Virus record (IMG/VR): IMGVR_UViG_638275430_000001
Span: 22,274 to 86,273 of that record
Direction: 5' to 3' (one strand)
From: a virus
Taxonomy: Duplodnaviria; Heunggongvirae; Uroviricota; Caudoviricetes
Length of the DNA stretch: 64,000 bases
How positions within the stretch are numbered: position 1 is the first letter of the stretch; every line of letters starts with the position of its first letter. Shown one piece after another: positions 1 to 64,000 of the stretch. The notes beneath the pieces were generated by a model, which was given only the letters and a program-made list of their open reading frames with translations, ran no database searches and was not told the DNA's origin. Made by a program: the position numbers and the translations under genes.

Positions 1-57
1 ACTCGCTATCTTTTTGCGTCCCAACATGCTTATCGCCTTCAATGATAAGTTTCATAT
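1..57 (-). CDS. Partial CDS, N-terminus only (MKLIIEGDKHVGTQKDSE...). It continues past the window start. Not in the ORF track because it is truncated
   Basis: ATG is the reverse complement of 55-57. SD aaggaaacaatATG. Early-type promoter TTGACT-N17-TATCAT upstream on the minus strand (about 66-100). Confidence 0.4.
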
Positions 58-124
58 TGTTTCCTTGTGAATAAGTATAGCCATGATACATCAAGATCAT
101 CAAGTAGTCAACATGTGCGCAGCA

Positions 125-235
125 CTTCGAGCGCAGCGAGACAAAACAAAATCTCTTATAGATCTTTAATGAGAATCTATTTTGTCTTCCTTAAGGTAAT
201 CAATGAGTTAGCTTCGCAGTGGCAAGCCACTACCA
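125..235. repeat. Copy 1 of a ~110-bp intergenic repeat (72-bp core 100% identical to 27291-27362, inverted orientation)
   Basis: Direct comparison: aaatctcttatagatctttaatgagaatctattttgtcttccttaaggtaatcaatgagttagcttcgcagt. Confidence 0.8.
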
Positions 236-240
236 TACGA

Positions 241-263
241 AAAAGCCACCCGAAGGTGGCTCA
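241..263 (-). terminator. Intrinsic terminator with C(UUCG)G tetraloop hairpin (gccacc-ttcg-ggtggc + U-run on the minus transcript)
   Basis: aaaagccacccgaaggtggc. T-run on the minus strand. Identical stem recurs at 3840 and 7122. Confidence 0.7.
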
Positions 264-824
264 AATGTCAAGCGTCTTAGCTTTGATGTATCCAGTTTGT
301 TCGATGTACTGTTCTAACTCTTCCTTCGTCCACCGCTCTTTGTCAAGAGAAAGCACTTCCTTGATCTTTTCCTGATACTTTGTTCCCATTGCGTCATAAT
401 CTTTACCGCATCGATTTTCATAACGCTGTCTGGCCAACGATTCATCAATAGGAAATTCTACCATAACGAAATCATATTTCAATCGCTTGTACTCAATAAC
501 AGGTTTGTGTCCGTCTAAAATAACGTATTCATACCCCATAGACTCAAGCTGTTGTAGTGAGTGCTGCAACGCGCTGTTAAATTGTACTGCCGGAGTAGTC
601 TCGAAACAATGGTATGTGTGATTTGAACTCCTACATTTCTTATTTCGATCATATGCCCCGATTGCGCAGATTTTATCATTAAACTTGGTATAACTAACTG
701 TTGTTCCTTTAGGAGAAGGACAATCAATTTTATTTCTTGCATCCGGATTGAATTTATCTACCAGCGAATACATATAGGTAGTTTTTCCTGCACCAGGAAT
801 ACCTAATAGCATTATTACTCTCAT
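261..824 (-). CDS. P-loop kinase / NTPase (Walker A GIPGAGKTT)
   Basis: 187 aa. N-terminal GxxGxGKT motif. SD aagaggtaatATG. Early-type promoter GTTTACT..ATAATT upstream (about 835-880). Confidence 0.6.
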   Translation of the reverse strand: MRVIMLLGIPGAGKTTYMYSLVDKFNPDARNKIDCPSPKGTTVSYTKFNDKICAIGAYDRNKKCRSSNHTYHCFETTPAVQFNSALQHSLQQLESMGYEYVILDGHKPVIEYKRLKYDFVMVEFPIDESLARQRYENRCGKDYDAMGTKYQEKIKEVLSLDKERWTKEELEQYIEQTGYIKAKTLDI

Positions 825-885
825 ATTACCTCTTTAGTTTTTCATAACCTAATTATGGCATACTTTATTTGCAAAGTAAACATAA

Positions 886-907
886 GGCTCCCGAAGGAGC
901 CTTTATT
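886..907 (-). terminator. Hairpin terminator (ggctcc-ttcg-ggagcc + U-rich) after the 964-aa fiber gene
   Basis: ggctcccgaaggagcc followed by ttatgttt on the minus strand. Confidence 0.55.
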
Positions 908-3800
908 ACGCAAGTTCTAATCTGTGAGGTAGATATTGCAGTGCAGGCGCTGCACCCGATATCAAGTTATTATCGGTTGTTGCTGTACCAGAAGCGAATC
1001 CAGTTGCCGATATCAACTTGGGCAATTCAACCGCACCAGCGGTTTGCCATGTGTTTGCTGTTGTGTAATATTTGATTCCGAATGATCCGGTTGCACCGGC
1101 AGCGGCACCATCAAGATAATAAACAGTAACAGGTACAAACCAGATATTACCAGCAGCATCTTTGCCTAATATCAATTTGTAATATTCGGTCGGCACGGTT
1201 GCTGCTGCGACTGGGTCAACGTCACCTTGTCCACCGGTATATATATTATTCACGATAAACCCAGCGTTATTCAACGTGCTTTGTTTATTAGTTTCAAACT
1301 GAACTCCAGCAAATGCACCATCAAAGAATGTATCATTATCCGTACCGCCCACAACAGCACCAAATTTCTGAATTAAAAACCAGAATCTAGCTCGTTTCTC
1401 TGGGTCAGTTGAACCACATCGCAACGCAATATCACTGGCTGGTAGTGTATTCACATACGATTGGAAATAGAAATCAACTACGTGCTTTGTAGGACTATAA
1501 ACGTTTGTTGTATCTCTTGTAACGAAGTTCTTTGGATCACCAACTCCGGTATTAACGACTTCTGTTACAACTTTAGAACTTCCAATCTGACGAATCATCG
1601 CATAACTTGAACCTAATGAGTTGTCATCGCCATAAATTGTATGTCCACCACCGGTATCATAAGTAACTCGAACTTTTACCTGCATATCAGCCGTAGGTGT
1701 TACAATTGATCTAGCGATGGACTGTGTGCTAAAGTTTTCCGTTGATGTTGCTGCAACTTTACCTCCATATGTACCCGGTAATCTGTTATTAGCAGAATCA
1801 ACCCAGGTATATGCAAATCGTCCATTTGCCCCAAGTGAAGTAAACACATCACAAACTAACTCATACGTCTTATTTGCTTTCAGAGTAAACACACCGTTAT
1901 TATTAACAACTTCTCCAATCGAAGTCACATTAAACGCAAATGGCAAATCAAATTGTGTGTTGGTACCAGCAGCAGAATATCCAGTTGTGAATCTAGCAAG
2001 CAAGAAATCAGTTCTGTCGCCTTCTAATATAACAGTAGATCTATTATCAACAATATTTGAACCGTCAATTTCTTCTACCAGAATCCAAGTATCACCGCCA
2101 TCATTAGAGTTCTCGCCTCCAGCAACAATATTATGATTCTGTCCGGAATAAGCACAACGAAGACTGATCATATTATTTTCTGTTGGAGTAATATATGCAA
2201 TTCCAACCGGAGTATTTGTGTATGCAGTAGATCCCCAGATACTAGCGTACATCTGATCCGCTGGCCAAGACGCAGTTGTATCATTAAACACACCCCATCT
2301 AGCCCAACTTGTTCCTAATCCAGAAGCAGATATGTTATAAGTGATCTTATATGTATATCCAGATCTCAATGCAATTTGTGTTCCATTGCCTCTTGCAATA
2401 TTATCGCCAACGCTTCTAACTGTCGTCAGTGATAATATCGAGTTTAATGTTTGTGCCAATGCGGTAGCAGATAATTTAGCAAACATATGTCCACGAGCTG
2501 TGCCAGTTGCAGATGATGAAGTTAATTTCCAGTATCTAGTAGCAAGCACAAACTGATAACTATTACCAATGGGTGAGGTATAAGTTGCATTGTTTGCTGG
2601 ATTACTTGGGAACGTGATTGTTTCCATTTTGCCATCATAATCTGCCCATGAGTTATCCGGACGATGTAATAGAACTTGATTCAAGTTCATATCAAAGTAA
2701 ATCTTAACTCCGAATGTTGGTACACTATACGAATTTGTCAATCTATAGCTTGTGTATGACTGATTCATATCGACTGTGCCAAGTCTTACCCATTCTTTTC
2801 CAGCATTGAATATTTGACCAGGCGACACGTTTTTGGTACAAATATAAACTGCTTCCGCTAGTCCATATCTGACTAGATCTCCAGTATAATATTGACGGTC
2901 GATTTCAAATCCAACAATATTCAATGGCTCAAGTTTAGATAGATAATTCTGTAGACCGAATGCTGGCACATTACCAACCAACGGCATCCATTTTGTCATA
3001 TCCAGTTTGATTGTGTTTGTTGAATTCAAAGTCTGAGTCGAAATAACATAGCACATATAAAGTGTAATATCAGAATCATTCAACGCAATAACATCACCGA
3101 ATGTATAGTTAGTATTAACAGCGGGAACAACTCCTCTCCACACTGGTTGATATCTACCACCATTCAGTACCGGTCTGAATGTCTGTGTGTTACCAGAACC
3201 CCACGCGAAATTCGTACCAGCGACGATGGCCGCGTTGGCCTGCGCAATGATACCCTGATAAGATACAATCGCATTAGCATCGTATGAAAGACTGGTACTG
3301 AACACTGGTGCAGTTTTAAAGCCAGTCAGTTTTGTGAAGTAATTCAGTTCCGTAATTGCTTTGCCAACGCTAGTAATACTCGCACGATACAGATCTGTCC
3401 TGTAATAGAACATATCACCCTTGGCAATAACACGATCTAGTAGCGGGTTAATTTCATCCCAATCCGGTACGTTAGTAATTTCTGCCGCTGTTGTTAACTC
3501 TTTCCAGTTAGTTGATAATGTACCAACTACGAATGGAGTATCATACGGCATATCACCATTTGCGCGATATACTTTATTATCACGGTAACATAGATCGTCT
3601 TTGATCCAACTTCTTTGTTGTTTCCAATCCGGTACGTTTGCTGTTAATGCGGCTTCTGGCAATTGTGATTCCAGAATCTTACCATCGCTATCTGTAATAA
3701 CGATATGAGTGGAAGAAGCATCAGCCCAACGTCCATCATTCCACACTTTCGGAATGTTATCTTTGATTGGCTGTGTAACTAATGGTATTCTTTCTGCCAT
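906..3800 (-). CDS. Tail fiber protein, paralog B (964 aa). N-terminal ~115 aa homologous to the 1069-aa neighbour
   Basis: G/S/T/N-rich beta-type composition. Shared N-terminus MAERIPLV..PKVW..G.WADA. Late-promoter-like CTAAATAAT 27 nt upstream. SD caagaggattgacaaaATG. Confidence 0.75.
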   Translation of the reverse strand: MAERIPLVTQPIKDNIPKVWNDGRWADASSTHIVITDSDGKILESQLPEAALTANVPDWKQQRSWIKDDLCYRDNKVYRANGDMPYDTPFVVGTLSTNWKELTTAAEITNVPDWDEINPLLDRVIAKGDMFYYRTDLYRASITSVGKAITELNYFTKLTGFKTAPVFSTSLSYDANAIVSYQGIIAQANAAIVAGTNFAWGSGNTQTFRPVLNGGRYQPVWRGVVPAVNTNYTFGDVIALNDSDITLYMCYVISTQTLNSTNTIKLDMTKWMPLVGNVPAFGLQNYLSKLEPLNIVGFEIDRQYYTGDLVRYGLAEAVYICTKNVSPGQIFNAGKEWVRLGTVDMNQSYTSYRLTNSYSVPTFGVKIYFDMNLNQVLLHRPDNSWADYDGKMETITFPSNPANNATYTSPIGNSYQFVLATRYWKLTSSSATGTARGHMFAKLSATALAQTLNSILSLTTVRSVGDNIARGNGTQIALRSGYTYKITYNISASGLGTSWARWGVFNDTTASWPADQMYASIWGSTAYTNTPVGIAYITPTENNMISLRCAYSGQNHNIVAGGENSNDGGDTWILVEEIDGSNIVDNRSTVILEGDRTDFLLARFTTGYSAAGTNTQFDLPFAFNVTSIGEVVNNNGVFTLKANKTYELVCDVFTSLGANGRFAYTWVDSANNRLPGTYGGKVAATSTENFSTQSIARSIVTPTADMQVKVRVTYDTGGGHTIYGDDNSLGSSYAMIRQIGSSKVVTEVVNTGVGDPKNFVTRDTTNVYSPTKHVVDFYFQSYVNTLPASDIALRCGSTDPEKRARFWFLIQKFGAVVGGTDNDTFFDGAFAGVQFETNKQSTLNNAGFIVNNIYTGGQGDVDPVAAATVPTEYYKLILGKDAAGNIWFVPVTVYYLDGAAAGATGSFGIKYYTTANTWQTAGAVELPKLISATGFASGTATTDNNLISGAAPALQYLPHRLELA

Positions 3801-3824
3801 TTTGTCAATCCTCTTGTTATATTG

Positions 3825-3833
3825 ATTATTTAG
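3825..3833 (-). promoter_or_regulatory. Putative late promoter CTAAATAAT (variant of T4 TATAAATA)
   Basis: Reverse complement of attatttag. Same motif and spacing upstream of the genes at 7073, 9764, 20887, 25315 and 37141. Confidence 0.45.
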
Positions 3834-3836
3834 AGA

Positions 3837-3860
3837 AAAGCCACCCGAAGGTGGCTTATT
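3837..3860 (-). terminator. C(UUCG)G hairpin terminator after the 1069-aa fiber gene
   Basis: aaaagccacccgaaggtggctt. Confidence 0.7.
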
Positions 3861-3863
3861 ATA

Positions 3864-6800
3864 TTATGACATTTTTGTGATTTTCCACCACATTCTATTA
3901 GATGATGGAGCGGCATTTGCTCCATTACCAACGGTAACATCAATTTTTAACTTGATGTCTCCTGCGGCTGTATTTGATACCAACGCACATCCAACAGAAG
4001 CGTCGCCATCTTTCCAAGATGATGATGTAGGCCAGAAACTAATAGTTTGTATGCCTCCAGTTAATGTGGCATTACTAACACTACCTAATGTTGAGTAGTA
4101 GTATCCATCTGCAATAGATCCATTTGACATTGCCCATTGCCATTCAAAAATATATTTCCCAGCGGGAAGAGTTAACGTTGATGTACCAACACCACTGACA
4201 CCAATTGAGTCTATCAATGAACTGAATATTGCTGAATATCCCGTGCTTGCGCCGGTGTTGGAGAATGTTCCCATTGCCATCTTCGGACTAACATACGCGG
4301 CAACCGCTCCGCTGTTTAGTGTAGTGACATCAAATCCAATTCCCCCTAATCCAAGCGTATTACCTCCCCCGACTGTTAGCGTCAACGGCAATGCAGGTAA
4401 AACTCCTATTTGAAGCCATACTAAGTTGTTAGTTGGTCCATTTGCAACGTAAGTTCCGGTAACGGATCCGGCTACCCAAACTCCGACATAATCTCCGATT
4501 TTAACTTGTGAACCGGGAGAAACGGAAGTAGTTCCACTCGCAAATGTTGTTGTGCTAACGAGATCAAACTTACCACCAGTGCTAAAAGAACTTTCGCCTA
4601 TTTGCGGACGCATAACAACAACTGCGCCAGATGATCCGTAATTGGGAATTCTAACAGTAGACAAAATACCGTCTACGTTTATTCTTGACTGACGATCAAG
4701 AAACACGTTTGGTCCACCCATAGTAGCATTTGGAGCTGGATTTTGTCCTTTAGTAACTACTCCCGTACTACTAGCAGCAGTCAACGGTTTCCATTCCCCA
4801 GATCCATAAAGAACATAGTCCTGTGTATTAAGTGGAGCGGCAGCAAGAGCACCAGCTTTACCTTGAACTGTTGCGGTAGATCCCTGGAATATTGGGAATG
4901 CGCCGGCTGTTCCGGATATCTGAACAACGGTCCACTGACTATAACCGTCGGATGTAGATGGATATGTTTTGTCGCGACTTCTAACTAACGCAATTTCCAA
5001 ATTTTTCGTGGGTGTATAAATGAAATTACCACCCTGTCCTCCGGTTGCTTGTGATGTACCGGATGCATCAGAAATTAACAACTCACCTGGATCAATATAT
5101 AATCCGTCCGTGATGTTTCTCCATCTAAACGCGGCATATTCGGCTCCCGATACGTGTATAGATGTGGTAATCATATAAGTTTGATTTGCTTTTAGTTGCA
5201 CTCTGTTGTTTGTGCATGTTATTCCGTAATTCTTCACGGAAACAATTGGCATCAAACTACCGGTAGTTTGAACGGTCTGAGCAACAGCAGAAATTGTACC
5301 ACTAACAAAAGGAATTTCGGAACTCAATAATTCGGCTGGATCTTTCCATTCTCCGTCACCAAACAGAATCTTTTTCTCGGCACCCGCAACAGGAGCAGCA
5401 ACTACACCCGGTTTACCAGGAGTCGTATTAGTTGCGCCTTGAAAAATAGGAAGACTACCATTAGATCCAGATATTTGCATCACGCTATATGAGCTAAACG
5501 GCTCATGCAATGCAACCGCACCTCCAGTTCGTTTCAGATAAATCGTTTCATTCACTGTTGGAGAATAAATGAATGTTGTACTAAGTGATCCAGCTTCATT
5601 TGCGGTATGTGTTACTGTTATTCCACTGAACGGAGCGGGGCCAATTAGTCCGGTTGTATTAACTGCATTATTATTTGACCATTGAAACGTTGCTGATCCT
5701 AGTGTCGATACAAGATAAACATTCGTGGAAATCAAGTATGTCTGATTTGCTTTTAAATTGATTCCGTTCGAAGTTATTGACATATCGCGTGATTGTGTTG
5801 CTGATAATGCGACAACTGTTCCGTTCGATACGTTCGCCGCTTGTGTTAGTCTGCCCTGAATATAAGGAACATCTGATAATACACTTCCACCTCCGCTTCC
5901 AACTTTCTTCCATGTTGCACCCGTTGTTCCTTCTACAAATACGGTATTTGCGGGAATAGCCGCATTCGAGATATACAACTCTCCGTTGTTTCTAACGAGC
6001 TGCAATGCGTTGTAGGCTTGATTCGCAACGAAGTCAGTAACAGCCCCACCTCCCAGTGCTTTCCATGTTGCACCAGTCGTTCCAACAGCCCATAACGTAT
6101 TCGCAGGGATATCAGCGTTTGCGATATAAGTGTTTCCGTCTGTGTAGACGACTACTGTATTCTTTTTATATGCGCTCGCAAATTTCCAAACGTTATAAGT
6201 TAGATCGTCTGCTTTGGAAAGATAATTATCCAGTATAATCGGAGTATCGTTAATCAAAGGTGCCCAATATGCTGGAAGCGGAGTTGTTTCTGTTCCGATA
6301 GGAGGAGCAGATGCAGCAACACAAACGTAAAGAATATTGGATCTGGGCGTAGGGGCGATTACATCACCATAAAAGAAACCCTGACCATTAGCAGTCATCA
6401 CACCTCTCCAAGCATACTGCAAATATCCGTTGAATAGAACTGGACGCCATGTAACTGCTTGACCACTCGCTCCCCACTCAAATGGAACATTACCACCAAT
6501 GTTTGTGTTTGGTGTTACATAATATCCTTGCCAGCGAATAAGTTCACCGGCGGTATATGATTTGGTATACACATAAGATGGCGGCAACGTAAATCCTGTC
6601 AACTTTTCAAAATGATTAGTAGATGTTATTTCATTTCCTACGTTATTCGCCCGAGATCTATACAGCGAACCGCTGTAATAATACATTTCTCCTTCTCGAA
6701 TAGCGCGATCTATTCCAGGATTATATGCTGTCCAACTCGGAACGTTTGAAATTTCTGCCGCAGATGTAACGAGTTGCCAAGTCGCACCACCAGTAGATAT

Positions 6801-7073
6801 TACAAATGGAGTATTCGCAGGTATATCAGTATTAGCGCGATATACCTGTCCGATATGATAAGCCAACGCTCCTGCTTTCCATGACTTAGATTGTGCCCAT
6901 GTTGGAGCATTAGCAACAATTACTTCCTCAGGAATAACAGAACTTGAAATTTTACCATCGGTTCCCTTGGTAACAATATCAGTTGTTGGCGCATCAGCCC
7001 ATGCTCCATTTAGCCACACTTTTGGTGTAGTTGTTTTCGGAGGCTGTAAGACTAATGGAATTCTTTCTGCCAT
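3864..7073 (-). CDS. Tail fiber protein, paralog A (1069 aa) with internal tandem repeats
   Basis: N-terminus homologous to the 964-aa ORF. Three ~40-aa repeats of AN.DIPANT..V..T.GATW..V. Two tandem ~175-aa domains (aa ~405-580 and ~590-765). CTAAATAC upstream. SD caagaggacaataaaaATG. Confidence 0.75.
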   Translation of the reverse strand: MAERIPLVLQPPKTTTPKVWLNGAWADAPTTDIVTKGTDGKISSSVIPEEVIVANAPTWAQSKSWKAGALAYHIGQVYRANTDIPANTPFVISTGGATWQLVTSAAEISNVPSWTAYNPGIDRAIREGEMYYYSGSLYRSRANNVGNEITSTNHFEKLTGFTLPPSYVYTKSYTAGELIRWQGYYVTPNTNIGGNVPFEWGASGQAVTWRPVLFNGYLQYAWRGVMTANGQGFFYGDVIAPTPRSNILYVCVAASAPPIGTETTPLPAYWAPLINDTPIILDNYLSKADDLTYNVWKFASAYKKNTVVVYTDGNTYIANADIPANTLWAVGTTGATWKALGGGAVTDFVANQAYNALQLVRNNGELYISNAAIPANTVFVEGTTGATWKKVGSGGGSVLSDVPYIQGRLTQAANVSNGTVVALSATQSRDMSITSNGINLKANQTYLISTNVYLVSTLGSATFQWSNNNAVNTTGLIGPAPFSGITVTHTANEAGSLSTTFIYSPTVNETIYLKRTGGAVALHEPFSSYSVMQISGSNGSLPIFQGATNTTPGKPGVVAAPVAGAEKKILFGDGEWKDPAELLSSEIPFVSGTISAVAQTVQTTGSLMPIVSVKNYGITCTNNRVQLKANQTYMITTSIHVSGAEYAAFRWRNITDGLYIDPGELLISDASGTSQATGGQGGNFIYTPTKNLEIALVRSRDKTYPSTSDGYSQWTVVQISGTAGAFPIFQGSTATVQGKAGALAAAPLNTQDYVLYGSGEWKPLTAASSTGVVTKGQNPAPNATMGGPNVFLDRQSRINVDGILSTVRIPNYGSSGAVVVMRPQIGESSFSTGGKFDLVSTTTFASGTTSVSPGSQVKIGDYVGVWVAGSVTGTYVANGPTNNLVWLQIGVLPALPLTLTVGGGNTLGLGGIGFDVTTLNSGAVAAYVSPKMAMGTFSNTGASTGYSAIFSSLIDSIGVSGVGTSTLTLPAGKYIFEWQWAMSNGSIADGYYYSTLGSVSNATLTGGIQTISFWPTSSSWKDGDASVGCALVSNTAAGDIKLKIDVTVGNGANAAPSSNRMWWKITKMS

Positions 7074-7098
7074 TTTTATTGTCCTCTTGTTATATTGA

Positions 7099-7106
7099 GT
7101 ATTTAG
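7099..7106 (-). promoter_or_regulatory. Putative late promoter CTAAATAC
   Basis: Reverse complement of gtatttag, about 27 nt upstream of the ATG at 7073. Confidence 0.4.
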
Positions 7107-7121
7107 TGTAAAAACAAAAAA

Positions 7122-7142
7122 GCCACCCGAAGGTGGCTAATT
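7122..7142 (-). terminator. C(UUCG)G hairpin terminator
   Basis: gccacccgaaggtggc directly after the stop of the 773-aa gene. Confidence 0.7.
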
Positions 7143-7144
7143 AA

Positions 7145-9466
7145 TTAAGGTGTAACGATTATTTCTTCCAGATAAGGAACACCTGCATCCATAATAAGCT
7201 TATATTTCTTGGCTGTAGCAGCATCGGTAATTACGTCAGACGCAACTTCCTCTTCTACCAACTTGTTACCAACAACAACACGACGTTTTCCGTCATTTGT
7301 CGCTGGCTTAGCAAGTGCACCAACCATATCTGCTGTATAATCACCGGCTTGTGGAACAACGTTACCAGTTCTTGTATTGAATCCAGTTACAGATGTTGCA
7401 ACAGAACCGCCGTAAGTCCAGTTCGCTTTGATGTTAGGCAATGCGAATGCGTCCAAATACCACTGATCTTGGGTGTCAATCTGAATCGCAATAGTGAATC
7501 TATTTGCAACAGGCAAAGACAATCTAGCAGTTTCATTTGCAACGCTTACACGACGCAGTGTATCGATAGGAGGCAATTGCTCTACAGATACCTTACCGTC
7601 TTCACCCAATTTCGCAGCACCGTTAGGCACACCGAGTTTTACAGCACCATCGTTCTCGGCACTAGCTGGACGAACGTAAAGTTCACCAGTCGCGCTTACC
7701 AGCGTGTTACGGCCAGGCATAACGATTCCAAGCTCGGTCGGTTTAGCAACGTTCGCTAGATTTCGTTCAAGATAGAATGTGTTTGGATCAACTAGATTCA
7801 GGAACGATTCATTCTCTCCGATGTTTCGCATAATAACGAGTTTGTCGCCCGCTTTAAATGCTAACCCACCATAGTTAATCTCACGATCCGATCTCCAGTA
7901 GTCGTTCTTTGTCGCGGGAACGAATTGAGTCAAGTCTCTAGTGAAATTGATATCACCGCGCATTGTACCAACTTTAAATGTATCAGCATCTTTCAATGCG
8001 TTAATACTCAGTCGATTTGCACCTTGTAGAGTCTCAAGCATTCTAGCAACATCTGCACCATCTTCTTTGTTGATAATATCAACGGCACGGAAACGCATCA
8101 AATCCACAACTCGCCATGGTTCAGTTGGAACGGTTGTACCACCATAACACTTAATTGGAGTACCATCCGGTTTTACAACACGAACGTTAAGAATATTACC
8201 GGGCTGAACAAACAAGTTTCCCTGATAGTTAATCAGTTCTTCCTGTCTATCTACTAATTCCGCATTCTTCACAGTCTGAGAATAAATTAGAGTCAGTCCA
8301 CCTTGTGACCATATTTGGAATTTAATATCACCGACGTAATTCTCCGCAGGCATAAGAGCCATTCTAAGAATAGCCATTCTCGCTGGATATGGACGAGTGA
8401 AATTATAATCCACGATTTGTCCATAATCGATATCACCGTTAAACGGAACTCTGTTCTCTCTTGCCTCAAATACAACCTCAGCAGCACCATAAATGCTTAG
8501 TCCGTCGTTTGATATACCTTGCCAAACTGGATAGAAGTTATCACCCGTGAACACATTTCGAAACGCCATATTCTCGTTGTTAGAAATGATTTTATGTCCA
8601 CCGATATCAATAACGTTTCTGTCTTCGGCATTTACACCGAATGGAATAGCTTTGAATCTCTGTGCTGGTGTCCATGAATGTTGATTGTCATTACTGAAAC
8701 GAACATATTCATGAATACCATCTTGGAAGAATGATGTCCACGGACCCAATTCGGATGCAGAATATTGAGCAATAAAACTCAATCCATCTTGAGCAACGAA
8801 TCTAAATGGAGCGTCAAAGGTTAATCCACTATTAATAGAGATTCTTCCCCATTGTCTGAGATCTTTATCAAACGTGGTAGACCAAGGACCAGTCTCAGTT
8901 TCTCCATATTGATACACGATAGTATCCGCACTGATTTTAAATCCAGCAGTATAATCGATTCCTTCATTTACACTCATTCGTGCGTATTTGTGAGTTGCTT
9001 GATCGAAAGTGTTCACCCAATCAGAAATACCATTAATTGAATACTGATACTTGACTTTATCAGCAACTAACTTGAATCCCTTTGACCAACTAACTTGATC
9101 GTCTCGACTGAATCGAATATATTTGCTATTATCATCGGGCACTCCAAACCAGCCAGCGTCTCCCGGAGGATTATCTGCGCTATATTGAATAGAAACATCG
9201 AATCCGTCTTTACCCGCGGCACCTACAGCACCAGTGATAACAGCCGTTATTTCTTTCCAAGACGTATCTGCTTTTTTGTATTGGAATAATTGATATGTTC
9301 CCGGAGCAGTTGTGATCAATACAATAAGATCATCGAGCAAGCGTCCTGGATTATTTGTGAAAAACGTATCTCTAGCGGCAGTGCTTGCGAATCTCAAGTC
9401 GTTAGGAACAACAAGAGAGCCACCGCCCGCTCCACCAGATCCACCGCCTAAAACTATAAATGGCAT
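7145..9466 (-). CDS. Virion structural protein (773 aa), tail-fiber/baseplate-associated, with 4 tandem ~45-aa repeats
   Basis: Gly-rich N-terminus (GGGSGGAGGGS). Repeats ..QYS....GPW...F......Y.R.S...G......FK. at aa ~90-275. SD ataaggagaatgaaATG. Confidence 0.6.
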   Translation of the reverse strand: MPFIVLGGGSGGAGGGSLVVPNDLRFASTAARDTFFTNNPGRLLDDLIVLITTAPGTYQLFQYKKADTSWKEITAVITGAVGAAGKDGFDVSIQYSADNPPGDAGWFGVPDDNSKYIRFSRDDQVSWSKGFKLVADKVKYQYSINGISDWVNTFDQATHKYARMSVNEGIDYTAGFKISADTIVYQYGETETGPWSTTFDKDLRQWGRISINSGLTFDAPFRFVAQDGLSFIAQYSASELGPWTSFFQDGIHEYVRFSNDNQHSWTPAQRFKAIPFGVNAEDRNVIDIGGHKIISNNENMAFRNVFTGDNFYPVWQGISNDGLSIYGAAEVVFEARENRVPFNGDIDYGQIVDYNFTRPYPARMAILRMALMPAENYVGDIKFQIWSQGGLTLIYSQTVKNAELVDRQEELINYQGNLFVQPGNILNVRVVKPDGTPIKCYGGTTVPTEPWRVVDLMRFRAVDIINKEDGADVARMLETLQGANRLSINALKDADTFKVGTMRGDINFTRDLTQFVPATKNDYWRSDREINYGGLAFKAGDKLVIMRNIGENESFLNLVDPNTFYLERNLANVAKPTELGIVMPGRNTLVSATGELYVRPASAENDGAVKLGVPNGAAKLGEDGKVSVEQLPPIDTLRRVSVANETARLSLPVANRFTIAIQIDTQDQWYLDAFALPNIKANWTYGGSVATSVTGFNTRTGNVVPQAGDYTADMVGALAKPATNDGKRRVVVGNKLVEEEVASDVITDAATAKKYKLIMDAGVPYLEEIIVTP

Positions 9467-9476
9467 TTCATTCTCC

Positions 9477-9764
9477 TTATAATTTCGATACGCTTAGTTC
9501 GATTGTAGCAACATCGCTTTCTGATCTACACCAAACTTCAAGACTTCCAGATGAAGCAATTACTTGTGATCCGAAATACATTCTACCGTTAAGCATATCT
9601 CCGTCTCTGCTAGACTCTAACGGTCTGGTGCCTTCTGCCAAAATACCAGCAACTCTAGGATTTAAGTTTTGAATTTTGAACTGAGTGCCGACTGGAATAT
9701 TTGCAGTCGCATTCAGAGAAACCCAAGACTTACCAACAGTTGCGTTTGGAATTGTCTGTGACAT
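9477..9764 (-). CDS. Small structural protein (95 aa)
   Basis: SD caggagaaATG. CTAAATAAT late-type motif upstream. Terminator upstream. Confidence 0.6.
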   Translation of the reverse strand: MSQTIPNATVGKSWVSLNATANIPVGTQFKIQNLNPRVAGILAEGTRPLESSRDGDMLNGRMYFGSQVIASSGSLEVWCRSESDVATIELSVSKL

Positions 9765-9793
9765 TCAAATTTCTCCTGTGATTGTTTTCTATT

Positions 9794-9802
9794 ATTTAGA
9801 TA
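9794..9802 (-). promoter_or_regulatory. Putative late promoter CTAAATAAT
   Basis: Reverse complement of attatttag, about 27 nt upstream of the ATG at 9764. Confidence 0.45.
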
Positions 9803-9810
9803 AACAAAAA

Positions 9811-9830
9811 GGGAGCCGAAGCTCCCTTTT
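9811..9830. terminator. Hairpin gggagc-cgaa-gctccc flanked by A-run and T-run (bidirectional)
   Basis: aaaaagggagccgaagctccctttt. Separates the early block from the late structural block. Confidence 0.7.
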
Positions 9831-9832
9831 AT

Positions 9833-10225
9833 TTAGATCGAACAGACTGGTGTCAGCGAAACTTCCTCAGATTGACTGGCCGCTTCTGGCTCGCTTTCCG
9901 TTACTTTCTGATACGCTTCCATTACTAGCTCGTCATAACGCTGTTTGGAGCTCATCCAGAGCGATTCCAGAACATCCTTAGCGATAGGTTTTTGTAGAGT
10001 CAGAACACGGAGCTTTTCGATTGCGTAGATATATCCGTCTTTGTTGCAAACATGAAGACATTCTTCCGCGTGAAGTCTCAGACGCTCAATCTCTTTCCGA
10101 TTCTTGGCAAGATATTTCTTACTCTTCTTTTCTACCATTGATTTAATCGCGGCTTGTTCACGCTCTTTCGCTTCTTCGATTTCGCGTTGATCTTCGGCAA
10201 TTACATCTTCAATACGTTCGTTCAT
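9833..10225 (-). CDS. Hypothetical protein (130 aa, Lys/Glu-rich)
   Basis: ORF follows the gp55 operon on the same strand. Confidence 0.5.
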   Translation of the reverse strand: MNERIEDVIAEDQREIEEAKEREQAAIKSMVEKKSKKYLAKNRKEIERLRLHAEECLHVCNKDGYIYAIEKLRVLTLQKPIAKDVLESLWMSSKQRYDELVMEAYQKVTESEPEAASQSEEVSLTPVCSI

Positions 10226-10467
10226 TTATTTTTCCATGTGTAAGTGAGAGTCAAACCATTATCTATAACAGACAATTCGCCATGCTTTAATACCATACGG
10301 TTAGAACGAATAGAAAGAGGATCAATAATCACCGGGATTCCAGATTCGAGCAATTTTAAATTTAGCATATAGGGAACTAAGTCAAGTTCATGATTGGACT
10401 CAATTAATAAGTCGATAGAATTTATGGATAATGAGATATTATTCGCTGTCATCTTCATCATCCTCAA
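10222..10467 (-). CDS. Hypothetical protein (81 aa)
   Basis: Start-stop overlap with neighbours. Confidence 0.45.
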   Translation of the reverse strand: MRMMKMTANNISLSINSIDLLIESNHELDLVPYMLNLKLLESGIPVIIDPLSIRSNRMVLKHGELSVIDNGLTLTYTWKNK

Positions 10468-10960
10468 GGAATGACAATCCGCCGAGCTGTTTGGGTTTCT
10501 TGGGCTTAATTTTTCTTTTCGCCTCGAAATCGTTAGCTTTAGTCATCATGTCATTATAGAAAGCAACATCCACTAGCTTGGCCATGTCTTCATCTTCACC
10601 ATCGTGAACATGTTCCAAGAAATATTTGTATTTTGCTGCTTCTTCCTGTTTCATGAATTTAATTCTATTGAAAAAGGCTCTGGCACAAATCATACTAATA
10701 TATGCGTGTGGATTACTATAACGCTGGGTATCAAAGTTCTTGCAATATCGCAAGCATACATCGATTGCCGCACCTACCATTGCTTCTTTCCATGTGTCGG
10801 TATAGCGATTAAATCGCCAATGGTGCGTGAATCCTTCCGCGATCTTCATAATCGCTCCCCCGATAAATTCGGGCATCCTCTCAGTTGGGTTTTCTTTCAA
10901 CTTCTCTTTCCAAGCGACGAATGCCTGGTAAAGTTCCTCGTTGTCAACATAATTTGCCAT
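10439..10960 (-). CDS. 55: Late-transcription sigma factor gp55
   Basis: Collinear similarity to T4 gp55, including the NPHAYI motif and I(M/L)(K/L)IAEG. 173 aa. Hairpin (gtatacttc...gaagtatac) immediately 5' of the ATG. Confidence 0.85.
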   Translation of the reverse strand: MANYVDNEELYQAFVAWKEKLKENPTERMPEFIGGAIMKIAEGFTHHWRFNRYTDTWKEAMVGAAIDVCLRYCKNFDTQRYSNPHAYISMICARAFFNRIKFMKQEEAAKYKYFLEHVHDGEDEDMAKLVDVAFYNDMMTKANDFEAKRKIKPKKPKQLGGLSFLEDDEDDSE

Positions 10961-11022
10961 AAAGGTATACTTCCCTCGTTTGTTTACAAGAGAAGTATAC
11001 TATGAAAATTTGATGTTATAAA

Positions 11023-12462
11023 CTAAGGTCGCACACTATCGACCCAGTCTCGCACCATTTTAACATGCTCTGGTTGTATAATGTCAAGCTTATAATCCAA
11101 CTTTCTGCACCAACGATAGAACTTTCCTTGTTCTTCTTTTGTCAACTCAAACATGGTGCCAAATGTGACTTTCTTCTTTCTAGGCGTAGTTTCTTTCTTA
11201 CGCTCTTTTCGTTCTGGACCACTCACCATATGTTCGGTATCAATCTTTGACTCAGGCAAATATCTAGATTTCAGATATTCAGCGGCTCGCAGATCTGGAA
11301 CGATTAGCGTCACTTTCCATTTCGAATGCTGATTTCGAATGTCAGTTCTCAAACAAAGCTGAAACACCGGCTCAAGGTATTTTGATACCAGATAAGCGTC
11401 GATCAGTTTGTTTGTGTCCATATTATGACAACTCGACAAGCATTTAAGCAACTCAATTTGCCATGGCATAGGGTTATAGCTGAATAACGCTACCGCAGTC
11501 GTATGGCTCATGTAACTGTTAAGTCCATGTGGATTATACGCTACCCTATGTCCTACTTTCAGTGCCGCTCTATAGCTGTTCGTTGTGTAGATGAAAGGGC
11601 TTATCCCAACTAAGTCGTAAACAACGTCCTTGACTTTGTTATAAACGCTTTCACCATTGACGTCCTTATCTGCCGCGTATCGAGACCATATACCGTCATA
11701 AACGGGAATAATTTCCACTCGATTTGAATTCGGATACTGAATGAAATCCAGCTTCTTCATCAGCGGACTCGTTTTAAACTTCCAGCCGCAAAAGTCTTTC
11801 AGCACAACGCCAGTAAACGTTTCTCTAAAGTTGGCACAAGCGATTGTGATCTTATCGAACTTGTTCCACTTCTGTGTTGTGCTGTCATCTATGAAATACA
11901 CCACATTGTCTTTGACTATAACAGGAATGCCTTGCAATAGAGATCTCGCTAATGAGAAAACAGCACTAGATACAACGTCATGTCCATATAAACCGTCTGT
12001 TGCTATCTTGTTCAGCTTGTCTCTGAAATCTTCATTCAGTGTCATTCTACCGTCTTCGATATTACAGTATTTTCCAATAAAGTCAAGGTTATCTGTGAAC
12101 TTTAATTGATTCAACTGCACGAAATCAGGTACTTCGTCAATATACAATTCGTGTCCATTCAGATCTTCATAATCCGGATAAGACAATAAAGCGGCATGAG
12201 TAATAAACAACACACGATAATTGCCAGCACTTTCTTTGATTACTTCTGCCACGCTCTTGCTTCTGCTAACGTGATCCGAGTCGATGATAATACTATCACT
12301 TTCTCCTCCCAAGTTATTATAGAAGTCATAGCTTTGTTGTGATAGCTGGCAACTAATTGATGCGATCACACACGGCTTTTTATTCTTTTTAACGTGAGTC
12401 AGAATTGCTTTTGTTTTACCAGCAGCCGGAACTGCCTGTAGAATCTCAACGTTTAATGCCAT
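11023..12462 (-). CDS. P-loop NTPase with Walker A (VPAAGKTKAI) and DEVP Walker B, putative helicase-like ATPase
   Basis: 479 aa. Motifs read directly from the translation. Confidence 0.55.
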   Translation of the reverse strand: MALNVEILQAVPAAGKTKAILTHVKKNKKPCVIASISCQLSQQSYDFYNNLGGESDSIIIDSDHVSRSKSVAEVIKESAGNYRVLFITHAALLSYPDYEDLNGHELYIDEVPDFVQLNQLKFTDNLDFIGKYCNIEDGRMTLNEDFRDKLNKIATDGLYGHDVVSSAVFSLARSLLQGIPVIVKDNVVYFIDDSTTQKWNKFDKITIACANFRETFTGVVLKDFCGWKFKTSPLMKKLDFIQYPNSNRVEIIPVYDGIWSRYAADKDVNGESVYNKVKDVVYDLVGISPFIYTTNSYRAALKVGHRVAYNPHGLNSYMSHTTAVALFSYNPMPWQIELLKCLSSCHNMDTNKLIDAYLVSKYLEPVFQLCLRTDIRNQHSKWKVTLIVPDLRAAEYLKSRYLPESKIDTEHMVSGPERKERKKETTPRKKKVTFGTMFELTKEEQGKFYRWCRKLDYKLDIIQPEHVKMVRDWVDSVRP

Positions 12463-12694
12463 TATCTACACCAAAAGCAATAGTATCGTACTCACGGAGA
12501 ATAAAAGCAACCAGATGTTCGCGGAGAGCTTTCTTCATCCATGGAGTATCTTCTACGACTTTGGTGATTGCTTCGTGCATCCACACTACCTGTTCATCTA
12601 GCCAAGCTGGGTCACAAGCGAAACCGGTTTTCTTGCGAGCTTCAACAGCCTCAACGATTCTTGTATTGCACACATTTCCAAAAACGACGTTCAT
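12446..12694 (-). CDS. Hypothetical protein (82 aa)
   Basis: Same-strand ORF. Promoter TTGACT.. after the hairpin terminator at 12738-12768. Confidence 0.45.
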   Translation of the reverse strand: MNVVFGNVCNTRIVEAVEARKKTGFACDPAWLDEQVVWMHEAITKVVEDTPWMKKALREHLVAFILREYDTIAFGVDNGIKR

Positions 12695-12737
12695 TTATTC
12701 ACCTCTCGTTACTGTATAAGCACTATTCTTGCATAGA

Positions 12738-12768
12738 ATAGGACTTTAGTCAACAAAAAAGGTTCTGA
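12738..12768 (-). terminator. Hairpin ggttctg..cagaacc + T6 on the minus strand
   Basis: aaaaaaggttctgacttacgccagaacctt. Confidence 0.5.
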
Positions 12769-12769
12769 C

Positions 12770-13270
12770 TTACGCCAGAACCTTGTTCCAATACTTATAG
12801 TTCATCTTTCGTGCTGTCTTGTAGCATTCAGCGGGATGTAACGGCTGCTTGTGCAAACGTTTCGCGCTCTTGACTACTTTAGCCCAGCCGTCCGGACGAA
12901 TGTAGATCAGCCCTGCCCATTTAGGAACGTCATCTGGCGAAATGAGTCCTTCGGGTACTGCATACCAGAAATAGTTTGACATATCTCCGGCTTCTAACGC
13001 TTCTCGTTTCGTCTTGCGAGTCATCTTATGCGTTCTATACAGTGTGGGTTTCTCTAATTTTTCGAATATACGAACAGACTTCTTGGCATCGGCTTTGAAA
13101 TCTGCTTTACTTACCTTGATTTCTATTTCATCACACAAGCCGCTTGGACGCAAGCAAAATAAATCTGCCTCGTTGTCGTAAAGTGTGTAGCAATTAGGGA
13201 CAATCAGATCATATCGTTTCTGAAATTCGGGTGTTCGTCCTATCGCTTTTTGTACATCAGATTCGGTCAT
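12770..13270 (-). CDS. Hypothetical protein (166 aa)
   Basis: Overlap-coupled with the upstream gene. Confidence 0.5.
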   Translation of the reverse strand: MTESDVQKAIGRTPEFQKRYDLIVPNCYTLYDNEADLFCLRPSGLCDEIEIKVSKADFKADAKKSVRIFEKLEKPTLYRTHKMTRKTKREALEAGDMSNYFWYAVPEGLISPDDVPKWAGLIYIRPDGWAKVVKSAKRLHKQPLHPAECYKTARKMNYKYWNKVLA

Positions 13271-13551
13271 ACCAACTCCCCATATTTTTCTTTAAATGTT
13301 TGAAAACTTCCTATCCACTTATCATCAACGAATATCTGTGGATATTGGCGGGGAGAAGTATCTTTACCAGCTCTAATTCGACATTCTTCTATTGCGGGTC
13401 TGTTATATGCAAACCCAAGTTGATTTGAATCCCTGATTATAACCGGAATAAACGTGTAATCGAGTGAGTATGATCGACAGAAATCAACGGCAGCAATACA
13501 TCCAGGACACTTAAAAAGTTCCTCCGGTACGCCGTAGATTTCTATTTTCAT
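13267..13551 (-). CDS. Glutaredoxin/thioredoxin-fold protein (CPGC active site)
   Basis: 94 aa. KCPGC motif at aa 14-18. ATGA overlap with the upstream gene. Confidence 0.6.
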   Translation of the reverse strand: MKIEIYGVPEELFKCPGCIAAVDFCRSYSLDYTFIPVIIRDSNQLGFAYNRPAIEECRIRAGKDTSPRQYPQIFVDDKWIGSFQTFKEKYGELV

Positions 13552-13820
13552 GCGTTGGCATCAACCCACATTTTGAGTTCTTCGAATCCACCGATATATT
13601 CACCATCGGCAAATACTTGCGGCATAGAAGTCACCACAACACCGTGTTCCTTAGCGCGACGGGTTAGATCTGCTTTATTAACTTTGTGTTCTTCTGTCTT
13701 GCTGATTTTAGCAATAGGCAGAAACACGTAATTTACGCCGCGAACATCAAGCAGACGTTTGGCATTCAGACAGGGTTTGCATTCTAATTCGAGAGGATCG
13801 AATCCATAAACTTCGAGCAT
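13548..13820 (-). CDS. nrdC: NrdC-like phage thioredoxin/glutaredoxin (CKPC)
   Basis: Similar to T4 NrdC: ..C..C.NAKRLL... MPQVFA.DG..IGGF. SD aaggaatttaaATG. Confidence 0.7.
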   Translation of the reverse strand: MLEVYGFDPLELECKPCLNAKRLLDVRGVNYVFLPIAKISKTEEHKVNKADLTRRAKEHGVVVTSMPQVFADGEYIGGFEELKMWVDANA

Positions 13821-13829
13821 TTAAATTCC

Positions 13830-14207
13830 TTACATGTGTTTGGTGAATGTGCGAGTCACAATATCTCGCTGTTGTTCTGGAGTCAGCGCATTAAAACGTA
13901 CCGCATAGCCAGAGATTCTAACTACCAGATTTGGGTAACGATTGGGGTCTTCAATAGCAAGCATCAAATGCTCCCGAGAAAGAACATTCACATTTAGATG
14001 TTGGCCGGCATGTTGTACCGATTCAATTTCAACGTCCCGTGTTTCTTGTTCCTCGATCTGAGTTTTGATTGCCTGATATTTCACGCTATTTTGTTTGAGG
14101 ATTTCATCCTCTTGATATCCCGGAGCAACTAAAATTCTAATTGCTTCTGGAGTATAAAGCATAATTGCACCTTTTAGATGCCCGCTCATTATCTGAATTG
14201 CTTTCAT
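13830..14207 (-). CDS. grcA: Autonomous glycyl-radical cofactor protein, GrcA/YfiD-like
   Basis: 125 aa. Near-collinear with E. coli GrcA: [12 protein letters not shown]...[29 protein letters not shown] (glycine-radical motif RISGY). ATGA-coupled to nrdG. Confidence 0.8.
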
Positions 14208-14683
14208 ACTTCTCCTAGATAGATTATACGTTGATTCTCCGAGCCTCGGAATTTCAGATCAACGTTTTTAAGTTCTTCAACGAATTTACCGTCAACAAGA
14301 ACATCAATCAGTGATGCAACTATAACATTCTTTTTAGGTTCAAGTAAACATTCTTCGCGAGTGTAACCTGTCCATAGCCAAACTGTTTTAGTTGGGAACT
14401 CAGCACGAAACCACTTTAGAAACTCAATTAGGCAGTCTAGGTTGCGGTCATACAACGGATCACCACCCAACAGCGATATACCTTCACGTTTGATGCGGGA
14501 ATCGTTCATATCGCGTTCCACGAGCTTCCGCAGTTGAATTTCTTCTTCTGTCTTTCCGTCCCACTTCCATGTGCTCTTGCTAAAACATCCTTTGCATTGG
14601 TGACTGCATCCAGCAAGCCAAATACTTGCGCGAGTTCCAGTTCCGTTTAATACGTCTAACGACTTGTAATCCAAGATCTTCAT
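14204..14683 (-). CDS. nrdG: Anaerobic ribonucleotide reductase activating protein NrdG (radical SAM)
   Basis: GCSHQCKGC (CxxxCxxC) cluster. 159 aa. Directly downstream of nrdD. Confidence 0.85.
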
Positions 14684-14700
14684 ATTATTTCCTATGAGAA

Positions 14701-14720
14701 AGGGCCCGAAGGCCCTTTAT
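14701..14720 (-). terminator. C(UUCG)G hairpin (agggcc-ttcg-ggccct) between nrdD and nrdG
   Basis: agggcccgaaggccctttat. Possibly an attenuator. Confidence 0.5.
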
Positions 14721-16834
14721 TAAAGATGTTTTACTCGTTTTTGGACTTCATCCTGCTTGCCGCGATTAAATGCGCGAGAACCAGGCGCACCGAGATAACC
14801 GCATACGCGACGAATAACGTTCATTTTGGTATCGTCATGATTACCACATTTAGGACATTCGTACCCTTTGGAAGTAGCAGTGAATTCACCGTGATAGCCA
14901 CATTCAAAGCAAACATCAACAGGAGTATTTGTTCCGTAATACGGTGTGTTCAGATAAGCATAATCCCAAACGTCTTCCAACGCTTTCAGATTATTTTTCA
15001 TATTCGGATATTCTCCGTATGAAATAAATCCACCTGAACTCAGAGGAATAAATTGCTTTTCAAAATCAATCTTGTCATAAGGATTGGTATTATGACGGAC
15101 GTCGAGGTGGAAGCTGTTTGTGTAATAATCTTTATCGAACACTTTATGAGTCGGATAAAGTTCGCTATCAATTTTAGCGAAACGATAGCACAGGCTTTCA
15201 GATGGAGTACCGTACAGGCTGAAAGCCAAACCAGTTTCAGCTTTCCAAGAATCGGTAATCTCTTTCATGTGTTTAAGAACAGACAGAGCGAACACTTGTT
15301 TGGTTTGATTCTCCATGATGTGTTCATCGATACCATACATCATGATTTCACTCAGTTCATGCAGGCCGATATAGCCGATACTGACAGAAGCGCGTCCATT
15401 TTCAAATGCTTTCATGATATCGTCATCTGGATTCAGACGTACACCGCAGGCGCCTTCGACGTAAAGAATCGGAGCCACGCTTGCCTTAACGCCACGCAGA
15501 CGATCAACACGTACCATTAGAGCTTGTTTAACTACTTCCATACGCTCTTCCAGAAGCTCCCAGAAACGCATATGATTGCCGTTTGCGTCGAGTGCGATAC
15601 GCGGCAGATTCAGAGTAACAACCCCTAGATTATTACGACCTTCGTGAACTTCATTGCCATTTTCGTCTTCCCAACGATGCAAGAAACTGCGGCATCCCAT
15701 AGGGAACTTAAAGCTGCCAGTTGTTTCAACAACTTTATCATAACTCAGAATATCTGGATACATACGCTTAGAAGCGCACTCCAGTGCCAGTTGCTTGATA
15801 CGATAAAGCGGGTCAGTTGGCTTCAAGTTGTGTCCGTCTTTCAGAGCAAACACCAGTTTCGGGAACACCGGAGTGATACCCTCTTTGCCAAGTCCAGCCA
15901 GTCGAACTTTCAAGATCGCTTCCTGAATCAGTTCAGCTTCCCAGCTTTCACCCAGACCAAAGCCGAATGTACAGAAGGGAGTTTGACCGTTCGCGGAGTG
16001 AAGAGTGTTCACCTCGTATTCGAGTCCCTGCATTGCATCATACACAGCTTTGTGAGTCTTTGCAATAGCGTATTCTTTCGCATCTGGAATTTTCCAATAA
16101 CGGGCTTCGTCCAAATGCTTTTCATGAGTCATCTTAACATACGGTGCCAGCACTTCGTCAATACGATTAATTGTGTTGCCGCCGTAAATGTGACTTGCTA
16201 CTTGCGCAATAATCTGAGCGACTACGGCAGCAGCGGTAGAAATGCTTTTCGGAGTTTCGATCTGTGCATTTCCCATACGGAACCCGCGATCTAACATGCC
16301 TTTGACATCTATCAACATGCAGTTAAACATTGGGAAGAATGGAGAATAGTCAAGATCATGGAAGTGCAGCCAGCCTTTTTCGTGTGCTTGCATAACTTCA
16401 ACAGGAAGATAATGCTTTGCAAAGTGCTTACTAACAATACCAGCAACCAGATCGCGTTGAGTAGGGATTACTTTAGCGTCTTTGTTAGCATTCTCATTCA
16501 TGATGCCTTCATCTTCCTGCTTCATCAGTCCCATGATACGCTTGGTCATGTCGCTGTTCAAGTCGCGAGCAACGTCACGATCATAGCGGTATTCGATGTA
16601 GGAGCGAGCCACAGCAGGATATCGAGATTTCATTAAAGTGTCTTCAACTACGTGTTGAATTTCTTCAATCGTTACCAGATTGCGGCCTATGAGCTTGCGA
16701 ACGACTGCCTCTGTGGCGTGGTGCGGGAAAGTTGGGTCGATAATATTGATCGACTGGAGGGAATTTGTGATTGCTGTTTCAATAAAAGATTGGTCAAAGT
16801 CAACTACTCGACCATCGCGTTTTTGTACTTGCAT
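14720..16834 (-). CDS. nrdD: Anaerobic ribonucleoside-triphosphate reductase NrdD (intron-less)
   Basis: 704 aa. C-terminal glycyl radical motif RRVCGYLG. Zn-ribbon CxxC...CxxC. Confidence 0.9.
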   Translation of the reverse strand: MQVQKRDGRVVDFDQSFIETAITNSLQSINIIDPTFPHHATEAVVRKLIGRNLVTIEEIQHVVEDTLMKSRYPAVARSYIEYRYDRDVARDLNSDMTKRIMGLMKQEDEGIMNENANKDAKVIPTQRDLVAGIVSKHFAKHYLPVEVMQAHEKGWLHFHDLDYSPFFPMFNCMLIDVKGMLDRGFRMGNAQIETPKSISTAAAVVAQIIAQVASHIYGGNTINRIDEVLAPYVKMTHEKHLDEARYWKIPDAKEYAIAKTHKAVYDAMQGLEYEVNTLHSANGQTPFCTFGFGLGESWEAELIQEAILKVRLAGLGKEGITPVFPKLVFALKDGHNLKPTDPLYRIKQLALECASKRMYPDILSYDKVVETTGSFKFPMGCRSFLHRWEDENGNEVHEGRNNLGVVTLNLPRIALDANGNHMRFWELLEERMEVVKQALMVRVDRLRGVKASVAPILYVEGACGVRLNPDDDIMKAFENGRASVSIGYIGLHELSEIMMYGIDEHIMENQTKQVFALSVLKHMKEITDSWKAETGLAFSLYGTPSESLCYRFAKIDSELYPTHKVFDKDYYTNSFHLDVRHNTNPYDKIDFEKQFIPLSSGGFISYGEYPNMKNNLKALEDVWDYAYLNTPYYGTNTPVDVCFECGYHGEFTATSKGYECPKCGNHDDTKMNVIRRVCGYLGAPGSRAFNRGKQDEVQKRVKHL

Positions 16835-16899
16835 TTTGTTTCCGTTGTAGGTGTGTAGGAAAAGAAAAACGAGTCTTTCGACTCGCTGATATTGTACTG

Positions 16900-17145
16900 C
16901 TATTTAGAACGAACATAAACATTTTCTCGCTTCACAATTCCACGAACTAGCTCCAATCGAGCTAACATTTGATTCGGATGTAACGGCGACGTGATATATA
17001 ACGCATCACTTTCCATATCAACGAGTTTTCGATACGCTTTCAGAGCGTTTTCGTGTTGAATATAGAGTTCTTCAACTGCGGCTTTATTGTAGCCGCAGAC
17101 TTCCCAACGATTTAGAGTTTCCGGTAAAATCACGATTAACCCCAC
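16900..17145 (-). CDS. Hypothetical protein (81 aa)
   Basis: Same-strand ORF overlapping the upstream gene by 10 nt. Confidence 0.45.
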   Translation of the reverse strand: MGLIVILPETLNRWEVCGYNKAAVEELYIQHENALKAYRKLVDMESDALYITSPLHPNQMLARLELVRGIVKRENVYVRSK

Positions 17146-17531
17146 AAAGTCAGAAGTTCGGTATCTTCTTTTTTCAAGCTGTCAACGATTGTTTTCAGCT
17201 CCGCATAACGAATCGAACAACGACCTTTGTTGACATCGATACCAGCAGCAGTCAGAACAGACAGTGGAACATGACGAACATTGCCGAATTGAACATCGTT
17301 TGTGTTCTTTTCTTTACCATAATCAACACCTAGTTCGATGTGAGTAATGTCAGCAAAGAATACCTTGTTACCTTTGTCAACGATTGCAATATGTTTCATC
17401 TTGGTAATGCGTTCGGCGGCACCGATAAAACCAATTGCTCGTTTCTCTTTCATCATCGTTTCAAAACTCAGACACTCGCCTTGACCGTCTTTATTACGAC
17501 TCGGGATTACTACGATGGTATCATGTTTCAT
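17136..17531 (-). CDS. Hypothetical protein (131 aa)
   Basis: Consensus early promoter/leader upstream (..agttgacg..gctgaggaataaatcATG). Confidence 0.6.
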   Translation of the reverse strand: MKHDTIVVIPSRNKDGQGECLSFETMMKEKRAIGFIGAAERITKMKHIAIVDKGNKVFFADITHIELGVDYGKEKNTNDVQFGNVRHVPLSVLTAAGIDVNKGRCSIRYAELKTIVDSLKKEDTELLTLWG

Positions 17532-17599
17532 GATTTATTCCTCAGCTTTGTTTCGATAGAGCCAATCTTAACATGATGGCTCTGGGCGTCAACTACTTT

Positions 17600-17686
17600 T
17601 TAGAAAATTGCTGGAGCAACAACGCTGAACAAAATTCCCAGGATTGCAACAACAACAATCAGTTCAATCAGAGTAAAGCCTTTCAT
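17600..17686 (-). CDS. 28-aa hydrophobic peptide with prepilin-like N-terminus (MKGFTLIELIVVVAILGILFSVVAPAIF). Not in the ORF track (<60 aa)
   Basis: ATG overlaps the upstream TGA (ATGA). GAGGA SD 7 nt upstream. Type IV pilin class III signal-like GFTLIEL motif. Confidence 0.45.
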   Translation of the reverse strand: MKGFTLIELIVVVAILGILFSVVAPAIF

Positions 17687-17946
17687 TTCAGATCCTCACA
17701 TTGAGTAATAAGTTTAAAACCTTTGTTTTGCAGTGCATGTCGGATACTTGCATATGCATCAAACTTGCTAACAGCTTGTACCATGTACTTGTCAGTTTCG
17801 AATTCAGATACATCCAACTCTGGGAAAACCTCAGAGAAACGACGCAATGCAACGGTACTTGCGTGTGCTGCCATACCGTCGATGTTAGCAGACACAAAGG
17901 CAATATTGCGCTTGTGATTAACAAAACTTCTGACTTGATGTTCCAT
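17683..17946 (-). CDS. Hypothetical protein (87 aa; start refined to MEHQVRS)
   Basis: Consensus leader cgagaggaatacaccATG. The track start at 17976 lies in the promoter region. Confidence 0.55.
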   Translation of the reverse strand: MEHQVRSFVNHKRNIAFVSANIDGMAAHASTVALRRFSEVFPELDVSEFETDKYMVQAVSKFDAYASIRHALQNKGFKLITQCEDLK

Positions 17947-18016
17947 GGTGTATTCCTCTCGTTTCGATGTGTCCATATTAGCAGATCAATACCATGTGTC
18001 AACTCTTTTGGAAAAT

Positions 18017-18040
18017 AAAAATCCGCCCGAAGGCGGATTC
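18017..18040 (-). terminator. C(UUCG)G hairpin terminator (atccgcc-ttcg-ggcggat) fused to the early promoter UP element
   Basis: aaaaatccgcccgaaggcggatt. Same stem at 31165. Confidence 0.65.
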
Positions 18041-18042
18041 TA

Positions 18043-19173
18043 TTAAACTTCTAATTCTTCAAAGAATGTTTCATCGAGAGTCGAATCAACTTGTCCGATC
18101 AGATAGCTAGACAACTCAGCCTCTTGGGCAGCGACTTGAACGGAATCGCTGTTAAGCCACTTGCGAATCCACGGCAGAGGGTGTTTCATACCGATGTTCA
18201 GTTCTTCTGGCGCGGGGAGACCAGCAGATCGCATACGGCTTACAGTCAGATAATCGATGTAATCCAACATACTGGACAGACTCAAGCCGGGAATAGTCAC
18301 ATTACCAAGCAAGTCTCTTGCCCATTCTTTCTCTTGTTCAGCAACTTCCAAGAAGATTTGCACCGCTTTATGTTCGAGGCGTTTGGCGATCTCGTACATT
18401 TCGGAATCATCTTCTGCATTCTGCCAAGCACGAATCAGATACTGGGTGCCTTTCAGGTGAAGCTGTTCATCCCGCGCAATCAGACGCATGATCTTAGCGT
18501 TGCCTTCCATGATACCACGCTCACCGAATGAGAACGTGCAAGCAAAGCTAACATAGAAACGAATCGCTTCCAAAGCGTTTACGGCGTGCATTGCGAGATA
18601 TAACGCTTCTTTTACTTTAGTCAGTTGTGCAACTCGCAACTCCGGAGAGAATACAGATTGAGTCAACAGATCATAAGTTTTCAGCTCTTTGATCAGATTG
18701 TCATAATACTGAGTTACAGAAGTGGCACGTGCCATAATCTTACTGTCAAGCAGAATCCTATCAAACACAGCAGACGGATCAACATAGAGATTCCGCATGA
18801 TGTGGGTATAAGAACGGCTATGAATTGTCTCACTGAAACTCCATGTGGTGATCCAAGTTTCAAGCGCGACATCAGATACGATTGGCAAGAATACCAAGTT
18901 AGGTGCGCGACCTTGTACCGAGTCAAGCAGACTTTGATATTTCAAGTTTTGAGTGAAAACATGTTGTTCGGCTTCACTCAGTTGATTATAGTCGATTGCA
19001 TCCTTAGACAAATCCACTTCTTCGGGACGCCAGAAAAATGAAAGTTGCTTTTCTGTAAGCTTATCAATTGCCGGATGTTTTACTGTTTCATATCGAGCCA
19101 ATCCCATTGCTTCGCCCAAGAACAGAGGCGCTTTCATATGATCAACTACATTTTTATTAAATACGGTATCCAT
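18043..19173 (-). CDS. nrdB: Ribonucleotide reductase class Ia beta subunit NrdB (intact, no intron)
   Basis: 376 aa. Di-iron ligand region and tyrosyl-radical region; E. coli-like length. Confidence 0.9.
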   Translation of the reverse strand: MDTVFNKNVVDHMKAPLFLGEAMGLARYETVKHPAIDKLTEKQLSFFWRPEEVDLSKDAIDYNQLSEAEQHVFTQNLKYQSLLDSVQGRAPNLVFLPIVSDVALETWITTWSFSETIHSRSYTHIMRNLYVDPSAVFDRILLDSKIMARATSVTQYYDNLIKELKTYDLLTQSVFSPELRVAQLTKVKEALYLAMHAVNALEAIRFYVSFACTFSFGERGIMEGNAKIMRLIARDEQLHLKGTQYLIRAWQNAEDDSEMYEIAKRLEHKAVQIFLEVAEQEKEWARDLLGNVTIPGLSLSSMLDYIDYLTVSRMRSAGLPAPEELNIGMKHPLPWIRKWLNSDSVQVAAQEAELSSYLIGQVDSTLDETFFEELEV

Positions 19174-19190
19174 TTTTATTCCTTGTTAAA

Positions 19191-19206
19191 AGGGGACGAA
19201 TCCCCT
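19191..19206 (-). terminator. Hairpin aggggat-tcg-tcccct + UUUU between nrdA-b and nrdB (terminator/attenuator)
   Basis: aaaaggggacgaatccccttatc. Confidence 0.45.
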
Positions 19207-19215
19207 TATCAGTTA

Positions 19216-20187
19216 TCAGACCTTACAAACATCACAAGAAGAATCTTGTTCTTCGGTACCATCGGCACCATCGCGAGTGTTCGAGTAATAAAGAGACTTA
19301 ACGCCGTGTTTCTGTGCTCTTGAAATATCTTTCAGAACAACTTTCATCGGGATCTTCTCACCCGGATACACAGCAGGATCATAATAAGTATTTGCACTAA
19401 TCATTTGATCCACAAACTTCTGCATGATAGCTACAATGTCCAAGTAACCCTTCATGCCGTGTTTGGTCATCTGCCAAGCTGTCTCATACTCGCTACCAAG
19501 CATGTCTACCTCAGGCACTAGCTGATTAAAGACACCATCTTTCGATTGCTTGGTGCTCACTAGGCCGCGCGGTGGCTCGATACCGTTTGTGCTGTTGGTG
19601 ATCTGTGAACTACTCTCACAAGGCATAAATGCGCTTAGAGTATCGTTTCGCAGGCCGTGCTGTTTGATCTCAGCTCGCAGCCATTCCCAATCCATTTTCA
19701 GATCATTCGGAACGATATTGTCAACGTTCTTATTGTACCAGTCAATCGGTAACAGTCCATCAGCCCATTTTGTCTTATGATGCCACTCGTTTGCACCGCG
19801 TTCTTTCGCCAGCTCCATAGACGCTACCAAGTTCGCAAACTGCATCATTTCCATGGTGCGGTGAACAAGCTTGTTTGCATTTCCGCTAGAGTAGTTAACA
19901 AAATTCTTCGCCAAGAAATAAGCAAAGTTTGTTACACCCATGCCGAGTGCGCGACGCTTCTTGGCTGCCAGTGCTTGAACGACGGGATAATCCTGATAGT
20001 CAAGCAAGTTATCGAGTGCGCGAACAGCAGCGCGAGCAACGTTTAGGAAGTCTTCATAACCCTCAATTGCGCCGAGATTATACGCCGCTAAAGTGCAAAG
20101 GCTTATTTCCGAAACATCTACCTCAATTTCTACCGTGGTATATTCTTCATCTTCGTATACTTCGTAAATTCTTTCATGTTCGATCAT
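19216..20187 (-). CDS. nrdA: Ribonucleotide reductase alpha subunit, C-terminal fragment (NrdA-b)
   Basis: 323 aa. Begins with a 26-aa extension, then EISLCTLAAYNLGA, collinear with E. coli NrdA from ~aa 455 to the C-terminal CxxC tail (SSCDVCKV). Confidence 0.85.
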   Translation of the reverse strand: MIEHERIYEVYEDEEYTTVEIEVDVSEISLCTLAAYNLGAIEGYEDFLNVARAAVRALDNLLDYQDYPVVQALAAKKRRALGMGVTNFAYFLAKNFVNYSSGNANKLVHRTMEMMQFANLVASMELAKERGANEWHHKTKWADGLLPIDWYNKNVDNIVPNDLKMDWEWLRAEIKQHGLRNDTLSAFMPCESSSQITNSTNGIEPPRGLVSTKQSKDGVFNQLVPEVDMLGSEYETAWQMTKHGMKGYLDIVAIMQKFVDQMISANTYYDPAVYPGEKIPMKVVLKDISRAQKHGVKSLYYSNTRDGADGTEEQDSSCDVCKV

Positions 20188-20887
20188 TTTCTCTAAATCT
20201 CCTATTGAGAATAAATCTGGAGATTCCGGTTTCTTTCATGGCAATGCCTATGCTTGGATATTCAATGCCGCCAATGACAATTTTTATACCGTTCGGTGCC
20301 GGCTTTCCTAAATTAGTTGCTCTTGACTTAGGCACATATTCTTTATTGTGTTCATCATCACCAAGCTTATAGAGTTTCCACCCATGGTGATTACTTCTTT
20401 TACCGCGACAAACTGCACTCATTGTACTGGGATTTAATCCGTGCTTCAAGCAGAAATCTTTTAACCCAGAAACAATGTGTTCTTCTCCCGTAGGAGACAC
20501 GAATCGCCATAGATAAGAAAGCTTTTCTCTTTGAACATCAGACATTGGCTTTCCTTTGTTCGGAGCAATACTTCCAGTTTTGACTTCGGATAAAGCCTTA
20601 GCGAGTTTGACACGATTTGATTCATGCATATATGCATAAACTCTACTATGTTCTTTATTTCCAACTCGCATCATGTTATAAGCGAATATCAGTTTGTTGC
20701 TTTTATAAATCTTAGTCAATAAATGATGAACAACATAGTGTGCTTTAGCAGTTAGATATACCAAATTGTCGTCACTATCATCACCTCCCATACATCTTGG
20801 GATAATATGATGTTTCTCTTTGTAACCGGAGATCTCCGAATTTTTAAATTTGTTGATAATTAAGTCGTGTATTCTCTTATAATTCAT
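20174..20887 (-). CDS. HNH homing endonuclease (MobE-like) inserted between the nrdA fragments
   Basis: HHIIPRCMGGDDSDDNLVYLTAKAHYVVH HNH motif. 237 aa. SD agagggtgcaaatATG. Confidence 0.8.
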   Translation of the reverse strand: MNYKRIHDLIINKFKNSEISGYKEKHHIIPRCMGGDDSDDNLVYLTAKAHYVVHHLLTKIYKSNKLIFAYNMMRVGNKEHSRVYAYMHESNRVKLAKALSEVKTGSIAPNKGKPMSDVQREKLSYLWRFVSPTGEEHIVSGLKDFCLKHGLNPSTMSAVCRGKRSNHHGWKLYKLGDDEHNKEYVPKSRATNLGKPAPNGIKIVIGGIEYPSIGIAMKETGISRFILNRRFRENDRT

Positions 20888-20931
20888 ATTTGCACCCTCT
20901 TAACGTACACGACTATTTAGAGGGTGCAAAT
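20888..20931 (-). promoter_or_regulatory. 13-bp perfect inverted repeat hairpin sequestering the HNH gene SD, with an embedded late-type promoter CTAAATAG in the loop
   Basis: atttgcaccctct ... agagggtgcaaat. The loop contains the reverse complement of ctatttag. Confidence 0.55.
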
Positions 20932-20933
20932 TT

Positions 20934-22355
20934 TTAGTATCTCAGAGACTTATATTGATCCGTCGCTACCATAAGTTTGAACTTATCAACTTCGGACTTT
21001 TTGACTTTAAACAACATCTTTTCTTTCTTTCCCATAGGGACTGTCGGCAGCGCGATTTCGATGCACAGATTACCCATACGAATAGGCTCTTTGTACGGAG
21101 TAGCCGAGTTAACGTTATCAACGAACATCGGATAAATGCGACCGGTGCCAGTTCTTTCTTGTGCGAACAGATTGAACAACTCGGAGGCTTTGATACGCTT
21201 CTTACGACACCAAGGCTCGTTTTCCAGCATTTCGTACAGCTCTTTGAACTTCACCGGATCTTTATAAAAGAGATCGTAAAGCTCGCCGTTTTGAACGTCT
21301 GGACTAAAGAGCGTGATATAGTCGTCATTTTTCAGACGCTCGAAAAACAGCTTGTTGATTTGGATACCGTAGTCAAGCTGGCGAATTCGATTTTCTTCCA
21401 CGCCCTTGTTGTTTTTCAGAACAAGGATTTTTTCAACTTCAAGATGCCACATTGGATAGTAAAGAGTAGCAGCGCCACCGCGTACACCACCCTGTGAGCA
21501 ACTTTTTACCGCAGTCTGGAAATATTTCCAGAACGGAATAATACCAGTGTGGCGAACTTCACCACTTCGAATGCGAGAACCTTCGGCACGAATAGCGCCA
21601 CCGTTGATACCGATACCAGCGCGTTTGCTAATATAGTCAACGATTGAACTTGCGGTAGCGTTAATGCTATCGAGTTCGTCGCCGCTTTCGATCTTCACGC
21701 ATGAGCTAAACTGGCGAGTCGGGGTTCGAACACCAGCAAGAATTGGCGTCGGTAGACTCAGTTTGCCCAACGATGTTACGTCATAAAAGTTTTTAACTTT
21801 AGCGATTCTATCTGTTTTTTCGTCTTGATGCAAGCACATTGCAACAAGCATATACAGAATTTGAGGTGTTTCGTAAATCTGATCGGTACTACGATCTTTC
21901 GCCAGGTACTTCTCTTTAAACTGCATTACGCCAGCATAAGCAAGATCAAAATCGCGATCATGCTTGATATAGGCATTCAGTTCATTGAATTCATCATCTG
22001 TCCATTTGATGGCAAGATCTTTATCATAGATGCCGTCTTGTACCAAGTCAAGTGTGTGTCGTTTCAGATGAATCGGGTCAAACTGATTGTAAACGTCTTT
22101 GCGAATCGCATACATTTGCAGACGAGCAGCGACGTATTGATAATCGGATTGTTCAATAGAGATACGATCTGCCGCAAATTTAATTGCCAGCTTCTGAATG
22201 TTCTTTGTGCTCATGCCGTCGGTGATAGAAGGCATAATACCGTTCAGGATTTCATTCGGATCGATTCGAGTTCCAGCAGTAGCGAATCCCAGAATTTTCA
22301 ACAGCTTTTTCGGCTCAAAATTCTCGGTTATCCCACTTGATTTTCTTACTAACAT
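20934..22355 (-). CDS. nrdA: Ribonucleotide reductase alpha subunit, N-terminal fragment (NrdA-a); ATP-cone plus catalytic core to ..CIEIALPT, then a 34-aa tail
   Basis: Collinear with NrdA aa 1 to ~440. Start MLVRKSSGITENFEP chosen (ATG 22353-22355). The track start 22397 has no SD and lies inside the promoter -10. Confidence 0.8.
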   Translation of the reverse strand: MLVRKSSGITENFEPKKLLKILGFATAGTRIDPNEILNGIMPSITDGMSTKNIQKLAIKFAADRISIEQSDYQYVAARLQMYAIRKDVYNQFDPIHLKRHTLDLVQDGIYDKDLAIKWTDDEFNELNAYIKHDRDFDLAYAGVMQFKEKYLAKDRSTDQIYETPQILYMLVAMCLHQDEKTDRIAKVKNFYDVTSLGKLSLPTPILAGVRTPTRQFSSCVKIESGDELDSINATASSIVDYISKRAGIGINGGAIRAEGSRIRSGEVRHTGIIPFWKYFQTAVKSCSQGGVRGGAATLYYPMWHLEVEKILVLKNNKGVEENRIRQLDYGIQINKLFFERLKNDDYITLFSPDVQNGELYDLFYKDPVKFKELYEMLENEPWCRKKRIKASELFNLFAQERTGTGRIYPMFVDNVNSATPYKEPIRMGNLCIEIALPTVPMGKKEKMLFKVKKSEVDKFKLMVATDQYKSLRY

Positions 22356-22397
22356 GTTACCCCGTTGTGTTATGTGTTGGAGAGTTTCATTATACAT

Positions 22398-22440
22398 CAG
22401 TCACAAAGAATGTAAACAACTTACATGTTTACAGAGTTAA
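22398..22440 (-). promoter_or_regulatory. T4-type early promoter for nrdA (GTTTACA-N16-TATAAT) with dyad tgtaaaca..tgtttaca over the -35
   Basis: Minus strand reads ctctGTAAACAtgtaagttGTTTACAttctttgtgactgatgTATAATgaaa. Confidence 0.5.
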
Positions 22441-22443
22441 AAA

Positions 22444-22461
22444 ATCCCGCATCAGCGGGAT
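22444..22461 (-). terminator. Hairpin atcccgc-tgat-gcgggat + U6 terminator
   Basis: aaaaaatcccgcatcagcgggatc. Confidence 0.7.
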
Positions 22462-22934
22462 CCCTTGTAAAGCAAAACATCTTGATAAATCGGAGTCAAA
22501 ATGCTCAACCAGTGATTGGCTAGTTCTATCCGAGCTTGATAATAAGCTACTTGATCTTCTTTATAGTAGCCATTTTTCTCACTATGATATTGATCGGTAC
22601 AATCTCCAGTGAGATAGTTTAGCTTAATTACATGTCCGAGATTACCGGACCAATATTTATAGTATTTCAAGAACTCGACATTTGCCATCTTCGTCCTGAT
22701 TTGAAAGCAAAGTCCACGGCGAATATGATCGCGATTGATCTTACATTCGATGATATCATTTAAAGTCTTGATATCGTTCGCGAGTTCTTTGATATCAGCA
22801 ACACCATTCCAGAAGATGATGGACTTTCGTTGACCACTGGAATATTTGGCATTCAGTCTCGCTTGAGTTGCCGCAAGTTCAGCCAGTCGCTTGGCTCGGT
22901 TCGGCATCAAAAAATCAATAATTGTTTTCAGCAT
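22452..22934 (-). CDS. Paralog family member A (160 aa); one copy of the novel ~100-aa 'RHW' domain (..INRDHIRRGLC..KYWSG..GH...YYQARIELANHWL)
   Basis: Tandem array of homologous genes. Shared motifs GRITR.EC..GLC, KYWSG, ARLELARHWL. Confidence 0.6.
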   Translation of the reverse strand: MLKTIIDFLMPNRAKRLAELAATQARLNAKYSSGQRKSIIFWNGVADIKELANDIKTLNDIIECKINRDHIRRGLCFQIRTKMANVEFLKYYKYWSGNLGHVIKLNYLTGDCTDQYHSEKNGYYKEDQVAYYQARIELANHWLSILTPIYQDVLLYKGSR

Positions 22935-22936
22935 GA

Positions 22937-23407
22937 TTACACATTTTGAGTGAAATGATTGTCAACGAAAGTCATTACATCAAGCCAGTGACGAGCCAGT
23001 TCCAAACGAGCTTCGTAAAACTTAACGTTCTTTTCGTAATAGCGTTCTTCGGCATATTGCATTTCGGGAGAATGGCCATCTTTGATGTCAATCAAAAACA
23101 GTTGTCCACACGTTTCTTTGTCCCAGTGACGATACATCGCCATAATTGGATCAGTCCGCAGAATACCAGCAACTTCGAACCCAACATGATAACAGACTCC
23201 ACAGGCAATTCTATTTCGCGCCAGTGTTCGATCTGTGATCTTATACAAAGTTTTCATTGCATCGGCGTATCGTTCTGGCTTTTCGATTCGCAATTTAAGA
23301 AGATCATAATACTTTGTCAAGTTAGCATCGTCCAGAAACTTGAGTTTCAGACGCTCGTTCTTGCTCATGAAAACGGATTTGATTTTTGCTCGCAGAACAG
23401 TAAACAT
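22937..23407 (-). CDS. Paralog family member B (156 aa, more divergent; ..YEARLELARHWL)
   Basis: C-terminal FYEARLELARHWLDV. Consensus early promoter/leader. Confidence 0.6.
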   Translation of the reverse strand: MFTVLRAKIKSVFMSKNERLKLKFLDDANLTKYYDLLKLRIEKPERYADAMKTLYKITDRTLARNRIACGVCYHVGFEVAGILRTDPIMAMYRHWDKETCGQLFLIDIKDGHSPEMQYAEERYYEKNVKFYEARLELARHWLDVMTFVDNHFTQNV

Positions 23408-23463
23408 GATATAACCCTCTCTATAAGATAATGCCAGTATACGCTACTGGCATTAGGTGTCAA

Positions 23464-24327
23464 TTAGTTTTTAGCGATAGCCATCACATTTTCAATGACT
23501 TTCAGCCAATGCCGAGCAAGTTCCAGACGCGCTTCATAGTATGCGGTATCATACTTCATCGAACAATAAACTTCGTCCTTGAATTGCTTGATTGCTTGGT
23601 TCCGCTTGTGATCTTCGATTGTGTAGTGTTTCGCACGAGGATCAGGCATAAAGTTCTTGACTTCATCGGTTTCAAGCAGGATGATGTAACCTTTCCAACC
23701 ACTCCAGAATTTGTAGTCTTTAAGGATATACTCGCCATTCAGCTTGACTTTAATCATTTCACACAGACCTTCTTTGAGCTGATCGCGTGTGATTTTACCG
23801 ATAATAACATCGCGCAGAATTTCGCGAGATTCTTCCCATTCAGAACGATTAAAAACACAATGCCGCACCAGATCATTCATATGAGCCTGACGTTCAACAG
23901 CATCGCAATACTCAGATTGCAGTTTCAGAATATAACGCAGCCAGTGACGAGCCAGTTCCAGACGAGCTTCCCAGTATTCATCATTACCTTCGGACTCTTC
24001 ATCTGCTTCTTGATGAAACTGTGCGATGGCTTCATTCAACGGATCGTCCATTTCATCGGGATTACCAATCAGAATGCTGTGACCTTCCCAGCCGCTCCAG
24101 AACTTGTATCCGTTCAAGATCTTTTCATTGCACAAATCTACACCACCGGCCTTTGAGCCGACAATACGACATATGCCAATCTTGCATTCTTCGCGGGTGA
24201 TACGTCCGTCGATGATATCATTCAGTTTCGCTTTGGATACGTCGAAACGTTCTTTGTTCTTGACGTAATATTTTACGTCTTCGGAAACAGTCGGGTCATT
24301 GATGATTCGGGTTTGCAGTTCGTTCAT
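23464..24327 (-). CDS. Paralog family member C (287 aa) with two tandem copies of the domain
   Basis: GRITREECKIGICRIV..YKFWSGWEGH..YWEARLELARHWL, then GKITRDQLKEGLCEMI..YKFWSGWKGY..YYEARLELARHWL. Confidence 0.65.
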   Translation of the reverse strand: MNELQTRIINDPTVSEDVKYYVKNKERFDVSKAKLNDIIDGRITREECKIGICRIVGSKAGGVDLCNEKILNGYKFWSGWEGHSILIGNPDEMDDPLNEAIAQFHQEADEESEGNDEYWEARLELARHWLRYILKLQSEYCDAVERQAHMNDLVRHCVFNRSEWEESREILRDVIIGKITRDQLKEGLCEMIKVKLNGEYILKDYKFWSGWKGYIILLETDEVKNFMPDPRAKHYTIEDHKRNQAIKQFKDEVYCSMKYDTAYYEARLELARHWLKVIENVMAIAKN

Positions 24328-24387
24328 GATTTATTCCTCAGTTGTTTGATGTGGACATCCTATCATGTCCACATTTGCTGTCAATCG

Positions 24388-24819
24388 TTATTGCAAAACA
24401 ATTTTAGTTTCGATGAAATTGATCCAGTGACGAGCAAGTTCCAGGCGAGCTTCCCAGTACGGATCATTGTCACCGTATTCAGACTCTTCCAAATCTTCTT
24501 CTTCATGAAACTGTTCGATTGCTTGAGGCAGATGATCGTGATACCGACGGGACTCTTCGGTAGTTTCACCGACATACACACAATAGCCTCGCATACCACT
24601 CCAATATTTGTAGCCTTCGAAGACGGAATGATCTGTCAACATATCGCAGTTAATCAGATTGCACAAGCCACCGCGGCACTCATATCGAGTAATGCGACCT
24701 TCTACAACATCTTTGAGGATGTAATACGCTTTCATAATATTTGCATTCATAAACATGATTATTTCCTTAGCAACTAGATACGATAAAGCCAGTCTACGCG
24801 AGACTGGCTTAGGTGTCAA
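24388..24819 (-). CDS. Paralog family member D (143 aa)
   Basis: GRITRYECRGGLCNLI..YKYWSGMRGY..YWEARLELARHWI. Confidence 0.6.
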   Translation of the reverse strand: MTPKPVSRRLALSYLVAKEIIMFMNANIMKAYYILKDVVEGRITRYECRGGLCNLINCDMLTDHSVFEGYKYWSGMRGYCVYVGETTEESRRYHDHLPQAIEQFHEEEDLEESEYGDNDPYWEARLELARHWINFIETKIVLQ

Positions 24820-24820
24820 A

Positions 24821-25315
24821 TCAATTATGAAGTTTTTTCATCTTTTTTGGCATTTCTTTGTTGAACACTGTGCAGAGTTCAGCCTTAGTCATGCCGTCAT
24901 TGTACGCGAAACCGTTTGATTGTAACTCAGCAATCATCGCCGGTTTATCTTGACGAGCGAAACGCTTTTTCAAATCTGGCAACAGTTTCGGGTGAATATC
25001 GTTTTCTTTGGTATCTTGTTCGAGATACACGATCAAAGTTTTTAGTTGTGTGATGTAATCGACGTTCCTAGACGCCAGACCGGAGCGCATAAACTCATGT
25101 CTAACCATACCTTCAAACTTGTTACAAAAGCAACATAGCAAACCGCGCACACGGCCAGCTTGCGGACCATTCAATTCGTGATCGTGATCAAGATGATTTT
25201 TGTTAATCTCTTTGTCAAGTTCGCGTTTGCATAGAGGGCAAATGCCATTTTGTGCATGGTACAGTTTTTCTTTTGCTGCATCATAGGTTTTGGGAGTCAA
25301 GATCATTAGAGTCAT
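24821..25315 (-). CDS. 49: Endonuclease VII (Holliday junction resolvase), gp49
   Basis: Collinear with T4 gp49: ..YDAQNG.C.LC.REL.....NHLDHDHELNGP.AG.VRGLLC..CN..EG...H.F.RSGL. 164 aa. Confidence 0.85.
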   Translation of the reverse strand: MTLMILTPKTYDAAKEKLYHAQNGICPLCKRELDKEINKNHLDHDHELNGPQAGRVRGLLCCFCNKFEGMVRHEFMRSGLASRNVDYITQLKTLIVYLEQDTKENDIHPKLLPDLKKRFARQDKPAMIAELQSNGFAYNDGMTKAELCTVFNKEMPKKMKKLHN

Positions 25316-25343
25316 TCCATTTTGATAGTATGACTCTATTTAG
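25307..25343 (-). promoter_or_regulatory. Hairpin (tagagtca-N15-tgactcta) occluding the gene 49 start codon, with late-type promoter CTAAATAG overlapping the 5' arm
   Basis: Minus strand reads aaCTAAATAGAGTCAtactatcaaaatggaATGACTCTAatg. Parallels T4 gene 49 early-hairpin/late-promoter control. Confidence 0.55.
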
Positions 25344-25346
25344 TTG

Positions 25347-25916
25347 TTATGCTTCCCACTTCAATTTTGCAGTAATATCAATGTGTGTTGCATCGATACG
25401 TTTCATCGAACCGTCATCATGTCTATACCAATCACCAGCATAGTTGTAGATGTAAACGCGACCAGTAGTGCCGACAAACATCATAGCATCAGACATCGCA
25501 TTGGATGCAAAACTGCTATATTGGAAATACCCGCCCGTAATTTGAGCGCCGGCGATAAAACCAACAAAGCGGACTGTTAGACGCTCGGGTTTCCCGTCTG
25601 TGCGCGATATGCGCAACGGGAATTGACGACCAATAGCGATCTCAGATGTGCTTTGTTTGCGACCGGTAACCCAGAGCTTATCGCATTGGATGAAAATGCC
25701 AGTGGATTCAACATATTGACCGTTAGCCCACTTATCACCCATAACGTGTTCATACTCGGCAATCAGTTTCAGATCGTTCATGAAAACATGAAATCTGGCG
25801 ATTTTAGTCTCTGGATTGAAATCAATCAGAGTCATGTCCCTGAATTTCAGTCGAACAACATCACCAGGATTAAGCTCTTTCTTTTCGGCTTTTTCTTTAC
25901 TTTCCAGAATAAACAT
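25347..25916 (-). CDS. Hypothetical protein (189 aa)
   Basis: TAATG overlap with the upstream gene. Confidence 0.5.
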   Translation of the reverse strand: MFILESKEKAEKKELNPGDVVRLKFRDMTLIDFNPETKIARFHVFMNDLKLIAEYEHVMGDKWANGQYVESTGIFIQCDKLWVTGRKQSTSEIAIGRQFPLRISRTDGKPERLTVRFVGFIAGAQITGGYFQYSSFASNAMSDAMMFVGTTGRVYIYNYAGDWYRHDDGSMKRIDATHIDITAKLKWEA

Positions 25917-26437
25917 TAGTCATATCTCCATGGCAGATCGTACAGTTGTTCGAATTGACCGAATGATGTAGTGTAGAGTTGAACGGCTTCATAATCACCA
26001 TCATCAACAGCGATAGCATAATGTGCCATGCCTTTGTTGTCAATCAAAATCAAACAAGGATCTTCTTCCGCGATGCCAATTCGCACACTCTCGACTTTAG
26101 AGCTGGTTCGATCCCACAACAGTGTGATTCCGGTTTCGGCAACAACTTTCATTTCATCAACGAAATCGCCAACATTAATCACACTGCGATTGGTATAGAA
26201 AAGCTCGCCGTTTTCGATTGTATAATCGGACATATTGATTAGATACATCGGACGACCAATCGGGTCTTTCGCATTGTGCCAGCGTCCATTTTCAAACACA
26301 AGTTCGGAATAAGCAATATCTCCGATTGTGAGTTTGATAGAGTTTGATGTTACCTCAGTCAAAACACCTTGCAATCCTTTCACTCGAACAACATTGTCGA
26401 TTTCAACTTTTTTCTTGTCTTCCGAATAACGAAACAT
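25916..26437 (-). CDS. Hypothetical protein (173 aa)
   Basis: SD cgaggttaatATG. Confidence 0.5.
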   Translation of the reverse strand: MFRYSEDKKKVEIDNVVRVKGLQGVLTEVTSNSIKLTIGDIAYSELVFENGRWHNAKDPIGRPMYLINMSDYTIENGELFYTNRSVINVGDFVDEMKVVAETGITLLWDRTSSKVESVRIGIAEEDPCLILIDNKGMAHYAIAVDDGDYEAVQLYTTSFGQFEQLYDLPWRYD

Positions 26438-26438
26438 A

Positions 26439-26996
26439 TTAACCTCGGTATTGATTGATCACACATATGTGGGTATCGTTGACGAACATACTACCATTTG
26501 AGTCCGGTTCCACAAAGTAAAGTGTTTGGCCGGTGCCTACAATAACGCGCTCTTTGCCGTCTTCGTTTTTCACCACAATAGCATTTTTCTCACAACGACT
26601 CGGGTTAAAAATAATCTGATCTTTGTTGATTACAAACGACCCCACGGCAACAACTACACCCTTGTAATAGGTAGACTCGACGCAATAATCAATCTCTTCA
26701 CCAGCAGCGATTGGCTGCTTTACACCGTAATCATACAGCATACCAAGACTCATGCCATAGCGAGAGTTCATACCGCTGCCGGTGATTGTGTATCCGCGAT
26801 CTGGGTTATAACAGCGATACCGATATGATTTGGAACTCAGTTGATAGAAATCGAGTTCAACCTTTGCGCCAGTGTCGGTATCAGTCAGGTAAACTTTCTT
26901 GCCGTCGATTTTCTCGATAGTCAGGAGTTCGCCGCGATTGAGATTGATAACACTACCAATACCGAGTCGAATCGGATTAACAATTTTACAAATCAT
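26439..26996 (-). CDS. Hypothetical protein (185 aa)
   Basis: Same-strand operon. Confidence 0.5.
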   Translation of the reverse strand: MICKIVNPIRLGIGSVINLNRGELLTIEKIDGKKVYLTDTDTGAKVELDFYQLSSKSYRYRCYNPDRGYTITGSGMNSRYGMSLGMLYDYGVKQPIAAGEEIDYCVESTYYKGVVVAVGSFVINKDQIIFNPSRCEKNAIVVKNEDGKERVIVGTGQTLYFVEPDSNGSMFVNDTHICVINQYRG

Positions 26997-27166
26997 TTAT
27001 TCATCCTCATTTCACGTTTAAGCCGTTCGATACGCTGATTAACAGCGATACCGTCAGGAGTACACACAGAAGCACCGGAAGCGGTATGGATCTGCATAGC
27101 ATAAGCATTGATTTTGATCATCGGCTTGTACTTCATACGATTCATAAGGCGTTTCAGGTAGTTCAT
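26993..27166 (-). CDS. Hypothetical small protein (57 aa; start refined to MNYLKRL)
   Basis: SD ggagaacaccATG. Promoter TTGACA-N16-TATACT upstream. Confidence 0.45.
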   Translation of the reverse strand: MNYLKRLMNRMKYKPMIKINAYAMQIHTASGASVCTPDGIAVNQRIERLKREMRMNK

Positions 27167-27254
27167 GGTGTTCTCCGTGGTTGATAGCAAGAGTATAGCG
27201 ATTGGATTCCTACTGTCAAACACTATTTTCGTTCGAATAGTAATCTACTCCAGA

Positions 27255-27365
27255 AAGTCGCGCCAGCGACTGCGAAGCTAACTCATTGATTACCTTAAGG
27301 AAGACAAAATAGATTCTCATTAAAGATCTATAAGAGATTTTATTTTGTCTTTGTTCGCTACGCTC
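27255..27365. repeat. Copy 2 of the ~110-bp intergenic repeat (reverse complement of copy 1), inside a 300-nt intergenic region
   Basis: See copy 1. Flanks about 80% identical with 6-nt indels. Confidence 0.8.
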
Positions 27366-27466
27366 ACAAGTGCTGGCGCACGTTACCCGCGATTCCATTG
27401 CGTTCTAATACATTCGTATCAGTATAACGTAGGAATCGCCGGTACGTTGATACCAGAGCTTTTGGC

Positions 27467-27928
27467 TTAATATCTGAGTGTGGTAGGTGATAGTCCAATT
27501 ATACCACGATTGAAATCCAGCTCGATTCTATACCAGTTACCACGCTCTGTTTTCATATGGCTATCTCTTGTGACATCACAGTTCGGACTAGCCCATTGCA
27601 AAGTGTTTTTGATACCATCTGGAGTTCGATCTGAACTCATAACAACGATAACCCGTTTGCCTTCATTGACAATGCAACCACTGCTAATGAAATCAGCATT
27701 GAATCGACTTTCGGTAACATTAAATGGAGTCTGCACAAAACGCGCTGGAACGATTACCAAGTCGTTCCCTAGATAAACTGATATGTCTCCACTGTCCACG
27801 TCAAGCATCGCGTCCAATTTCGTTCCACACACGTAGGCGTGATATAACTCGATTACTTGATTCGCAGTCATTTCTGGGCGTTCTTTGTGTGCCCTGAACA
27901 TAGACATATTAACAATTTGAACTTTCAT
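27467..27928 (-). CDS. Hypothetical protein (153 aa)
   Basis: SD aggagaaataaATG. UUCG terminator upstream. Confidence 0.55.
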   Translation of the reverse strand: MKVQIVNMSMFRAHKERPEMTANQVIELYHAYVCGTKLDAMLDVDSGDISVYLGNDLVIVPARFVQTPFNVTESRFNADFISSGCIVNEGKRVIVVMSSDRTPDGIKNTLQWASPNCDVTRDSHMKTERGNWYRIELDFNRGIIGLSPTTLRY

Positions 27929-27947
27929 TTATTTCTCCTATGAAAAA

Positions 27948-27966
27948 GGGCCCGAAGGCCCTTTGT
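27948..27966 (-). terminator. C(UUCG)G hairpin (gggcc-ttcg-ggccc) + U-run
   Basis: aaaaagggcccgaaggccctttg. Confidence 0.6.
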
Positions 27967-28209
27967 TTAGATTGAATGTAACTTGATATTTCGAGTGGTA
28001 CATAGATGCAAATCGCAAATAGCGTCTACTTTAGTGCCGTCACTCAACACGATATCAAAAGAGTTGTATACGTTGGCACAAATGATTGTTACGTGTTCAC
28101 CGTATACTTGCGCTTTCAACAGCTTACCGAACACTTCGGCACCGTAAGCGAATTCCCACTCGGATGCATCTACCATGTCCAGCTTGATGATTTTTGCTTT
28201 AACATCCAT
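27967..28209 (-). CDS. Hypothetical protein (80 aa)
   Basis: Consensus leader caactgaggaatacatcATG. Confidence 0.55.
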   Translation of the reverse strand: MDVKAKIIKLDMVDASEWEFAYGAEVFGKLLKAQVYGEHVTIICANVYNSFDIVLSDGTKVDAICDLHLCTTRNIKLHSI

Positions 28210-28263
28210 GATGTATTCCTCAGTTGTTTGGCTTCAATGTGGACATAATATCAGGTTCGAAAA

Positions 28264-28623
28264 TCAGTGCAAGCACTTTTTCATGAATTCATAATGTTTT
28301 TGTTTGTTGAAGGTATAGCGAAATTCAGGACGAGCCACGATACCTTCAAACAACACCGGAGATTTTGCAATCACGGTAACATCATATCCGACCAACTCAC
28401 GCTTGCAATGAACATTCGGTACCTTGATTTCGGATTCACGATTGATCGGAACGTACATCGGAACACCATAAACAACTTGCACAGCAAACACTTGCACCGT
28501 TTTCTTGATCATCGCCGGAATAGTGAAAATCTCTTTGATCTTCACGCCCTCGATATGGCCGTTTGCGATCATCTGCTGATATACTGCCATTGACGCTTTC
28601 ATGTCTTCTTTCTTGATAAACAT
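28264..28623 (-). CDS. Hypothetical protein (119 aa)
   Basis: Early promoter/leader upstream. Confidence 0.5.
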   Translation of the reverse strand: MFIKKEDMKASMAVYQQMIANGHIEGVKIKEIFTIPAMIKKTVQVFAVQVVYGVPMYVPINRESEIKVPNVHCKRELVGYDVTVIAKSPVLFEGIVARPEFRYTFNKQKHYEFMKKCLH

Positions 28624-28633
28624 AGTATTTTCC

Positions 28634-28861
28634 TTAAATCAGTTCGATGAATTTAGATGGGATATCTTCAAACAGAATACAGTTCAGCTCAAAGCTATAA
28701 CCGTTTTCTGTCTCTTCTATTTCAAACTCGGTCTTTTGTTCAGCATGATAGAAGAAAACATGGAGACCGTGAATACCAACAAGTTCATAGAGAAAATCAC
28801 TTTCATCGGATGAACAATAGGCATCAATAGCTATGCCGAAATCTTTGATACGTGCTTTCAT
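28634..28861 (-). CDS. Hypothetical protein (75 aa)
   Basis: Same-strand ORF. Confidence 0.45.
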   Translation of the reverse strand: MKARIKDFGIAIDAYCSSDESDFLYELVGIHGLHVFFYHAEQKTEFEIEETENGYSFELNCILFEDIPSKFIELI

Positions 28862-29244
28862 TAACGACCGTCCTTACAAGAAATGAAACCGAAGATACCG
28901 AGTTTAGAGCCCTGGGACATTGCATCTTGCCACTTGCTTACATGACCACGAACATACTTAGTAGCAGCTTTCCAACCGTTGGCTTTCAGAATCTCTCCGG
29001 TTTCCATGTTCACAAACCAAACAACACTACGGGTAGATTGATTCGCATAGTCGGCTCGGAAGATTCTGGCATTCTTTTTGCCGAACTCAATGCCGTACAC
29101 ATAGCGAGAAATATTACCGTCTACCAGACGCTGGGCATGGTCTTGCTCATAACGCTTGAAGAAATCTGGAACACTGATATCAAAATAAACGTGATCCGAA
29201 AACTCGTTCATTTCTTTTACCATTTGTTCGATTGCTGCTTTCAT
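28861..29244 (-). CDS. Hypothetical protein (127 aa)
   Basis: Consensus leader aactgaggaattcataATG. Confidence 0.55.
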   Translation of the reverse strand: MKAAIEQMVKEMNEFSDHVYFDISVPDFFKRYEQDHAQRLVDGNISRYVYGIEFGKKNARIFRADYANQSTRSVVWFVNMETGEILKANGWKAATKYVRGHVSKWQDAMSQGSKLGIFGFISCKDGR

Positions 29245-29314
29245 TATGAATTCCTCAGTTCTTGTTTCGATGTGGACATATTATCAGGTCCACACCCAGC
29301 GTCAAGCAATTTTC

Positions 29315-29914
29315 TTAATTATTTTCGTCTGTATTTTCGTACAGATGATTGATTTTAGAAACATCAAATTGGTGATCGATTTCATCAAACACTTTTTGTA
29401 CCATTTCTTTGATTTCGGCATTGTGAAGTGGACAAGTCCGATCAACTCGACGGAACGGATCTCCGCGACGGTGTTCCGGACAAGTGCAGTGTGGCAGATT
29501 GTATTTGTGGAAAGACGAATCGATATCAAAACCCCAGAGAGATTGCAATTCGTATTCGATGTCCTTTAGCCATGCAAGATGTTTGGCAATACGCTGTTTC
29601 TGTATCACATTACCAACAGTACCTGGACTATAAAGTTTCTCGTTTTGAAGTTGCTTTACATGGATATCCCGATAGTGTTGCAACTGATCGATCTTGAGAA
29701 TCGTTTCATCCGACAGATTTCGAGAGATAGCCAGATCCAGATTAACGGTAGTGTGACGCTGTTTGATAGCGCGTTCCCATTGTTCAGCCATAAAAGCAAT
29801 GATCTTTTGTGCATTCGGCCGGTCTTTTGCTTCGAACACGCCGAGAAGTTTCAGCGCGTCTTTCTGTGCCAGAAAGATACGGAGTTTATCCGCATCAGTT
29901 ATCAGTTTTTTCAT
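29315..29914 (-). CDS. Hypothetical protein (199 aa; start refined to MKKLITDAD). C-terminal Cys/His-rich (HCTCPEH..CPLH)
   Basis: SD tggagtttgtcaATG. Consensus promoter upstream. Confidence 0.5.
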   Translation of the reverse strand: MKKLITDADKLRIFLAQKDALKLLGVFEAKDRPNAQKIIAFMAEQWERAIKQRHTTVNLDLAISRNLSDETILKIDQLQHYRDIHVKQLQNEKLYSPGTVGNVIQKQRIAKHLAWLKDIEYELQSLWGFDIDSSFHKYNLPHCTCPEHRRGDPFRRVDRTCPLHNAEIKEMVQKVFDEIDHQFDVSKINHLYENTDENN

Positions 29915-30137
29915 TGACAAACTCCATAAATTCTTTTTCGTAGCCACGATTGATTGCGAACGATACCACATCTTCACCGCCAGCTATCATGTGACGACGA
30001 ACAGATTCCAAGAAGTAATCGAACTCACTGAAACCATGTGAACTTTGCATTTTCAGATGCCAGTTGATCTTTTGATCCAATTCTTTCAGATTGATTGAAT
30101 GATGTTTCCAATGAAAAACTCGACTTTGATTTTTCAT
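29895..30137 (-). CDS. Hypothetical protein (~80 aa; start MKNQSRV)
   Basis: SD acggagtcgttATG. Confidence 0.4.
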   Translation of the reverse strand: MKNQSRVFHWKHHSINLKELDQKINWHLKMQSSHGFSEFDYFLESVRRHMIAGGEDVVSFAINRGYEKEFMEFVNEKTDN

Positions 30138-30191
30138 AACGACTCCGTTTTGTATCTGGGACCAATATAACATGGTCCCAGATAGAGTCAA

Positions 30192-31073
30192 TCAATTTTT
30201 ACCAACATACCAAGCGAATACGCTATGAAATGCGGAGCTTGCACTCTTACCGCCACGAGCTTCGTATTCGGCAATGAATTTCACGCGATCACGGATACCT
30301 TCTTCCCACAGAACATTAGCCAGTTTGGACGGACGATGACGAACAATTTCACCACTTGGTGCAGCATAACGCTTTTTACCGTCTCCCGTATCAACTACTT
30401 GGGCAGCTACTTTCTTGCCAACGACTTTAGCCGGAACTTTGATCTCGACTTTGTTTTGTTTGACTTCTACCTTCTGGGTTACAACGGTAACAGTCGGAGC
30501 AGCTTCACCCTTGCGAGTCGGTACATAAGTCAGCATGGATTTATCTTGCGGGCCAACATAATCGAACGGCTTGATTGGGTGTTTGCCATTGCGAGTGCGA
30601 TAAACGTGGCCTTTCTGAATGTTATCATGAACTTTCTTGTTAACAACGACTTTCTGACCAGCAACACCGTAAACGTGTTGGTTGACAGGTACTTCCAGAT
30701 CGTGATAAGTCTTACCGCTACCACCCATCATTTTGTGAATATACTGCCAACGAGCGTCATGTCCACTTTTACCTCGTTGTACATAATCAACAATATGTGC
30801 AACTTCGTGACTTACGGTTTCGTCAAGCAGATGCCACCAAGCTTTCTCGCTCATGATCATCATGTTAACGTTGAAATTCAGCTCATACTTGCGATTGAAG
30901 CTATAGCCTTGCATCATTGCGCGACCAGCAGAGCGAGCGCGAAGAGTGAATTTTACTGCCAGATTCTTACCAATCACGAGGTCAACACCGAACAGTTCGT
31001 TGGCTTTTTTAACTTCGATTTCTACCCGGGCTTTGAGTGCTGCGATTGCTTGATCTTTCAGATTCAAAGTCAT
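30192..31073 (-). CDS. SprT-like zinc metallopeptidase-domain protein (HEVAH...H) with Lys/Val-rich C-terminal tail
   Basis: 293 aa. Motif TVSHEVAHIVDYVQRGKSGHDARW. Start refined to MTLNLKD using the conserved leader cactgaggaaaacatcATG. Confidence 0.6.
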   Translation of the reverse strand: MTLNLKDQAIAALKARVEIEVKKANELFGVDLVIGKNLAVKFTLRARSAGRAMMQGYSFNRKYELNFNVNMMIMSEKAWWHLLDETVSHEVAHIVDYVQRGKSGHDARWQYIHKMMGGSGKTYHDLEVPVNQHVYGVAGQKVVVNKKVHDNIQKGHVYRTRNGKHPIKPFDYVGPQDKSMLTYVPTRKGEAAPTVTVVTQKVEVKQNKVEIKVPAKVVGKKVAAQVVDTGDGKKRYAAPSGEIVRHRPSKLANVLWEEGIRDRVKFIAEYEARGGKSASSAFHSVFAWYVGKN

Positions 31074-31164
31074 GATGTTTTCCTCAGTGCATTTCATTGA
31101 TTGGTTTCGATGTGTCCATAATAACAGGCAGATCCCAAGCGTCAACAATTTTTTGGAAATAAAA

Positions 31165-31186
31165 ATCCGCCCGAAGGCGGATCATC
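31165..31186 (-). terminator. C(UUCG)G hairpin terminator fused to the downstream early promoter (PeSL-like)
   Basis: aaaaatccgcccgaaggcggatca. Confidence 0.65.
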
Positions 31187-31478
31187 ATTTCTTTGTTGCT
31201 AGTCTTAGCAAATGTCTGAGCTGGGCACTGTCAATATTCGTTTTGATTTGCTCGGCGAGATCTGCTGGATTTGAATCCGGTAGCGCATCAGCATAAGCTT
31301 GATAAACATCGTCAGCACTATCAAACCCACGATATCGCTTGATCCGATTTCTGGTGATTGACTGCACAAGATACGATTCAAACTGATCGCGATAGATGCC
31401 AGATTTCACCAACATTCGATCAATAAAAGCGGCAATGTGATAAAGAACATACAACAAGACAAATTGAACGTGTTTCAT
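31185..31478 (-). CDS. Small membrane protein (97 aa, N-terminal TM)
   Basis: SD aaggagaaatATG. Downstream of the SPFH gene. Confidence 0.5.
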   Translation of the reverse strand: MKHVQFVLLYVLYHIAAFIDRMLVKSGIYRDQFESYLVQSITRNRIKRYRGFDSADDVYQAYADALPDSNPADLAEQIKTNIDSAQLRHLLRLATKK

Positions 31479-31497
31479 ATTTCTCCTTAAAAGAAAA

Positions 31498-31517
31498 GAG
31501 GGCTTTCGCCCTCTCTT
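31498..31517 (-). terminator. Hairpin gagggc-gaaa-gccctc + U-run
   Basis: aaagagggctttcgccctctc. Confidence 0.55.
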
Positions 31518-31519
31518 GA

Positions 31520-32467
31520 TTACTGCATTTGTTTCAGAAACAGCGGAGCTTGTCCGTTGCCCATCATAGTGAAGTTAGCAGGTACTTGACCGTTCCAACC
31601 GGCACCAGCTTTCTTCATTTCAACTTCCAGACGCTTCAACTCGATGATCTGCGGAGTCAGAGAAGATGCCAGTTTCTGGTTACCAATCGCAGTTTGTTCA
31701 GCCATGTAACGATCTGCATCTGCTTTCTGTTTTACACCGTCAGCATAAGCTTTGGCTTGAACGAAAGTCTGGTAAGCAGCGGCTTCAAACTTCGCTTTGT
31801 CTGCGGCAGCTTGACCCTTAGCAGTTGCTTCGGTAGTCTGTGCGGCAGTGGTAGCGATTCGCAGCTGGGATTTCTCAGCTTCTTCCTTCTGGATTCGATC
31901 TTGAGTTTGCAGAATTTGATTCTGAATACGCGGATCGAAAGTTACATCTTGCACCAGAACTTCTTGCAGAGTGATACCAGTGCCGGTCAGTGCTTCTTGC
32001 AGACGACGCTTGGTATTCTCTTGCATCGCGGTTACATTGAAGCTATCAGCCAGACCACGGGAGTCGGCAATCTTACGGCCTTCGTCTTTGATAATGCTAG
32101 TCAGGAACTGAGACATCGCTTTATCAACAAACATTTCCATAGTACCGTAGTTCTTTTTGATGAACGGGGTCTTGGAGTTGTCTACACGATACAACACGGT
32201 AACGTTTGCGGTACTGTTGAAACGGTCTTTAGTCGGGATCAGCAAGTTTTCTTTAACAAACTTGTTGTTCCGGGTATCGAAAGTATCAAATCCCATGAAC
32301 GGGTTTACAAAGTGCAGACCTTCTTCCAGCGGACGATCTTGAACTTCACCCATCAGAGTACCGACTTTGGTAGTACCCGCATCGACGATGGTATAAGAGT
32401 TCATACCCACGATTGCAGCGAACAGAACACCAACAGCAACACCACCAAGTTTAAACATATCGTTCAT
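31520..32467 (-). CDS. SPFH/band-7 (HflK/C, prohibitin-like) membrane protein
   Basis: 315 aa. N-terminal TM, SPFH core, Ala/Gln/Lys-rich coiled-coil C-terminus. Confidence 0.65.
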   Translation of the reverse strand: MNDMFKLGGVAVGVLFAAIVGMNSYTIVDAGTTKVGTLMGEVQDRPLEEGLHFVNPFMGFDTFDTRNNKFVKENLLIPTKDRFNSTANVTVLYRVDNSKTPFIKKNYGTMEMFVDKAMSQFLTSIIKDEGRKIADSRGLADSFNVTAMQENTKRRLQEALTGTGITLQEVLVQDVTFDPRIQNQILQTQDRIQKEEAEKSQLRIATTAAQTTEATAKGQAAADKAKFEAAAYQTFVQAKAYADGVKQKADADRYMAEQTAIGNQKLASSLTPQIIELKRLEVEMKKAGAGWNGQVPANFTMMGNGQAPLFLKQMQ

Positions 32468-32811
32468 TAAACATTCCTTTTATATTCTCCCATAACATCT
32501 TGATAATTTTCGATGTTAAAAGCTGGGAGAGAGCAGCTTAGATTAGAATCACAGAAGTGATTCACCAGTTGATCGATAACACTGTCAGTAAGACGGAAGT
32601 TATCGGCTTCATAAGTTTCCCAGGCATCACGTATCATTTGTTCGGTGACTGAAAAACAGAAATTGTTAACGCCATACACTTTGATTTCGATTTCTTTGTT
32701 ATCGAACAGTGCAATCAGATTTTGCACATTCGGGCTAGTGACCATGTTTGCGCTAGTTGCGTTATAGATACCACGAGCATTAATAACAGCGTTTACAGTA
32801 ACAAAGTGCAT
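32467..32811 (-). CDS. Hypothetical protein (114 aa)
   Basis: Consensus leader caatgaggaaaacatcATG. Dyad hairpin promoter. Confidence 0.55.
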   Translation of the reverse strand: MHFVTVNAVINARGIYNATSANMVTSPNVQNLIALFDNKEIEIKVYGVNNFCFSVTEQMIRDAWETYEADNFRLTDSVIDQLVNHFCDSNLSCSLPAFNIENYQDVMGEYKRNV

Positions 32812-32881
32812 GATGTTTTCCTCATTGATTTGATAGAGCCATTATCGCATGGCTCTGGGCGATAGTCAACAACTTTTTTAA

Positions 32882-33319
32882 TTAACTGCGGTCATCATCG
32901 AGGCTCGGTTCGTCCCAGTAATCATCCATTTCAAGAGGATAATCCCAATTCAACGAATCAAACCTAGATTCGCGTGGTTTAAAGTCGATCATCAACTCTT
33001 TGCACATTTTCAGATAACGCTCAGCCGCTTTCCGTTTAAAGAACAGACGATGGCTATTATACCCGTTTTTGATACCCACGTTGCAGTCGATCAGACTGAA
33101 TTCGCTGTTATGATTGCCGATAGTACCATCACTGAATACATAGCCAGCGGGAACAAACAGAGAATCGCTTTCTCGCAGAGGTTTCGGAATATTCTTCCAG
33201 ATGTGAACTTGCGGACGACCACGAACAACGTACTTGGTAACAAACGAACTTTCGCCAAGCGCATGGACATAGTATACAGTTTTGCCAGCTTTGATATTCT
33301 TTTTGTTCATCTTTTTCAT
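32882..33319 (-). CDS. Hypothetical protein (145 aa)
   Basis: Consensus leader cgagaggaaataatcATG. Confidence 0.55.
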   Translation of the reverse strand: MKKMNKKNIKAGKTVYYVHALGESSFVTKYVVRGRPQVHIWKNIPKPLRESDSLFVPAGYVFSDGTIGNHNSEFSLIDCNVGIKNGYNSHRLFFKRKAAERYLKMCKELMIDFKPRESRFDSLNWDYPLEMDDYWDEPSLDDDRS

Positions 33320-33387
33320 GATTATTTCCTCTCGTTTCGATGTAGTTAGTTTAACAGGTCACACATTGTTGTCAACGACTTTTTGAG

Positions 33388-33642
33388 TTATTTTGCCCAA
33401 CCCGGTTTGTAGCATTCCCAAGTGATTTCGATACCACACTCATCGGCGATTTGTTGTGCCGTTTCATGTGCATCCACCAGACTATCTTCAAAATCTTCGA
33501 AAATCTCTTGTCCAAAAACTTCTTCGGCAGCACCAGTTGCTTTTACACCGTAATGCTCTTCCAGAACATCTTCATCGTTTTCATCTTGAGCCACAACAGC
33601 TTCGTAAGAATAGATGATAACTTGAGTGATTTCTTTGGACAT
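33388..33642 (-). CDS. Hypothetical acidic protein (84 aa)
   Basis: Consensus promoter upstream. Confidence 0.5.
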   Translation of the reverse strand: MSKEITQVIIYSYEAVVAQDENDEDVLEEHYGVKATGAAEEVFGQEIFEDFEDSLVDAHETAQQIADECGIEITWECYKPGWAK

Positions 33643-33706
33643 GATACTTTCTCTTTGTTGTCTTGATGTGGCCCATTATAACAGCAATGAGCCACACAGT
33701 CAAGCA

Positions 33707-34636
33707 CTAAGAAAAGAAATTTCGAACTTTTTTCTTAATGATCTTGCACCACAAATCCCTGATAATAGCGTTGATAACAGGCATCATCTGCTTGTAGATC
33801 TTCGCGCTTTCATCGGTAGTGCCGTGCGCACCCGCAATCCGCTTTTTGAAGTGGTCCACGGTGATACCAACTTGACAACCAGCACTTACCATAACTTTGT
33901 CGTCTTGAGTGAAAAACAGAACATTGCGACCACGCTTACCACAACCAGAAAGCAGGAAATGATCGCCGACATTCAGATTCGCATATGACGGCAGATTGAT
34001 CTTGAACAGCTTAACGCATTCGCCAATCTTGTTGCCTTCGTTGCAGTGGACAGCGCCCAGACTCGCGTATTGTTCGATTACGCTAAGATTGCAGATATGG
34101 GATTCGAAGATATCAACAGACCGTTTGATTTCGCAATGTTCACCAATCATGGAGTTTCGAACTTTAACGCCGTCCCACAGTTTAGCGTATTGACGAATTT
34201 CCGTTCCGGTTCCGATATTGCAAGATGAACTAATGCGAACATTATTTCGAATTCGGCAACGCTCATAGATAGTGGTATTATATCCGATTCTAACGCTTTC
34301 GCCAATTACGGTATCACGTTTAATCGTAACGTTATCGTCAATATCAACGTTATCCATGATAACAACATCGTCTCCGATTTGAGAACGAGTGCCGATGCGG
34401 CAGTTTTCTCCGATACAGCAACTACCGATTCTTCCGCTCACGAAACGCGAACTGAAAACTGTACCCTTTCCAACCCAGAATTTCTCAGTTGTCTTTGGCA
34501 TTTCCACGATGTTTTCGATTTTAGCGCCGATATCACCGTTGTTAATGAAAATATCCTTTCCCGCTGGGTTGTAAAACTTAAAATATGTCAATGCTTCAAT
34601 GTGACCATCGTCATTGATTTTCCAGAGTTCAGTCAT
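33707..34636 (-). CDS. Left-handed beta-helix (hexapeptide-repeat) protein, acyl/acetyltransferase-like
   Basis: 309 aa. Many [LIV]G..x..IG hexad repeats (IGSCCIGENCRIGTRSQIGDDVVIMDNVDIDDNVTI...). Confidence 0.55.
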   Translation of the reverse strand: MTELWKINDDGHIEALTYFKFYNPAGKDIFINNGDIGAKIENIVEMPKTTEKFWVGKGTVFSSRFVSGRIGSCCIGENCRIGTRSQIGDDVVIMDNVDIDDNVTIKRDTVIGESVRIGYNTTIYERCRIRNNVRISSSCNIGTGTEIRQYAKLWDGVKVRNSMIGEHCEIKRSVDIFESHICNLSVIEQYASLGAVHCNEGNKIGECVKLFKINLPSYANLNVGDHFLLSGCGKRGRNVLFFTQDDKVMVSAGCQVGITVDHFKKRIAGAHGTTDESAKIYKQMMPVINAIIRDLWCKIIKKKVRNFFS

Positions 34637-34638
34637 GA

Positions 34639-34779
34639 TTAGTTCACCATATTATGAAAAGCGTTAACACAAACAATCAGAGCGAACAGCGCCCGCATTT
34701 GATCCGGTTCAGCAAAGAATACACCATAAGCGCCAAGCAATGCAATGCAAATCATCACAATTTTATTTTTCTTGTTCAT
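34639..34779 (-). CDS. Small membrane protein (46 aa; MNKKNKIVMICIALLGAYGVFF...)
   Basis: ATGA overlap with the upstream gene stop. The longer track ORF 34639..34938 overlaps another gene. Confidence 0.4.
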   Translation of the reverse strand: MNKKNKIVMICIALLGAYGVFFAEPDQMRALFALIVCVNAFHNMVN

Positions 34780-35039
34780 AGATCTTTGTCCAGTTCGACT
34801 ATAGTTTTCATATGAGAGATAACGGATTTGATAGTCGTAAATCTCACATGGCGCTGACTGCAATTGTTTGTGATTGTGTACCCAAACAGATTTGGAGTAA
34901 CCCAGTATGACATGCATTCCAGATTCACAACGCAACAATCACGGTACCGCTCGAACTTGATACCTTCTTTTTTCAGAAGTTTAGCGACTTCACCAACACG
35001 GCGTGACATGATAGATCGCGTGATATCTTCGATTAACAC
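34776..35039 (-). CDS. Hypothetical protein (87 aa, GTG start)
   Basis: SD tggagatcgaaaaGTG. Confidence 0.4.
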   Translation of the reverse strand: MLIEDITRSIMSRRVGEVAKLLKKEGIKFERYRDCCVVNLECMSYWVTPNLFGYTITNNCSQRHVRFTTIKSVISHMKTIVELDKDL

Positions 35040-35347
35040 TTTTCGATCTCCACTCTGGAATTACCCCAAGTTTGAATCGCTCGGATCATTTCTTCTTCGT
35101 TTCCGAAGATAGTCGATACCTTATCACATATCCGCTTCTTATAGCTGGAAGTTGATGTGCAACGGAAGTTGGTCTGTTTTACAAAGATATCGGCAATTGC
35201 TTGTGATTGCGCGTGATTTGAAATCCACACTTCCAGTTGAAAACGAGTGCCAAACTGGGTAGAACTAACAACAACATTGTGATAACTGAAACCCAGCTTC
35301 TCCAGCATTTGCTTTACAACGATTTGCAATTCTTGCTTGATAGTCAT
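35033..35347 (-). CDS. Hypothetical protein (104 aa)
   Basis: SD ctggagactaacgtATG. Confidence 0.5.
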   Translation of the reverse strand: MTIKQELQIVVKQMLEKLGFSYHNVVVSSTQFGTRFQLEVWISNHAQSQAIADIFVKQTNFRCTSTSSYKKRICDKVSTIFGNEEEMIRAIQTWGNSRVEIEKC

Positions 35348-35517
35348 ACGTTAGTCTCCAGAACATAGATAGAATGCAAAATGCTTTCGATTTCTTGGTT
35401 CCAGATAGCGCGTTGATCCGCACCAGCGGGAGTCCACGTGCCTTCATAAGAGGCTTCGATCATATTTTGCAGATACTTGATTTGTTCTTTCAGAACTTCG
35501 ATGGCGATTTTGTTCAT
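35344..35517 (-). CDS. Hypothetical small protein (57 aa; start MNKIAIEV)
   Basis: Conserved leader cactgaggaaaatatcATG. Confidence 0.5.
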   Translation of the reverse strand: MNKIAIEVLKEQIKYLQNMIEASYEGTWTPAGADQRAIWNQEIESILHSIYVLETNV

Positions 35518-35598
35518 GATATTTTCCTCAGTGTTTGTGTTGCGTCTTGATGTAACCATAATAACAGGTCCGTACCAAGACGCAAGAACTTTTTTCAA

Positions 35599-35832
35599 TT
35601 AATCCAAATAAACTTTTGGACCATAGTGCTCGAAATCCTCACGGATCATGAACTCACATTCTTGTCCGTTTCGTTCTTCGTCATGGACATAGGTACAAAT
35701 CCACTCCCAAGCACCATCTTCACTCCGTACTGGCTTAGTCTTGCAAACAAAACGCGCAACATGAAAGCCGTATACTTCACAGAACGGAGTACCGACTTCC
35801 AGCTTCTTTACACAATCGTCAATCCTACTCAT
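35599..35832 (-). CDS. Hypothetical protein (77 aa)
   Basis: SD gaaggggtttttgaATG. Confidence 0.45.
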   Translation of the reverse strand: MSRIDDCVKKLEVGTPFCEVYGFHVARFVCKTKPVRSEDGAWEWICTYVHDEERNGQECEFMIREDFEHYGPKVYLD

Positions 35833-36064
35833 TCAAAAACCCCTTCTTGTCGAGTACCTTACAGGCTTCGCGAACAGCTTCCACGCTTTCGCTAATGCTT
35901 TCGTCGTGACCATACACGGCAACATGACGCATCACTTTGTCCATGCAACCCGGAAGATTGTTATTCCAGATAACAGACACTGGATCTACCAACGGACGTC
36001 CTTTCAAGAAAGTCGCCAGCATGACCTTGTTTACGTGATCTTTAGTTTCTTGCCAATAACTCAT
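35825..36064 (-). CDS. Hypothetical protein (80 aa; start MSYWQETK)
   Basis: TAATG overlap with the upstream gene. SD caggaattatctaATG. Confidence 0.4.
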   Translation of the reverse strand: MSYWQETKDHVNKVMLATFLKGRPLVDPVSVIWNNNLPGCMDKVMRHVAVYGHDESISESVEAVREACKVLDKKGFLNE

Positions 36065-36252
36065 TAGATAATTCCTGCAACAGTGAACAGATAATAAGAG
36101 ATACCGATAACCGGAGACATCAGAGCAAGAGTGACCGGCAATCTGATTTTCATACGATATTCTTCCCAGCATTCAATCCAATTGCTGGCCATGATGCCGT
36201 AAGTGATCATAACGAAAAACAGAACAACGTCAATTACTTCGATGCTTTCCAT
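36064..36252 (-). CDS. Small membrane protein (62 aa)
   Basis: Consensus promoter/leader gcgaggagataatcATG. Two TM-like segments. Confidence 0.5.
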   Translation of the reverse strand: MESIEVIDVVLFFVMITYGIMASNWIECWEEYRMKIRLPVTLALMSPVIGISYYLFTVAGII

Positions 36253-36322
36253 GATTATCTCCTCGCTTCAATATGGATATAATAACAGGCTGATTCCGGT
36301 TTGCAAGCACTAAAACGAAAAA

Positions 36323-36342
36323 AGCACCCGAAGGTGCTTTTA
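36323..36342 (-). terminator. C(UUCG)G hairpin terminator (agcacc-ttcg-ggtgct) + U-run
   Basis: aaaagcacccgaaggtgcttttatttt. Confidence 0.65.
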
Positions 36343-36900
36343 TTTTACGATAACAACATCAGTCAGACTTTCGCCCAACACGTTCTCGGCTTCTTCGATC
36401 CAATCAGCGGATTCAACGCTTTCATAAAAATCATCAACGCTTTCGAAAATAGCTTGTTTCTGTCCCATTTCGGTACGCTTCTTGGATTGAAATCCAGCAG
36501 TTCCCTTAGGGTAAACCGTAGCGATCTCAATCTGACGATTGCGAACACGCCCAGCAACGCTGATATCCATGCCCTTAGAGTGGAACATGAATTGACCATT
36601 TCGGATCTTTTGATCTTCAACGTAATGAGCAATCTTTCGATAGAATGCTTTCCAGTCTTCTGGACTAACATCGTTTCGGCGTTGTGCTGCTCGCGCTTGT
36701 GCATGAATCGAACTCATGAAATCATAGACCCCAACTTTCATTTTGGTAGCCAGTTTAGATCTCTTTGAGAGTTCGAACTCCTGTTCTTTAGTAAGCTCAA
36801 CAACTTGATTTTTGCTATAAACAGGTTTCTTTTGATCCTTCTCCAGTTGTTCATCGCCGGGCATATGAGACTCGGCTAGAAAATCAGCCAGTGATTTCAT
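36340..36900 (-). CDS. Hypothetical protein (186 aa; start MKSLADFL)
   Basis: SD agagggataaaaATG. Confidence 0.5.
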   Translation of the reverse strand: MKSLADFLAESHMPGDEQLEKDQKKPVYSKNQVVELTKEQEFELSKRSKLATKMKVGVYDFMSSIHAQARAAQRRNDVSPEDWKAFYRKIAHYVEDQKIRNGQFMFHSKGMDISVAGRVRNRQIEIATVYPKGTAGFQSKKRTEMGQKQAIFESVDDFYESVESADWIEEAENVLGESLTDVVIVK

Positions 36901-37141
36901 TTTTATCCCTCTTGATTTTTTGACGTAGAATGATATCCACGACAATAAGAACGACGATACCAGCGCCGAAATACATTGCAAATGGACCGTCACTCTCAAC
37001 GAAAGTATCGGTGATCCATGCCTGACCAGCAGCGAATGCCATAGATCCTAGCAGCAGTTGCCACAGAGTACAACACAGCTTTTGGAAAAACTTGATATCG
37101 AATCCAGCCAACACTTTTTTCAATTCTTCTTCATCAGTCAT
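36884..37141 (-). CDS. Membrane protein (86 aa; start MTDEEELKK)
   Basis: SD taggagaataaaaATG. CTAAATAT late-type motif 27 nt upstream. Confidence 0.5.
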   Translation of the reverse strand: MTDEEELKKVLAGFDIKFFQKLCCTLWQLLLGSMAFAAGQAWITDTFVESDGPFAMYFGAGIVVLIVVDIILRQKIKRDKNEITG

Positions 37142-37163
37142 TTTTATTCTCCTAAAACTATAT

Positions 37164-37385
37164 TTAGTTAGAAATGAACATAACCGACTTAGTACCGAAT
37201 TGAGCAAGCACAACTAGCCATACGAATGCAACAAAAAAGTAAAACGAGTTCTTACGCTTTTGTAATGTTTCACCGAACACGGCACCATGAAGCGAGATTA
37301 TGATAGAGATTGTGTAAGTCATGTTCAGCGCAAGAATACCAAGTCCAATCATTTTATCATCCCATTTGTGAGTAGATAGAAGCAT
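37164..37385 (-). CDS. Small membrane protein (73 aa or shorter)
   Basis: Hydrophobic ORF on the gene strand. Confidence 0.35.
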   Translation of the reverse strand: MLLSTHKWDDKMIGLGILALNMTYTISIIISLHGAVFGETLQKRKNSFYFFVAFVWLVVLAQFGTKSVMFISN

Positions 37386-37479
37386 ACACCGAAACCGATT
37401 ATGGCGCCGCGAGTTATGTTATTGCCAACTACAAGCAAAAACGCTGCCGCAGATAGCAACAAATTAGTTTCGATAAACA

Positions 37480-37764
37480 TCAGATTTCTCCGAGTTCAAT
37501 CAGTTCATAATCGTCGGCAGTCTTGCGCTTGATATCGTAGTTTGACAATTCCGGATTATCTGTGCCGGAGTTATACCAATCAACAACTTTCGTATGATTG
37601 ATTACGTTTTCGAAGATACCGCGATCACTTGAAATGAACGGAACAGAGCAAAGAAAATCAAACTCGGCAGTGATGCTGTTACAGAACTCCGCATCTTCGT
37701 GTGAGGATAAACTGATACCAAGCCAAAGATCTTTCTTCTCTTTATGACGCATTGCATAGAACAT
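37480..37764 (-). CDS. Hypothetical protein (94 aa; start MFYAMRHKEK)
   Basis: SD agaggaaattatcATG. Confidence 0.5.
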   Translation of the reverse strand: MFYAMRHKEKKDLWLGISLSSHEDAEFCNSITAEFDFLCSVPFISSDRGIFENVINHTKVVDWYNSGTDNPELSNYDIKRKTADDYELIELGEI

Positions 37765-37820
37765 GATAATTTCCTCTCTAAAAGATAGGCTCATTCTACA
37801 CGAACGAGCCTAGTTGTCAA

Positions 37821-38156
37821 TCAACTCAGACCAAGAATTTTCTTTTCTTCGTCACTCAGTTTAGCGAGCGCGGCAGCTTTCTTCTCGTTGTTGATTTTGG
37901 TTTCGTAGTCTTCGCGTTTGCGAATTACGGTAATCCGATCTTTAACGAGGAAGCTGAATTCTTCGCCGTCGATATCGAATGTCAGAACATCTTTTGCACC
38001 AGAGTAGCAGGCGCCATTGCCACCGTACCAACCCTTGCCCTTAGACAGTTCCAATCCCAGAGCCTCGCTGGTAGAGTAGCAGAACACAGCAGATCGGCGT
38101 TCGTCGGTAGATACGGTTATTTCGTATGCTTTTTCTTTTTTCAGTTGTACAGTCAT
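37821..38156 (-). CDS. Hypothetical protein (111 aa)
   Basis: SD tgtgaggttaatATG. Confidence 0.5.
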   Translation of the reverse strand: MTVQLKKEKAYEITVSTDERRSAVFCYSTSEALGLELSKGKGWYGGNGACYSGAKDVLTFDIDGEEFSFLVKDRITVIRKREDYETKINNEKKAAALAKLSDEEKKILGLS

Positions 38157-38163
38157 ATTAACC

Positions 38164-38352
38164 TCACAGATATTCAGTTGCGGATGCGATTTCGATATTG
38201 TTCAGCTTGATACTGATTTCCAGCGTTACATCGTTATAATAGCCATGGCGGCGATTCAGTGAAATATCGAGATTTGATTTCAGGTATTCTTCTACCTTGG
38301 CTTCGATCTTCTGTTCCAACTCTTCTTCGCTGATAGTAATCATTTTGCTCAT
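38164..38352 (-). CDS. Small acidic protein (62 aa), paralog of the upstream ORF
   Basis: SD gaaggacaactggcaATG. EISIKLNNIEIASATEY ~ EVEIQLDGEVIASDSEY. Confidence 0.5.
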   Translation of the reverse strand: MSKMITISEEELEQKIEAKVEEYLKSNLDISLNRRHGYYNDVTLEISIKLNNIEIASATEYL

Positions 38353-38603
38353 TGCCAGTTGTCCTTCTCACCTATGATATCGCAGATGTATTCTGAATCG
38401 CTGGCGATTACTTCGCCGTCAAGCTGAATTTCTACTTCGAGTTTACCATCGGTAGCACTCATTGAGACTTCCAGCTTTTCTTTCAGATACGCTTTAAGTT
38501 GTTCCAGTATATCTGGACTCAAACTGTTGTCAACTGATTTTTCCACAATTTTTGTGCTCTTTACATTGCGTTGTTGTGTAGCCGTCAAACACAGAACGAG
38601 CAC
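38349..38603 (-). CDS. Small acidic protein, paralog of 38164..38352 (start uncertain, possibly GTG at 38546)
   Basis: Overlaps the upstream gene. ATGA coupling at the 3' end. Confidence 0.35.
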   Translation of the reverse strand: MLVLCLTATQQRNVKSTKIVEKSVDNSLSPDILEQLKAYLKEKLEVSMSATDGKLEVEIQLDGEVIASDSEYICDIIGEKDNWQ

Positions 38604-39021
38604 GATAATAGTCCTTAGCTGTGAATCCGTTCACACTATCAACGTGGATAAAATGTTCTTTTTGTGACTCCAACATATCGTCGTCATCATCAACAATCAC
38701 ATAATTTTCACATTCTTGGTGTTTGTTCAGCCACTCTTGAATCAACTCGCCGCGATTCTCACCAACAAGATCTCTTGTCTTGAAATCCTCGTGCAGACAA
38801 TCAGGTGGGAATCCTGCCATCGCAAGTTGATCCTTCACCATCTGCGCATCGCAGCCAAGTCTCCAAGTGCTACTGTATACCACTTTCAAATTGTAGTCAA
38901 CGATAAGTTTGGATAAAAGCTTTACAGCTCCTATGTCTACCATTTGCCCGTATTTCAAGTAACTGCTATCGCTATGAAATACGCCGTCAACATCGAGAAA
39001 CATTACACGGCATTTTTTCAT
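38530..39021 (-). CDS. HAD-superfamily phosphatase (DxDGV motif I: FLDVDGV)
   Basis: 163 aa. N-terminal MFLDVDGVFHSD. ATGA-coupled to the methyltransferase. Confidence 0.55.
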   Translation of the reverse strand: MKKCRVMFLDVDGVFHSDSSYLKYGQMVDIGAVKLLSKLIVDYNLKVVYSSTWRLGCDAQMVKDQLAMAGFPPDCLHEDFKTRDLVGENRGELIQEWLNKHQECENYVIVDDDDDMLESQKEHFIHVDSVNGFTAKDYYRARSVFDGYTTTQCKEHKNCGKIS

Positions 39022-40265
39022 ATGTCAAGCGTCCACATCGTATCTTTCAGCCAATCTGGATACTTTCTACCGTCGCTGGTATCAGTCTCGTCTAGTGTGT
39101 TGCAATAAGCGATTTGACTTTCAATCCGAGTTCGGTATTCTTCTCCCAAAAGCTTCACCAATCGCTCTATGGCAGCGTTTCTATTGTCCAGCATATACTC
39201 ACAAGCGTATATACGAGAAACGATTGTACCAGCGTTCTGGCCTGCTTCCAGCATACGTTTCACGATGCCTTCTAGTATGTTACCGTCACCACACGACGGC
39301 TCAAAGAAAGTCGAACTAGAATTTGCGTCATCGATATCGGTATAATCCAACATCTGATTTACGAGTTCAATAGGAGTAAAGAACTCCGCAGTTTTCTTTT
39401 GGCGATCTCGCTCAATCTTGTCGGTAAACAATCGGGTGTCACCAACGACTTGCGTTTTGTGTCGCTTGCCGCCATAGTAATCTTCGATCACTTCCTGCAC
39501 TCTTGGTCTGATATCAAGCATATCGAATTTTTCGAATAACTCGTCATCAGTCCAACGCTTCGTCATGTCTACCCATGGGATTGCATGTAGCTCGCCACTG
39601 TCTAGGTGAACATTCATCTTATACAGAGAAAGCATAAATCTTGCAAAGTCCGTTTTCAGATAAGCAATAAAATTCTCTGCTTCTTCTAACGTTCTAAACG
39701 CAAAATTTTGACCGCGCTTTGGCATTTCAGTCGTCGGAACGTAATCAACTGGGAACATCGTAAAGAAGTCGCTATTAAAGCGTTTGCCAGCTTCTGGAGG
39801 ATGTCCTCTAACACTTGCTATAGTGACGTAGTGACTTGCTCCTATAACTTCGCCAGAGCATTTCATGTGCGCTACGCTCGGATATTTCATCTTGTCATAG
39901 ACATCAACACACCAATCTCCAATCATATTGATTTTGTTTAGCGGCAGTCTTGCGTCATAATAACCAGAAACGTTAATTAGACCGGATTTCATTGTTTTGT
40001 CAATAACGGTTATACTAAGCGGAGTAAGAAATCCAGCTTTGAAAACGGCGTTACCGTCAAACAAATGAACACTCGTTGTATATTCTTTCATATTGCCGAG
40101 TAGTTCAGCAACTCGCTTAGTTTGTCTAGTTGGCTTTCTGTTTACAAATGGTCCGGACGGATGCACCGCGACGGTGACATCACATTTCTTTACACCTAGA
40201 TTAACAAAGTCAACGTGCAAACCCGCACTATATGGCGGGTTTGCGATCATGTAATCAAAGTGCAT
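39018..40265 (-). CDS. DNA N6-adenine methyltransferase, beta-class (motif IV NPPY N-terminal; motifs X/I C-terminal)
   Basis: 415 aa. MIANPPYS near the N-terminus. TAEFFTPIELVNQML...FFEPSCGDGNIL near aa 300-330. Confidence 0.65.
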   Translation of the reverse strand: MHFDYMIANPPYSAGLHVDFVNLGVKKCDVTVAVHPSGPFVNRKPTRQTKRVAELLGNMKEYTTSVHLFDGNAVFKAGFLTPLSITVIDKTMKSGLINVSGYYDARLPLNKINMIGDWCVDVYDKMKYPSVAHMKCSGEVIGASHYVTIASVRGHPPEAGKRFNSDFFTMFPVDYVPTTEMPKRGQNFAFRTLEEAENFIAYLKTDFARFMLSLYKMNVHLDSGELHAIPWVDMTKRWTDDELFEKFDMLDIRPRVQEVIEDYYGGKRHKTQVVGDTRLFTDKIERDRQKKTAEFFTPIELVNQMLDYTDIDDANSSSTFFEPSCGDGNILEGIVKRMLEAGQNAGTIVSRIYACEYMLDNRNAAIERLVKLLGEEYRTRIESQIAYCNTLDETDTSDGRKYPDWLKDTMWTLDI

Positions 40266-40950
40266 GAGTGCTCAACCGTTCACCGTATTCGGTGCCCATG
40301 TTATACTCTTTCGCGATCTTCATAATAGCGATGTTCATTTGCACAAGCTTTTCGCGCTCGCGGGTATAGTCTGCCATCATTACCTCAAGTTCTATGGCAT
40401 GACGGCGCTTGATTTCTGCTTCCATTTGTTTAATTTGGAGACGCAGATCATCGGTAGAAACTTCTTTGATGTCTTTCTCCACTTTAGTAATGATCTCCGG
40501 TTTCTTTTTCTTCGGTTCTTTTACCAACAGATCGATTTTGCGTTCAGGAATACGAACTTTCATTTTGAAACCATAGTCGGTGCGAATTGCATTGAACGGA
40601 GAAAATTCTTTCATTCGATCAAAAATCGCATCGATAATTGATTGACTACCACGGCTGAATTCAAACTCAACCCAGTTCGCAACAATACCCTCGCCAATCT
40701 TTGTTACATTAAAACCTGCCAGCTCTGGAATGTGACCGTCAACGATGTAGGCACCGAATATCTCGTTTAAATGCGATTTATTGTAATAACGACTACCGAC
40801 CATATTACCGACGTATCGACGTATGTTTCCGCGAAATCGCACGGAGTCGATTGTGACTTTGGTGCCAGCTGGCTTAGTGTGAGTTTCGCAAGCAATATTC
40901 AGAAATTTGTACCACTGATTGCGAGCAACTAGCTTCCGTTTTTCGTTCAT
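40255..40950 (-). CDS. Hypothetical protein (231 aa; start MNEKRKLV), coiled-coil C-terminus
   Basis: SD taggagaaattATG. Adjacent to the methyltransferase. Confidence 0.5.
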   Translation of the reverse strand: MNEKRKLVARNQWYKFLNIACETHTKPAGTKVTIDSVRFRGNIRRYVGNMVGSRYYNKSHLNEIFGAYIVDGHIPELAGFNVTKIGEGIVANWVEFEFSRGSQSIIDAIFDRMKEFSPFNAIRTDYGFKMKVRIPERKIDLLVKEPKKKKPEIITKVEKDIKEVSTDDLRLQIKQMEAEIKRRHAIELEVMMADYTREREKLVQMNIAIMKIAKEYNMGTEYGERLSTHAL

Positions 40951-40979
40951 AATTTCTCCTATGAGAGGGCCCGAAGCCC

Positions 40980-41180
40980 TCAAATGTCAAACAGTGATGC
41001 AAGCCCAGGATGTTGTGGGAACTTCACCTGTTTTGTGTTTTTGTCAATAGCCAATCCGGTTTGTTTAACAAACGCATCGAATTTTTCTTTAGAAGCAAAA
41101 CGGACTTTGATCGTCCGTTTACCACTTTTCATTTTTTCGACAACGTGTTCCGGTGCGGCATCTGGGTTAACGTATGCCAT
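40980..41180 (-). CDS. Hypothetical protein (66 aa)
   Basis: TAATG-coupled. SD gaggaagaaTAATG. Confidence 0.45.
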   Translation of the reverse strand: MAYVNPDAAPEHVVEKMKSGKRTIKVRFASKEKFDAFVKQTGLAIDKNTKQVKFPQHPGLASLFDI

Positions 41181-42379
41181 TATTCTTCCTCGTCGTTAGC
41201 ATCTTGTTCGGACGCTTTGATGGATGTTAGCACCATTCCGTATTCATTGCAACCTTCTGGAATAACATTTTTCAGTTTCAGACGATTTGCGCGATACGGT
41301 GCGTAGTCTACCCAGTGATGCCAGCGACCATTCATCCACTGCAATCTGGCAACGTCTGGATGCATGTCCACGATCATTTGCGACTTAGGCAGAGTACCTT
41401 CTTTCGAATAGAAAGCTTCGGTGTTACCACCTGCCATTGCTTGAGTCACCAGCTTTCCAGTCAGATAAGCATTATATTGAATCGTGCAATGGCCGTCTTT
41501 CAGAACACGCAGACTCAAATCGGTATCTTCGTTATAGCGACCTCTCCAGCGATACGGGATATCGTTCAGAATGAGTAGGGTACTATAAATCCGACAGTTT
41601 TGAACGAATGGCGGCAAAGTCTCTTTTGGCACAGCAAAGAAGCGATAATGTGGACCAGCGATATACACGTTATCATAACGATCAACATGATCTTCCATTG
41701 CACGGAAGATAGCACCGCTATTAACGATTGTGCGCTTGTTACCGTCAAGACGGAAGAAGTGCTGTTGGTTATCGTCCATTACCCAGTGGCGCTTGAACCC
41801 CATTTTCATAGAGTGATCCCACGCAAAGTTACGAGCTGCACCGGGACCCTTGCTTCGAGTTGTACCGAGATCATCAAATGTGTCGTATTCATCCAAGAAT
41901 TTCTGATCCAGAATGATAACAGTCACGTATTCATGATCGACACGGCTATTATACTCTTCGAATTGAGATTCTTCTACCACGATGTAATGCTTGACTTTCA
42001 TTCGTACCAAGCTATCGGAAGTCAATCGCTTTTCCCAACGGGATTTTGATACGATGTAAATCGGATATTTCGGCTGATTCAGGTCGGTGTAATCTGAGAC
42101 ATAACGAATAACAGAGTAATCGTCTGGTCCCTTCTTAGGCCACCAAATGCTCTTTGTCTTGTCACTTAACGGCAAGTCTGCGAGCTTTGAAAACTCGGCA
42201 ACATCGTCGTTATTATCGAACTCGAATTCAATCTCGGCATAAGCGTCGATGATATCTTTCGGCTCATATCGTGGCATTTGCTGCCAGTGATCCCAGGGAT
42301 TATCTTCGTTGGCATATCGCTCATTGCGATAGATCAAATTACCATCTAAGTCTCTTGTTTTTTCTACTTGTTTGCGCAT
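41180..42379 (-). CDS. Hypothetical protein (399 aa), possible GT-A-like glycosyltransferase (DDN/DxD-like motif; weak)
   Basis: Large ORF in the methyltransferase neighbourhood. HWVMDDNQQHF and EDTD motifs. Confidence 0.45.
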   Translation of the reverse strand: MRKQVEKTRDLDGNLIYRNERYANEDNPWDHWQQMPRYEPKDIIDAYAEIEFEFDNNDDVAEFSKLADLPLSDKTKSIWWPKKGPDDYSVIRYVSDYTDLNQPKYPIYIVSKSRWEKRLTSDSLVRMKVKHYIVVEESQFEEYNSRVDHEYVTVIILDQKFLDEYDTFDDLGTTRSKGPGAARNFAWDHSMKMGFKRHWVMDDNQQHFFRLDGNKRTIVNSGAIFRAMEDHVDRYDNVYIAGPHYRFFAVPKETLPPFVQNCRIYSTLLILNDIPYRWRGRYNEDTDLSLRVLKDGHCTIQYNAYLTGKLVTQAMAGGNTEAFYSKEGTLPKSQMIVDMHPDVARLQWMNGRWHHWVDYAPYRANRLKLKNVIPEGCNEYGMVLTSIKASEQDANDEEE

Positions 42380-42441
42380 CTTCTTTCCAATAATGAAAAC
42401 AGTGATATAAGGATATCACCGTTTCCGTGTTTTGTAAACAA

Positions 42442-43221
42442 TTAGAATGTTAACAGGCCATCGCGAACTTTGTTGATTTCTTCGGTCAGTTCTTTTGCTT
42501 CTTTAACATACCGAGAACGTTCGTTTTGAAGTCTTGCGATTTCTTGATCCACATTTCGTTGCTTTTCAGTCAACAGTCGAATACGGTCAAACTTGTCGCC
42601 ATAGTTCAGTTCGAGGAAACGATTGACTTGAATCAAGTATTGACGTTTCATTTCGTTTTCGCTGACCGGTGGTCGAGCTGAGGTGATTGTTTGTTCTTGT
42701 TTCACAGTTTCTTCCTTCTTGAAGGGTTTCACCAGATCAGCGGCAATCAAAACTTTGTTTTCTTGCTTGAGATACGGCATCATTTTCAGCGGTTTCAGCG
42801 TCTTGAGATCCGTAGCCATAAAAATTTGGGCATCTAGTTGAAGAACGCCATTCACGACCTTGGCATAACCCAGCTTAACGAGGTTAGAGTCTGCCATTTT
42901 GTTCATCGTCTTAGCGCGTATCACCATTCGAACACAATGGAATGATGTAAACTGATTGATACCGCGAGTAACAGAAGCAGAGTCCCATACTACGGCTTCA
43001 TCGCCAACAGCAAGTTGAAACTTGTGTTTCATGTTCGTATCGTTGTGAAGACGATCGGCTTTCTTTACGTGTTCAGCGGTATAACTGTTGTACACGCGAG
43101 TTGTTTTTCCATTCACGGTAACGTTCTTGAAAAAGATGTGATTCAGAATCGCCCGGCAAGCATTATGCAGCTTGATATCGGCTTTCATCTTATTCCGATT
43201 AGATTTTACTTGACTACTCAT
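42442..43221 (-). CDS. Paralog pair member 1 (259 aa): N-terminal KilA-N/Bro-N-like domain (..KNVTVNGKTTRV..) plus C-terminal coiled coil
   Basis: TAATG-coupled. SD aaggaagcgtaATG. Confidence 0.5.
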   Translation of the reverse strand: MSSQVKSNRNKMKADIKLHNACRAILNHIFFKNVTVNGKTTRVYNSYTAEHVKKADRLHNDTNMKHKFQLAVGDEAVVWDSASVTRGINQFTSFHCVRMVIRAKTMNKMADSNLVKLGYAKVVNGVLQLDAQIFMATDLKTLKPLKMMPYLKQENKVLIAADLVKPFKKEETVKQEQTITSARPPVSENEMKRQYLIQVNRFLELNYGDKFDRIRLLTEKQRNVDQEIARLQNERSRYVKEAKELTEEINKVRDGLLTF

Positions 43222-44099
43222 TACGCTTCCTTAAAGCTATATTTGTCCAGAACTTGAGTCATGATAGTGATTTTCGGTTGCAAAGTCAACATCACCTCAT
43301 GGTATTCTGCATATGCTTGTTGTTGTTCGGCTACAGCCAGTTCAAGCTGTGCCTGTGCTTGTGCCAACAATTGCTTGCACTGCTTAACACTAACACTCTT
43401 GGTTTCAACAACACGCTCCAATTTTTGAAGTTGAGCGAAACCAGGCAGAACTTTTTCGAAATCGATATCAAAAACATCTTGACTTTCAACTTCTTTTTTG
43501 CTCATTTCTTCCAGAGTTTGAGCGTTTTCGTTCCTGGTATTCTTATAAATGATATCAAACCCGACTGATTTTTTATCAGTTCTCGGCAGATAATCTTCAC
43601 CGATTTTGCGCTCAGGAACAGTGATCACAACGCGGCTCTTGTATTGAGTTGGATCACAATGCCACACGCGCATACCGGTTTCGCCGTCTTTGAATCCCCA
43701 GTTCTCCATAGAGAAGTGTTTGCCGATGTTCGATTTCAGCAGCTTCTCTGGGACTTCGGATTTGAAATACAATGCGAGTTGTGTAGGAGAAATCACACGA
43801 TATTGCCAACCGCTCGTTTGAAGACTCGGCCAAATCGGACGCAGTTTCTCGTACTGATCATATTCTGCATTGATGTTGTTATATAACGGTTTGGTAAAGA
43901 AACTGTCGGTGCCGAACATCGCCACGAATGCGGATGCAATGTTAACCAGATTGGTGCTAGAAAACATATTGCCTTCTCGCAGGCGAGTAAGGGTTTTGCC
44001 GTCTACAGTCACGTTTTCGCAGAACAGATTTTGTTCCATACGGATAAGAAAGTTCTTGAATTTCTTATCCTTGAATACTACTTTACGAGCTTCTTTCAT
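43221..44099 (-). CDS. Paralog pair member 2 (292 aa): ..ENVTVDGKTLTRL.. N-terminal domain plus Gln/Ala coiled coil
   Basis: SD gatggaggcttaataATG. Confidence 0.5.
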   Translation of the reverse strand: MKEARKVVFKDKKFKNFLIRMEQNLFCENVTVDGKTLTRLREGNMFSSTNLVNIASAFVAMFGTDSFFTKPLYNNINAEYDQYEKLRPIWPSLQTSGWQYRVISPTQLALYFKSEVPEKLLKSNIGKHFSMENWGFKDGETGMRVWHCDPTQYKSRVVITVPERKIGEDYLPRTDKKSVGFDIIYKNTRNENAQTLEEMSKKEVESQDVFDIDFEKVLPGFAQLQKLERVVETKSVSVKQCKQLLAQAQAQLELAVAEQQQAYAEYHEVMLTLQPKITIMTQVLDKYSFKEA

Positions 44100-44101
44100 T
44101 A

Positions 44102-44356
44102 TTAAGCCTCCATCATCTTGATGTAGTTCAGGATATCCTCAAAGTTGAAGCTTTCGATGCCAACGCCAACAATATCTTGAATGACATAGCAATCGCGCTC
44201 AAAATCTTCGCTGTGGTACAGGCTGATTTCGTAGTAATGTTCCGCTTTGGTAAACACTACCAGAACTTCGTTACTTTCGGCATTGATATGATCAACACAT
44301 TCGAGATTAGAGAGTTGAGCCAACATGATAACTTCCTCTTGTTTTGATATGTCCAT
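44102..44356 (-). CDS. Hypothetical acidic protein (84 aa)
   Basis: Consensus leader caagaggaagttatcATG. Confidence 0.55.
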   Translation of the reverse strand: MDISKQEEVIMLAQLSNLECVDHINAESNEVLVVFTKAEHYYEISLYHSEDFERDCYVIQDIVGVGIESFNFEDILNYIKMMEA

Positions 44357-44365
44357 ATTATCACA

Positions 44366-44899
44366 CTAATATTCGGTGTCAAGCACTTTTCTAGCGTGAT
44401 CCACCTTTTTTACACATTGAATCAATTCGCTAATCTTGTCTTTCTTGATAACAAGCGTGGTAAACTCACCACCGCTGTTCATATCAAAGATAACATCTTG
44501 CTTAGACGTTCTAACACCAAGCCTAGAGTTCTTGATCTTCATTCTGCCAACCTGTATGTTAGCTGATTTGAATCTCGACTCGGTAACAATCGAATCAGAC
44601 CGTTCCATGAAACTAACGAATCGATCATGATCTACTCGATTCGGCAACTGAAACCAAACTTTCTTATTGAAATTCTCAGTTACCTCCATAACAGTCGTGT
44701 GATCTTTGATATAAAAAGAGATTGTGTAAAACTGATTTACACCTACACCGGAACAAGCAACAACTTCCTTATTACCGGCGTTTAGTCTTGAATAGAACTC
44801 TTGATCACTCACAATAGCAGCGTTGGCAGATGTTACTGCCAACGCGATTGCAAGATTACTCCAGAGATTCTTCACATTCTTCAGGCAGAACGGAATCAT
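44366..44899 (-). CDS. Secreted protein (signal peptide; start MIPFCLKNVKNLW...AVTSANAA)
   Basis: SD gaggaagaggtgctgtgtgATG. Signal-peptide-like N-terminus. Confidence 0.45.
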   Translation of the reverse strand: MIPFCLKNVKNLWSNLAIALAVTSANAAIVSDQEFYSRLNAGNKEVVACSGVGVNQFYTISFYIKDHTTVMEVTENFNKKVWFQLPNRVDHDRFVSFMERSDSIVTESRFKSANIQVGRMKIKNSRLGVRTSKQDVIFDMNSGGEFTTLVIKKDKISELIQCVKKVDHARKVLDTEY

Positions 44900-45182
44900 C
44901 ACACAGCACCTCTTCCTCGTTAGTACCATTTTCAACTTGCTGATCATTACCATTTTGCATAGCATTCATAAGCATCATGGTAGTTACTACGTTAGCGGCA
45001 GTGTTGGTATGAACGGCCGCATTGCTTACAGTAACAGGACGAGATACCGGAGCACTCACGGTCATTGGACGCGATACAGTCATCGGGCGGCTAATGGTCA
45101 TAGGACGACTCATACTGATAGCAGCGTGAGCAGTAGACATACCAAGAGCAAACAGAGCAATAGCGATAACAGACTTTTTCAT
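44856..45182 (-). CDS. Secreted protein with tandem hexapeptide repeats (SRPMT[IV])x4
   Basis: Signal peptide MKKSVIAIALFALGMSTAHA, then ISMSRPMTISRPMTVSRPMTVSAPVSRPVTVS. Confidence 0.5.
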   Translation of the reverse strand: MKKSVIAIALFALGMSTAHAAISMSRPMTISRPMTVSRPMTVSAPVSRPVTVSNAAVHTNTAANVVTTMMLMNAMQNGNDQQVENGTNEEEVLCDDSVLPEECEESLE

Positions 45183-45273
45183 TTGAACCCCATAAAGAAT
45201 AGACATAAAAACATGATAAACATTTGAACAAGTGTTTCCACTTTCTTAACCCTCTTGATAGAAGTCTAAGAAA

Positions 45274-45290
45274 GTGGGGACAAGCCCCAC
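45274..45290 (-). terminator. Hairpin gtgggg-cttgt-ccccac followed by U-rich tract
   Basis: gtggggacaagccccac. Confidence 0.4.
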
Positions 45291-45294
45291 GATT

Positions 45295-45558
45295 TTAATC
45301 TACTTTACGAATGCCGTATTGATAACCCAACATTTTAACTTTGTTTTCAAACTGGCAAGCTTTCTTGAAATCTTCGATTGTGATGTTGGCAGTATACGCT
45401 ATCACATGACCAACTTTAGAACGAACCGGAGTAACATTCATCACTTCCATCGCAATGCGGATTTTGAAATCGGCAGTGATATCGATGTAGCGATTAGCTG
45501 GAACATTAACAGTGAATACATATTTCATAACAAGCTCCTCATCAGAAAGTGGAGTCAT
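45295..45558 (-). CDS. Hypothetical protein (87 aa)
   Basis: SD ctgatgaggagcttgttATG. Consensus promoter. Confidence 0.55.
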   Translation of the reverse strand: MTPLSDEELVMKYVFTVNVPANRYIDITADFKIRIAMEVMNVTPVRSKVGHVIAYTANITIEDFKKACQFENKVKMLGYQYGIRKVD

Positions 45559-45592
45559 TATCTATGGATTACCAACAACAGTCAACAACTTT

Positions 45593-46135
45593 TTACCGAA
45601 AATCAGAAACTTTTGAATGATTCACGCTTTGATCTTGCTCCACGGCAGCGTTCATCTGAGAACAACCTTGCATCATTGCATACGGATTGGTATGCATCAG
45701 ATTAGAGCCAATCGCAACGCCTTCCTCAAAACCAGATTGCACTTTAGCGGAATCATAGTTCGGATTCTTCTTCGCTTCTTCAATCATTCGAGTGCGGAAC
45801 ACGTTATAATAGGCATCGTTGCTCATACGCGCTTGAGCACACTTACTGGTAACACCCAGACCGCGACCGATGTTATATGAGAATGCTTCGGCTTCTTGCT
45901 TGGCAATGTTGGCATCGATTCGCTTTTGATCTTCTACTGCCCAAGCTTTATATTCAGCTTCTTGCTTGTTGCGGATCTCGCGCTCTTGCATATTGATTGT
46001 CAGTTGCTTGTCTTGCTCTTCCAACTGCTTTAGATACGCTACCTGTTGGTGTTGAGCGTCGATATCGTACTGGTCAGACGGCATAGAAGCGCAACCAGTC
46101 AGCAGAAGTCCAGCGATAAGAATCAAACGTTTCAT
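45593..46135 (-). CDS. Lipoprotein (MKRLILIAGLLLTGC lipobox)
   Basis: Lipobox LTGC. ATGA-coupled. Confidence 0.6.
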   Translation of the reverse strand: MKRLILIAGLLLTGCASMPSDQYDIDAQHQQVAYLKQLEEQDKQLTINMQEREIRNKQEAEYKAWAVEDQKRIDANIAKQEAEAFSYNIGRGLGVTSKCAQARMSNDAYYNVFRTRMIEEAKKNPNYDSAKVQSGFEEGVAIGSNLMHTNPYAMMQGCSQMNAAVEQDQSVNHSKVSDFR

Positions 46136-46455
46136 TTTGCACCCACACAGTTGGCGAAACTACGGAAATTCACGTTATCAAGTTCTACCATAACGCGATC
46201 ATTTTTCAACACAACATCTTGACCAGATTTGCTCGCGATCTCTTCTTTGCTCATTTCAAAGAATACATGAGTCGGATCAACTGGATTAAACGGGTCAGTA
46301 CCGTAATCGGTAACAGCTACACCAGATTTTGCGCCAACAGTTGCATACGAAATCAGGGTACGGCTTTCTTTGTCGTGTTTAACGAAAGTCTGGCACTCGA
46401 TATGAGCAGCATTGGCACTCATAGAAAACAAAGCAAGGATAATCAATTTTTTCAT
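46132..46455 (-). CDS. Secreted protein (signal peptide MKKLIILALFSMSANA)
   Basis: Signal peptide. Start within a large stem-loop element. Confidence 0.5.
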   Translation of the reverse strand: MKKLIILALFSMSANAAHIECQTFVKHDKESRTLISYATVGAKSGVAVTDYGTDPFNPVDPTHVFFEMSKEEIASKSGQDVVLKNDRVMVELDNVNFRSFANCVGAK

Positions 46456-46462
46456 TTTGTTT

Positions 46463-46569
46463 CGCGACCCACTAACGATAGCTCTAAGAATGCCCCCATT
46501 CACCTAGCACAAACGTTTAATAAGTTAAAAGTTAGTGTAAGAAAAGAGCTACCGTTAGTGGGTCCCGCC
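46463..46569. other. Large imperfect inverted repeat (19-20 bp arms cccactaacgatagctc / gagctaccgttagtggg, ~63-nt loop) plus small hairpin tagtggg..cccacta
   Basis: Read directly. Spans the 5' region of gene 46132..46455. Confidence 0.6.
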
Positions 46570-46577
46570 TCCCACTA

Positions 46578-47111
46578 TTAGTTCAGATAAGTCGTTGCAG
46601 TTGATACACAATCAGCAACCATGGAACTCATGTCTTTGATATCAACAGCATAGCCACCGACCAAAGATGTATCGTCTTGAACACCAATGTAAACTTCTTT
46701 GGTAGCGTATTTTTCGACGCTTACAGTTACACCGTTGGAAGATTTGTATTCGTGCTGATAGAATTCATCATCTACGAGTTCAGCAACATCACCATCGGCA
46801 ACGAGTTTGATTTGACGCGCAAACTCAACGGCAGTATCTTTGCTCATCGCAGCGAACATTGGACCCATTGCTTGTTGACCTTCCAGCATGTAGCCGATCA
46901 TGACAACGGTGTTTGATTTCAGATTCACACCGACACCAATTTGTTCTGGACCAACTTCACCTTGAAAGTCGATGGTACAAACGTTGGCACTATGTTTTGC
47001 TGTCAGTTGTGCTTGAACTTCGTCCATAGTCAGTTGGGTGAAGTTTTCGGCGGGAGCGGCATTCGCGATTGCGGAGAAGCCGAACATCAGTGCAAGTAAA
47101 GTCTTTTTCAT
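46578..47111 (-). CDS. Secreted protein (signal peptide MKKTLLALMFGFSAIANA)
   Basis: SD aagagattaaatcATG. Confidence 0.6.
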   Translation of the reverse strand: MKKTLLALMFGFSAIANAAPAENFTQLTMDEVQAQLTAKHSANVCTIDFQGEVGPEQIGVGVNLKSNTVVMIGYMLEGQQAMGPMFAAMSKDTAVEFARQIKLVADGDVAELVDDEFYQHEYKSSNGVTVSVEKYATKEVYIGVQDDTSLVGGYAVDIKDMSSMVADCVSTATTYLN

Positions 47112-47134
47112 GATTTAATCTCTTTGTTGATTCA

Positions 47135-47455
47135 TTATGGAACTATGGTAATTTGTTTCGCGACTTCTGTCAACGTGTTTTTGAATGTTTTTGCTTGTTC
47201 TAGTTGAGATTCACCAAACACCTGAACGATCTGCCACTTATAGATGTTATCGAAATCGGAAGTCTCATGAGAATAAACACTTTGCAGAACTACCCAACAA
47301 TCGGTGTATGCATAATTCGGTGAACCCCAAGTAACGCCTTTGTACACTCGTTTAGTAGCGAATGCAACGGCATACGCACCGCGTGGAACTGGACCATCAA
47401 ACGTGCTATCATTCATTTCATAGTTTTCATTTCGGAAAACATACATCATAATCAT
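47135..47455 (-). CDS. Hypothetical protein (106 aa)
   Basis: Same-strand, overlap-coupled. Confidence 0.45.
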   Translation of the reverse strand: MIMMYVFRNENYEMNDSTFDGPVPRGAYAVAFATKRVYKGVTWGSPNYAYTDCWVVLQSVYSHETSDFDNIYKWQIVQVFGESQLEQAKTFKNTLTEVAKQITIVP

Positions 47456-47919
47456 TCCTCAAATGTCAGTAGCGTGATAACTCGGTCATCTTGGCGAATG
47501 ATCCGAACATCGTCGGGTGGATTTTTAACGTAGTTTCTGATTTCGTTTTGTAACTTATCAGTGAACATCCCATGACGATTCGCCCATCTGATCTTCATCA
47601 TATCGCTATCGGTGATAGGATACAAGCCGTATTCCAGTTTAATCTGTTCTTCGTCGAATCTGTAGTTTCGAATTCGCTCCATGTACCGAACAAGAAAATG
47701 ATCCGATAGATTCAAGCAACCAACTGTTCGCCATGTGTTATAACAAAAGTTGTCTTGAATTCTACCATTAGCCCAATCACCCGGCAAGACAGTTCGTTCC
47801 ACGCTGTTCAGAATGCGGTGGCTTTCTGCGATGCAATCATTAATTCGTTGAATTTCTTGATTGATTTTCAGAACTTTTGCCGGGCGCACTCTCCGAAGTC
47901 TACGCCCTTGCATACTCAT
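47452..47919 (-). CDS. Hypothetical protein (155 aa)
   Basis: SD ctggggaaATGagtATG. Confidence 0.5.
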   Translation of the reverse strand: MSMQGRRLRRVRPAKVLKINQEIQRINDCIAESHRILNSVERTVLPGDWANGRIQDNFCYNTWRTVGCLNLSDHFLVRYMERIRNYRFDEEQIKLEYGLYPITDSDMMKIRWANRHGMFTDKLQNEIRNYVKNPPDDVRIIRQDDRVITLLTFEE

Positions 47920-48503
47920 TTCCCCAGATAAAAATCAATTGCCTTGTGTGGGTCAACAAAGATTTTGATGCCTTTGTCCGATACATCACATTCATTGCCG
48001 TTGTCTGTTCTTTTGAAACTATGCCGAGTTTCGGTATGATCGCAATACCAAGTCTTATCGTCGATCTCTCGCGTTTCTCTAGTGTTGTTACTATACACTT
48101 TATGATCTCGGATTTCAATCGGCATTTGTCTGATTTCGTTATGATAGAACACCGCGTACTTTAGTTCTACATTCGAATCCATATGAAGCAAAACGGATTC
48201 ATACTTAGTCAACTCCATGTTATTGAGTCGATTCACATATGCCATCGCCTCATGTTCGGTGTTAAAAACGCGATTGACGTTATACGGCTCATAATGAGCT
48301 CCTTCCATCGTGACATTGAAATCACCATAGAATATCTCCCGAAATCTACCGGTGCCGGTCAGTTGAATAGTAGTCTTTCGGTCATGAATCGCAACAACTT
48401 TGCCAGACACACAAGACGCGGTCAATCGGTCATTCTGCCTCATTACAGAGACGACATACAATATCTTTTCATACTGAATTTGTGATTTCTTTGTAACTAA
48501 CAT
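47916..48503 (-). CDS. Hypothetical protein (195 aa; start MLVTKKSQ)
   Basis: Consensus leader caagaggaaatcatcATG. Confidence 0.55.
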   Translation of the reverse strand: MLVTKKSQIQYEKILYVVSVMRQNDRLTASCVSGKVVAIHDRKTTIQLTGTGRFREIFYGDFNVTMEGAHYEPYNVNRVFNTEHEAMAYVNRLNNMELTKYESVLLHMDSNVELKYAVFYHNEIRQMPIEIRDHKVYSNNTRETREIDDKTWYCDHTETRHSFKRTDNGNECDVSDKGIKIFVDPHKAIDFYLGK

Positions 48504-48560
48504 GATGATTTCCTCTTGTTTTTGACAATAGGCACTCACCAGAATGCCTATCAGCAACAC

Positions 48561-49100
48561 TTAGATCAGATCTTTCAGTTTAACGACAGTTGGAACATAT
48601 ACCTTGGCGCTGAACATTTCCTGTTCAATCATATGAGTTTTAAGCTCATTTTTTGACATTTCTACCTGTTTGCCATTGAAAATCAAAGTGTATTTGTCGG
48701 AAGAAACATCAATCGATTTGTTTTCTGTCTTAACAGAACCTAGGATTTCCGGATAAGGGAAGGATGGACGAGTTTCGATCATTTTAAACTTGTCCAAGTT
48801 TGGAATAGACATATCACTAATAGTACAAATGTCGAAGATCTCGGTGCAATTACTTTCCGCAACATGAACCAAACGACAGGAGCCAGATTTTGCTTTAACT
48901 CGCTGGTATTTTCCGTTATCATCCATATACCATGCTTCGATCTGATAACGGGAGTGGTATTTTACTTTTCCTTGATACACACTTTTGGAGTGATCTCGCT
49001 CTACAACTTTGCCAAAGATTCCCTCAAATGTGCCGCTAGTAGTGCCGATGATATCACCGATGGAAAACTTGTGTTCTGGCTTGATGTTTTGCATTTTCAT
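48561..49100 (-). CDS. Hypothetical protein (179 aa)
   Basis: Consensus promoter upstream. Confidence 0.55.
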   Translation of the reverse strand: MKMQNIKPEHKFSIGDIIGTTSGTFEGIFGKVVERDHSKSVYQGKVKYHSRYQIEAWYMDDNGKYQRVKAKSGSCRLVHVAESNCTEIFDICTISDMSIPNLDKFKMIETRPSFPYPEILGSVKTENKSIDVSSDKYTLIFNGKQVEMSKNELKTHMIEQEMFSAKVYVPTVVKLKDLI

Positions 49101-49210
49101 TCTCTCTTTTTCAGTTGATTTGATTGTTTCGATGTAGCTATATTAACAGGATGATTTTGTCTGTCAACGCTTTTCGACAATGGACACTAATTAAAGTGCC
49201 CATTAGCAAA

Positions 49211-49633
49211 TTACGCAGTAACGAAATCGGCGATGATACGCGGATTAGCAATGTGGCCACTCAGTTTCCACAGAGATACAGTTTCTGCCGGATTCTTGAT
49301 CTTGTGTTCACGCGCTACTTCCATAGCCTGCTTGTCAGTCATCGGGTTCATGAACACGCTTTGACCGTCTGCTTTGGTAATCTGAACAATAGAAGTCAGT
49401 TTGCCTTGTTTCACGCCAACACCAATATCACTCATGATCTTTTTGGCTTCGGTTTCGGTAATCTCGTCCAGGGACTTTACACTCAGATAAACACGCTTGC
49501 CGTCGATTCGCAGAACACCGGAACAAACACCGTCACGCCAGGTATAGTCTTCCATCTTGGCAACAGCGCCATGATGTTTGGATTTTTCGTTGTTAACACG
49601 TACCATACCACGATAAGATTGTTTTACAGCCAT
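49211..49633 (-). CDS. Hypothetical protein (140 aa)
   Basis: SD ctgaggtgaaaaATG. Confidence 0.55.
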   Translation of the reverse strand: MAVKQSYRGMVRVNNEKSKHHGAVAKMEDYTWRDGVCSGVLRIDGKRVYLSVKSLDEITETEAKKIMSDIGVGVKQGKLTSIVQITKADGQSVFMNPMTDKQAMEVAREHKIKNPAETVSLWKLSGHIANPRIIADFVTA

Positions 49634-49641
49634 TTTTCACC

Positions 49642-50202
49642 TCAGATAAATTTGAATGTTTGCAGTGCTTCCGGACTCAGATGCACTACCATGTCTTTTT
49701 CGATACACAATTTCGAATACAGGTCCAGTTTATCAGCTTTCACCAGTATGTCAATGATTTTATCGAACTTTTCTTTTGCTTCCCAATCGCCATCAGCAAC
49801 GATTGTAAATTCAGCAGTAGCAACAACGAACTCTCCTTCAATACCACGCGCTTTTGTCAAGCTGTAGGCATAGAAATCAAAGCTTTCGCGCTTTACGACT
49901 GCGGCATATTTTCGAACTTCCTCAATGTTGTGCATTACAGCATCAAGCGGGAACATGGTATTGAAATTGTATTTCCACTTGCCATGATAGTCGAATGCAC
50001 CACAATGACGTTGAAGATCAGTAAACAGGCTTTCATGTGAATCTTCGTACATCGGGCGATGTGCGCGATGATTCCAACCACAATGACTATGACCCATTTT
50101 ACCAGCTTGTCGGCAGTTCACACGCTCCAGATCATCTTGCATCGGTTTGCGTCCAGTGAACTTTTTAAACCGTTTGGCATCCATTTCAGTTTTAAGGCGC
50201 AT
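49642..50202 (-). CDS. Hypothetical protein (186 aa), Cys/His-rich N-terminal region
   Basis: SD tggaggacatgtaATG. TAATG-coupled. Confidence 0.5.
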   Translation of the reverse strand: MRLKTEMDAKRFKKFTGRKPMQDDLERVNCRQAGKMGHSHCGWNHRAHRPMYEDSHESLFTDLQRHCGAFDYHGKWKYNFNTMFPLDAVMHNIEEVRKYAAVVKRESFDFYAYSLTKARGIEGEFVVATAEFTIVADGDWEAKEKFDKIIDILVKADKLDLYSKLCIEKDMVVHLSPEALQTFKFI

Positions 50203-50465
50203 TACATGTCCTCCAGAATAACAATCTCACGATCTTTCGGGTTAGGTTCTATATCAAAGAACGACATAACACCGTCTTTGCGAACTGTGATATAACCAAG
50301 ATGGCGGTCGCATTGCTCGATTGTATATCCTTTGCTTTCAAGAAACATAATTGCTTCACTGCTTGCGTGAGTACGACCACAACCAGTCCAGTCAATCACA
50401 GCGGCTTTAGCACCAGCATTAGTAGAAACAAACAGAGCGTTGCGAATGTTATGCGGATTAAACAT
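50202..50465 (-). CDS. Hypothetical protein (87 aa)
   Basis: Consensus leader caagaggaaatcatcATG. Confidence 0.55.
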   Translation of the reverse strand: MFNPHNIRNALFVSTNAGAKAAVIDWTGCGRTHASSEAIMFLESKGYTIEQCDRHLGYITVRKDGVMSFFDIEPNPKDREIVILEDM

Positions 50466-50522
50466 GATGATTTCCTCTTGTTTTGATGTGACTCATTATA
50501 CAGTAACGAGCCACTCCGTCAA

Positions 50523-50867
50523 TCACTTTTTCAATACTTTTGGATCAAAATGCCAGTACCGATATGTCTTGCTACCATGAACAAAGCGTTGGAACACGAT
50601 ACCATGGGTTTTGCGCATATGCTCGATGTTTTCATCCGACTGATTGAACACAAAACGGACATCACGCTCCCAAGTCTCGCGCCAGCGAGTTTTAGACAAT
50701 TCGTTGGTCTTGTCGTCCTTACGATTATACATGTCCATGTGAGCGTTGAAATCGTCATTATCTCGCAGCAGATCAACAATATCATTATTGCTGAATTTCA
50801 CATACGGAACGGATTGCATCTGCGGAATACCAAACTTGATCACTGCCGCTTTGATACTCAGTTTCAT
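50523..50867 (-). CDS. Hypothetical protein (114 aa; start MKLSIKAAV)
   Basis: SD tggagaccgcaaaATG. ATGA overlap. Confidence 0.5.
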   Translation of the reverse strand: MKLSIKAAVIKFGIPQMQSVPYVKFSNNDIVDLLRDNDDFNAHMDMYNRKDDKTNELSKTRWRETWERDVRFVFNQSDENIEHMRKTHGIVFQRFVHGSKTYRYWHFDPKVLKK

Positions 50868-51367
50868 TTTGCGGTCTCCACCAGAACTTTCATACCAGCT
50901 GGGACAGTCACGACAAGACAATCGCGGAACATACGAGTAGTAAACTCGGGTTTCTTTTCTTGTGTCTTTTCAGGCAGATTACTTTCTGCTTTCTTCACTG
51001 CTTCCGCAAAGTCGTTCAGATCTTGCGGCTTCTCTTCGCGTTTGCTAACCCATGCTTTGCCGTCATGATGAATGTTATGGCGAGCATACATCTTGATCGC
51101 AATCGGGCTAGATGATTTCAGCAGATCGCGAATGATTGCATGCCAGCGTGGGCGCTTGTCTACTTGCTTGCCATTAGCACCGGTTGGAACTTGCAGCAGA
51201 GCACGATTGCGACGCAGGTAATCTACAAAAGATTTGTTCCGTTCGAGTTCATCGATCAGAATCTTCGGCGTAACAGCTCGATGTTGTACCATAGACAGAA
51301 ACACGATGTTGGCGAATTTCTTGATCTCGGTACGAACGATAGTCGGAATAGACGGATGTTTGCTCAT
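50864..51367 (-). CDS. Hypothetical protein (167 aa)
   Basis: SD agaggttaaaaATG. Confidence 0.5.
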   Translation of the reverse strand: MSKHPSIPTIVRTEIKKFANIVFLSMVQHRAVTPKILIDELERNKSFVDYLRRNRALLQVPTGANGKQVDKRPRWHAIIRDLLKSSSPIAIKMYARHNIHHDGKAWVSKREEKPQDLNDFAEAVKKAESNLPEKTQEKKPEFTTRMFRDCLVVTVPAGMKVLVETAK

Positions 51368-51377
51368 TTTTAACCTC

Positions 51378-51725
51378 TTAGTTAGAGTTCAGGTGTTCTT
51401 TCAAAACTCGGATGTGTTCAGGACTCAAGCCACGAAGTTGCTTTTTTGCCTCTTCCAACAGATTATAATCCCGATTATGGTGTTCGTCAACAACAACGCG
51501 ATAAGATTCACTAAAAGAAGATTTGGTGACTTTCACGCCTTTTGCTTCGTTCAAATGGTCAGCCCTCAGAACTTCAACCGGTTGAAAGTTATATCCGTAG
51601 TATGGATTCTTTCCCTGCAAAAGTAGGAGACTTACAATCTTTTTGATTTCACCAGAGTAAACACCAAGATGACGAATCGAGCGACCTTCACAATCGCCTT
51701 CAGTCGTTACGCTATAAGTTGCCAT
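51378..51725 (-). CDS. Hypothetical protein (115 aa)
   Basis: SD ctgaggcaaatcATG. Confidence 0.5.
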   Translation of the reverse strand: MATYSVTTEGDCEGRSIRHLGVYSGEIKKIVSLLLLQGKNPYYGYNFQPVEVLRADHLNEAKGVKVTKSSFSESYRVVVDEHHNRDYNLLEEAKKQLRGLSPEHIRVLKEHLNSN

Positions 51726-51733
51726 GATTTGCC

Positions 51734-51931
51734 TCAGATTTTGAATTTAACGATTTCGGACCCATGAACTACGATTACAGTTTGACGCTTGCGCCAGAAC
51801 TGATACCACTTTACCTTTACATACTCGGCCATCTGCATCACTTGTTCAACAGAAGCAGATGTAACGGAGATTTCGCCGTTCGGCAGAGTCATCATAACTT
51901 GGTCATTCACGATTTGCAGATTCATAATCAT
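51734..51931 (-). CDS. Hypothetical protein (65 aa)
   Basis: Leader ccctgaggaaatgattATG. Confidence 0.5.
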   Translation of the reverse strand: MIMNLQIVNDQVMMTLPNGEISVTSASVEQVMQMAEYVKVKWYQFWRKRQTVIVVHGSEIVKFKI

Positions 51932-52083
51932 TTCCTCAGGGTAGTTGATTCATCAAACTTGACAAAGCTTCGGCATACGCTAGGCCAAATCCCATCATCA
52001 TTATAAAGAATGCGATTTTCATTTCTTTATCCGGTTGTCTTGATGTGGACATCTTATCAGGATGTCCATACATGTCAATCAAA

Positions 52084-52812
52084 TTAGAAAATAACTTTTA
52101 GTTGTTCGATGTAAAGATCAAGTTCGTCAGTATCATGTTCGCCGTCAGTAGCACAGATAACAGTCGATTTGATGTGCGTTACCTGCTCTTCCCAAGTGAA
52201 CCGAGCTTCGGATTTAGAATTCTTGATCTTGTTCCGAGTCGTATTCAACAGTTGCAGATTGTTCGGAGTAAATGCAACCTGTTGATTGTCATATACACTG
52301 GTAGCGTGATCTACATCAAAATAAGTTCCGCCACACAATGAGTTGATACGCTTTGAAATTGCCCAGAAATCATAGTACCGGATTTGATCTCGTTTACAAA
52401 GCTTTCCAACATATTCTTTTTCTGCCATTTTTCGGCTGATTGTCTGCTTAGACAGACCGGAATAATCGTCTGGAGTTTCCTGTTCAACATCTAGCGCCTG
52501 ATCTTCTTCTACCTCAACTTCATCTTCCAAATCGGATTGATCTTTCAGATAAAATCGACGTATTCCGTCTTCTCCGACTTCAAGATCAACATGATTTTTG
52601 GAAGAAGGATAATTATGCAGTCGATCATATACATAATACACAAAGTTTCTGGCTTTCTCTTCGCTGCCCTGCTTCTTAACAGTTGCATCGAATGATTCTT
52701 GATTACTTTCAATCGCATAGTTAGCAATTTCAAGTCCAGTTGATCCATTTCCAACGGATTTTATTGCATCGACGATCAGATTTACGTTTGTCATTGCCAG
52801 AACTTTACGCAT
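52084..52812 (-). CDS. Hypothetical protein (242 aa) with acidic linker and possible C-terminal HNH-like motif (..DVDHATSVYDN...NLQLLNTTRNKIK)
   Basis: Consensus promoter with dyad. Motif reading is tentative. Confidence 0.45.
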   Translation of the reverse strand: MRKVLAMTNVNLIVDAIKSVGNGSTGLEIANYAIESNQESFDATVKKQGSEEKARNFVYYVYDRLHNYPSSKNHVDLEVGEDGIRRFYLKDQSDLEDEVEVEEDQALDVEQETPDDYSGLSKQTISRKMAEKEYVGKLCKRDQIRYYDFWAISKRINSLCGGTYFDVDHATSVYDNQQVAFTPNNLQLLNTTRNKIKNSKSEARFTWEEQVTHIKSTVICATDGEHDTDELDLYIEQLKVIF

Positions 52813-52891
52813 GATATTTTTCTCAATTTGTGTTTCGATGTGGTTATATTAACAGAACTAGATTTCGATGCAAGCACTTTCTGGAAAATAA

Positions 52892-52909
52892 AACCCGCCG
52901 AAGCGGGTT
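52892..52909 (-). terminator. C(UUCG)G hairpin (aacccgc-ttcg-gcgggtt) + U-run, fused to the promoter
   Basis: aaaacccgccgaagcgggttt. Confidence 0.6.
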
Positions 52910-53130
52910 TAGTCTTTCTTGGATGCCAACATTGCTGCCATCAGCATTTCGTGGCGCTTTTGTTCTTCTTTCTCTTTGCGCAGATTCGGCAGAATCAGCA
53001 ACAGAATGATGGAGAAAAGCGGAGTAAGGAAAATGGTGATGATTAACCAACCCAGAACAGAACGTCCGCGAGAGTTTGCCAGTACCAGTGTAACGATCAG
53101 AAACACTAGCCACCCGATTACGATTGTCAT
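52909..53130 (-). CDS. Small membrane protein (73 aa, 2 TM)
   Basis: Hydrophobic. SD ataaaggtaattaaATG. Confidence 0.45.
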   Translation of the reverse strand: MTIVIGWLVFLIVTLVLANSRGRSVLGWLIITIFLTPLFSIILLLILPNLRKEKEEQKRHEMLMAAMLASKKD

Positions 53131-53583
53131 TTAATTACCTTTATGATAGTTGATAGCGTATTCTTTCAGCTCTTGATAAAAAGCCTGATATTCGATTGTG
53201 CGAATAATGTCCTTAGGACCGATGCCCTTCAAACGTCGGATATCGCTATTGGTGCGCAAGTCGCTCATTTTGATGTAAACGGAACGAATATCCAGTTTAA
53301 CCCGAGCTTTGTAATCTTCTTTACTTTCACCCGGACGTTTACTCACGTTGTCAACGAGTTGAACAGCTTCGAGACTCATACCATTGGAGATCAACAGGTC
53401 TCGACCATTCTCGATATCTTCGATGATGTCGTGAGCCAGTGCAGCTTGTTTGGTAGCTTCATCGGCACATTCAGGAAGTCCTTTCAGAACTGCCAAACAA
53501 TGTTCAAAATACGGGTGACCGCCTTTGTCGTTTATATCAGCGAATGCGGTTGCTACCAGGGCATACAGTTTAGCTAAAGTCAT
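53131..53583 (-). CDS. HD-domain phosphohydrolase, SpoT/Mesh1-like small alarmone ((p)ppGpp) hydrolase candidate
   Basis: 150 aa. Motif H..H (HPYFEH) ... AALAHDIIEDI, as in the RelA/SpoT hydrolase HD fold. Confidence 0.55.
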   Translation of the reverse strand: MTLAKLYALVATAFADINDKGGHPYFEHCLAVLKGLPECADEATKQAALAHDIIEDIENGRDLLISNGMSLEAVQLVDNVSKRPGESKEDYKARVKLDIRSVYIKMSDLRTNSDIRRLKGIGPKDIIRTIEYQAFYQELKEYAINYHKGN

Positions 53584-53839
53584 GTTCTTTCTCCAATTGT
53601 TCTAGCTCTTGAGATAACATCATATCACGCTTGGCATGATAGTCAACCTTTTCTTTCGAATATTTGATCTCTTCTACCAAATGTTTTCGATAGTCTCGAA
53701 TCGCCGTACACAAGCTAGGACAATCCTTTGTCCCGTATGAGTGTTTGGCAAAGCCGTCAACACAGAATGTCCAGTTCAAACACGATATTGATTTGTCGGT
53801 ATCACAAATTGAATACCGACCGTTTTGATGGATTATCAT
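53570..53839 (-). CDS. Hypothetical Cys-rich protein (89 aa)
   Basis: Overlap-coupled between the UvdE and HD genes. Confidence 0.45.
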   Translation of the reverse strand: MIIHQNGRYSICDTDKSISCLNWTFCVDGFAKHSYGTKDCPSLCTAIRDYRKHLVEEIKYSKEKVDYHAKRDMMLSQELEQLEKEHDFS

Positions 53840-53842
53840 AGA

Positions 53843-54772
53843 TCACCAGTAAATTTGGCCAGCCAGTTTGGCAGCAGCCACGTTTTTGAACTTAGCCTCT
53901 ACCATGATATCCCAACTGCGAATATAGGTAGATAGAACTTCTTCGATTGCGTATTCGGTAATCATATCGCTATGAGCGCACAGATCACGGAAATTGTCGG
54001 TACCGCGAGATTGCGAAACATGCATCTTGGCGCGACACTTACGGCCAATCCAAGTACCAAGAATTCGATGTGCCAGCGGATCAGTACCACGCAGCAGAAT
54101 ACCGCCATCGGTCTTGTTGCAACGGTGATGATGAATATCAAACACCAATGGGAATCCGTATTTCTCACAGACTTCCAGTGTCCGAGTCAAAGTGCCAGTC
54201 TTTTCGTCGTTCTCGAAAGTCAGATAAGATTTCAGATGATCGCTCATACGTTCAACCGGAATAATATCAGTCTTGCCGTTAAGATGGATATTAATGATGC
54301 CTTCACCCATTGGAACAAGTAGATGTTTCAGGATGAAAGTATGCATTTCAAGATCAATCAAAGCAGCGTCAACAACTTCCGGCTTGTCACTGTTTACAAC
54401 AGTATACTGGGACGGATGCATGGACAACCGAATGCCATATCTTTGAGCAACATCACCGATCAGTGCCAGTTTGTATGTGATGCGTTTATTCAGATCCTCA
54501 TACAGCTTGCCATATTTCGGGTGGGTGAACAACGGCAACAGATCGGATGTAACACGCAACATACGACGATTTTGTGGCAGTTTTGCAACACGCAGAACAA
54601 GATTTTCCAGCGCCTGCAAATTATCATTGACTTTATCAGCCAGCTTTTTCTTTGCGGCGATCTCGTTCAGCTTGTCCATATCACATACGCGAACGGTACC
54701 GAACTTGGTATCTTTGAATTGCTTGAATTCGCCATTTATCACTTCACCCATTTGACACGCAAAACCGATCAT
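53843..54772 (-). CDS. uvdE: UV-damage endonuclease UvdE family protein
   Basis: 309 aa. Collinear with UvdE: RVTSDLLPLFTHP / GIRLSMHPSQYTVVNS / LTFENDEKT / VFDIHHH. Confidence 0.75.
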   Translation of the reverse strand: MIGFACQMGEVINGEFKQFKDTKFGTVRVCDMDKLNEIAAKKKLADKVNDNLQALENLVLRVAKLPQNRRMLRVTSDLLPLFTHPKYGKLYEDLNKRITYKLALIGDVAQRYGIRLSMHPSQYTVVNSDKPEVVDAALIDLEMHTFILKHLLVPMGEGIINIHLNGKTDIIPVERMSDHLKSYLTFENDEKTGTLTRTLEVCEKYGFPLVFDIHHHRCNKTDGGILLRGTDPLAHRILGTWIGRKCRAKMHVSQSRGTDNFRDLCAHSDMITEYAIEEVLSTYIRSWDIMVEAKFKNVAAAKLAGQIYW

Positions 54773-54836
54773 GATTTATTCCTCAATTGATTAAGTGCGA
54801 CCATTATAGATCGCACTGATTTGGATTACAAGCTTT

Positions 54837-55259
54837 TTAGAACTCCGGGTTCATTTTGCTGTGAGTACCAGCAACAAGAGCAAATGTCTTGAAGTACAAC
54901 CACTGACCGGTAAGCTTTTTGCGCCAGAACACGCGGCCGTCAGAAGTCTTGATAGTTTTCAGACTATCAGAGATTTTCACGATGGTGCCACACGGGTAGT
55001 AATCACCGTTGAAAGTCATGCTGACTTCATCACCGACTTTAGGCATTTCGATTACATCAAAGCGCGGGCTTACCCATTCGCCTTTGTCGATTGCCAGAAG
55101 ATTGCGACCTTCGAATTCATCGACAACAGCTTGAGCATTCTCCAGTGATTTGAAGTCCCAGCGAGAAACGATGTAGTGTGTACGGTCAGATTCGCGGGCA
55201 GCCATGGCTGTTTTGATGTCGGTGTAGATTTCTTTGGTGTTCAGGTTGAAGTGCAGCAT
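54837..55259 (-). CDS. Hypothetical protein (140 aa)
   Basis: Consensus leader ctctgaggaatacatcATG. Dyad hairpin promoter. Confidence 0.55.
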   Translation of the reverse strand: MLHFNLNTKEIYTDIKTAMAARESDRTHYIVSRWDFKSLENAQAVVDEFEGRNLLAIDKGEWVSPRFDVIEMPKVGDEVSMTFNGDYYPCGTIVKISDSLKTIKTSDGRVFWRKKLTGQWLYFKTFALVAGTHSKMNPEF

Positions 55260-55337
55260 GATGTATTCCTCAGAGTTTTAGTTGAGATTGTTTCGTCTTG
55301 ATGTGGCTATAGTATCAATAGCCACATCAGCGGTCAA

Positions 55338-55859
55338 CTACTTTTTACAGATAGAAACGAATTTTTTCATATCATCGGCAACAAAAACGTAATCGCGCAT
55401 AAAGATTGCAACCTTTACCATGTTGCCAGATTTGATTGAGTCAACTACCGTTTCCTTTGGATACGTTTCGTACATATAAACATCAAATGTACCAACTTGG
55501 AATTTAGTTGCCCTACGAGTAAGTAATTTCCCACCATCATATGATGAAACCGTAGCTTCTGCGACAGGAACAGGAGTCAGTGAATCTCCGTCATCCGCAT
55601 AATATTTTTGCAGAGGAGAGTCGGTAAAAATAGATGCGGCAACGCTATCATTTACCGAATTACAAACGAGCTTGATCTTGGCGGAATGAATAAAATCGTT
55701 ATTAACATGACTATAAAATGATTTTTCATATGAATAATCAGTTTCAGAATAAGCAGTTTTAATTACATCAATCCCACCGATACGCTCTTGTGTAACAGTA
55801 GCGCAACCGGTGGACAGAGCAGCAAGAGCGATAACAACAACTGACATAAACTTTTTCAT
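55338..55859 (-). CDS. Lipoprotein (MKKFMSVVVIALAALSTGC)
   Basis: Lipobox LSTGC. Start refined from the track M at 55904. Confidence 0.55.
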   Translation of the reverse strand: MKKFMSVVVIALAALSTGCATVTQERIGGIDVIKTAYSETDYSYEKSFYSHVNNDFIHSAKIKLVCNSVNDSVAASIFTDSPLQKYYADDGDSLTPVPVAEATVSSYDGGKLLTRRATKFQVGTFDVYMYETYPKETVVDSIKSGNMVKVAIFMRDYVFVADDMKKFVSICKK

Positions 55860-55873
55860 TTTTGTTTCCTTAA

Positions 55874-56245
55874 TTAATAATCTTTTTGATTCCGACCGGC
55901 ACATCTTACCATTTCTGTATAAACACGAATGCTTTTTTCATATGGGTCATCCACGTTTTCCATATCGCGATAGAAATCTTTATGATTTCGATTTTCGCGG
56001 ATATATCTCCCGAGATAGCAACTGATTCCGGTCAGATAAGTGCGCATGGATTGAGTGTTCAACATATCAGTCGGGATAGTCTGTAGGAGTTCCTTCAAAT
56101 CGTTGAAACGTTCTACCACTTTTTGGTATTGTTCGTCAAATTTATCAAACTCAGATAGACCGATCCGAAGTCGATTCATAATTCGAAGATCAAACGCAAG
56201 TTCGCGAGTTAGTACGCCAAACTTACTTGCAAAATCAGGATTCAT
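55874..56245 (-). CDS. Hypothetical protein (123 aa)
   Basis: SD aaagggagatcaaATG. Confidence 0.5.
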   Translation of the reverse strand: MNPDFASKFGVLTRELAFDLRIMNRLRIGLSEFDKFDEQYQKVVERFNDLKELLQTIPTDMLNTQSMRTYLTGISCYLGRYIRENRNHKDFYRDMENVDDPYEKSIRVYTEMVRCAGRNQKDY

Positions 56246-56522
56246 TTGATCTCCCTTTTATGATTTTCATTTCCATTTCCGCACAAGCAGCGTTATAAAA
56301 ATCGCGCTTGGCTTGTGCCACCTCAGGAACAACTACGTTCATTCGATGCATATACAGATCATCAAGTCGATTAAGAAGCTTGACACCATCGCGGGACAAC
56401 TTACCATTAACAGTTTGTGCCTGCTTCTCGATCTCGATTGCTCGAATACATTCCAACTGATAATCAGCCGACATTTGTCGTTCTTTCAGTCGCTTGTATA
56501 CTTCCATAATATCAATTTGCAT
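56235..56522 (-). CDS. Hypothetical protein (95 aa)
   Basis: Same strand, overlap-coupled. Confidence 0.45.
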   Translation of the reverse strand: MQIDIMEVYKRLKERQMSADYQLECIRAIEIEKQAQTVNGKLSRDGVKLLNRLDDLYMHRMNVVVPEVAQAKRDFYNAACAEMEMKIIKGRSNES

Positions 56523-56844
56523 TTTTCAATCCTATGTACCAGAGTTTACCGACACTGGTATGTTGATACTTTTCTTTGTCCCACATACGACGTCGAACGG
56601 CAGTTGTGTGTGCATTATCACCGCTCGTTTTATCTAGCCAGCGCATCATGATACGGAAACAAAGTCCCACGTCCAGTCTGAATTCACAAGCCATTTCGTC
56701 GTACAGCTTATCGTTGACATAAAGCCGACAATGATACTTGTTGTTGATCCTTGTCAGCTTAGTCTCGGTCTTTAGTTCGCTCAAATAAGACGCTCCCCAG
56801 TTACAACAGTCTTGCCACTTGAATAGTAGCCATACTGTTTCCAC
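56512..56844 (-). CDS. Hypothetical protein (110 aa)
   Basis: Same-strand ORF. Confidence 0.45.
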   Translation of the reverse strand: METVWLLFKWQDCCNWGASYLSELKTETKLTRINNKYHCRLYVNDKLYDEMACEFRLDVGLCFRIMMRWLDKTSGDNAHTTAVRRRMWDKEKYQHTSVGKLWYIGLKNAN

Positions 56845-56966
56845 TTTCTCATATTGCCAATCATGATGTTCTTTGCCGCTTGTTCCGCTTTCTCCGCAGT
56901 ATCATAAGAAACAGTATAATCAACACGGGAAACACCTACAGCAGATACGAACGGATAAAATTTCAT
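56781..56966 (-). CDS. Hypothetical protein (61 aa)
   Basis: SD tccgaggagctaatcATG. Confidence 0.45.
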   Translation of the reverse strand: MKFYPFVSAVGVSRVDYTVSYDTAEKAEQAAKNIMIGNMRKWKQYGYYSSGKTVVTGERLI

Positions 56967-57026
56967 GATTAGCTCCTCGGATTTGATAAAGTGATTGTAT
57001 CAGAGTCCATCGTCATCAAGCAAGCA

Positions 57027-57197
57027 TTATTTGATGATGAATTCGATTACCGGATTGGTGATGATCTGATAGACACCAACGGTTGACAGACTAAACAAAA
57101 ACATCTTAACGACGCAGTTCCCAAATCCGTTGGAGCTCCACATCAGAGTAAGAACACCAAGAACAAAAACACTCACAAGCATATAGATAGTCAACAT
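57027..57197 (-). CDS. Small membrane protein (56 aa; MLTIYMLVSVFVLGVLTLMW...). Not in the ORF track
   Basis: SD aaggaaatgaattATG. Full consensus promoter/leader (gttgacacc...gatgtagctatattatcagg) and UUCG terminator upstream. Confidence 0.5.
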   Translation of the reverse strand: MLTIYMLVSVFVLGVLTLMWSSNGFGNCVVKMFLFSLSTVGVYQIITNPVIEFIIK

Positions 57198-57265
57198 AAT
57201 TCATTTCCTTTAGTTAGTTTCGATGTAGCTATATTATCAGGTTCATATCCGGTGTCAACAAAAAA

Positions 57266-57286
57266 GGCACCCGAAGGTGCCTTTAT
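57266..57286 (-). terminator. C(UUCG)G hairpin (ggcacc-ttcg-ggtgcc) + U-run, PeSL-like with the promoter
   Basis: aaaaaggcacccgaaggtgcctttattttt. Identical stem at 63980. Confidence 0.65.
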
Positions 57287-57288
57287 TT

Positions 57289-58734
57289 TTACGCTTGTTC
57301 GTCGCTACGTGCGCGAGCTTCATCAAACAGTGCTTTGGTATAGCTATGAGAGCAAACACCGTCCATCAGATAGGTAACAAACTCGTTACTGTGCTCATAC
57401 TGGGCATATTGCGGGTCAAGAACGTTAACAGTCTTGTATTGACCGTCGATCTTGATCAGACGCATACGACCGGCTTTAGAAGCTTTCCATGCAGCGTCTT
57501 TCGGATTCTTACGAACACCACGCCATTTGCCGTTTACGCGAATCGCAGAGCATTTGTAAGCCCATTTCTGAGTGTCACGGTCGCATTTCTGCAACAGACC
57601 ACCACCCATACCGAAAGCTACGTTTTCAACACTATAACCCAGCTCTTTGATGAACTTCAAGCAGGCTTCGATATCCTTATCGGAACTCAGGCCGTCACCT
57701 TGGATTACGCGGTAGCTACCATGCAGAACTTTATAGCCTTTGCTGTTCACAGTGAAACCAACGTTTTTCGCGATAGTCTCCAGGGCATACCCGATATTAT
57801 CGAACATGTCACCAGAGTCAGGACGAATCACACAAGTACCGCCACGTGCCAGAATCTCTTTCTTGAACTCACCGGTAGTCAGACGATCAACGGCAGATTT
57901 GTAGTCGATAGAGTCGGCAACAATCGCATACACACCGTCACCCCATTGGCGAATGCTGTTCCAGAATGCTTCATCTTCCTGTTCAGGAGTCAGCAAACCT
58001 TCATCACCATAGCAAATGGTAGTGCTGTGCTCACGCGCTGGGATACTGATACCAACAGCGATATCATGAGCCAGATTGTAGATGTCTTGTGCCATAATCA
58101 GAGCTTCAACGGTATCAGTACCGATAAAGTTGATCAGATGCGCCAGACCACCCAGTTTTGCTGCTTGCTCACAAGTCGCACCACGAGCACCGAAGTCGTG
58201 CAGGCGAGTTTTCAGAACGAAATCAAAGTCGGCACCGGTCAGATCTGAGGTTTCTTTCAGATACTTTTTCACCAGCTTCTTGATTTTGAAACTCAGAGTA
58301 GCAACAGAACTCGGATACCAGTGACCACGCAACACGAAAGTTTCGAGGTGTCCACCAACACTGAATTCAGGGCCGAAAGTTTCAACAACCATAGTTGCAT
58401 TACGACCGGGGATAACTTGTCCGTCTTTTACACCGTACATATTAACCGGCAGCTTACCACCACGTTCAGTTGCAATTTTCATCCACATATCATAAGCGAA
58501 TACATCGCGTCCGAAGTGTGATTTGAAAAGCATGTTAGCGCGAGTTACGTCGGCGACGGTAATGCCCTGCTCCAGGACACGCGCAACAAAGTGAAGACCA
58601 GACAACATCACATCATCATCAACACGCGGCTCGGCATAGAAGCTTGCAGCGTCGGTGCCTTGCGGGAATTGCCAAGGATGGGTGATTTTGTAAGAGTCGG
58701 TGGATGCACACAGATTAGATTTAAATACGTTCAT
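57289..58734 (-). CDS. nadV: Nicotinamide phosphoribosyltransferase NadV (NAMPT)
   Basis: 481 aa from MNVFKSNL. TDSYKITH, HDFGARG and PRTase type II features. SD agggagccttcaaATG. Confidence 0.85.
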   Translation of the reverse strand: MNVFKSNLCASTDSYKITHPWQFPQGTDAASFYAEPRVDDDVMLSGLHFVARVLEQGITVADVTRANMLFKSHFGRDVFAYDMWMKIATERGGKLPVNMYGVKDGQVIPGRNATMVVETFGPEFSVGGHLETFVLRGHWYPSSVATLSFKIKKLVKKYLKETSDLTGADFDFVLKTRLHDFGARGATCEQAAKLGGLAHLINFIGTDTVEALIMAQDIYNLAHDIAVGISIPAREHSTTICYGDEGLLTPEQEDEAFWNSIRQWGDGVYAIVADSIDYKSAVDRLTTGEFKKEILARGGTCVIRPDSGDMFDNIGYALETIAKNVGFTVNSKGYKVLHGSYRVIQGDGLSSDKDIEACLKFIKELGYSVENVAFGMGGGLLQKCDRDTQKWAYKCSAIRVNGKWRGVRKNPKDAAWKASKAGRMRLIKIDGQYKTVNVLDPQYAQYEHSNEFVTYLMDGVCSHSYTKALFDEARARSDEQA

Positions 58735-58762
58735 TTGAAGGCTCCCTTCATTGATTGATTGT

Positions 58763-58866
58763 GTTTTGGTTTGTGATTTCTTATCACAAAAAGATTGTCT
58801 CATATCTTTAGACACAAAACAAGCTTTTTGTGAGGGGTATTTTCTACCCCTTCACGTTATCAGAAT
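58763..58866. promoter_or_regulatory. Three consecutive palindromes in the nadV 5' region: TTTGTGAT-N5-ATCACAAA (58777-58797), cacaaaa-N6-ttttgtg, and aggggta-N5-tacccct
   Basis: Read directly. Operator-like 8-bp arms. Confidence 0.5.
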
Positions 58867-59537
58867 ACCAGTGCAGCGCCCAGAACTGCGGAGTTATCAT
58901 AACCAACACCAGTGGTGACGGTATGACGCATCTTAACATAAGGCTGAATCATGTGACCGGTGAAAGTCAGGGCAACTTCATGCTCGTTTTCGGTAGCCAT
59001 ACCCAGATCGAAATCGGTACGCTCATGGAAACCCTTGCGAGTGTAGTTGTAACCAACGGTCATTTCGGGATGCAGATCATAACTAACGCCTGCTTTCACT
59101 TTGCTGTAGTCTTGACCTTCGTTCATGAAGCTATAACCGGCACCGGCGTAGGTATACAGTTGAGCGAACGGCATATATTCAACAATGCCCTGAACGTAGG
59201 TTTCGTGATCGGTGTTGTCGCCTTCGAAGATGCCGTATTCGACACTCGGAACAAAGGTGAAATCATCGGACACTTGCAGACTCTTACCCAGTACGCCAGC
59301 AGTGTGCTTGTTGGTTTCGTGCTTCACTTCCATGAAGTAGTCAGCAGGAAGAGCGATACCCATACCGTATTCAGTTACGTCGGTATTAGTATTGCGCTCG
59401 ATGTAGACTTTTTCAAGTTGTATCTGAGCCAGAGTTTCGGTCATTTCGGACGCTTCTACGCGCTGAGTACAGCCAAAAGCGGCAGCAGCCACAGCCAGAC
59501 CAACGATTACAGTGTGAATAAAGTTTTTAGACATCAA
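58860..59537 (-). CDS. Outer-membrane beta-barrel protein (signal peptide; C-terminal ..GAALVF), small porin-like
   Basis: 225 aa. Alternating amphipathic beta-strands. Terminal Phe. Next to nadV. Confidence 0.55.
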   Translation of the reverse strand: MMSKNFIHTVIVGLAVAAAAFGCTQRVEASEMTETLAQIQLEKVYIERNTNTDVTEYGMGIALPADYFMEVKHETNKHTAGVLGKSLQVSDDFTFVPSVEYGIFEGDNTDHETYVQGIVEYMPFAQLYTYAGAGYSFMNEGQDYSKVKAGVSYDLHPEMTVGYNYTRKGFHERTDFDLGMATENEHEVALTFTGHMIQPYVKMRHTVTTGVGYDNSAVLGAALVF

Positions 59538-59548
59538 GGTATTACCTC

Positions 59549-59767
59549 TTAGTTGATGGAGAATAAAGCACCAACAAGTATCAGCATTATGATTAAGATC
59601 TTGTTGTCGCCATGTTTACTTAACGTTTCCAGTATACGACGCTCGATTGCGACTGTCAACAACTTTTTTGCGATTGCTAACGGTATTACGAGAAACGTTA
59701 AGGCTAGGAACTTATGTTGATTATACATTAGCTCCAGAAGATTGCAAACACTATCGTACAAATCCAT
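59549..59767 (-). CDS. Small membrane protein (72 aa)
   Basis: Two hydrophobic segments. Confidence 0.4.
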   Translation of the reverse strand: MDLYDSVCNLLELMYNQHKFLALTFLVIPLAIAKKLLTVAIERRILETLSKHGDNKILIIMLILVGALFSIN

Positions 59768-59815
59768 ATCGTTACTATAGTTGATGGTCGATGAAGAAAA
59801 TCAAACCAATCGTCC

Positions 59816-60049
59816 TTACAGTAACTCCGTCATATAGCGGCTATACGCGATTGTATAGTCCGAGCCAAAGCCGGTGATATCTTCCCATTCTTGCTGCGGG
59901 TCTATCTTAATGATAAACCCATAGCCGAGAAACGGAATTTCGTGATTAGTTGCGACACCGACAACGGTACATTTAAACTTTTGAACGTTGCCGACTTTAC
60001 CAGAGACGAGTTCAACCTCAACCCGATCTCCATTTTCAAACGGATACAT
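59816..60049 (-). CDS. Hypothetical protein (77 aa)
   Basis: Same-strand ORF. Confidence 0.4.
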   Translation of the reverse strand: MYPFENGDRVEVELVSGKVGNVQKFKCTVVGVATNHEIPFLGYGFIIKIDPQQEWEDITGFGSDYTIAYSRYMTELL

Positions 60050-60275
60050 CGAATAATCCTTGTTGTTTTGCTTGCTCGAATAGCGGGTGATTGTCTGCTA
60101 TCGAGATATCTAGAGCTTTTATGATAAGACTAATGTCTTCCAGTGTCAACTCTTTTTTCACGATTTTATGTGTTTTCGGGATATAGATAGATCCTGTCAG
60201 ACTATTTCCACCACGATGGTACCAGTTTTCTCGTTGTTCGATCAATTCGTGTTGATGGAGTGCATCCTGACTCAT
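60036..60275 (-). CDS. Hypothetical protein (79 aa)
   Basis: Overlap-coupled downstream of the NTase gene. Confidence 0.4.
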   Translation of the reverse strand: MSQDALHQHELIEQRENWYHRGGNSLTGSIYIPKTHKIVKKELTLEDISLIIKALDISIADNHPLFEQAKQQGLFDVSV

Positions 60276-61225
60276 TTATTGATTTCCTCCACGTATACTT
60301 CGTAAAGGAAATTATCCCAGAATTCCTTGTCCACGAACTCGCGCATACCATTTTTCTTGGCAATAACGATTTCGGCTTCCACATCATTCATAAGCTGTTC
60401 AAGATACGGATTAACTTCGTCTACCAGACTACGCTTTCCTAGCTTGATGTCAAGAATAAATTCACGATGTTTCAGCGGGAATTCCAGATCGCCAGTTCGA
60501 TAGATTTCAAGCAGTTGCTCGCCACCACGGACGGCATGAGACAGTGCTTTCCAGTCAACGCCGACTTCCTCTTTGGCTTTCTTGGCACGATCACCGTATT
60601 CTTCCCAGATCTTGGTGATCTGTTGTTCAAACTCGGTGAACTTGATGCCATATAGATACTTGCGTCCCAGCACTTCATAGAAGCTAACAAGCTCGCCCGT
60701 TCGAGAGATCTCCGCACCGGGGAACGTGAATTCGTCGGTAGGAAGCCGTCCAACGAAGCTGGACAGACGGTAGCCACGTTCGTCTTGTGGTACTGCTTTG
60801 ACTACTGCCATAACTCGTTCCAGAGCGGCCAAGCGCGTACCTTTGACACCATACTTGGTAGCTTGTTTGCGGCAGTAACCCAAGAAAGCGTCCATTTTCG
60901 TAGTGTAGAACATCGAACGATTTTGCTGGATGTATTCCCAGTGTTTGGAAGTCATCAGCAGTTGGTTACTATGCAACATATCAATGCACATAGTTTCGCC
61001 TTTGCTGGCAAGACGTAGGAACTGACGCAAAGACATCATTTCGGTATCAACATCATCAACGGTATTTTTACCCTTGCCGCCAGTCGATTCGTTATAGACT
61101 TCACGCCCACCCAATACGATCTCGCGAGCAGTCGGGATAAAGATACCTTTATAATCTCGATCCGACGTCGGTGTACTCAGCCCGTATAAATGCGAGCCGA
61201 ACACGGTTTTCATTAGAGTTTTCAT
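60272..61225 (-). CDS. Pol-beta superfamily nucleotidyltransferase (GS..YG..(x)5SDxDxxG; RlaP/PF10127-like)
   Basis: 317 aa. N-terminal FGSHLYGLSTPTSDRDYKGIF. Confidence 0.6.
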   Translation of the reverse strand: MKTLMKTVFGSHLYGLSTPTSDRDYKGIFIPTAREIVLGGREVYNESTGGKGKNTVDDVDTEMMSLRQFLRLASKGETMCIDMLHSNQLLMTSKHWEYIQQNRSMFYTTKMDAFLGYCRKQATKYGVKGTRLAALERVMAVVKAVPQDERGYRLSSFVGRLPTDEFTFPGAEISRTGELVSFYEVLGRKYLYGIKFTEFEQQITKIWEEYGDRAKKAKEEVGVDWKALSHAVRGGEQLLEIYRTGDLEFPLKHREFILDIKLGKRSLVDEVNPYLEQLMNDVEAEIVIAKKNGMREFVDKEFWDNFLYEVYVEEINK

Positions 61226-61569
61226 TCAGTTTCCTTAAAGAAGTCAACAGATTTTGTGATGGTACTTGAATTTTCTTTGAAATAATCAACTACCATTTGC
61301 TCGTTTCTGCCAAGATAGTACATAAACGTTTTAGCCATACTAATGGTCATTGGTCCAGTAGTTCGATGCCATCCGATAAACACAAATTGTTTTCCTTGTT
61401 CCTGAATTTGAATTCCATACCGAAGTAGATTCTTGTTCAGAGTCGGCAGCTTACTCAAGAACTTGTCGTGATCTAACCAGGTCATGATCTTAACGTAGAT
61501 AACACGACACACGATCAAAAACACAAAAAGAATCACAACTTCTTTCACACCAATTTCAATAACGTCCAT
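61222..61569 (-). CDS. Membrane-anchored protein (115 aa, N-terminal TM)
   Basis: Hydrophobic N-terminus VVILFVFLIVCRVIYV. Confidence 0.45.
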   Translation of the reverse strand: MDVIEIGVKEVVILFVFLIVCRVIYVKIMTWLDHDKFLSKLPTLNKNLLRYGIQIQEQGKQFVFIGWHRTTGPMTISMAKTFMYYLGRNEQMVVDYFKENSSTITKSVDFFKETE

Positions 61570-61895
61570 TATTGCATCGCCTTTTGTTGATAGAGTTCAG
61601 CCAAATTTTTGTTCAGTCGTTCGATTGCTTGATCCAAAGTTTCGGCATTAGGATCATAGTTATCGGCAGTTGAATCGTAATGTGAGGTCGATTTGCCGTT
61701 AGATACATCCCAATGAGTGGAAGTAGTCTCTGGACAACGAGTTACATATAGATTTTGCTGTTTTTCCGACCGCATGTAAAACACTTTACAGCCAGCCAAT
61801 TCGCTAGGCATTTGATAGCCGCCGGTTGTTTCATAGGTTACAGTATCGCATCCCATCAGAGCGAATGCAAGAGCAATTGCAGCAAACTTTTTCAT
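61569..61895 (-). CDS. Lipoprotein (MKKFAAIALAFALMGC)
   Basis: Lipobox LMGC. ATG at 61895; the track GTG start is 61907. Confidence 0.5.
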   Translation of the reverse strand: MKKFAAIALAFALMGCDTVTYETTGGYQMPSELAGCKVFYMRSEKQQNLYVTRCPETTSTHWDVSNGKSTSHYDSTADNYDPNAETLDQAIERLNKNLAELYQQKAMQ

Positions 61896-62013
61896 ATTTC
61901 TAGCCACTCCAGTACAGGTAAAATTGCTTTAAATACCATGATCATGAAGTCATTGCTCCCGATCATGGCATATATTAACACGTTAAGCGAGATTAGCAAC
62001 CACCAGATTGCAT

Positions 62014-62268
62014 TTAATCCTTTCGCCACCATATGTCTTCGTCTCTCATGTCAATTGATGATTTAGAGTTTATCACAACGGAACGAGGAGTTACAAGTGG
62101 TTTATCCATTATTTTTGTTTCGATAGTCGCATAAACAGGGATATATTTCTCGCTGAAATCGTGTCCCTGTAACATCTTTTCGAAGTTACACAAAACGCCC
62201 TCCTTAGAGGGCGCACTAATGTCCTGATATCTACTTGACATTAAACTGCCTGTACAGATACTTGCCAA
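62014..62268 (-). CDS. Hypothetical protein (84 aa)
   Basis: Same-strand ORF. Confidence 0.4.
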   Translation of the reverse strand: MASICTGSLMSSRYQDISAPSKEGVLCNFEKMLQGHDFSEKYIPVYATIETKIMDKPLVTPRSVVINSKSSIDMRDEDIWWRKD

Positions 62269-62608
62269 AGATCAGTTTGTAAACATCTTTGGATTTCTCC
62301 GCTTGTTGTAGAATGTCGTAAAATACGGGAATACTCAGTACACGGGTTTGCTTTCCGTCTGAACTAACGAAATCATATCCGTGAGTGGTATCAGTCGGCA
62401 CTTTTGGAGTTCCGTAGTAATCATAGAGTCGAATGGTGATTCCCTTCTTTTGGAAAGCATCAACGATTTCATTGAAATGTTGTTTTATCCAAATGCGCTG
62501 ATTTTTTGCGTCATTCTTGCGACGTTTTTTGATTACGTCTATTGCCCAAATGATCAGGACTAAGATTGCAATAAAAATAGTGGTCATCATCGCAGCGGCA
62601 TAAGCCAT
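62231..62608 (-). CDS. Membrane-anchored protein (125 aa)
   Basis: SD gtgaggtaataaaATG. N-terminal TM. Confidence 0.5.
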   Translation of the reverse strand: MAYAAAMMTTIFIAILVLIIWAIDVIKKRRKNDAKNQRIWIKQHFNEIVDAFQKKGITIRLYDYYGTPKVPTDTTHGYDFVSSDGKQTRVLSIPVFYDILQQAEKSKDVYKLIFGKYLYRQFNVK

Positions 62609-62612
62609 TTTA

Positions 62613-62942
62613 TTACCTCACAGTGAATAGATCAGATATAACCGGTTTATCGGACAGAGAAACGGTGTGTTCCTCGAACTTTTCTCCGTATTCGCATTTT
62701 CGCCAGAACAGCATTACCTCAGACGGATAGAGATCTCGACTGATTCTTTCGCCATTGGTAAACACGAAACGGACTTTGTGTATCTTTTTGAGCTGAACTC
62801 CATGTTTCATAAGATTGTGTTGGATGATATCCCAACTCTTTCTGATACGACGATAGGAGACAAACTCAACGATAGCGCACATTAAGAGAGTTGCAGCAAG
62901 AATAACTGCCGCAACGATTCCCATGATATCGATTGAAGTCAT
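62613..62942 (-). CDS. Membrane-anchored protein (109 aa)
   Basis: SD ctagaggtataATG. N-terminal TM. Confidence 0.5.
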   Translation of the reverse strand: MTSIDIMGIVAAVILAATLLMCAIVEFVSYRRIRKSWDIIQHNLMKHGVQLKKIHKVRFVFTNGERISRDLYPSEVMLFWRKCEYGEKFEEHTVSLSDKPVISDLFTVR

Positions 62943-63295
62943 TATACCTCTAGTTTGTAACAGTCAATAAACGCCTGTGCATTTTTGTTAACAAAGTCCA
63001 CGATCTTGTCACAAGCCAACTCACGGGACTTTTGTTTCCGCAGAACCGGAAACTTAACACCAGATTTCCACTTGCAATCACCACAAAGAGATTCGAACTT
63101 GGTTTCACCAGCGTGGAGCATGAAATGAGCCCAACGATTGTTGAAAAACTCAAGATCAGAACAACCAATCTTCGCGCCAACCATGATCACTTCCATTGTC
63201 TCTTCGCCGAGAGATTTGCGAGACTTAACGCGCACATATTCTACCAGACGCGAGTCAATCTTGGACTTTACTTGTTCTACCAGTGCTTGATTCAT
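62942..63295 (-). CDS. Hypothetical protein (117 aa), Cys-containing
   Basis: SD gtaaggagaacaATG. Confidence 0.5.
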   Translation of the reverse strand: MNQALVEQVKSKIDSRLVEYVRVKSRKSLGEETMEVIMVGAKIGCSDLEFFNNRWAHFMLHAGETKFESLCGDCKWKSGVKFPVLRKQKSRELACDKIVDFVNKNAQAFIDCYKLEV

Positions 63296-63305
63296 GATGT
63301 TCTCC

Positions 63306-63533
63306 TTACGCTGCTTTCTTCGGGTTGTTGTAAACGTAGGTTTTGCGACGTTGTACTTTACCAGCGAACTGGGTTTCGAGTTTAGCAGCGACTTGATCGC
63401 GAATCATTTCCACAGTCTTGTCGATGTAACGACCAACAGTACGAGGAGAAACTTTCAGCTCGCGAGCTACCTGGGCTTTGGTTTTCTTAGCAGCAGTTAC
63501 GGCAAAGTAGGCTTTGATTTCGATGTTGTTCAT
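63306..63533 (-). CDS. Small HTH DNA-binding protein (75 aa; ..KAQVARELKVSPRTVGRYI..)
   Basis: Start from the conserved leader ctctgaggaaaacatcATG. Helix-turn-helix motif. Confidence 0.55.
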   Translation of the reverse strand: MNNIEIKAYFAVTAAKKTKAQVARELKVSPRTVGRYIDKTVEMIRDQVAAKLETQFAGKVQRRKTYVYNNPKKAA

Positions 63534-63604
63534 GATGTTTTCCTCAGAGTGATTGCTTCGTTTCAATGAGGCCATTATTACATGGCCTCCAGTTCATGTC
63601 AAAC

Positions 63605-63907
63605 TTATTTTTGAACTTTTTTCTGTTGCTTCTGGATTTCTTTCCAGACTTGCTTTTGCAGCTTTTCGCGGCAGCCATTCTTGTTCATCAGATAATCATT
63701 GGTAATTTTCTGTTGAGCGTGAAACCAATGTGCAACCGCTTCACTCAGAATAACACGCTGTTCAGCTTCCGACATCTGCTTGAACTTCTCGATTCCGAAG
63801 TATTTGATACGAGACACAACACCATTTGCCATACGTTCCAGCGCGTCGCGATTCACATTGAACTGTTTTGCGATTGCGTCGAACTGTGCTTGAATTGCCA
63901 TATCCAT
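63605..63907 (-). CDS. Hypothetical protein (100 aa; start MDMAIQAQ)
   Basis: Conserved leader cactgaggaaaacatcATG. Confidence 0.55.
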   Translation of the reverse strand: MDMAIQAQFDAIAKQFNVNRDALERMANGVVSRIKYFGIEKFKQMSEAEQRVILSEAVAHWFHAQQKITNDYLMNKNGCREKLQKQVWKEIQKQQKKVQK

Positions 63908-63979
63908 GATGTTTTCCTCAGTGTTTCGTTGTTTCGATGTGGACATCATAACAGGCTGATTTTTGATGTCAACAAAAAA

Positions 63980-64000
63980 GGCACCCGAAGGTGCCTTTTA
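63980..64000 (-). terminator. C(UUCG)G hairpin terminator (ggcacc-ttcg-ggtgcc) + U-run, PeSL-like
   Basis: aaaaaaggcacccgaaggtgcctttta. Confidence 0.6.

Follow-up and report, generated by a model that had tools for sequence, protein, structure and literature searches.

The early promoter of the Aeromonas phage gene Aeh1p052 is wrapped in an inverted repeat that spans its -10 box, which raises the question of why a stem-loop is built into a promoter and on which molecule, DNA or RNA, it would act. The window, the whole stretch of 64,000 nucleotides that was analysed, matches Aeromonas phage Aeh1 (AY266303.2/NC_005260.1) at 100% identity. Aeh1 belongs to the T4-like "Schizo-T-even" phages (Straboviridae, Cinqassovirus). 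The window covers record positions 22274-86273, and adding 22273 to a window position gives the record position. The window contains a hyperplastic early region with ~100 small genes, mostly hypothetical and all on the minus strand. No tRNA genes were found in the window. Window ~19175-22355 holds nrdA-A, mobE and nrdA-B, in which the HNH homing endonuclease gene mobE splits nrdA, an arrangement that we take to be unrelated to the inverted repeats. The interruption of nrdA by mobE has reportedly been described by Gibb and Edgell.

The sequence that the first-pass annotation gave for 24349-24374 is present as stated. On the minus strand, the focal cassette reads TTGACA (24384-24379), gcaaATGTGGACAT (24374-24365), ga, TAGGAT (24362-24357), ATGTCCACAT (24358-24349) and caaacaacTGAGGAataaatcATG (24327-24325), with TAGGAT overlapping the right arm. 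In full, it is composed of TAA, cga, TTGACA, gcaa, ATGTGGACAT, ga, TAGGAT, GTCCACAT, caaacaac, TGAGGA, ataaatc and ATG (Table 1). The spacing from the -10 box suggests that transcription starts at the A at about 24350, in which case the hairpin would be absent from the promoter's own transcript.

The focal core, from -35 to +4, recurs identically in phage phiAS5 (~34700-34745), including TTGAC, the ATGTGGACAT/ATGTCCACAT dyad and the unusual -10 box TAGGAT. The phiAS5 copy precedes an unrelated 63-residue gene, for which a blastp comparison with Aeh1p052 gave nothing significant (best E 4.9). In Ah1, the cassette of the Aeh1p052 ortholog (the 24362 cassette) has no dyad, so individual dyads are dispensable. 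Together, the two comparisons indicate that cassette alleles move between loci.

The same arrangement precedes ~28 minus-strand genes. Each cassette is sequentially composed of an A-rich tract, TTGACA, 16-17 nucleotides, (TG)nTAnnAT, a CACATCGAAAC leader, GAGGA and ATG. A profile built from 24 obvious cassettes was used to scan the window on both strands. It matches 28 minus-strand cassettes at E<0.01 and ~35 at E<10, and yields no convincing cassette on the plus strand of the window. The earlier figure of more than 30 genes was thus slightly generous. The description of the cassettes as early promoters joined to a leader holds: the 28 cassettes carry TTGAC(A)/N16-17/TAnnAT with an AAAAAGT-type tract and often TG at -15/-14, forming a sigma-70-type early promoter followed by a leader and a Shine-Dalgarno (SD) sequence. 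In the cassettes with a dyad, the upstream stop codon ends at -35 to -48 and the ATG lies at +19 to +43 after a GAGGA-type SD. The conserved SD context had also been offered as the source of recurrent EENIM peptides in over-extended reading frames, and GAGGAAAACATCATG indeed encodes E-E-N-I-M.

Two further features of the cassettes were observed. The initial transcribed stretch, (C)ATCGAAAC(A/G)A, is common to the Aeh1 group of Aeromonas phages and to coliphage RB49, despite the distance between these phages and their hosts; examples in the window lie at 24343-24350 and 29265-29275. This leader might serve as a 5′ leader, as start-site context or as part of the homology used in recombination. 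In a subset of cassettes (28250-28290, 35563-35603, 52851-52887 and 36284-36300, minus strand), (a)aaGTGCTTGCA replaces TTGACA. The replacement contains TGCTT, the core of the T4 MotA box, and none of these cassettes carries a dyad. Conservation of MotA is limited to T4, RB69 and 44RR and does not extend to Aeh1 (Nolan 2006). The subset may simply have a weaker -35 box (TTGCAC) or may represent a distinct temporal class.

The first-pass annotation knew of no such described feature, which is wrong. Promoter-early stem-loops (PeSLs) have been published for T4-like phages (Arbiol et al. 2010, PMC2839356; Comeau et al. 2014, PMC4122927). The PeSLs of RB49 and phi1 were described as early promoters of the sigma-70 consensus, with the upstream stop codon in an AT-rich tract ahead of the promoter, a stable stem-loop, and an SD and start codon at the 3′ side (Arbiol et al. 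2010, Genome Biol Evol 2:140, PMC2839356). The stem-loops most often lie between -35 and -10 or overlap -10, and one of them (PeSL211/210, of a subclass that may not be nested at -10) cut lacZ read-through as strongly as rrnB T1 (PMC2839356). Later work added T4/PST and KVP40/nt-1 to the phages with PeSLs; in these, the stem immediately precedes the promoter (Comeau et al. 2014, Genome Biol Evol 6:1611, PMC4122927). In the earlier paper, Aeh1 appears only in passing, with "PeSL-like sequences" near g43 (Arbiol 2010, PMC2839356). Early promoters of Aeh1 were predicted by Nolan et al. 2006, who do not mention inverted repeats, hairpins or dyads.

The dyads have a defined geometry. With each cassette anchored on its own -10 box, the longest perfect hairpin between -29 and +10 is at least 7 bp in 12/28 cassettes and at least 8 bp in 8/28, with a maximum of 12 bp (55299-55329 and 30153-30184). 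Exchange of left and right halves among cassettes gives such stems in 3.2% (at least 7 bp) and 1.5% (at least 8 bp) of cases, and shuffling of the spacer in 1.3% and 0.4%, respectively. The stem lengths are bimodal, being either 3-4 bp or 7-12 bp. Left arms occupy -28 to -15 within the spacer and right arms -11 to +4, with the axis at -11.5 to -14; the loops are 5-13 nt long and hold all or part of the -10 box. Folded as RNA, the dyads have free energies of -10.7 to -21.5 kcal/mol and z-scores of -2.3 to -7.7.

A census of perfect inverted repeats in the window (at least 8 bp, loop 3-14) counts 36, compared with ~12 in shuffled sequences. These comprise 9 promoter dyads, 11 terminators with a UUCG tetraloop and another 16 near the chance level. 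Chance self-complementarity of the conserved motif, the case that had been named as fatal to the proposal, is ruled out by the swap and shuffle controls together with this census: dyads are in clear excess (12/28 compared with 1-3%). The eight pairs of arms listed earlier were all recovered, exactly or within a few bases.

Table 1. Parts of the focal cassette and dyads of other cassettes, with positions in the window.
Feature	Position	Strand	Stem	Remarks
Stop codon TAA of upstream gene Aeh1p053	24388..24390	-		3 nt before the -35 box
-35 hexamer TTGACA	24379..24384	-		Cassette upstream of Aeh1p052
Left dyad arm ATGTGGACAT	24365..24374	-		Inside the 16-nt spacer (-24..-15)
-10 hexamer TAGGAT	24357..24362	-		TG at -15/-14; first 4 bases in hairpin loop, last 2 in right arm
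Right dyad arm ATGTCCACAT	24349..24358	-		-8..+2
Shine-Dalgarno and start codon of Aeh1p052 (287 aa)	24325..24339	-		GAGGA 24339-24335; ATG 24327-24325
Dyad AGAGCCA/TGGCTCT	17558..17583	-	7 bp	9 bp in PX29
Dyad TAATGCCAGTA/TACTGGCATTA	23429..23455	-	11 bp	Loop 5
Dyad AAGCCAGTCT/AGACTGGCTT	24786..24810	-	10 bp	Loop 5
Dyad TGTGGAC/GTCCACA	29271..29294	-	7 bp	9 with G·U
Dyad TATCTGGGACCA/TGGTCCCAGATA	30153..30184	-	12 bp	Orthologous gene with a different stem in each of five phages
Dyad AGAGCCAT/ATGGCTCT	32835..32856	-	8 bp	
Dyad TGTGGC(tc)/(gg)GCCACA	33667..33696	-	6 bp perfect	Longer with G·U
Dyad TAGGCTC/GAGCCTA	37786..37812	-	7 bp	
Dyad GTGGCTC/GAGTCAC	50488..50514	-	7 bp with one G·U	RNA dG -14.6
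Dyad TGGACATC/GATGTCCA	52046..52068	-	8 bp	10 bp in Ah1 via paired changes
Dyad TGATGTGGCTAT/ATAGCCACATCA	55299..55329	-	12 bp	
Dyad GAGGCCAT/ATGGCCTC	63568..63589	-	8 bp	

Several inverted repeats lie elsewhere in the window. A strong promoter-like site, TTTACA-16-TATAAT (11/12 match), has an 8-bp palindrome, TGTAAACA-N7-TGTTTACA (22411-22433), overlapping its -35 box TTTACA. The palindrome is located upstream of nrdA-A, just after a terminator-like hairpin, and its geometry is unlike that of the -10 dyads. Perfect 10-bp inverted repeats outside the -10 position of cassettes are found at 6818-6848, 40217-40244, 44042-44070 and 44820-44845. The repeat at 40217-40244 (GCAAACCCGC/GCGGGTTTGC) lies directly upstream of TTGACT, a -35-like hexamer, and may be another unit of stem-loop and promoter.

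Homologous regions of PX29, Ah1, avDM12-TAAL and phiAS5 were scanned with the same profile. Protein-anchored scans of IMG/VR for relatives beyond Aeh1 gave only Ah1 and PX29, and GenBank phage records were used. Stems of at least 7 bp are present in 5/13 cassettes of PX29, 9/19 of Ah1, 7/22 of avDM12-TAAL and 11/24 of phiAS5. Orthologous cassettes were grouped by the N terminus of the downstream protein, and the grouping is hence independent of the dyad. Whether a locus has a dyad is largely conserved among orthologs, while the sequence of the stem is not. The gene beginning MKNQSRVF has a dyad on the same axis in 5/5 phages, with the stems CTGGGACCA, TCTGGGA, GGGAGCAT, GATGGGAG and GAGGGCAT. 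TAGGCTC/GAGCCTA of Aeh1 (37786..37812) becomes GGTCCC/GGGACC in the avDM12 ortholog through three compensatory pairs within conserved flanks. In addition, AGAGCCAT/ATGGCTCT is replaced by AGAGACAT/ATGTCTCT both in the avDM12 ortholog and in the PX29 copy, which is on an adjacent gene.

At the stem positions of Aeh1, the pairs that have changed on both sides in orthologs comprise 15 Watson-Crick, 2 G·U and 4 mismatched pairs. Twenty cassettes, selected by orthology, were aligned without gaps and scored over a 12-pair helix. Paired cells make up 70.4%; shuffles give 57.6% (0/500), and displacing the partner by 1-3 columns gives 30-43%. The covariation score is 0.393, compared with 0.170 in shuffles (0/500); the pooled cassettes are orthologous and hence non-independent. 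The compensatory changes among orthologs in five phages bear out the view that structure is selected rather than a fixed sequence. Part of the apparent covariation is due to whole cassette alleles shifting between loci, not to stepwise compensatory mutation. Cassettes contain 11/36 of the blastn match ends in the comparison with Ah1, where 2.0 are expected, and 12/32 in that with PX29, where 1.2 are expected; intergenic DNA generally attracts breakpoints.

The distribution of the dyads is related to that of a second stem-loop. Inverted repeats of the UUCG class are located at 884-903, 3838-3857, 9807-9830, 14699-14718, 18020-18039, 27945-27964, 36320-36341, 52891-52910, 57263-57284 and 63976-63999. 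On the minus strand, each has a UUCG loop, a tetraloop of the C(UUCG)G type, with a T run after it, and several lie directly upstream of the -35 box of a cassette. Five cassettes adjoining such terminators were scanned in the window, and none has a dyad at -10. The window holds 13 cassettes with a dyad, 5-6 with a UUCG terminator just upstream of -35 and 0 with both. Pooled over five phages, 105 cassettes include 49 with a dyad, 23 with an upstream terminator and 1 with both (Fisher p=2e-6, for cassettes that are not independent); descent of cassette families, rather than function, could account for part of this exclusivity.

The position of the upstream stop codon separates the same cassettes of the five phages. 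Where the stop lies at -59 to -33, abutting the -35 box, a dyad is present in 42/52 cassettes. Where it lies at -60 or further upstream, a terminator is present in 19/30. When the upstream reading frame overlaps the promoter, 14/18 cassettes have neither.

Wobble pairs at the ends of the stems were also counted. Among 44 unique dyads from the five phages, allowing G·U extends the stems by 68 bp and allowing A·C by 17 bp, compared with a background of 75 and 109, a sense-strand bias that rests on a few recurrent stem families. The dyads of the window alone give 13 for G·U and 8 for A·C, and only the pooled set is informative. The pooled asymmetry favours RNA, since a structure in duplex DNA would show none. 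The first-pass annotation had offered two candidates, an RNA hairpin in read-through transcripts and a cruciform. The former fits better, given the near-exclusivity with terminators, the dependence on stop position and the sense-strand G·U bias.

Two assignments of such an RNA hairpin were considered and rejected. The U tract is mostly missing, 8/11 window dyads having 0-2 U among the 8 nt that follow the stem, and for this reason the dyads are not called as intrinsic terminators: a terminator scan of the window at 22-34 kb called none of the dyads there terminator-like. They are therefore unlikely to be classical intrinsic terminators, as judged from sequence. Nor do they match a known RNA family, as a search of the whole window against Rfam 15 at the gathering threshold gave 0 matches.

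The cassettes are, in our judgement, probably the PeSLs of Aeh1, with a nested hairpin that would act on read-through RNA from the upstream gene. Each would contain a strong host sigma-70 early promoter (an A-rich UP-like tract, TTGACA, 16-17 nt and an extended -10 box) fused to the ATCGAAAC leader, which is followed by an SD and a start codon. A stem-loop is nested in the promoter of ~45% of cassettes: its left arm lies in the spacer, its right arm covers -8 to +4, and its loop holds or adjoins the -10 box. The putative start is the A of a conserved CATC, 7 nt past the -10 box, and the right arm ends at -1 to +4. The promoter's own transcript would thus begin within the right arm or past it, and the hairpin could therefore form only in read-through RNA of the upstream gene or in the DNA itself. 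In read-through RNA, it would serve as an attenuator, an insulator or a 3′-end stabilizer of the upstream message, and it might attenuate or pause transcription, impede 3′ exonucleases or direct processing. At longer intergenic spaces, the canonical UUCG-tetraloop terminators would do the same job. With the upstream stop codon directly next to the -35 box, only bases of the spacer and the discriminator are free, which would account for the position of the hairpin within the promoter. The near-constant axis would follow from the same constraint, since the -35 box, the TGn-extended -10 box and the leader are all constrained and free bases exist only between them.

Three other readings bear on the same observations. 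The location of the dyads, with symmetry over -10/+1, is that of a classical operator at which a dimeric phage or host repressor would shut off early promoters. This is highly improbable, as at least 10 unrelated arm sequences occur in one genome (GAGGCCAT, AGAGCCAT, ATGTGGACAT, CTGGGACCA, AAGCCAGTCT, TAATGCCAGTA, TAGGCTC and others), orthologs alter both arms with pairing kept, and fewer than half of the cassettes carry a dyad. There is no conserved half-site, and the diversity of the arms effectively refutes an operator. The palindromes might also be functionless by-products of templated (quasi-palindrome) mutation or of gene conversion among recombining cassettes. Recombination is intense in T4-type phages, the movement of whole alleles between loci means that both arms are inherited together, and single dyads can vanish, an example being the 24362 cassette, whose Ah1 ortholog has none. 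A process of this kind accounts poorly for bimodal stem lengths, for an inverted-repeat excess that, terminators aside, is confined to one promoter position, or for five different stems kept at one orthologous site. Three independent compensatory pairs within otherwise conserved flanks, the same geometry in the distant coliphage RB49 and the systematic dependence on upstream stop position and terminator presence also speak against it, and we consider a non-adaptive origin quite improbable.

The third reading places the function in DNA. A cruciform or single-strand hairpin would tune the promoter, with the -10 box in its loop, or the dyad would be a PeSL recombination site, either a mini-circle crossover or a recognition site. 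The tight placement of the axis (-11.5 to -14 relative to the -10 box), the enrichment of breakpoints between related phages at cassettes and the identical alleles before unrelated genes are in line with such an element, as is the stability of the single-strand DNA hairpins (-7 to -12 kcal/mol). In addition, one mini-circle crossover was mapped within the loop of a stem-loop, and a stem-specific protein was speculated upon (Arbiol 2010, PMC2839356). Loops of 5-13 nt with arms of 7-12 bp would nevertheless make cruciform extrusion costly, recombination needs only the ~50-bp homology of the cassettes, and the axis is explained by where free bases are located. A DNA element predicts neither the near-exclusivity with upstream RNA terminators nor the loss of dyads where the upstream reading frame overlaps the promoter, and duplex DNA cannot explain a strand-asymmetric wobble bias. 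A role in DNA is therefore unlikely. One more reading, which we hold to be rather unlikely, is that the nested hairpins are a distinct, U-tract-independent insulator for genes packed so closely that the 3′ structure of the preceding gene has to be carried by the promoter, acting as a factor-dependent stop or processing site or as a PeSL mini-circle crossover site. Were this true, a general rule would apply to T4-like early regions: a long space takes a terminator, a stop abutting -35 takes an embedded hairpin and an overlapping reading frame takes nothing.

The preferred reading, a PeSL hairpin on read-through RNA, adds modestly to what is published. The covariation statistics, the near-exclusivity of terminators and dyads and the stop-codon rule are new with respect to the accessible sections of the PeSL papers, in which the Aeh1 PeSLs are likewise uncatalogued. 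PeSLs are extended, with statistics, to the Aeromonas phage group of Aeh1, Ah1, PX29, phiAS5 and avDM12. As a structure, the stem-loop nested in the promoter is conserved across genera, with the ATCGAAAC leader and the arm geometry common to coliphage RB49. An action on upstream transcription was asserted in the original papers with limited data (PMC2839356, PMC4122927); the near-exclusivity with terminators and the dependence on stop position argue, in a concrete and testable way, for an action of the stem on read-through RNA. The cassettes are not a new kind of element, and they can guide the annotation of transcription units in T4-like phage genomes and the prediction of module boundaries.

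Short DNA hairpins at promoters are also known from phage N4, whose early promoters are used by the virion RNA polymerase as extruded hairpins with 3-nt loops and have no sigma-70 boxes. The Aeh1 cassettes resemble N4 promoters in that a short hairpin at a fixed position defines the promoter, and differ from them in their near-consensus -35 and -10 boxes and loops of 5-13 nt. Like intrinsic terminators, the dyads would form a stable GC-containing RNA hairpin just past a stop codon, and they alternate with UUCG terminators in equivalent positions; unlike intrinsic terminators, they mostly have no U tract.

The closest likeness is to the PeSLs. Compared with those of T4/PST and KVP40/nt-1, the Aeh1 cassettes are likewise composites of promoter and terminator, in a class that includes the Schizo-T-even branch to which Aeh1 belongs. 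The cassettes with UUCG terminators at 57263-57284 and 63976-63999 have the same layout, whereas the dyads are nested around -10 instead of lying just upstream of the promoter. The RB49/phi1 PeSLs share with the Aeh1 cassettes the sigma-70 promoter, the position of the stem, the upstream stop codon in an AT-rich tract and the SD with ATG at the 3′ end. A stem-loop lies within or adjoining the promoter in Aeh1, 12/28 cassettes having a 7-12 bp stem around -10 and 5-6 more a UUCG terminator upstream of -35. Both are associated with hyperplastic regions of small ORFans, here ~100 mostly hypothetical small genes on one strand. Both also mark boundaries of insertion, deletion or replacement between close phages, represented here by the cassette breakpoints against Ah1 and PX29 and by the phiAS5 allele, though intergenic DNA attracts breakpoints. 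In a 50-kb scan of RB49, 4/14 stringent promoters have stems at exactly -22..-15/-8..-1 (GGGTGTAT/ATACACCC, GGGAGTAT/ATACTCCC) and two have stems between -35 and -10. The RB49 promoters carry the same ATCGAAAC leader as Aeh1, and the anatomy of the RB49 type examples thus agrees with that of the Aeh1 cassettes in both stem position and leader. The stems of RB49 are often of the form Gn...Cn, unlike the diverse stems of Aeh1. By this sequence anatomy, the cassettes are assigned to the known PeSL class of T4-like phages as its Aeh1-group members.
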